IMG/VR virus record: IMGVR_UViG_3300037245_003208 | Origin: an uncultured virus (IMG/VR IMGVR_UViG_3300037245_003208) | Taxonomy: Duplodnaviria; Heunggongvirae; Uroviricota; Caudoviricetes | DNA length: 27,136 nt | Strand: one strand, 5' to 3' | Part shown: in pieces, positions 1-27,136 of the stretch | How positions within the stretch are numbered: the stretch's first letter is position 1 | Layout of the letters: the number at the start of each line of letters is the position of its first letter | Made by a program: the position numbers and the translations under genes | The notes under the pieces: model-generated | Database searches by the model: none | The model's input: only the letters and a program-made list of their open reading frames with translations | What the model was told of the DNA's origin: nothing

Positions 1-2
1 CT

Positions 3-143
3 TCCTGGGGTAAAGAAGGAGTGCGCGAATTTATACGTCCTTCTATGATTTATGATGCAGATATTTGTTTAGAAACCCCTAAAAAGGAATATGTGATTAG
101 TAGCGATTTTGGGGATCAGAAAGATATTTTTATTGGTGCGTAA
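3..143 (+). CDS. 3' end of a hypothetical protein (partial)
   Basis: Frame 3 is open from the window edge (SWGKEGVREF...DIFIGA) to TAA at 141-143, followed by the RBS of the next gene. Confidence 0.6.
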   Translation, partial: SWGKEGVREFIRPSMIYDADICLETPKKEYVISSDFGDQKDIFIGA

Positions 144-160
144 CTAAAAGGAGGATTGAT

Positions 161-382
161 TTGGAACTCACACAGGAAGAAAAAGATGTAATAATTGCGG
201 GACTTCAGATGCGAATGTGTTACATTGAAACAGGGAATCCGCTGTTACGTGCATGTGATGTAAGAAATGAGAATACTAATAAAGTTTCCAGATTTCAAAA
301 ACATCAACACATAATGCCTCTGTCTACCCACCAAATGAAAATAATAATAACTTCAGAAGAACTAATTAAAAAACTCTTATGA
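161..382 (+). CDS. hypothetical protein
   Basis: TTG start after AGGAGG RBS; ATGA overlap with the helicase. Confidence 0.75.
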   Translation: MELTQEEKDVIIAGLQMRMCYIETGNPLLRACDVRNENTNKVSRFQKHQHIMPLSTHQMKIIITSEELIKKLL

Positions 383-1926
383 AACTAACAAGACGATCTG
401 TAAACTCCACAGAAGAGAAACGGCTATTGACAGGTTTAATTGTTTCGCAGGAAGTTTGTGAAGCCGTTATTCCTAAACTTGATTTGGAATATTTTGAAAT
501 TAAAAGAATCAGAGAAGTTGCAAAATGGGCAATTGTTTATTTCAAGAAATATAATAAACCAGTAAATACAGACATAATGCCTATTTTTAAAAAATTTCAG
601 CACAGTTTTGAAGCTGCAGAAAAAGAGTCTCTGGAAGATTTGTTACTAAATATTTCTGAAACCTACAAACAGCAAAAAGGTCATTATAATTCTGAATACG
701 TTGTTGAAGAATCCTTACAATTTATTAAAAAAAGATTCTTGGAAATTAAAGTTGCAAATGCTCAAATTCTTCTTGAGAATGGAAAAATCAATGAAGCAGA
801 GCAGGAGTTTCAAACTTACGAAAAATTTGAAAAAGAAACATCCGCATGGGAACGTCCATTCTCCATGGAGGCAGTTGACAACACTTTTGCCAGAGAAGAA
901 GAAAGTGTTTTCACTTTACGGGGTGATATTGGAAGATTTTTAGGCTCTATGAAGACATGCTGGCTTGTGGCAATTCACGGAGCTTATAAATTAGGAAAAA
1001 CAAACGTATTACTGGAATGGTGTTTATATTCTGCAATTGATTTAAAACAACCCACTGTTTTATTTTCCACAGAAATGCAAAAGGAGGATATTTATTCAAG
1101 AATGTACAAACGATTACTGTCTTCCTGTGATGGAACTGACCCATGGGTAAGGTATCCTGTGTTTGATTGTGAACTTAATCAAACAAACGAGTGTCAGCAT
1201 AAAAACAGATCTTGTTTTGTTGCCCCTCCTGATAAACCAACACATATGCCTGGAGAATCTTACCAACCTTGCACATATTGCAGAGATCATAAAGAAGGTG
1301 CATATGTTGAGGAAGGTGTGGAAACTCGTCACTATAAAGAGTATAAAATGAGCACCTGGTTCATTAAAGAAAAACGGCCCATGTTCAATAAAATGAATGT
1401 TAAAGAAAAAGTGAAAGTTGTTGAACGGTTCTATGGTCGTTTATTGTGGGTGAGAACATATTCAAAATACACTGCCAATGTTGAGCAAGAAATAACAAAT
1501 GATTTGAATATGCTGGAAAAACATGAAAATTTCATTCCAACGATTATAGGAATAGATATGGCTGATACTTTATCTCCTGAACCTGATTCATCTTCAGAAG
1601 GAACAAATAAAGAGGACAGAACATGGATAGCATTGGCAGCACTTGCACAAAGCAGGAAAGCACTTGTATTCACACCAACTCAGGTTACTAAATCTGGTCT
1701 TAGTAAGTCCACACAGGGCACAGAGGAAGTTGCCAGATGGTCGGGAAAATTAGGCCATGTTGATATGTATGTGACCTTGAATCAAACGTCTGATGAAAAA
1801 GCAAAAGGAATTATGAGATACGGGTTACTGGAGCACAGACATAAATTTTTCCTACCTGCTGCCACATGTACAGTGCTTAACAATATTGGAGCGGGTCAAG
1901 CTTTTCTTGATTCTTATTTAGATTAA
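379..1926 (+). CDS. dnaB: DnaB-like (SF4) replicative DNA helicase
   Basis: N-terminal EEKRLLTGLI helical domain; Walker A HGAYKLGKT; FSTEM; Walker B IIGIDMAD; FTPTQ motif; replication gene context. Confidence 0.85.
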   Translation: MKLTRRSVNSTEEKRLLTGLIVSQEVCEAVIPKLDLEYFEIKRIREVAKWAIVYFKKYNKPVNTDIMPIFKKFQHSFEAAEKESLEDLLLNISETYKQQKGHYNSEYVVEESLQFIKKRFLEIKVANAQILLENGKINEAEQEFQTYEKFEKETSAWERPFSMEAVDNTFAREEESVFTLRGDIGRFLGSMKTCWLVAIHGAYKLGKTNVLLEWCLYSAIDLKQPTVLFSTEMQKEDIYSRMYKRLLSSCDGTDPWVRYPVFDCELNQTNECQHKNRSCFVAPPDKPTHMPGESYQPCTYCRDHKEGAYVEEGVETRHYKEYKMSTWFIKEKRPMFNKMNVKEKVKVVERFYGRLLWVRTYSKYTANVEQEITNDLNMLEKHENFIPTIIGIDMADTLSPEPDSSSEGTNKEDRTWIALAALAQSRKALVFTPTQVTKSGLSKSTQGTEEVARWSGKLGHVDMYVTLNQTSDEKAKGIMRYGLLEHRHKFFLPAATCTVLNNIGAGQAFLDSYLD

Positions 1927-1944
1927 TAAAAAGGAGTAAAAATA

Positions 1945-2172
1945 ATGGCAAAAAATAAACTACTTAAACATTTTAACTCCAGTGACTCTGATTACTTCAC
2001 TGGCGCGGCAGTACAGGAACGTTGTTTTGATTTGGCTATGCTTATTGACGGTGAATTACTTGATTGTGTGGAAAAAGACATAGCACTTCAAAAGCTCGTA
2101 GAAGTTCAGGACTGGGCTCTTAAAGCAGCAGAAGTTAAAAAAGAAATAACAGAAAAATTAAATTCACCATAA
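1945..2172 (+). CDS. small helical-hairpin protein, Acb2/Tad1-like (possible immune-signal sponge)
   Basis: AAGGAG RBS; LLKHF...FDLAMLID...EKDIALQKLVEVQDWALKA resembles the EKxxALxKLxEAxxWA pattern of Acb2/Tad1 hairpin proteins. Confidence 0.45.
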   Translation: MAKNKLLKHFNSSDSDYFTGAAVQERCFDLAMLIDGELLDCVEKDIALQKLVEVQDWALKAAEVKKEITEKLNSP

Positions 2173-2197
2173 AAAAGCTAAATGTTATTTATAAAGC

Positions 2198-2227
2198 TTG
2201 ACAAATTCGAATGTTAGATGTTATGAA
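2198..2227 (+). promoter_or_regulatory. sigma70-type promoter for the DUF262 fusion gene
   Basis: Perfect TTGACA (2198-2203), 18 nt spacer, TGnTATGAA extended -10-like box, AT-rich upstream tract, then TAAGGAG RBS. Confidence 0.6.
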
Positions 2228-2274
2228 TTAATTATTTAACGCAGTAAAACTATTAATTAAGGAGATTTTAAAAA

Positions 2275-3951
2275 ATGAGTAATCCAACAATTTCAGAAAT
2301 GAAAACTGAAATCAAAGCCCTAAACAAAGTTTTAGGCAAAGACGATCAAATTGCAATAGGAAGAAAAAAACTGGACGAACTTATCGAAGGTTTTATTGGA
2401 GGCGTAAACACTCTCAGTGATGAGGAGTATGATAATCTTGATCCAGAAACTATGAACATCTTTTTGTTGGTGTCTCCTGAAGAAGTGAACGAAGAAGAAG
2501 GTGAGGCTGGCGACGCTCTTAAATCTTTAGATGATATTGATTTAAAAGAACTGAAAAAAGCAGTTACCACACTCAATAAAACAAAAACAACAACCAACAT
2601 TGTTGCTCGTGGAAAAAACAAAGAAAAACTTCTGGAATTATTTTTGGAAGCTCTTGCAGCAGTTCCTGAAGATAAAGGAGATGATATTCCAGCAGAGGTA
2701 TGGGATTTTAATGATTCCTGTTATGAAGCTGGTGAAACAACAGATGACGGAACTGAGGACGGAACATCTGAATGTCCTGAAGATGCTGTATTTGGTGAAG
2801 ATTTTGATACCATTGACACTTGTGCTGATTGCGAAAGTCGTAAAAGTTGTGAAGATGCTTATTACCTCATAAATCCTGAAGGGGACTCTGGCAAAGATGG
2901 AGGTGCTGGTGAAGATGATGGCACTGATGAAAAAGATGAAGAATCAGTTCCTGCGGGCATCCTTGCTCCTGCCTATAACAAAACATTTAAAGATGTAATG
3001 AATATGGTTGATGAGGATACTTTGGTAACTCAGCCAGCGTTTCAAAGAAATTCAGGAATTTGGAAAACTGCTGATCAGGTAAGATTAATTAAAACAATGC
3101 TTGCAGGTTATCCAATTCCAGAAATATATTTTGCTGAAGTAGAAGATGAGACTGTTCTCATTGACGGTCAGCAAAGAATTAATGTAATGCATGCATGGTT
3201 TTCAGGAACATTAAAAGGGCAGGTTAAGGGGTATGATAAGTTAACCCAGAAGGCTCAGAAAGCAATCAACAATTACCCACTGGTTGTTCGTGATCTTGGT
3301 GTTGTAAGTGTTGAGCAGGTTGAGGAAATTTTCCGTAATCTCAATGCAACTGCTTACAGTCTTAATAAGATTGAAATTTTTAATTCTGAATATGGTGGTG
3401 CTGGTGGTTTATTTGATGCAGGCAGAGATTTAATAGACCATTCATTGTTTGTAGAGTACAAACTGTTCTCAGTGGCTCAGAAGCATCGTATGCTGAACAT
3501 TGAGTATACCTTAACAATTCTTTCAACTTTGCTTTCATTCTCTAAAGGTGAAAGTTATTTTACAGGAACAGGCCCACTTAAAAAATGGGTAGGAAATTAC
3601 GGTGAAAAATATCCTGCAGGAAAAGCAACAATAAAGAAATTCAACATTGTTGCATCCCTTGTGGAAAGTGTTAAAATGCCTGTAATTTCTATATGGACTA
3701 AGAAGAGTGCCTTGTTTACGCTTTTAACTGAATTAATGAAGTTAAAAACTCTTCCAAAGAAAGATGTTCTTAAAAAGAAACTTAAAGCCTTTGAAAGTAA
3801 GGTTGACGATGTTTCCGTTGATGATTATGCAAATGAAGGTAAGAAAATGACTCCTTACATTGAATTTCATAAGAATATTTCACAGGCTACTGGAAGTAAA
3901 GTTGCCAGGGAACAGAGAGCAGAATGTGTTCGTAAATACATTTTGAAGTAA
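2275..3951 (+). CDS. fusion protein: two N-terminal helical repeats, acidic linker, four-Cys module and C-terminal DUF262 (GmrS/ParB-like) domain
   Basis: DUF262 motifs PAFQR...W, GYPIPEIYF, LIDGQQR and IFRNLNA...LNKIE. The N-terminal ~225 aa are very acidic and contain CPxDxxFGxDF..CxDC..C. Confidence 0.8.
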   Translation: MSNPTISEMKTEIKALNKVLGKDDQIAIGRKKLDELIEGFIGGVNTLSDEEYDNLDPETMNIFLLVSPEEVNEEEGEAGDALKSLDDIDLKELKKAVTTLNKTKTTTNIVARGKNKEKLLELFLEALAAVPEDKGDDIPAEVWDFNDSCYEAGETTDDGTEDGTSECPEDAVFGEDFDTIDTCADCESRKSCEDAYYLINPEGDSGKDGGAGEDDGTDEKDEESVPAGILAPAYNKTFKDVMNMVDEDTLVTQPAFQRNSGIWKTADQVRLIKTMLAGYPIPEIYFAEVEDETVLIDGQQRINVMHAWFSGTLKGQVKGYDKLTQKAQKAINNYPLVVRDLGVVSVEQVEEIFRNLNATAYSLNKIEIFNSEYGGAGGLFDAGRDLIDHSLFVEYKLFSVAQKHRMLNIEYTLTILSTLLSFSKGESYFTGTGPLKKWVGNYGEKYPAGKATIKKFNIVASLVESVKMPVISIWTKKSALFTLLTELMKLKTLPKKDVLKKKLKAFESKVDDVSVDDYANEGKKMTPYIEFHKNISQATGSKVAREQRAECVRKYILK

Positions 3952-3981
3952 TATTTTATTAATGAATATTTAATCATATAC

Positions 3982-4016
3982 AAACCCACACAGTCAGTTC
4001 TGTGTGGGTTTTTTAT
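3982..4016 (+). terminator. Rho-independent terminator
   Basis: AAACCCACACAG-tcagtt-CTGTGTGGGTTT, a perfect 12-bp stem running into a T tract just after the DUF262 gene. Confidence 0.9.
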
Positions 4017-4032
4017 TGCGAAGGAGAACAGG

Positions 4033-4350
4033 ATGCCAGATAAAATATATTCACTTACCTGTAGCATAACTCCAAAGAGTCTTTCAACATCCAAAATTCC
4101 TTACATCATTAAAACTAACAGTGACAAGTACATTCAAACAAGTACGGGATTCTTACCTAAAAAAGATATTGGTGTTATCATTTTCCGTAGAATGGAACCA
4201 AGTAAAGTAATTTTAACAACTTACTGTTATTTAGATGATTTTCCCATCATCCTCCAAAGAATGTATGCAATGGGTGATGAATACTACGCACTCACTGCAC
4301 AAATCTGTTCACAGTGTCTTACCCAGTTAAGAAAATTTAAACAGTCATAG
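4033..4350 (+). CDS. hypothetical protein
   Basis: AAGGAG RBS, 105 aa ORF. Confidence 0.7.
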   Translation: MPDKIYSLTCSITPKSLSTSKIPYIIKTNSDKYIQTSTGFLPKKDIGVIIFRRMEPSKVILTTYCYLDDFPIILQRMYAMGDEYYALTAQICSQCLTQLRKFKQS

Positions 4351-4362
4351 AGGAACAAACTA

Positions 4363-5436
4363 ATGAAATTAGTAACTGCAGAATTTAAAAAAGTTTTAAA
4401 AAAAATAAAACTGGGAATGAAAACTACAAAAATAGAAGCCACCCAGTATATTTATATTAAAGATGAATTGATTTTCTCTTATTGTGATCGTTATGCTGTT
4501 TCTGCGCCCATGAAAGAAACATATGAAAAATCAGATGTGTTTTTTGAAATTTGTGTAAATGGAAAAGAATTCATTGCTGGAATTGAAAAAATAAAAGCAA
4601 AAGAAATAACATTGGTTTATAAAAATTCACAATTAGTGGTAATTGCGGGCAGATTAAATTTAAAATTTACAGCTATTGAGGATGAATATTACACAGAGTT
4701 AATTGATGAGATTGCTGAGTCGCAATCATCAGATGATCATGGATGGGATTCTGACTGGACTGAGGATGGTTTTGAAAACTTCCTAAATGGTTTGATCTTT
4801 GCATCCTCCTGCGTTTCTAAAAATTTAAGTGATGGAACACTATGCTGCGTAATTGTGGATAATGAGCAATTAATCGCATCTAACAATTGCCAAATTGTTC
4901 TGTGGGAAGTTTATGAGAGTGGTGATTTTCAACCTTTTAAAATCTACGGGGATGCTGTTGCATTACTTAAGCAAGTTGGAACAACCAATATTAAAATGTT
5001 CCACATAACTAAGAGTTGGATTCATTTTCATATTCACGATAATGAAGATGCTTATGGTGATATTTTGTCCATTAGAAGAATTGAGGGCCCATATCCTGAC
5101 ATGTTAACACTTTTTGAAGGTTATGATTCGTTACCTTTTTATTCGTTTCCAGTAGGAGCTGAAACAGTGCTGGGAATTATTAAAAAAATATCAGGCAATG
5201 CTGCAGTTTTGGAAGTTTCTGAAAATGAAATGATAATTTCCACGCCTGAAGATATCACGAAAAACGCAGTTATTGAATCCTTTGAAATTGAATATGACGG
5301 AGAGCCATTTAAGGTCATGGTTGCTATTGATGCTTTAGGAGACATGATCAAAGAAGAAGCAGAATTTACAAAAGGTGAGAATCTGTTTATTCGTCATGAG
5401 AAATACGACTACATCACTACCTGGACACAGGTGTAA
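4363..5436 (+). CDS. dnaN: DNA sliding clamp, beta-clamp (DnaN)-like
   Basis: 357 aa acidic protein of three-domain size; SIRRIEGPYPDM matches the DnaN SRLIEGxYPDY motif; clamp loader nearby. Confidence 0.7.
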   Translation: MKLVTAEFKKVLKKIKLGMKTTKIEATQYIYIKDELIFSYCDRYAVSAPMKETYEKSDVFFEICVNGKEFIAGIEKIKAKEITLVYKNSQLVVIAGRLNLKFTAIEDEYYTELIDEIAESQSSDDHGWDSDWTEDGFENFLNGLIFASSCVSKNLSDGTLCCVIVDNEQLIASNNCQIVLWEVYESGDFQPFKIYGDAVALLKQVGTTNIKMFHITKSWIHFHIHDNEDAYGDILSIRRIEGPYPDMLTLFEGYDSLPFYSFPVGAETVLGIIKKISGNAAVLEVSENEMIISTPEDITKNAVIESFEIEYDGEPFKVMVAIDALGDMIKEEAEFTKGENLFIRHEKYDYITTWTQV

Positions 5437-5454
5437 AATAAAGCCATAAGGAAT

Positions 5455-5679
5455 ATGAAAATGAAAAAAGAATTAAAATATATAACAATTGATAATATCA
5501 ATGCACATGCAAGGCCAGGGGCTGTTGTATCTAATTGCATTTTCGAAGCATTACAATTAGCCTCTAAAGAGGGTGTTAATGTAATATTAAAACACAATGA
5601 TTTGGAATACACAATTGATTTTGCTCATCACATGGAAATAGTTTTGGAAACTATGAAGGCTGACAAATTTAAAAAATAA
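5455..5679 (+). CDS. hypothetical protein
   Basis: TAAGGA RBS; fills the gap between clamp and polymerase. Confidence 0.7.
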   Translation: MKMKKELKYITIDNINAHARPGAVVSNCIFEALQLASKEGVNVILKHNDLEYTIDFAHHMEIVLETMKADKFKK

Positions 5680-5690
5680 TTGGAGTTCTC

Positions 5691-8291
5691 ATGGGCTTTT
5701 ACTCGCCTTCTGAAATACAGCAGCACACGCAGATAATAAATAAACCACAGAGCTGCCTAACCTGTGGTTTATATAAAACAACTACTAATCGTAAAATGCC
5801 TGTCACTGGAGAAGGTAAAAAAGATATATTGATTATAGGCTCACACAATACCTTTGCTGATGATCGTCATAATAACAGATTTTTAAATCATGAGGGTACT
5901 TACATTCGTGATCTTTTTGGTAATTATGGTTATAATTTTGACAGAGATGTTTATTCCTTGAATGCTGTTAACTGCGTTCCAATTAAAAATCACGAGATCA
6001 GGGAACCTGCTAAGAACGAACTACAGTCATGCAAACCTTACGTTGACTCCATTATTCAGGAACTCAAACCCAAGCATATCATTACACTGGGAACTTTAGT
6101 GAACGAGCAAATGTGGCATCCTATTTTCAAAAAGAAAAGTCACATTCGTTGGAGAGGAACCCATATTCCTGACAGGTTTTATAATGCACATATTCATCCA
6201 ATGCTTGACATGGAAATGGTCATGGATGAAAGAAAACCTGAATATTCTGCAGTTTTTAATAGAGATTTTGAAAATTTAATCTGGCATATTGAAGAGAATA
6301 ACAAAACCCCTCTTGAATTGTATCCTGAAAATGAAGATAAATATGTAACAATTCTTTACAATTTTAAAGACCTCAAAAAGAATTTAGAAGCGCTGTTAAA
6401 AAATCCAAGAAGAATAACATTTGACTATGAAACAACTGGTTTAAAGCCCTACGCAGCAGGACATAAAACCGCTACTATTTCATATGCTGTTTCTCCCGTA
6501 GAAGCATATACATTTCCTTATGAGTGGCCTGGATTTTTCACCCCTAAAGAATTAAAAGAAATAAAAAGGCTCTGGGGAAAAGTTTTAAAACACCCTGAAA
6601 TTCCATTAGTTGCACAAAATATGAAATATGAGGATGTCTGGTCAACTATTCAAATGGGTGTGCAACCTGTAGCATGGGATTTTGACACAATGCTTGCTAC
6701 CCATGTTTTGGATTCACGAACAGGTTTTGCTGGTTTAAAATTTCAAACCTATCTTCAGTTTGGGCGACGACCCTACGATACTGGAGTTAGTAAATTTTTA
6801 AAATCAAATGGTGCTGAATTTAATACAATATTTGAAGCCCCTCTTGATGAGCTTTTGATGTATGGTGGCCTGGATTCAATCTACACTGATAAATACTACG
6901 AACGATTGCTTAAAATTTTAGAAAATAGCGAACCTTCAGCACTGAATCCAGATTACACAGAAATGGATGCGTATAACATGTACCACAATTTAACGCTTAC
7001 TTTTTCTGATGTGGAAATTAATGGAATTCCTTGTGATGAGGAATATTATCAAGCAACTTTTGAAGAATTGGGTGAAAAAATTGAAGAGATTGAAGAATAT
7101 TTATATACTGGTGAGGAGGCCCAAAAATTTAAAGATATTTATGGTCACACCATTAATTTAAAATCTTCGCAGCAATTAGGGAACTTGTTTTATGATGTAC
7201 TTGGCTATCCAGAAATATTAAATGTGGATGGAAACAGAACAACTGATAAAGCAGCTTTAAAAGACATTGATTTAAAATTTGTTAAGGAATTAACGAAACA
7301 TAAAAAATTAATAAAAGTAAAAGACACATATGTGAAAGGATACATAACCCATTCACAAGGTAATGTGATTCACGCAAACTTCAGTGTTGCCACCACAAAG
7401 AGCCACAGAAGCAGCATACGTTCCCCTTCAATGCAGAACGTGCCAGTAAGGGACAAAGAGGCTAAAAAGCTTTGTAGGGGCGGCTTAATCCCCTCAAAAG
7501 GATGGCATATAGGAGAAGCTGACTGGTCTGGAATTGAAGTAGCAATTGGGTGTCCTTACCACAATGACCCCAACATGATAAAATATGTAACTGACCCTGA
7601 TACAGACATGCACAGGGACACAGCCATGGATTTATTCATGTTAAATCTATCTCAAATATCCAAAGAATTAAGACAAAGTGCAAAAACCAATTTTGTCTTT
7701 CCTGAATTTTATGGAGATTATTGGAAGCAGTGTGCGGAGTCTTTGTGGGATGATCGTTATTTAAAAACTGCTGAGGAAATTACACTGAAAGAACATCTCA
7801 AAAATAATGGAATTTATTCTTTAGATGATTTTGAACAGCATGTAAGACAAATGGAAAAAATATTCTGGTATGAAAGATTTCCAGTATATAAGCAATGGCG
7901 ATCAGATCAATTTGAACTGTATTTAGAACAGGGTTATATTGACACTTATACGGGATTTAAACATCGTGGTGTGCTGAATAAAAAAGATGTGGCAAATCAT
8001 AATATTCAGGGAGAAGCTTACAGATGTCAAGCCTGGGTCATGCAGAAAATGAATGACAGAATGAAGGCAGAAAAATACGCTACTAAAATAATTAATCAAA
8101 TTCATGATAGTATTATTTTCAACATGCATCCTGCAGAAGTTGGGGATGTGTTCCACATGATGCAAAAATTAGGTACGAAGTCAATTTTAGATCATCATAA
8201 GTGGATTAATGTTCCACTTGTTATTGATTTTGAATTAGCCCCAATGGACAGACCTTGGAATGAAAAAGAGGACTATAAGCTTGCAGCTTAA
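5691..8291 (+). CDS. polA: family A DNA polymerase with N-terminal UDG family 4-like domain and 3'-5' exonuclease
   Basis: CLTCGL...NAVNC...ELQSC UDG-like domain; ExoI FDYETTGL, ExoII AQNMKYE, ExoIII YGGLDS; motif A EADWSGIE, motif B RQSAKTNFVFPEFYG, motif C QIHDS. Confidence 0.95.
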   Translation: MGFYSPSEIQQHTQIINKPQSCLTCGLYKTTTNRKMPVTGEGKKDILIIGSHNTFADDRHNNRFLNHEGTYIRDLFGNYGYNFDRDVYSLNAVNCVPIKNHEIREPAKNELQSCKPYVDSIIQELKPKHIITLGTLVNEQMWHPIFKKKSHIRWRGTHIPDRFYNAHIHPMLDMEMVMDERKPEYSAVFNRDFENLIWHIEENNKTPLELYPENEDKYVTILYNFKDLKKNLEALLKNPRRITFDYETTGLKPYAAGHKTATISYAVSPVEAYTFPYEWPGFFTPKELKEIKRLWGKVLKHPEIPLVAQNMKYEDVWSTIQMGVQPVAWDFDTMLATHVLDSRTGFAGLKFQTYLQFGRRPYDTGVSKFLKSNGAEFNTIFEAPLDELLMYGGLDSIYTDKYYERLLKILENSEPSALNPDYTEMDAYNMYHNLTLTFSDVEINGIPCDEEYYQATFEELGEKIEEIEEYLYTGEEAQKFKDIYGHTINLKSSQQLGNLFYDVLGYPEILNVDGNRTTDKAALKDIDLKFVKELTKHKKLIKVKDTYVKGYITHSQGNVIHANFSVATTKSHRSSIRSPSMQNVPVRDKEAKKLCRGGLIPSKGWHIGEADWSGIEVAIGCPYHNDPNMIKYVTDPDTDMHRDTAMDLFMLNLSQISKELRQSAKTNFVFPEFYGDYWKQCAESLWDDRYLKTAEEITLKEHLKNNGIYSLDDFEQHVRQMEKIFWYERFPVYKQWRSDQFELYLEQGYIDTYTGFKHRGVLNKKDVANHNIQGEAYRCQAWVMQKMNDRMKAEKYATKIINQIHDSIIFNMHPAEVGDVFHMMQKLGTKSILDHHKWINVPLVIDFELAPMDRPWNEKEDYKLAA

Positions 8292-8330
8292 AGTAGTTGA
8301 CACCATGTTATAGCCATGGTATAGACTACT
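8292..8330 (+). promoter_or_regulatory. sigma70-type promoter inside an inverted repeat (candidate operator)
   Basis: TTGACA 8297-8302, 17 nt, TATAGA 8320-8325. Arms AGTAGTTGACACCATG and CATGGTATAGACTACT are complementary at 13 of 16 positions. Confidence 0.6.
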
Positions 8331-8359
8331 CAACATTTAATTATAGGAGATTGAGAATA

Positions 8360-8596
8360 ATGCCCATACCCCGAAGAAAGAGAAAAAAGAAATCAGTAGT
8401 TCCAAAAAAGAGAGAAACAACCGCACCTTTTTTACATCAGAGAGGTAAGGAAGTACTGCATACTTATCAATTCAGACCCTCCAAAAAATTCTTTGATCAG
8501 AAAGTAAAACTATTAACAGAGGTAATGCAATGCCCGTCATACCACGATATGTTAATTACTCTTATTATGGAAAGATGTGATAAAGAAGGAATCTAA
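8360..8596 (+). CDS. small basic protein, possible ribbon-helix-helix DNA-binding protein
   Basis: AGGAGA RBS before ATG 8360, preferred over the TTG at 8297 that lies in the -35 box; TYQFRP strand followed by two predicted helices. Confidence 0.55.
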   Translation: MPIPRRKRKKKSVVPKKRETTAPFLHQRGKEVLHTYQFRPSKKFFDQKVKLLTEVMQCPSYHDMLITLIMERCDKEGI

Positions 8597-8624
8597 CCTC
8601 ACATATTAAAAGGTATATCAAGTC

Positions 8625-9014
8625 ATGCGGAAAATACTACGAAGGAGACGACCTGTAGAAAAGAAAGTCCCCAAATCCAAAGCCCAGTCATTTATAGACT
8701 GTTTAGCAACAGGTAAAAAAGTATTTGTAGAGATCAGACACGGTAATCGCAAATCCACTCATTTATGCCCAATTGATAAAATTTCGCAAAAAACAATAAA
8801 TATTAAAGTTGGTACTCAGGGAATAAAGAAAATTCATAAAGAATCCCTATCATTCACAGATGCGGGAACTGTTTACCTAATCAAACCACCAACATCAGAT
8901 GTTGAGATTGCTTATTATCTCACTACATTGCCAATTTTAATGCACTGTATAAAACTGCCAAACGATTTATTTTATTTAGAGGACTTATATGAAAAATTAC
9001 AGGAGATAAGTTAA
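8625..9014 (+). CDS. hypothetical protein with Arg-rich N-terminus
   Basis: AAGG RBS; 129 aa ORF in the operon. Confidence 0.7.
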   Translation: MRKILRRRRPVEKKVPKSKAQSFIDCLATGKKVFVEIRHGNRKSTHLCPIDKISQKTINIKVGTQGIKKIHKESLSFTDAGTVYLIKPPTSDVEIAYYLTTLPILMHCIKLPNDLFYLEDLYEKLQEIS

Positions 9015-9457
9015 TGGAAGAAAAAGATATTTATATCTTAAATGACAAGTATGGGATTTCCCGTGATGAGAGTAATTTCTCATTGTGTGATTACTACACC
9101 AATAAACAAACGGGTGAAAAGGTTTGGAAACCCATTAAATTTTTTCCAACAATTGAAAGCTTGTGCGTTCAATTGATTGATATATCTATAATCAGTGCTC
9201 CTGTTTTAGAAGTGCTAAAAATAGGTGACATGATTAATGATTTAAAAATAACAATTAAAAAAACTTTGAAACACAATTTTGTAATTCATTATGAAAAAAG
9301 GAAAAAATCAGATGACGAAAAACAAAAACCCAAAAATCAAACTCGACGAAAAAGGTGTAAATCGCCAGATAAAAGACATGCAGAAGTTGGAAAGGTTCAT
9401 CGTACACAACGTTTACAAAAAAACCAAAATAAAAAAACAAGGCGCAAAAAAATTTAA
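9014..9457 (+). CDS. hypothetical phage protein (P2 Orf82/DUF5405-like N-terminal part)
   Basis: AGGAG RBS, TAATG coupling; KYGISRDESNFSL...GEKVWKPIKFFPTIESL pattern; basic tail overlaps the next ORF. Confidence 0.6.
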   Translation: MEEKDIYILNDKYGISRDESNFSLCDYYTNKQTGEKVWKPIKFFPTIESLCVQLIDISIISAPVLEVLKIGDMINDLKITIKKTLKHNFVIHYEKRKKSDDEKQKPKNQTRRKRCKSPDKRHAEVGKVHRTQRLQKNQNKKTRRKKI

Positions 9458-9689
9458 GATTCCTTTTTCTCAGTATTTGGAATTTGAAAAGGAATTAAGC
9501 AGTGAAATTACTGCCACTGCATTTCACATCATTATTAAGGAAACCCGTGGTGGTAATTTAACTGTGGAAACTAAGACATTTCCAGAAATGGAAATGGAAG
9601 AACTGGCAAAAGAAATTCATAATTCCAGAGCATTTGAAGCAGGAGTTGGAACTATGGGAATTTTAAAAAAACGATTAGGACTTGAATAG
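9312..9689 (+). CDS. hypothetical protein (start 9291 or 9312)
   Basis: AAGGA precedes ATG 9312; stop lies directly before the clamp loader RBS. Confidence 0.6.
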   Translation: MTKNKNPKIKLDEKGVNRQIKDMQKLERFIVHNVYKKTKIKKQGAKKFKIPFSQYLEFEKELSSEITATAFHIIIKETRGGNLTVETKTFPEMEMEELAKEIHNSRAFEAGVGTMGILKKRLGLE

Positions 9690-9697
9690 AGGATGCA

Positions 9698-10636
9698 ATG
9701 AATTTAAACAATGCACATGTCATGAAGGACATTGATGAATTTGTGGGGAACAAAACGCTCAAAACGGCCATAATCTCTATTTTGGAGCGTGAGGTAGATA
9801 TACCTCAAGTATACCTTTTCCATGGAGCAAGTGGTTGCGGAAAGAGTGCCCTTGCTCGTGTTTTTGGGGAATTTTTTGGTGTTGAATCTCTGAATTATAA
9901 GGCAACAAATGCTGGCGATGATCGTACATTAGTAGCCATGCGAGAGATTATAAAGAGTGCGAATTTTGCTCCTTTTGGAGAAAACACATACAGAGTTATT
10001 GTGTTTGAGGAGGCGCACCAGCTTAGACAGGACGCAAAGCAAGCCTTGTTAGATTTTCTTGAGCGCCCTCCTGCACATGTTATGATCGTCTTTACAACCA
10101 CAGACCCAGCCATGTTCCTTAAAGGAACTGCCATGGAGAGAAGATGTTTTATTGGGAAAGTAAATCCAATAACTCCAGGACAGATGAACAAGTATCTTAA
10201 AGATGTTTTGAATACTTCTCACTGGAGTGCTGGTGTGATTTCTGCTCTAATTAAAAAAGCTGCAGGAAGTATAGGTCACATGCTAATGCTTGTGGATTCC
10301 ATTAAGGATATAGGAAATCAAGAAGCTATTGATTTTTTAGATGATGTTATCTCAATAGAAACTCCTCCTGACATTGCAAATTTATGCAGATGTTTGCTAA
10401 AAGGGGATAGTTGGGAAAATGTCAGCGATCTATTGCAAAATTTAAACGGCGATGGTGAATCATTGAGGTTCCCCATCAAAAATTATTTGTCTAAAGTTCT
10501 TTTAAATGATCATAGTGAATTCTGTGCAATGATGTTGCAGCAGTTTTTACCTTCTTTTATAAGTTCAGGTAAAGAGGGGTTAATTGCTGCCTGTTATGAG
10601 TGCAGTCTTCTTTATGCAGAATATGAAGGAGTTTGA
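9698..10636 (+). CDS. dnaX: clamp loader AAA+ ATPase, DNA Pol III gamma/tau-like
   Basis: YLFHGASGCGKS Walker A; VIVFEEAHQL Walker B variant; ALLDFLERPP; ERRC arginine-finger (SRC) motif. Confidence 0.85.
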   Translation: MNLNNAHVMKDIDEFVGNKTLKTAIISILEREVDIPQVYLFHGASGCGKSALARVFGEFFGVESLNYKATNAGDDRTLVAMREIIKSANFAPFGENTYRVIVFEEAHQLRQDAKQALLDFLERPPAHVMIVFTTTDPAMFLKGTAMERRCFIGKVNPITPGQMNKYLKDVLNTSHWSAGVISALIKKAAGSIGHMLMLVDSIKDIGNQEAIDFLDDVISIETPPDIANLCRCLLKGDSWENVSDLLQNLNGDGESLRFPIKNYLSKVLLNDHSEFCAMMLQQFLPSFISSGKEGLIAACYECSLLYAEYEGV

Positions 10637-10639
10637 TAC

Positions 10640-11008
10640 ATGAAATTTTTAAAAATAGAAAAAGGCCCATTCCAATTTGCAATTATCAGATCAGGATGGC
10701 TCAGCCATGAGGAGAATGGTTATTATTATATGATTTTGGAAAATGCAGAAGATGGTAATTTAGCACGAGAATGTGCCACATTGAAAAAAGATGCAATGAT
10801 TGAAAAATACCCCTACACGCAGAAGTGGTTTGATTCTGAGGAAGTGAATATCGCTGCCCCTGATTATACTGTGAAACAATTGAAAAATCTCATTAATGAG
10901 GTAGAAAATTGTTTAGTTTGTGCGGCAATTGCTGACCCACTGGAAGTTTGTCAAAACTCATTAAAGATCATAGAGGACGCAAATATTGCAAAGGAGGACA
11001 GGTCATGA
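10640..11008 (+). CDS. hypothetical protein
   Basis: GAAGGAG RBS at the end of the upstream gene. Confidence 0.7.
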   Translation: MKFLKIEKGPFQFAIIRSGWLSHEENGYYYMILENAEDGNLARECATLKKDAMIEKYPYTQKWFDSEEVNIAAPDYTVKQLKNLINEVENCLVCAAIADPLEVCQNSLKIIEDANIAKEDRS

Positions 11009-11193
11009 CATTCAATTTATTTGGTTTTGAATTTATAAAGAATAAGCATTGGAATGGGTTTTTAATTGGTTTCTGGTTCGCAGGTATTAAAAACTGGCAA
11101 ACAGAAAAACGTAGATGCTTGTTTGGCATTTACGGTGATGAGGACTCGTTGAGAATTGACATATTTTTCGCATGTTTTAAATTTGGCATATAA
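11005..11193 (+). CDS. hypothetical aromatic-rich small protein
   Basis: AAGGAGG RBS and ATGA coupling at 11005. Confidence 0.65.
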   Translation: MTFNLFGFEFIKNKHWNGFLIGFWFAGIKNWQTEKRRCLFGIYGDEDSLRIDIFFACFKFGI

Positions 11194-11208
11194 TAAAGGA
11201 GTAAAAGA

Positions 11209-11859
11209 ATGATTGATAGTGAGGAGTATTTTGGGGATGTTAAAATTGACCCATATCAATTGCATGTGAATCTGGCAGATAATCCAGTGCTCGTGCTAAA
11301 ATGGGGCAAAATTTTGGCTAACTTGAAGAAGACCAAAGCCAACATGGTAATTGATCTTGATGTATACAAAGCCAAATTACGAATGGACATTGTTACCAAT
11401 CCCGCTGATTATAAGTTGGCAGATAAGCCAACTGTTTCTGTTATTGACAGTGTTATTATGATGGATGCTGAAACCATTACAGAATCAAAAAAACTCAATG
11501 ATCTTCAAAATGAAATTGATAATTTAACATTCGTACAGAAAAGTTTTGATTTTAGAAAAACTGCTCTTAATGATCTTGTTAAATTGTGGTTAAAAGCCTA
11601 CGGTACTGATTTGTTTGCAGATGAGGAATTGAAAAAACTCATGGACACTCCTGAAATAATGGACGCTATTGCCAAGATAAACAAATCATTTACAATTTAT
11701 GCAAAAACAATTAAATTTGAAGGAGGAACTAATCCACTTGCAGCAGATAGTGCCAGAGAAGAGCAAACTAAGGCATTGAACAAATCACGAAAGTCACAAT
11801 CACAGAAACAGTCAATTGCAGAATCAAAAACCAAAACTACTCGCAGAAGGAGAAGATAA
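11209..11859 (+). CDS. UvsY-like recombination mediator
   Basis: Helical protein with VKIDPYQL...KPTVSVIDSVI...FDFRKTAL pattern; directly upstream of SSB and RecA. Confidence 0.6.
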   Translation: MIDSEEYFGDVKIDPYQLHVNLADNPVLVLKWGKILANLKKTKANMVIDLDVYKAKLRMDIVTNPADYKLADKPTVSVIDSVIMMDAETITESKKLNDLQNEIDNLTFVQKSFDFRKTALNDLVKLWLKAYGTDLFADEELKKLMDTPEIMDAIAKINKSFTIYAKTIKFEGGTNPLAADSAREEQTKALNKSRKSQSQKQSIAESKTKTTRRRRR

Positions 11860-11861
11860 AT

Positions 11862-13046
11862 ATGAGTACCTTTAGAAACAGGATGGATGGAAAAAGAAAA
11901 GGATTAGGTGAACGACAGGAAGAGTCCACACAGAGGGGCAAAGATAATGAAAAAGCTCCTAAGTCATTGGTCATTATGGACAATCTTCCAGAAGGCAGGG
12001 AAATGTGGGTAGTAAAAGAAGGAGATCATTTATTTGACATAGTTCCTTTTGAAACTGGAAACAACCATCCCCATGACGCTGAGGGAGATTTATCTTTTAA
12101 TGTTGAATATTACCAGCACGGCAATATTGGAGCAGGGTTTGGAACTTATCCATGTAATCAGAAGAACTGGGGAGAACCTTGTTCAATTTGTGAGTACATT
12201 GCTGATAATCAGTTGGATTCAGATGCATGGAATAAATTAAAACCAAAATGGTATGTTGCTTATTTAACTGCGGTGTACTCAACTTCTGAGCTGGAAAAAA
12301 AAGGAACCATGATACTCGCAGTTCCTCATTTTTTTATGCAGAATCATTTAAACAAGTTGCAATATAGTAAACGCACAGGCAACAGAATTGATTATGCAGA
12401 TTATGAAAATGGCCGCACAATAGGATTCAATTACGGAAAATCTGGAACTTTCAAAACAGACAGCGGTGAGAAGAAACCCTCATTTGCATACACTGGGCAT
12501 GTGCTTGAAAAAAGGGAAGATGAAAACGGTGAAAAGTTTCCATTGCTTGATGAATACCTGGATTCCCAATTTCCATTAGATGAAGCTTTAAATTTGCGCA
12601 TGGATTATGATGATTTAAAACGCATTTTTGAAACAGGGCAGAATATTAAAAGTTCTCACAGTGAAGATTCTTCACGAAATGCAGCAAACAAAAGAAATGA
12701 ATCTAAGCCTGAACAGCAATGTCCTATGGATATGAAATTTGGTGTTGACTTTAAGAACGATGTTGCCTGTGATGATTGTAATGCGTACGATGATTGTGAG
12801 GGTGCTTTCATTTTACTTGAGGATGATAATGACATTCCAAGGGAGGCAGAAAAAAAAGAACCTGCTCCAGAACAGTCTTCATCACGTCAAAGAGGAAACA
12901 GAAGTCAAAGAAACACTAAAGAATCAGCATCTGATGCACCCCCAAGAGGCAGAAGTAATAGAGGCGGTGGTGGCGAAACTAAATCTGCAGGAACTTCACG
13001 AGGACGCAGTTCTCGCTCAACACGTGGAGGGAGAACTACACGATGA
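11862..13046 (+). CDS. T4 gp32-like single-stranded DNA-binding protein
   Basis: FDIVPF...YYQH...YPC...GEPCSICEY His/Cys zinc site; DYENGRTI; second four-Cys module and Arg/Gly/Ser-rich tail. Confidence 0.7.
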   Translation: MSTFRNRMDGKRKGLGERQEESTQRGKDNEKAPKSLVIMDNLPEGREMWVVKEGDHLFDIVPFETGNNHPHDAEGDLSFNVEYYQHGNIGAGFGTYPCNQKNWGEPCSICEYIADNQLDSDAWNKLKPKWYVAYLTAVYSTSELEKKGTMILAVPHFFMQNHLNKLQYSKRTGNRIDYADYENGRTIGFNYGKSGTFKTDSGEKKPSFAYTGHVLEKREDENGEKFPLLDEYLDSQFPLDEALNLRMDYDDLKRIFETGQNIKSSHSEDSSRNAANKRNESKPEQQCPMDMKFGVDFKNDVACDDCNAYDDCEGAFILLEDDNDIPREAEKKEPAPEQSSSRQRGNRSQRNTKESASDAPPRGRSNRGGGGETKSAGTSRGRSSRSTRGGRTTR

Positions 13047-14167
13047 GTAAACCAATAGCAAGAAGAAAAAGGGTTGTTCGTAAATCTTCGAAAAGTGAAA
13101 AACAGACAGAGATTTTTCCTGTTAAGACTTACCACGACCCTAAAAATTTCATTTCTTCTGGTAATACTCATCTTAATCTTGCACTTTCTGGTACGCCCTA
13201 CGGGGCGTACCGCAAAGGTACTATGGTTAACATAATTGGGGATTCGCATACTGGTAAAACAGTCCTGGCTTTAGCTGGACTTGGCTCTGCTATAAACAAC
13301 CCTGAATTTGATGACTATATTAAAGTTTACGATGAGCCTGAACATGCTCTCCAAATAAATGTAGCAAAGATGTTCAGTCCTAAAATACACGCTGCGATTG
13401 ATTATGGGTACAGATCAAAAACTGTTGAAGAATTTAGAAATAATTATTTTTCTTTAATTAATGCTGGGAAAAAAGTTATTTATGTCCTGGATTCCTTTGA
13501 CTCATTATCCTCTGATGCAGAGGTTGCCAGAATCAGTGCTGCTGCAAAAGGAAACAAAGAAAAAGGAAGTTATAAAACAGAGAAAGCTGTGGTGTGCAGT
13601 GAGCTTTTCAGAGTCACCACTGCACCTTTGGAAGAAACTGGAAGCATACTTATCATTGTGTCTCAAACACGTCAGAACATAGGATTTGGTGCGATGTTTA
13701 GTCCAAAGACAAGGAATGGAGGGGATGCTTTAGATTTCTATGCTCATGACATTTTCTGGCTCTCAAGATTAAAAAAAATCATTGTTAGCAAAGAATTAAA
13801 AGATTTTCCAATAGGCGCGGATATTGGCATAAAATGCACCAAGAATAAAATATCTGGAAAACAAAGAGTTGCAAAAATTTCAATATACAATGATTACGGT
13901 CTGGATGACATAGGGTCATTTGTTAATTTTCTTATCACTGAAAAAGTCTTTATTCCCAATGCCAGTAGATTTACTGCTGTGGAATTAAAAGCAGATAAGG
14001 AGATGAATAAAACAGATTACTCTTTATTTGGGCAGCAGTTAAAGAAAAATGAAATTATTCCCTACATTGAAAAGCATGACTTAGAAGAAAAAGTTATTGA
14101 TTTAATGGCTAACAAATGGACAGAGATTGAAGAAAAATGCAGAATTAAAAGAAAGCCAAGGTGGTAA
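13043..14167 (+). CDS. recA: RecA/UvsX recombinase
   Basis: ISSGNTHLNLALSG; Walker A GDSHTGKT; EPEHAL; Walker B VLDS; SQTRQNIG; GGDALDFYA; KNKI. Confidence 0.93.
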   Translation: MSKPIARRKRVVRKSSKSEKQTEIFPVKTYHDPKNFISSGNTHLNLALSGTPYGAYRKGTMVNIIGDSHTGKTVLALAGLGSAINNPEFDDYIKVYDEPEHALQINVAKMFSPKIHAAIDYGYRSKTVEEFRNNYFSLINAGKKVIYVLDSFDSLSSDAEVARISAAAKGNKEKGSYKTEKAVVCSELFRVTTAPLEETGSILIIVSQTRQNIGFGAMFSPKTRNGGDALDFYAHDIFWLSRLKKIIVSKELKDFPIGADIGIKCTKNKISGKQRVAKISIYNDYGLDDIGSFVNFLITEKVFIPNASRFTAVELKADKEMNKTDYSLFGQQLKKNEIIPYIEKHDLEEKVIDLMANKWTEIEEKCRIKRKPRW

Positions 14168-14168
14168 A

Positions 14169-14543
14169 ATGAAAGGCAGAAAATTAACTCAGAGAGATTT
14201 ATGTCATGAGATTTCCGCACGGACAGGGTATCTTGCAGAAGAGATTGACATAATTATAGATGCCTTTGCTAACGTGGTGCTTGATGAGGTTATGCAAGGG
14301 GGTTCTGTACGTATTTTGAATTTTGGAAACTTTATAGGAAAAATACGGAAAGAATACACAATAAAGAACTGCCATCTTATACATTTGCCCTCGCAGGACA
14401 CAACAATTCCTCAAATGGTAATGCTTAAATTTGATGTCCCACACCACATCAAAAAATTAGTTGATTCAGTTAATAAAAAGGAACTTGAAAATGCCACAGA
14501 ACCTAAAAAAAGGAGACGTGTACGTAAGCGTGTCCGTGACTAA
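14169..14543 (+). CDS. HU/IHF family DNA-binding protein
   Basis: LTQRDLCHEISARTG...GSVRILNFGNF...TTIP...LKF; AGGTGG RBS before ATG 14169. Confidence 0.85.
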   Translation: MKGRKLTQRDLCHEISARTGYLAEEIDIIIDAFANVVLDEVMQGGSVRILNFGNFIGKIRKEYTIKNCHLIHLPSQDTTIPQMVMLKFDVPHHIKKLVDSVNKKELENATEPKKRRRVRKRVRD

Positions 14544-14712
14544 AACAATTCAACAACAGAATTTTGAACCTACAGCAGCTTCTGTAACACTTGCTACCAT
14601 TGTTGAGGAGGATGAGGATTATGATGTTATTATAAAAGACATCAGAACCCGTGCTGTAGATGAACTGGTGGAAACCTATAATGAAGCATCAAATGCTTTT
14701 AAGGGGGTGTAA
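14491..14712 (+). CDS. hypothetical phage protein
   Basis: AAGGA RBS before ATG 14491; VSVSVTKTIQQQNFEP pattern; TAATG coupling to the exonuclease. Confidence 0.65.
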   Translation: MPQNLKKGDVYVSVSVTKTIQQQNFEPTAASVTLATIVEEDEDYDVIIKDIRTRAVDELVETYNEASNAFKGV

Positions 14713-15590
14713 TGCACTTACTACTTTATGACAGTCATTGCCTCCTGCATAGAGCAAAGTATCGTGTCGTTGATAAACGCAACACATCAGTTAACAAAAT
14801 AATCCAGGCCATGATTGGTGAGTATTTGTGGGATGTTTTAACAATTGCAGAAAAATTCTCAGAACCTGATACTATTTTGGGATTTATTTGGGACAGTAAC
14901 AAAGCAATTAATAAGAGGAGAAAAGTATTTCCTGATTATAAAAAAGAAACTGAAGCTGACGAACCCACGCCTTCAGAATTGGCAAGAATAAAAGAAGTCT
15001 ACAAAGCATTTAAAACAGTGAGGTTGAGAATCCTTCCTCAGATAGGGTTTAAGAATAATTTTATACAGACAGGTTTAGAAGGGGATGATCTGATTGCTAA
15101 AATTATTGATGATTATTGTGCAGAGTATAAAATAACTTTTGTTGCTAATGATCACGATATGTTTCAAACATTGAGATTTGGGGTAAGCATGTACAACCCC
15201 ACTACAAGGGCAACCATTGATTGGAAAACATTCATGAACACCTATGGAATAGCTCCTAATCTATGGGGAGATGTCAAAGCGTTAGCGGGGTGCAAATCTG
15301 ATAAGGTAGTGGGCATTCCTGGAATAGGTGAAACTTATGCTATTAAATATTTAACAGGAAAACTTGGTAAAAAGACCAAAGCATATAGTAAAATCACCAG
15401 TTCTGAGGGTAAGGCGATATTTAAGAAAACACTTCCAGTAGTTCAATTACCCCATGCAGAAACAAAAACTGTTGAAATTGTAAAAGATGATTTAAATATA
15501 GAAGATTTTGAAGATGTGATTAATGAATATAATCTTACTTCTTTTTTAAATAAGGGGAACTTAAACAGATGGCAAACTACGGTGATATGA
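14712..15590 (+). CDS. 5'-3' exonuclease / flap endonuclease (T4 RNase H, T5 D15-like)
   Basis: LLYDSHCLLHR; WDS; RRKVFPDYK; LEGDDLIA; NDHDMFQ; LAGCKSDKVVGIPGIGETYA helix-hairpin motif. Confidence 0.92.
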   Translation: MHLLLYDSHCLLHRAKYRVVDKRNTSVNKIIQAMIGEYLWDVLTIAEKFSEPDTILGFIWDSNKAINKRRKVFPDYKKETEADEPTPSELARIKEVYKAFKTVRLRILPQIGFKNNFIQTGLEGDDLIAKIIDDYCAEYKITFVANDHDMFQTLRFGVSMYNPTTRATIDWKTFMNTYGIAPNLWGDVKALAGCKSDKVVGIPGIGETYAIKYLTGKLGKKTKAYSKITSSEGKAIFKKTLPVVQLPHAETKTVEIVKDDLNIEDFEDVINEYNLTSFLNKGNLNRWQTTVI

Positions 15591-15940
15591 CCGCTGAAAA
15601 TCGAGCGCAGGCATTTGAACTCTTAGTAGCTAATTTGCCGCAATTAAGGGGTGAAAATAGAAAACCATCGCCAAAAGAGCAAAGAGCTGCTGGGATTGCT
15701 TTGCAAGTCCTCTTACATAACATGCTCTCAAAAGTCACTACGGATTACGCAATAACAACTTCAGAAGTTATTGCAAATTGTGTTATTGCTAAAGAAAGGG
15801 CAGATATTGAATCCTATCCAATTCAAGAGCAATGTGCCATTGTGTGGAAATGTGACAAATTAAGAGTCAAACTTTATTTGCTTGGAATTGATGTTATATT
15901 TGAGGATGAAAGAATTTATAAATTTCATGAACTATACTAA
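15569..15940 (+). CDS. hypothetical protein
   Basis: 123 aa ORF in the operon; start may be 15587 (ATGA coupling). Confidence 0.65.
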   Translation: MANYGDMTAENRAQAFELLVANLPQLRGENRKPSPKEQRAAGIALQVLLHNMLSKVTTDYAITTSEVIANCVIAKERADIESYPIQEQCAIVWKCDKLRVKLYLLGIDVIFEDERIYKFHELY

Positions 15941-15956
15941 ACGAGGTTAAAATAAA

Positions 15957-16544
15957 ATGTCAAAAAGTAAAAAAGGGGGAGAATTTGAACGCAATAGATG
16001 TAAACTTTTATCTAAATGGTGGTCTAATGATGAGCATGATGATCTTTTTTGGCGCAGCTCTCAATCAGGTGGCAGAGCAACGCAGAGAGCTAAGTTTGGC
16101 AAAAGAACAATAAATGCTGACGGGGATATTGCTCCAACACATTCATCTGCAGAACCTCTTACTGACTACTTTCTGTTTGAGTGTAAAACAGGGTACAAAG
16201 ATCAGGTGGACGCTTTGAAATATGTGGATTCTGATGGCAAGGTTAACATGCTGCAGGAGTGGTGGAGGAAAGCATCTACAGAGCGTTACAGAGGTGGTAA
16301 GAAAGAAGTAATGCTAATTATTAAACGCCGCGGCAAAGAAGTAATATGCGTGATAAGCGTAAAATTTCTTGGGAAAGCAGAACAGTATAACGGTGAGTAT
16401 GAAGGAGCAGTCGTAGGAATACGTGCAGGAATGCAAGCATTAATGTGTGTTAATTACGATCAATTCTTTTCGTGGCTGACACCTGAGACAATAAAATTAT
16501 TAATTGAACGAAACAAAAGGAGTGTTGTAAATGGCAAAAACTAA
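15957..16544 (+). CDS. PD-(D/E)XK nuclease, Hjc-like Holliday junction resolvase
   Basis: KKGGEFER; FWRSSQSGG; GDI; FECK; WW; MLIIKR. Confidence 0.8.
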   Translation: MSKSKKGGEFERNRCKLLSKWWSNDEHDDLFWRSSQSGGRATQRAKFGKRTINADGDIAPTHSSAEPLTDYFLFECKTGYKDQVDALKYVDSDGKVNMLQEWWRKASTERYRGGKKEVMLIIKRRGKEVICVISVKFLGKAEQYNGEYEGAVVGIRAGMQALMCVNYDQFFSWLTPETIKLLIERNKRSVVNGKN

Positions 16545-16989
16545 GGCAGGTAAAAAGCAGCCAAGAAGGAAACAACCAGATAAAAAAGAAACGAAAAAGA
16601 TTGTGGGATTATTGCCAAAAACAGTAGACCCCACACAATTGCCAGTCGTCTACACCTGTGAAAAACATGGGGATCAGCAACAGGCTGTTAGCTTTAATAA
16701 TAAAGAATTTTTCTGTGCTGCTTGTTTCACTGATTTTCTAAAAAAGAATAAAATAACAAAAGTAGAAGTTAAGAAAACTTTATTGAAATTTGACGAATAC
16801 ACAGCAATTGCTAAAAATCGTCCTGTGAAATTAGATGAATTTCCACGTTTAAATCATCTTGAATGTCCTTATTGTGGAAAAGAGTTGGAAGACACTGACG
16901 GGATTTTACTTCTTTCTAATCCTCCAAAAACAAAAGTTAATTGCAGTGACCCTAAGTGTGATTTCACTTCCACACGTTTATTAGCTTAA
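16531..16989 (+). CDS. double zinc-ribbon protein
   Basis: CEKH...CAAC and CPYC...CSDPKC motifs; AAGGAG RBS. Confidence 0.7.
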   Translation: MAKTKAGKKQPRRKQPDKKETKKIVGLLPKTVDPTQLPVVYTCEKHGDQQQAVSFNNKEFFCAACFTDFLKKNKITKVEVKKTLLKFDEYTAIAKNRPVKLDEFPRLNHLECPYCGKELEDTDGILLLSNPPKTKVNCSDPKCDFTSTRLLA

Positions 16990-16999
16990 AGGTGGAATT

Positions 17000-18085
17000 A
17001 TGTTAAAAGAAGTTGAAATCCGTAATTTCCAATCCCACAAACACACCCTTCTGGAATTCACGAGAGGGTTCAATGTTATCACAGGCCATACCCATGATGG
17101 TAAATCAGTTATTGTCCGTGCCATTAGGTGGGCACTTCGTAACGACCCAAAAGGATTTGGTTTTCGCTCACATTTTGCTAAATCCAAGGAACTATCTGAA
17201 GTAAGACTGACTTATGATGATGGGCGTTGGATTTCCAGGGAACGTTCCAGTGAGAAGAATACTGGAACATACACCCATAGTGGGGGTAATGAGCCACTTT
17301 CAGCAATGAGTGGGACAGTTCCTGATGAGATTTTAGAAACCACTAACATGACAGATGCTAACATTGCTGTGCAAAATGAACCCCCTTTTTTAATCAGTGA
17401 AACAGGAGGTAAAATAGCTAAAAAAATTAATAAGATTACTGGTTTAGGCGTGATTGACGACATGCTTAAAAAAGCAACCACATTAATTGATGCTGCAAAC
17501 AGTAATGCTAAACATGAAAAAGTAACCATTAAATCGTTAGATGAAGAATTGGCTGGGTTAGTGGACGTTGAGCAAATGTCAAAAAGAATAGATAATTTGG
17601 TTGAGGAATCAGAGCAACTCACTAAATTAACTGAAAAAATAGACACATTAAATACACATCTTACTGCCGTGGAAGAACACAACATTCTGATTTCAAAATG
17701 TGAAGAGGATTTAAAATCAGTTCCAAACATTGCTGAAATAAAAGAAAAAATAAACAACCATGTCCGTTTAAAGAACAAAATCAGAAAACTCAAAAATTTA
17801 ATGACTGAATTGAAAAAAGCAGATGAGTTGATAAAAACTACAAAAGCTAAAATAAATGCTGTAGATTTAACATCCATCAATGCAAAAATAAAATTATGGA
17901 AGGAAAAAAACAAATCCTTGGATTCTTTAGAAAATGCTTTGGACTTAATAGATGCTCACAATGAGACGTTAAGAACCTTACAAGCAGAGCATGATTCTAA
18001 TGAATTGAAGCGTGAAAAACTACTAAGAGGGCAGAAGTATTGTCCTGTTTGTAAAACTCTTTTACATATAGGAAAGGAACAATAA
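17000..18085 (+). CDS. sbcC: SbcC/Rad50-like ATPase, N-terminal half (Walker A, Q-loop, coiled coil, zinc hook)
   Basis: IRNFQSH; NVITGHTHDGKS; AVQNEPPFL Q-loop; heptad region; ends at CPVC; no signature motif or Walker B. Confidence 0.85.
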   Translation: MLKEVEIRNFQSHKHTLLEFTRGFNVITGHTHDGKSVIVRAIRWALRNDPKGFGFRSHFAKSKELSEVRLTYDDGRWISRERSSEKNTGTYTHSGGNEPLSAMSGTVPDEILETTNMTDANIAVQNEPPFLISETGGKIAKKINKITGLGVIDDMLKKATTLIDAANSNAKHEKVTIKSLDEELAGLVDVEQMSKRIDNLVEESEQLTKLTEKIDTLNTHLTAVEEHNILISKCEEDLKSVPNIAEIKEKINNHVRLKNKIRKLKNLMTELKKADELIKTTKAKINAVDLTSINAKIKLWKEKNKSLDSLENALDLIDAHNETLRTLQAEHDSNELKREKLLRGQKYCPVCKTLLHIGKEQ

Positions 18086-18086
18086 G

Positions 18087-18263
18087 ATGAAAGTAAAAAT
18101 TGGAAATAAAATATATAATTCAGTAGAGGAACCAATCATGGTAATTTTTGAAGATGATGATAAAATAAATATTTCTATGATGAGTGATGACAATCACAGA
18201 TATTGCAGTTTCCCTTCCAATCTCACAGTAAAGAATATTGAAGACTTTATGAAAACAGATTAA
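18087..18263 (+). CDS. 58-aa hypothetical protein, absent from the ORF track
   Basis: AAGGA RBS; MKVKIGNKIYNSVEEPIMVIFEDDDKINISMMSDDNHRYCSFPSNLTVKNIEDFMKTD; fills the sbcC-N to sbcD gap. Confidence 0.7.
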   Translation: MKVKIGNKIYNSVEEPIMVIFEDDDKINISMMSDDNHRYCSFPSNLTVKNIEDFMKTD

Positions 18264-18292
18264 ATAAAGTTTCATACTTTTGGAGTGATTGC

Positions 18293-19216
18293 ATGAAATT
18301 ATTATTGATGAGTGATCTGCACATAGATAAAAAGAAACCTGAGTACAGAACTGATGTTGATTATGTTGAAACAATATTTACAAAACTTGAATGGGCCTTT
18401 GATTTGTGCTTATATGAAAATATCAGATATGTATTAATTGCAGGAGACATTTTTGAAGATTACAAACCACCATACTATCTTGTGAATCGTTTTATAGCAA
18501 TGTTGGACAATTACGAGTTAGAATTATTAGTTGTTCCAGGGCAGCATGATCAGCGTTTTCATACCAAGGATTTAACAAACACCACTTTAGGTTTGTTAGA
18601 TTTGTACCCAAGAATACATATATTGGGCACAGAACCTTTTCCAGATTTAGACGATATTCATATCTACGGAGCTGGTTGGGGTGACAGGATTCCTAAAATT
18701 CAAAATCCAGATGCACTAAATGTTCTGGTAACACACAGAATGATTGTTAAGGATAAGTTGTGGGAAGGGCAGGAAGCTTTTACACAGGCTAATATCTTTC
18801 TCAGAACTTCAAAATTTAACCTTAATTTGTCTGGTGATAATCACAAAACATTTGAAATTCTAGGCACTAAAAAAGCGTTGATTAATTGTGGCTCTTTGAT
18901 GAGAACAAGGACAAACCAGCACGACCATGAACCCTGTGTTTGGATTTTTAACACACTTAAAAGTGATGATATTAATGAATGTTTGAAAAAATATTACATT
19001 CCTGTAGAAGCGGGTGAAGACGTTATGGACTTGGAGCAATCTGCAGTGGATAAAAGTAAAAATAAGGATTTGGATTCTTACATAAACAGACTCAAAGAGG
19101 TTAAAGCAGGTTCTAAAGAATTTGTTAACTCTTTAGATTATTTTGTAAGTGAGAATGATGTGGAGCAAGGAGTGGTTGATTTTATTAATGAATGTAAACC
19201 AAAGGAGCAAGTGTGA
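18293..19216 (+). CDS. sbcD: SbcD/Mre11-like metallophosphoesterase nuclease
   Basis: SDLH, AGDIFE, PGQHD, VTH, GDNH and NCGS motifs. Confidence 0.9.
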   Translation: MKLLLMSDLHIDKKKPEYRTDVDYVETIFTKLEWAFDLCLYENIRYVLIAGDIFEDYKPPYYLVNRFIAMLDNYELELLVVPGQHDQRFHTKDLTNTTLGLLDLYPRIHILGTEPFPDLDDIHIYGAGWGDRIPKIQNPDALNVLVTHRMIVKDKLWEGQEAFTQANIFLRTSKFNLNLSGDNHKTFEILGTKKALINCGSLMRTRTNQHDHEPCVWIFNTLKSDDINECLKKYYIPVEAGEDVMDLEQSAVDKSKNKDLDSYINRLKEVKAGSKEFVNSLDYFVSENDVEQGVVDFINECKPKEQV

Positions 19217-19217
19217 T

Positions 19218-19619
19218 ATGGAATATGAGATTTTAAAAGAAGATTATAATTTTTTAGATTTATTAAATAGTGAAATATCTTATGATGCTAAATGTTTTGT
19301 TATTAAGAAAACCATGGGGGCACGGGTTGAAACAAAAATGACTGTTTCTTTCAATTACCATTCTTTTATTTTTAGCAGATTAATTGAAAATGAAGAGGTT
19401 TTAAATTGGTTTATTGACAATGACTACATAAAAGAACAACCATTAAAATGCCCTGTTTGTAATGTTGTTCATGGAATTACTGGGAACGGTGACGGATTCC
19501 GTGTTCATAGTGACCCAAATAAAAAATGTCCTTTGTTGCATGCCCTATTTGGCCAAAAATCAGAAGCAGTTGAAGCGTACAAAAGACTTTGCAAATTAAC
19601 CCAAAAAGGAGATAGTTAA
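19218..19619 (+). CDS. hypothetical protein with C-terminal zinc ribbon
   Basis: AAGGAG RBS before ATG 19218; LKCPVC...H...CPL. Confidence 0.65.
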   Translation: MEYEILKEDYNFLDLLNSEISYDAKCFVIKKTMGARVETKMTVSFNYHSFIFSRLIENEEVLNWFIDNDYIKEQPLKCPVCNVVHGITGNGDGFRVHSDPNKKCPLLHALFGQKSEAVEAYKRLCKLTQKGDS

Positions 19620-19621
19620 TA

Positions 19622-21475
19622 ATGAGTTTAAAACCCATTACAATTGAAGCAACAACATTGTCAGACGCATGGTTCCAAACACTTTTCAAATGCATTGAAG
19701 TTGGAAGAGATTTTCAGATTGATCAAGGTTCTTTTGAAGGTCAAAAAAGACTTGAGTTTGATTTTGTAACTATCCATATCAAGCACCCTTCTGTTGAGCC
19801 CTTACTTCCAAAAGTAAATCCTGCTTTGGGTTTTCCTGACCCAGTTGAGGAGGGATATCTTGATGAATATTTGCCATATTTAATGACTGGTGAATTGAAA
19901 GATGGGGAGTCATACACTTACGGGCAGCGATTGAACAAGTGTAAACTTTCAGAGAGTGTTTACAATGATTTAAATCTGCCCAATAACCTCATTTATAAGG
20001 ATATAAAATATTTGAATTTAGGGCATACTGCAGCACGGCAATGTGGGGGCTGTAAAGAGGTGAAGTACGATTATTTTTTTAATCAGGTTGAGCACATGAT
20101 TACAACTTATAAAGAAAAAGGCCACAGAAACAATCAAATGATCTTGCAGGTCGCCCAACCTGACGATATGATGTTATTAGACCCACCCTGTCTCAGACAC
20201 ATAGACACACGCATTCAGGATGGAAAATTACATTTCTTTCCATATTTCAGATCGTGGGATTTGTTTTGCTTGGATGACGAATCAGAAATACTCACATTAA
20301 AGGGTTGGAAAAATAAAGAGACTTTAAAATTGACAGATCAGGTAGCTGCATTGAATGAGGAAACTAATGAAATTGAATATGTTCCAGTAGAGAACAAATT
20401 AGTGCGGCCATACACTGGTAAAATGCATGTATTAAAGAACAAAAGAGTTGATCAATTAGTTACCCCTGAGCATAAAATAATTCATAAGTATGTAACACAT
20501 TCAGGAAGTAAGCGAATTATTAAGGACACTACTTATACAGAAGCAAAAAATTTAATACCAAAAGACGGTTCGCGGATTCCACTAACAGGTGTATGTAATT
20601 ACACTACATGGGATTTGGGCGTTGAAGAGGCTGCTTTGATTGGTTGGGTTTTAACAGATGCCCATTACAAGGCAGAATGTGACAGGATTGAAATATATCA
20701 GTCAGAAAAAAAATACACATTAGAAATACGAAAACTTCTAACTGCGTTACATATTCCATGGACTGAGCAGAGCAGGGAAAGAGTTCATTATCAAATATGT
20801 GAAAAATCATACCCTGAAGGATTTAAATCGCAGTGTACAGTATTTGGAATTCCTGCTGCTTATACAAGATGGATTAAAATGTTAATTCCTGATAGAATGC
20901 CAACACATAAGTTACTTTTTCTCCCTTTTAAAGAACGTGAAGCATTATTTAATGCAATGATACAAGCAGATGGGAGTTTCAAGCACAAAGACACAGAAAA
21001 CACAACTTGCTGTTTTTATTCCCAGAACAGGCATAAACGTGAGTGGTTTCAATTACTTGCTTTTTCTCTTGGGTATCGCACCACCATCAATGAACGGAAA
21101 GGCTGTGTAAATTGCAGTAATTCTCGCACGTATTCTACACTTCAGAGAGATTGCTTTGCTGGGACTTCGTTACCTACTGTTGATTATGCTGGTGATGTTT
21201 GGTGCATTCAAACTAAACATAAGAATTTTGTAATGCGTAGAAATAATAAAATATCTATTACTGGGAATTCTGGATTCCCTGCCAATCTTGGAGCAATTGA
21301 ATTAATGAAGCAATACTGTGCTGAAATGATTGGTGTTGAGAATGGTGAAATAATCGCAACTTCAAAAGGTTTGCACATTTATGAATATGTATTTGAAATC
21401 GCAGAAACTATTCGTGGAAGATCAATTGAAGAGTTTCGCAAAGAAGCATTGGCATTGTTTCCTGTAAAGGAGTAA
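19622..21475 (+). CDS. thyA: thymidylate synthase (ThyA fold) precursor containing an intein; spliced product about 283 aa
   Basis: YTYGQRL; PPCLR catalytic Cys; FRSWDLF|SGFPANL rejoined across the intein; GLHIY. Confidence 0.88.
   Translation: MSLKPITIEATTLSDAWFQTLFKCIEVGRDFQIDQGSFEGQKRLEFDFVTIHIKHPSVEPLLPKVNPALGFPDPVEEGYLDEYLPYLMTGELKDGESYTYGQRLNKCKLSESVYNDLNLPNNLIYKDIKYLNLGHTAARQCGGCKEVKYDYFFNQVEHMITTYKEKGHRNNQMILQVAQPDDMMLLDPPCLRHIDTRIQDGKLHFFPYFRSWDLFCLDDESEILTLKGWKNKETLKLTDQVAALNEETNEIEYVPVENKLVRPYTGKMHVLKNKRVDQLVTPEHKIIHKYVTHSGSKRIIKDTTYTEAKNLIPKDGSRIPLTGVCNYTTWDLGVEEAALIGWVLTDAHYKAECDRIEIYQSEKKYTLEIRKLLTALHIPWTEQSRERVHYQICEKSYPEGFKSQCTVFGIPAAYTRWIKMLIPDRMPTHKLLFLPFKEREALFNAMIQADGSFKHKDTENTTCCFYSQNRHKREWFQLLAFSLGYRTTINERKGCVNCSNSRTYSTLQRDCFAGTSLPTVDYAGDVWCIQTKHKNFVMRRNNKISITGNSGFPANLGAIELMKQYCAEMIGVENGEIIATSKGLHIYEYVFEIAETIRGRSIEEFRKEALALFPVKE
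20267..21268 (+). mobile_element. intein (334 aa) with LAGLIDADG homing endonuclease
   Basis: Block A CLDDESEILTLKGW; block B VTPEH; blocks C and E LIGWVLTDA and LFNAMIQADG; block F VWCIQT; block G ITGN followed by Ser+1. Removing it restores the TS motif RSxDxxxGxPxN. Confidence 0.93.
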
Positions 21476-21664
21476 ATGATGAAATTACAGTCATGCAAAG
21501 CTTGTGGAGTTGTTGTGGATGCTGATCGTTTGGAATTTGATGATCACTGGGACGGGGAGGAACAAGAATACGGTGAAGATGCAGTGTACATAAATAAGGA
21601 ATTCGTGGCAACTGCAAAATGCCCTGTATGTGATTATATAATTATCGAGGACGACAAGGAATAA
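21476..21664 (+). CDS. small zinc-ribbon protein
   Basis: CKAC and CPVC pairs; AAGGAG RBS. Confidence 0.75.
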   Translation: MMKLQSCKACGVVVDADRLEFDDHWDGEEQEYGEDAVYINKEFVATAKCPVCDYIIIEDDKE

Positions 21665-21666
21665 AA

Positions 21667-21930
21667 ATGAACCATCTACAAACATACAAGGGTCATGAGA
21701 TTATAATATACGATTATGGTGAGGGCGCGTCTGTGAAAAGGTCTTGGAAAGAGAGATTATTTTCAAGACCTTGGAATCCATTTAAAAGAACAAAATACAA
21801 TCCTTATGGTGGAAAGAAATTCATAGAAGATGGGGAAGTAATAGTAGATAGCAATATAAACAAACTGTACATGAATTCTAAAACTTATGATGAATTTACA
21901 AAAGAAATTGCAAAAGAGAGGGAAGAATAA
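21667..21930 (+). CDS. hypothetical phage protein
   Basis: AAGGA RBS; RSWKERLFSRPWNPF motif. Confidence 0.75.
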   Translation: MNHLQTYKGHEIIIYDYGEGASVKRSWKERLFSRPWNPFKRTKYNPYGGKKFIEDGEVIVDSNINKLYMNSKTYDEFTKEIAKEREE

Positions 21931-21931
21931 A

Positions 21932-22231
21932 ATGGAAAGACGTGACCCAGAATTTTCATTGGTGATAGACATGCCAGAGAAAAGTAACTTTGTAACTACT
22001 GTAGCCATTCCAAGGCATCAGTTCTACGAAGCAGCAAATTCAATAGATGTTCCAACAAACAGTCTGTCTGCTGCGCTAATTTTAAGGAATGAGGGCAGGT
22101 TTACCTCGCAGCACATTAGAGAAAAAAGGGCCAAAATCAGGAACATGCTTTTGAGTGCGTTTGGTAAAGCGATAGATGATTTTTTAGCAGGGGCAGACAT
22201 GGTAGATGGATTCAGGAAGGGGGAAGGATGA
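21932..22231 (+). CDS. hypothetical protein
   Basis: GAGGG RBS before ATG 21932; ATGA coupling to the next gene. Confidence 0.7.
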   Translation: MERRDPEFSLVIDMPEKSNFVTTVAIPRHQFYEAANSIDVPTNSLSAALILRNEGRFTSQHIREKRAKIRNMLLSAFGKAIDDFLAGADMVDGFRKGEG

Positions 22232-22500
22232 AAATACACGAAGGCTGCACAGCTATTGTAATTGGTGGGCACGCAAAAGAAAATATAGGTAAAATAACTA
22301 AGGTGGGTAAATACATAGGCACTGCAGAGACAGAATGTGGCAGAACTATGGGTGGCGATGATCAATGGGCAGTAGAAACAGAAATGGTATCCACGCACGG
22401 TATAAAAAACCATTTCCAAAGAGAGATTAACCTGTCCAAAATAGATGATGTTGATTTAGAAGTTGAAGAAATGGCAAAAGAGGTGGAAAATGAAAACTAA
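22228..22500 (+). CDS. hypothetical protein, KOW/SH3-like
   Basis: IHEGCTAIVIGG...NIGKITKV pattern. Confidence 0.65.
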   Translation: MKIHEGCTAIVIGGHAKENIGKITKVGKYIGTAETECGRTMGGDDQWAVETEMVSTHGIKNHFQREINLSKIDDVDLEVEEMAKEVENEN

Positions 22501-22774
22501 ACATGTGTGGCACGTTTGCAATAAAGGCGTGAATGGTGGAGAATGTGAAGAAGGCCCTTGTATATTTTGCGGTGGAGGAATAGCATTATGCACAGTTTGT
22601 GGGGGAGGTGAAGGAACTTTAACTGTGGACTGCTGTGAGCGCAGATTGACAGATGAAGAAGAAAAAGGCATTTATGAACATCAAAATATTAATTTCATCC
22701 AGGGAAAGTGGGTAAGGGTGATTTGCCATCCTCACATGGATTGGACTAAAGACTATAAGCATATGTGGGAATAA
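22490..22774 (+). CDS. Cys-rich hypothetical phage protein
   Basis: GAGGTGG RBS; CIFC, CTVCGGGEG and CC motifs. Confidence 0.7.
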   Translation: MKTKHVWHVCNKGVNGGECEEGPCIFCGGGIALCTVCGGGEGTLTVDCCERRLTDEEEKGIYEHQNINFIQGKWVRVICHPHMDWTKDYKHMWE

Positions 22775-22788
22775 TTAATGGGGGTAAA

Positions 22789-23031
22789 ATGGACAACATA
22801 ATAAAAGATATCGCAGCAATTGATGAAAAAAATAAAGAAATTATAACTACCTTAGAGCAGACTAAAGGCGCTAAAAAACAGGTGATGAAAACACTCAAAG
22901 ATGATTATGATTGCTCAACTTATGATGCTGTTGTTGCTCTATTTAATGAATTGGAGCAAGAGGAAGAGGAATTAAGAACTGAAATTGAGGATGAGCATAA
23001 AACTTTAATGGAGAAATGGAAATGGGATTAA
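22789..23031 (+). CDS. 80-aa coiled-coil protein, candidate third piece of the split SbcC
   Basis: GGGGT RBS; two heptad helices joined by LKDDYDCSTYD; lies just upstream of sbcC-C. Confidence 0.6.
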   Translation: MDNIIKDIAAIDEKNKEIITTLEQTKGAKKQVMKTLKDDYDCSTYDAVVALFNELEQEEEELRTEIEDEHKTLMEKWKWD

Positions 23032-23450
23032 AACATAACGGAAACATGTTAAGTAGTGGTGTTAGGGGAAGCTTTGCAGGATTAAAATTAAGAAAAGCAC
23101 TTGCTCATTTGGGCGCAGTCAGTGCAAAAGCACGGGTCACACTTGACAAGTTTGGGGTTGTTTTAGAACCCCTCATGCCCATACTTCAAGAGGAAGAAAA
23201 AATGGAAAAAGAAAAACGTAAAATATGTTTTTGGAGCGATGGGACATGGTGTGAGGGAGGGGAGTTAGAGTCACATTTGATATCTGGTGCTTCAGATGAT
23301 TATGCCATTATATTTTTTCCTGTGGGAGAAGACATTGATGATAGCTGCATAGATGACTGTGTGAATCAAACTATAAAAGACTATGGCAATGACGTAAATG
23401 AGGAATCCAATGCATCAGCAAATTTTGAAAATGCAAAAAAAGATAAATGA
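23016..23450 (+). CDS. hypothetical protein; possible internal start at 23202
   Basis: Acidic C-terminal part with FWSDGTWC...SDDY; GAGGA precedes ATG 23202. Confidence 0.55.
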   Translation: MEMGLKHNGNMLSSGVRGSFAGLKLRKALAHLGAVSAKARVTLDKFGVVLEPLMPILQEEEKMEKEKRKICFWSDGTWCEGGELESHLISGASDDYAIIFFPVGEDIDDSCIDDCVNQTIKDYGNDVNEESNASANFENAKKDK

Positions 23451-24018
23451 TCTTAAATCCACAAAACAAACTTTGACACGATTGAAAACTGAAGCTGTTA
23501 AACGTTTGGATGCTTTTGAACAGAAATATAAAGATGGGTTAAAAGGTCGTAAAATAATTCAAACAAAGGCAACTGAATTTCAAAAGGATTTAGAGCTTTA
23601 TTTATCTGAAACAGTGTCCATGGCTTTACGGGCAGTTATCAAAAATCCTCCTGAGTTCAAGCTTAAATTTGAATCAAAAAGAAATAAGACAGAGTGCAAT
23701 CCTGTGTTTATTGAGCACGGAAAAGAACAACATCCTCTTGACAGCGCGGGACATGGTTGCGTGAACATCACAACATTTGCTTTGCGTATTGGAATTTGGA
23801 GCCTGGATAAAAATGAACCATGTCTGATTTTTGATGAACCATTCAAAGATTTGAGTCCTAATTATCACAGGAAGGCATCTGAAATGATTGTGCGGTTATG
23901 TGAAAGTGAGAAGATACAGATTATTCTTGTTTCTCATAGCCCTACTATTAACAGTAAAGCTAACATCAACTACTGGGTTGAAAGGCATGGCAAGGTTAGC
24001 GAGGTTTCCATTGTGTAG
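23398..24018 (+). CDS. sbcC: SbcC/Rad50-like ATPase, C-terminal half (short coil, signature, Walker B, H-loop)
   Basis: PLDSAGHG signature variant; FALR; LIFDEPFKDLS Walker B and D-loop; QIILVSH; no Walker A. Start may be 23410. Confidence 0.85.
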   Translation: MRNPMHQQILKMQKKINDLKSTKQTLTRLKTEAVKRLDAFEQKYKDGLKGRKIIQTKATEFQKDLELYLSETVSMALRAVIKNPPEFKLKFESKRNKTECNPVFIEHGKEQHPLDSAGHGCVNITTFALRIGIWSLDKNEPCLIFDEPFKDLSPNYHRKASEMIVRLCESEKIQIILVSHSPTINSKANINYWVERHGKVSEVSIV

Positions 24019-24035
24019 ACTTTTCCACGCTAACC
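23994..24035. terminator. inverted repeat at the junction of convergent operons
   Basis: GGTTAGCGAGG and CCACGCTAACC are complementary at 10 of 11 positions, 20-nt loop, no clear T tract. Confidence 0.3.
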
Positions 24036-24049
24036 CATACAAATCCATG

Positions 24050-24448
24050 TTACATGCCTAAAAAGCCGCCCAGCCCGCCTACTTGTCCCAGCATTCCAGC
24101 ACCTGTGTCCTTGAATGCCCCAACTTGAGGACACATTGCTACCACATCCTCTACAAGCTCTTTAGCTTTTTCATCTGTAATCTTGGGTTGTTGTTTCATG
24201 ACCCATTCAACCACACTGTTAAATTTAGATTCACCAGTTAGAGGCGTTTGTCCTAACTTCAACATGCTTGCACTTAATTCATCAAAATGAAAAACACGAT
24301 TTAGAATCTTACTGGCGAATTCTGCCTCTTTCCCAGCAAGGATATTAAGTTGATACTTCCTCACCAGATAACCAACTGCCATGGTTCCTAAAGACATCAT
24401 AGCCGCTTTTAACAATGGGTACAGATAAAGTGCAAATAAAGCTTCCAT
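24050..24448 (-). CDS. membrane protein, LL-H-type holin-like
   Basis: GAGGAGAG RBS; single N-terminal hydrophobic helix; GESKFNSVVEWV...IT...ELVEDVV pattern. Confidence 0.55.
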   Translation of the reverse strand: MEALFALYLYPLLKAAMMSLGTMAVGYLVRKYQLNILAGKEAEFASKILNRVFHFDELSASMLKLGQTPLTGESKFNSVVEWVMKQQPKITDEKAKELVEDVVAMCPQVGAFKDTGAGMLGQVGGLGGFLGM

Positions 24449-24501
24449 TCGTTACTCTCCTCATTAATAATTAATGTTGTACTTCTTATATGTTACTGCA
24501 T

Positions 24502-24723
24502 TTAAATGCGTATGCCGTGAGCTGCTGCATTAGCATTAATCCATTTTAAGAATCCTGCAGCATGTTTTTGTTCATCTGTATGAGCAGCTTCTATTAATTT
24601 TTGTAACTCTGGGCATGCTACAACCTCTAAACTCTCTTTGTAGTACGCAACTCCTTCCATTTCCTCTTTAAGGGATTCTGTAGCTATCCCCATATCTGAT
24701 TCCACATTCTCATAATTAGCCAT
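24502..24723 (-). CDS. half-ferritin (two-helix, EncFtn-like) protein
   Basis: SLKEEMEGVAYY...CPELQKLI...DEQKHAAGFLKWI parallels EncFtn EELEAVDWY...DPEL..IL...EEKEHAAMxLEW. Confidence 0.75.
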   Translation of the reverse strand: MANYENVESDMGIATESLKEEMEGVAYYKESLEVVACPELQKLIEAAHTDEQKHAAGFLKWINANAAAHGIRI

Positions 24724-24724
24724 T

Positions 24725-25084
24725 TTATTCTCCTACCCCTCTTAAAAATTTAGTTACTATATCAGATTTAACTGTCACTTTGCCATGGCATACACAGCAT
24801 TCATCCCCCATTTTATCATTGACTAAAACAGCATCAATTTTACAATACGGACACCTGAATTTATGTCCCATAATATAACCTTGATGTTCTGGAATAATAT
24901 CTGCGTCAGTCACTAAACGAACTTCTTCCTCTTCATCCTCGTAAGGATTTTTGGTGGGCGGATGAACAGGACAAGGAACAAATGGAAAACTTATGAACTC
25001 ATCCTTGCAAGTACAACGTGACCCCTCTTCTGCATTTTTATCTTTATTTGGGATTTTTTCTATTTCTGCATTTTTATCGACCAT
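24725..25084 (-). CDS. Cys-rich zinc-ribbon protein
   Basis: AAGGA RBS; CTC...CPVH, CPYC and CCVC. Confidence 0.7.
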   Translation of the reverse strand: MVDKNAEIEKIPNKDKNAEEGSRCTCKDEFISFPFVPCPVHPPTKNPYEDEEEEVRLVTDADIIPEHQGYIMGHKFRCPYCKIDAVLVNDKMGDECCVCHGKVTVKSDIVTKFLRGVGE

Positions 25085-25105
25085 TAACTTTAATTCCTTT
25101 TAGAA

Positions 25106-25139
25106 TTGCAAGGGGAGCGTAAATAAACTTCCCTTGCAA
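25106..25139 (-). other. 12-bp intergenic stem-loop
   Basis: TTGCAAGGGGAG-N10-CTTCCCTTGCAA with one mismatch, just upstream of the RBS of 24725..25084. Confidence 0.55.
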
Positions 25140-25206
25140 AATTTACAAAGTTAATTACATGACTTAAAATTCTACACCATTTTTCAGGCTCTGTCCAAGG
25201 GACAGA

Positions 25207-25485
25207 TTACTCCTTTGCTGCTGGTTTTTTAACAGTGGATTTTTTCGCTTTAGTAACTTCTACTTCAGCGCAAGGCCCACATGTTGCTCCAGCATTAAGA
25301 AGACCTGGACAGGCATTTTCACTAACATTAATTGTGTTGTCATTGATACACATATCCATTTTCCCGCTAACGCGTTCTGTGTCTGGGCAACATCTCTCAT
25401 CGCACCCTCCACATATTGCACCAGCACCAAGCATTGATTGCACATCAGCCTGGGGAACTTCAATGGTTTCATTTTCGAAACACAT
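25207..25485 (-). CDS. two-repeat Cys-rich protein; probably the readthrough extension of 25525..26040
   Basis: Repeats MCFENETIEVPQADVQSMLGAGAICGGC and MCINDNTINVSENACPGLLNAGATCGPC; Lys-rich tail; frame stays open upstream to the TGA at 25525. Confidence 0.75.
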   Translation of the reverse strand: MCFENETIEVPQADVQSMLGAGAICGGCDERCCPDTERVSGKMDMCINDNTINVSENACPGLLNAGATCGPCAEVEVTKAKKSTVKKPAAKE

Positions 25486-25524
25486 AATTACTGTTTCACC
25501 TGTCTGTCCTGGACAAGGAGCCGT

Positions 25525-26040
25525 TCAAGAGTGGTGTTTATTACTTCGGAGAAAGATTATTTCTCTTTCTGCCTTGTCAAGCTCTCTTGCAATAGTACGA
25601 GCTTCAACAGCTTTAATTTCGGCTGTTAAAGCTGCAGTATTTTTGCAGTTTTCGAGCTTCAATTCACAACAACAAGCAGCCGCTGCAGCAGCATCAGCAA
25701 CAGCTTGAGCTCTTACAGCCGCAATTTGGTCATTGGTTCTTAACTCTGCCCTGAATTGATTATCCTTGACATCATTAAACTGCCGTGTTCTTTCAGCACC
25801 TTCGAAAGCATCTCTGATGCTGTCAAGTCCAAGTCCAAGAACTGAACGGGTACAATCATTATCATTTTCACTGGCCTGCTGGTTTCTGTTGATACGCACA
25901 GCATTGCTGGCATCATCAGCAAAAGGACGACCGTAGTAGTTTCCACCACCCCAGTTACCTCCACCGCCACCACGACCACCACCAAATGCAGACATTGCCT
26001 GTGTTAAAAGAGCATCACTTGTGCTAAAACCGTTTTCCAT
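25525..26040 (-). CDS. Gly-rich / CCC-motif coiled-coil phage protein of unknown function
   Basis: TTGGAGGT RBS before ATG 26040 (MENGFSTSD); GGGRGGGGGNWGGG; AAACCCELKL followed by a coiled coil; ends in TGA. Confidence 0.8.
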   Translation of the reverse strand: MENGFSTSDALLTQAMSAFGGGRGGGGGNWGGGNYYGRPFADDASNAVRINRNQQASENDNDCTRSVLGLGLDSIRDAFEGAERTRQFNDVKDNQFRAELRTNDQIAAVRAQAVADAAAAAACCCELKLENCKNTAALTAEIKAVEARTIARELDKAEREIIFLRSNKHHS

Positions 26041-26260
26041 AATAACTACCTCCAATTAAGAATTATATTAATTAAAGCCCCGTATGGGCAGTAATCCCTG
26101 TTAAGTCCTTTAACAGGCATATTTCTCAGTTTTTGGCATTTGAAAACGTATGTGACGCTGTTAATTGTGTTTCTGAAAATCCTTTTTATTAGATTTGTGT
26201 TTTTATATTACACAAGCAACACTAAGCTGCTCTTAATAACTATGTTTAATTTACTGGTTT

Positions 26261-27136
26261 TTATAAACCTTCAAAATATTCTGCTGATGGTTTTGAATTT
26301 ATTTCAATATCCCCAGATAAATATACTCCACTTGTCAGAAATCCAGCATACCAAAAAAATTTATTTTCTGTATATGTTAGGCCAACTATTGGCACAGTCA
26401 AACTATTAGGTACCGCAGTAAAAGTCTGAAGACCCCCATTAAGTATTATTCCATCGACCTTAAAATAATTACTGTGTTCTGTATCACCACCGCCCCCACC
26501 CATGCGAATATTAAATTTTAATTTCCATAGGCCATTAGAAGTTTGATAAGGGGTTCCTGTAGCCTTTATAACCTCCCAATTGGCGGGCAAATCAGTCAAA
26601 CTCAAATCATACTGCTTCCACTCCAACTGCTTCTTCAAATCTTGTAAATTTGCAGCGGTCATTCCTGATGTATCTACACCGCCATTTGGTTTTAGATTAC
26701 CATTTGGGATTGTTACATCCCTTGAAGAACTTATATTTAATACAGTTGTGGCATCTTTAATAATATTAAATTCTGAACTACCTTCAAGTTTCCATCCTGC
26801 AACACCTGAAGAAAATAAGTTTAAAATTGCTTTATTGCCATCACTTGAATTAATTCTAACTGTAACATCTCCAGAATCTTTGAATTGTCCCATATCAGAG
26901 CCAGCGGCTACTCCAACTCCCAACGTCCCAGAAGAAATGAGCATATTACCATTTAAAGTGACATTAACACCTGAAGGGGTAAAAGCAGCTAAAATAGCAT
27001 CTAAATTCTCACCATCTGTTGCAACATCTCTGCCATCTATGTAACCAATTGTTGTTAAATTTCCTGTTATGTCCAATCCTGCGTTTGCTGTAAGTAATTC
27101 TCCAACAGTCAATCTGTTAGTCATAGATATGTCGCC
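26261..27136 (-). CDS. tail fibre / receptor-binding protein, C-terminal part (probably truncated by the window)
   Basis: IDGRDVATDGENLDAI fibre-like motif; Gly/Asn/Thr-rich beta repeats; beta-rich tip; frame open past ATG 27124 to the window edge. Confidence 0.6.
   Translation of the reverse strand, partial: GDISMTNRLTVGELLTANAGLDITGNLTTIGYIDGRDVATDGENLDAILAAFTPSGVNVTLNGNMLISSGTLGVGVAAGSDMGQFKDSGDVTVRINSSDGNKAILNLFSSGVAGWKLEGSSEFNIIKDATTVLNISSSRDVTIPNGNLKPNGGVDTSGMTAANLQDLKKQLEWKQYDLSLTDLPANWEVIKATGTPYQTSNGLWKLKFNIRMGGGGGDTEHSNYFKVDGIILNGGLQTFTAVPNSLTVPIVGLTYTENKFFWYAGFLTSGVYLSGDIEINSKPSAEYFEGL

Follow-up and report, generated by a model that had tools for sequence, protein, structure and literature searches.

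The 27,136-nt stretch of DNA analysed here (the window, which means this stretch at its full length) comes from an uncultured tailed phage and raises the question of what ribosomes do at one particular TGA of its minus strand. This codon closes a gene for a protein with a CCC motif, and the same frame runs on behind it into a Cys-repeat domain. A previous inspection of the letters alone (the sequence-only reading) took the TGA as a candidate for either programmed readthrough or a phage selenoprotein. The elements of the locus are as follows:

25528..26040, minus strand: core CCC gene, an ORF of 171 codons from the ATG at 26040, ending in ...SNKHHS
26049..26053, minus strand: Shine-Dalgarno (GGAGG), 8 nt ahead of the core-gene ATG at 26040
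25525..25527, minus strand: TGA, the proposed leaky stop, in frame, context UCU UGA A
25486..25524, minus strand: 'spacer' TAPCPGQTGETVI, 13 codons, the N-terminal part of Cys-repeat 1
25483..25485, minus strand: ATG, Met186 of the long form, at a domain position conserved as hydrophobic (Met or Leu); possible internal start too
25393..25524, minus strand: Cys-rich small domain, repeat 1 (beta-hairpin plus helix), from alignments, AF2 model and profile search
25258..25392, minus strand: Cys-rich small domain, repeat 2, from alignments and AF2 model
25207..25257, minus strand: Lys-rich C-terminal tail and final TAA (25207-25209), from the ORF reading; tail pLDDT <50
25496..25519, minus strand: SECIS-like hairpin candidate, present in the minimum-energy fold, neither above chance nor conserved

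The layout was confirmed as first described, with ...SNKHHS, the TGA and the segment leading to MCFENE... forming one continuous minus-strand frame down to the TAA at 25207. The core protein opens with a conserved N-terminus (MENGFSTSD...) and a disordered stretch rich in Gly; the invariant CCC lies in the long helical region that follows, and the tail is rich in His (NKHHS). The GGAGG of the core gene, with a duplex energy of -10.7 kcal/mol, is among the strongest in the window. Behind the TGA the frame stays open for 105 codons (13 in the spacer, the ATG and 91 more). Reading the TGA as sense gives 277 residues (P0001), and starting at the ATG at 25485 gives a 92-residue product. The spacer holds no ATG, GTG or TTG, and the first start candidate is codon 14 after the TGA. 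An opening of 105 codons survived in only 2 of 2000 shuffles; the extension lies in frame 0, and the other two sense frames contain 2 and 14 stops. The TGA and the surrounding junction were found again, letter for letter, in a separate assembly of one public marine sediment metagenome run (depth about 15), which is not an independent sample because that run is probably the source of the stretch. The run search listed this one DNA run and no RNA sequencing run containing the stretch.

For the window taken alone, an in-frame neighbour after TGA is weak evidence. The same arrangement could result from two ordinary genes, with a TGA that always terminates, a Cys-repeat protein whose sole start is ATG 25485, perhaps used by termination-reinitiation coupling, and a shared frame that means nothing. 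In line with this explanation, chance in-frame neighbours also follow TAA and TAG in the window, and gene callers give the 75-96-residue forms as separate proteins.

We compared the junction with those of related phages. A viral-contig scan with the single core protein gave no match, and it was the alignment-based scan that yielded the loci. DNA of the relatives was gathered for 11 viral and 29 metagenome loci, plus 3 more found via the extension. Once the off-contig junctions L023, L028 and L035 had been dropped, the duplicates L007, L017, L019 and L043 collapsed and the window added, there were 37 distinct junctions, including a few close relatives (L037/L039 and L015/L020), so that the loci are not fully independent. 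The core proteins of the relatives, of 158-266 residues, all ended where the TGA of the window sits, and the CCC was invariant (21 database relatives). The stop codon at this position was TGA in 16 junctions, TAA in 11 and TAG in 10, with the following numbers of open in-frame codons behind it:

TGA (16 junctions): 21, 30, 51, 62, 63, 73, 83, 88, 89, 89, 99, 104, 105, 114, 144, 184
TAA (11 junctions) and TAG (10 junctions): 0-40

An open extension was present behind the TGA in 16/16 loci, and an in-frame extension of more than 40 codons in 0/21 of the TAA/TAG loci. Extension lengths gave a one-sided Mann-Whitney p of 9.3e-7 (16 TGA versus 20 TAA/TAG junctions, calculated without L044, which has 22 codons and was found later). 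TGA accounts for about one quarter of the stops (9 of 38 ORFs in the window and 26 of 93 in G001, the complete 61,424-bp genome of a relative), and both 16/16 and 0/21 are far from that expectation for loci that are not fully independent. The coupling of TGA and extension across relatives is far beyond chance. The shortest extensions, those of L010 and L011 with only 30 and 21 open codons after the TGA, are of lengths reached by chance in 8-17% of shuffles. When mapped onto a maximum-likelihood tree built from the core protein, the TGA state was scattered, with 13 changes, at least 7 of which fell on well-supported branches. A phylogenetically conservative paired test with 7 independent pairs had 5 in the expected direction, 0 in the opposite one and 2 equal; this test is weak and cannot reach significance (sign test p 0.0625).

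A sense codon occupied the stop position in 0/37 junctions. The sequence-only reading had proposed to see whether the TGA is conserved in relatives or aligns with TGY or TGG; it is kept in 16 loci, and no clear TGY or TGG codon was aligned with it. Homologues that end in TAA or TAG or that have the two ORFs out of frame had been named there as evidence against a joint. Such relatives do exist, but they are those without an in-frame extension, which strengthens the readthrough reading instead of refuting it.

Twelve distinct loci have a small Cys/His domain downstream. Where the stop is TGA (10 loci) it always followed in frame, with no other stop, whereas in the two with TAG (L012 and L044) the Cys-repeat protein was a separate gene, in another frame and about 140-160 nt downstream. 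These two genes carry an added N-terminal Cys-rich domain, and that of L044 has AGGAGG 6 nt before its ATG. Judging from these sequences, a module made on its own apparently looks like an ordinary gene, whereas a module behind TGA abuts the core in frame. As the domain is encoded apart from the core in two relatives, it need not be covalently fused, and L012 and L044 agree with the explanation by two ordinary genes in that the domain works there as a separate protein. That explanation leaves unaccounted for, however, the fact that frame and TGA are kept together in 16/16 distinct loci.

Several lines of evidence indicate that translation enters the extension upstream of its Met. Of the 13 spacer codons, 2 are identical between the window and L042, 8 differ synonymously and 3 non-synonymously, and the first six codons after the TGA in L004 and L021 comprised 5 synonymous and 1 non-synonymous. 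By these counts the codons directly after the TGA are under protein-level selection, which agrees with the earlier remark that the 13 codons between TGA and ATG look coding. The parallel drawn at the same time between CPGQTGETVIMC and CPDTERVSGKMDMC of repeat 2 also held, both falling in the same columns of the alignments A3 and A4, and the alignments, the profile matches and the AF2 strand TVIMCF show that repeat 1 begins before its apparent start codon. P0028 and P0029 occur as free-standing proteins with a start some 45 residues farther upstream, and there is no doubt that their homologous GCPDQTGxMVxLC is translated. In the AF2 model, the first strand of the domain (TVIMCF, 183-188) lies half upstream of Met186, with its equivalent in repeat 2 on KMDMCI, and profile matches among 1.84 billion representatives as a rule cover positions 3-43, including the residues that precede the Met. 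According to this model, a product starting at Met186 would miss half of the first strand of the domain plus the CP motif. The Met before the Cys is a structural position: its conservation is just as high in repeat 2 (KMDMC, KIDMC), an internal repeat that requires no initiation; L006, L013 and L027 have Leu instead (A3/A4). The extension of L036 comprises 99 open codons after the TGA without any ATG, GTG or TTG; this openness was matched by only 1 of 2000 shuffles, and there are 9 and 15 stops in the two remaining sense frames. That of L026 has two GTG only, and no obvious SD-like purine run was seen upstream of them by eye. The extensions are mutually homologous (L003 versus L027, E 1e-22; L008 versus L026, E 0.003).

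The ATG at 25485 had been credited with only a modest Shine-Dalgarno (AGGTG). Its spacing is 11 nt, and its pairing strength turned out to be average (-6.8 versus a window median of -7.3 kcal/mol, with 18 of 30 genes as strong or stronger), as would suit a gene of its own. The GAAACA/UGUUUC hairpin said to hold this ATG was found, but its stem is weak (centroid -2.8 kcal/mol, z -0.73). With an average Shine-Dalgarno, the 92-residue product could be made independently, either in addition to the long form or in its place, and separate initiation at ATG 25485 may be an additional route in the window. For initiation within the extension, the window offers an ATG with an average Shine-Dalgarno 13 codons after the TGA; the extension is start-less in L036 and nearly so in L026. 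As the sole account of the locus, two ordinary genes would leave unexplained the protein-level selection on start-less codons after the TGA, the 99 start-less open codons of L036 and a Met that is equally conserved in an internal repeat and is Leu in three loci, and they would yield from Met186 a product lacking half of the first strand and the CP motif. We consider this explanation unlikely.

A possible natural fusion was found in a search with the read-through product of L004, in which 118 proteins from the best 120 of 171 matches were examined. The CCC motif was present in 87 of these 118 proteins, and 86 of the 87 end 48-83 residues past the last CCC. The remaining one among the matches listed, P0205 (353 residues, from a 1391-nt contig), continues from the core into an extension of the L026/L008 type with the joint ...HHGGR-W-KCDSEP.... 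The W at this joint is either a true TGG or a TGA read as Trp by the gene caller, and either fits the readthrough reading. The DNA of P0205 was not found in the viral contigs.

A gene caller with TGA=Trp would print just such a W if the UGA were routinely read, that is, if the phage or its host had an opal suppressor tRNA or if the host used UGA as sense (codes 4 or 25), with the long form as the main product. The inspection for tRNA genes covered the 27 kb of the window out of a 65.6-kb contig, which leaves some room for such a gene. None was found in the window, and none at the general-model cut-off in five related phage records, two of which are 100% complete. The TGA was also described early on as a true stop elsewhere, and this is the case: the ATGA overlaps at 379 and 13043 are present, and among the eight other window ORFs that end in TGA, seven have further in-frame stops 1-11 codons on and one has an ordinary in-frame neighbour. 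G001 behaves in the same way, a further stop following its TGA-ending ORFs after a median of 7.5 codons. Moreover, a stop that is always read would be free to mutate to sense, yet a sense codon was found at no locus. We regard a suppressor tRNA or a UGA-as-sense host as quite improbable. A recoding of TGA as sense in this lineage, considered as a separate candidate, was ruled out by the ordinary TGA stops in the window and in G001.

The other half of the first proposal, a phage selenoprotein, would have the UGA decoded as selenocysteine through the SelB and tRNA-Sec of the host and a SECIS element, placing Sec in a His/Cys-rich linker with a metal-binding or redox role. The UGA is indeed in frame, Cys or His residues stand nearby in many loci (HHS-U-TAPC; elsewhere U-GC, U-GRRCGC and U-EGYCRRC), and the window has a small hairpin with GG in the loop that starts 8 nt after the UGA. 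The source, too, is a marine sediment metagenome, and habitats of this type are rich in Sec-using bacteria. Selenocysteine, however, needs a SECIS directly after the UGA. The hairpin pointed out 6 nt after the codon does occur in the minimum-energy fold, but with -7.8 kcal/mol and a z of -0.20 it is no better than shuffles, 74 of 200 of which fold as well, and it is not conserved. It arises from the codons of the CPGQTG motif, and L042, with the same motif, pairs other bases. Over the 63 nt from the TGA, 15 TGA loci had a mean z of -0.50 and no common hairpin position; the same test at the TAA/TAG loci gave a mean z of -1.56, lower because terminators follow them. No Rfam match at gathering score was obtained in 16 sources, and the Rfam SECIS models had no match in the window even at E up to 10.

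The residues around the TGA tell against selenocysteine as well. A Cys codon occurs at the TGA column in 0/37 junctions, and the relatives without extension end there in TAA or TAG. The TGA lies in a variable, low-confidence linker and not in a catalytic motif; its flanking residues vary and AF2 leaves the segment unstructured (pLDDT <50 at 169-173). In the five related records no tRNA-like gene reached the cut-off of the general tRNA model. An early MAFFT pairing had aligned the TGA column with Cys of homologues; this was an artefact, the Cys-rich tail of L042 preceding its TGA. Altogether we find decoding as selenocysteine very improbable. A more novel variant, a non-canonical or very short SECIS beyond the structure tests and a Sec between the His/Cys-rich tail and the Cys-rich domain, is a long shot to the same degree. 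If true, it would reveal a phage selenoprotein family with a metal-binding or redox joint dependent on the selenium supply of the host.

Readthrough is the explanation that we favour and that we hold to be fairly probable: from the comparison of sequences, the TGA at 25527-25525 would be a programmed leaky stop at which UGA is read by a near-cognate host tRNA to give a minor 277-residue isoform. Most ribosomes would stop at the TGA and release the 171-residue CCC protein. A minority would read the UGA by means of a near-cognate tRNA of the host, for which the E. coli example makes tRNA-Trp the likeliest candidate, and add 105 codons, so that the 277-residue form would end in two small Cys-rich domains and a Lys-rich tail. 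Two isoforms of 171 and 277 aa were what the sequence-only reading foresaw, and this part of it is well supported by the comparison, with an extension at 16/16 TGA junctions; the part concerning Sec is not supported. We infer the near-cognate decoding, its low efficiency, the inserted residue and a sub-stoichiometric role of the long form. Wobble reading of UGA by E. coli tRNA-Trp has been described (PMC11903333); with weakened RF2 it supplied about 80% of the residues at UGA. The base following the 16 TGAs (+4) was A in 7, G in 6, C in 2 and U in 1, the last being the base reported to lower readthrough (PMC5289835). No common sequence or structure signal stimulating readthrough was found around the TGA among the TGA loci.

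The proteins were examined for what the two isoforms might do. For the core, AF2 predicts a short N-terminal helix, a disordered Gly-rich stretch (residues 20-38) and about 125 helical residues (43-168, pLDDT about 90) with the CCC, and the tail is Cys- or His-rich among relatives. The long form had a mean pLDDT of 80, with 86-94 in the small domains, and a pTM of only 0.30, by which the arrangement of the helices is uncertain. Pfam and PHROGs searches gave only two PHROGs of unknown function for the core (E 0.003-0.006) and no family for the extension, and the ESM Atlas gave viral hypothetical clusters only. There was no match in the PDB by sequence, and none with Foldseek at E 0.001 or better; the best VIA-align Z was 3.6 and no fold was assigned. 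The small domain in the extension, about 40 residues long, consists of a beta-hairpin and a helix. Pfam has no model for it. It is widespread, being found at E <=0.001 in 5181 cluster representatives, and a single protein may contain as many as 24 copies. In 28 of the top matches it stands beside Big_7, FG-GAP, cadherin-like, DUF4114, CarboxypepD_reg and Por_Secre_tail, and elsewhere domains of this type are found in tandem arrays in large bacterial proteins of the surface or the secreted kind. Since its companions are those of surface or secreted proteins, the long isoform might display an adhesion-type module on a minority of the subunits of a helical, probably oligomeric protein, of which it would be the sub-stoichiometric variant.

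Behind the TGA we found at least three module types, namely the His-type small domain, the double Cys-type repeat and a 'VNIDN...K-rich' type, plus the acidic His/Cys-rich extension of L036. These sequences point to the UGA as a fixed joint across a diverse family of uncultured phages, behind which C-terminal modules would be exchanged. Carried one step further, the UGA would be a fixed 'socket' in which phages swap display modules, each tried on a few percent of the subunits. We give this about an even chance, and hold it likelier than selenocysteine with a non-canonical SECIS.

On the plus strand, the window is a replication/recombination module with a DnaB-like helicase, a family A DNA polymerase, a sliding clamp, a clamp loader, UvsX/UvsY-like proteins and an SbcCD-like nuclease. 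The neighbours of the CCC gene on the other strand are these:

26261-27124, minus strand: tail-fibre-like ORF (PHROG E 1e-4)
24725-25084, minus strand: Cys-rich ORF of 119 residues
24502-24723, minus strand: EncFtn-like/rubrerythrin-like ORF of 73 residues (Pfam E 1.2e-10)
same short minus-strand block, minus strand: ORF of 132 residues

The order of CCC gene, extension and Cys-rich ORF recurs in relatives, and L003 adds a ferritin-like ORF next. In G001 the cassette lies among nucleotide-metabolism genes, and its position does not reveal its role. A promoter/terminator scan of 24400-27136 gave nothing bearing on the junction. Neither the region nor the core protein matched any of 50,697 phage records, in which the window DNA polymerase had only matches at <=25% identity; no cultured related phage was found, and the core gene had no match in 185,579 prokaryote species genomes.

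One outcome of the analysis is the definition of a small extracellular domain that had no annotation. Should the long isoform be real, then such proteins are systematically split or truncated by gene callers, and the databases here show entries of 171 residues and of 75-96 residues. A leaky UGA would then be a simple setting of the ratio between plain and decorated subunits, and the junction a place of exchange at which one core has received modules of at least three unrelated types, offering a model for how phages try new surface modules.

Stop-codon readthrough is textbook for RNA viruses, and the A1 protein of Qbeta is made by it with an efficiency of a few percent and insertion of Trp. Programmed stop readthrough is hardly documented in DNA phages, and the full-text literature searched, in which subscription journals are mostly not included, yielded no tailed phage reported to use programmed UGA readthrough. 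The closest known system is the coat protein/A1 pair of Qbeta, made by UGA readthrough (PMC8310308). There, as predicted here, a leaky in-frame UGA ends an abundant core protein, and a minority of ribosomes use a near-cognate tRNA to add a C-terminal domain with no downstream SECIS. Qbeta is, however, an ssRNA phage, whereas the protein studied here is not a coat protein and belongs to a DNA phage with a genome of about 60 kb and a T4-like replication module. Unlike that of A1, the extension is modular and differs between relatives. With E. coli fdhF, where a UGA plus a SECIS hairpin is read by SelB, the locus shares an in-frame UGA inside a longer frame and Cys-rich surroundings; in contrast to fdhF, it has no stable or conserved hairpin, no SECIS match and no Cys homologues, and its homologues end at this point with TAA or TAG. 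Among DNA phages, T7, lambda and the Listeria phage PSA use frameshifting (PMC8310308). The extension described here lies in the same frame behind a stop and differs from those cases in having no slippery site or change of frame. The proposed outcome would nevertheless be that of T7 gene 10A/10B, lambda G/GT and the PSA capsid and tail proteins, namely two isoforms in a set ratio that share their N-terminal part, the longer of which carries an extra C-terminal module.

TGA terminated none of the 21 relatives of the CCC gene that lack a long in-frame extension (the TAA/TAG class, loci L002-L040), although it is the stop codon of about one quarter of the ORFs in the genomes carrying this gene family. 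In many loci of that class, a terminator-like hairpin was located directly 3' of the stop (mean z -1.56).

9698-11008, plus strand: clamp-loader gene and the in-frame ORF that follows it (10640-11008)

The clamp-loader gene stops at TGA-T, and the next ORF begins one codon further on with the frame unchanged. This ORF has its own AAGGAG site, the preceding TGA lies in a strong +4U stop context, and the ORF is probably an ordinary in-frame neighbour. Among the matches listed, core and extension were found in a single chain only in P0205, a database protein of 353 aa with Trp exactly at the joint; the two parts may really be fused through a sense codon there, or the gene caller may have read a TGA as Trp.

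The extension contains a small domain of about 40 residues for which Pfam has no model.

25258-25524, minus strand: small domain of the extension, also present in database proteins P0034-P0181

A profile search detected this candidate new domain family in 5181 cluster representatives. The copies are often strung together in long tandem arrays (maximum, 24 copies) within proteins of 1000-3700 residues bearing surface-protein domains. The extensions of loci L003 (3484-3700), L008, L022, L026 and L027 have in common an alternating motif (variants VINIDIDVN, INITIDNKD, VNVTVNIDNKD, VEVNVNTD and VDIDVIVNFN) followed by low-complexity sequence rich in Gln/Lys or Ser/Asp; this pattern defines a second extension module.

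In several relatives, the CCC gene and its extension are followed by an ORF for a protein that is rich in Cys and about 90-140 residues long.

24725-25084, minus strand: Cys-rich ORF of the window
L001 4689-4979, L003 3877-4224, L004 3513-3935 and L044 2730-2999: its counterparts

By eye, its pattern (CTC...CPxH...CxxC...CxxC) is zinc-ribbon-like, and a family search gave only DUF6144, below threshold. As a side observation, Pfam matches point to a phage-borne mini ferritin-like protein, with a homologue at the identical relative position in L003 (4243-4449).

24502-24723, minus strand: 73-residue EncFtn-like ORF (EncFtn-like, E 1.2e-10; Rubrerythrin, E 1.6e-4)

The Cys-repeat protein was also found in a free-standing version.

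L012 1236-1532 and L044 2351-2647; also P0028 and P0029: free-standing Cys-repeat proteins

At the N-terminus these proteins carry about 45 additional residues rich in Cys (CCEVPVCLNF...), which the TGA-joined versions lack; this segment may substitute for covalent attachment to the core protein.
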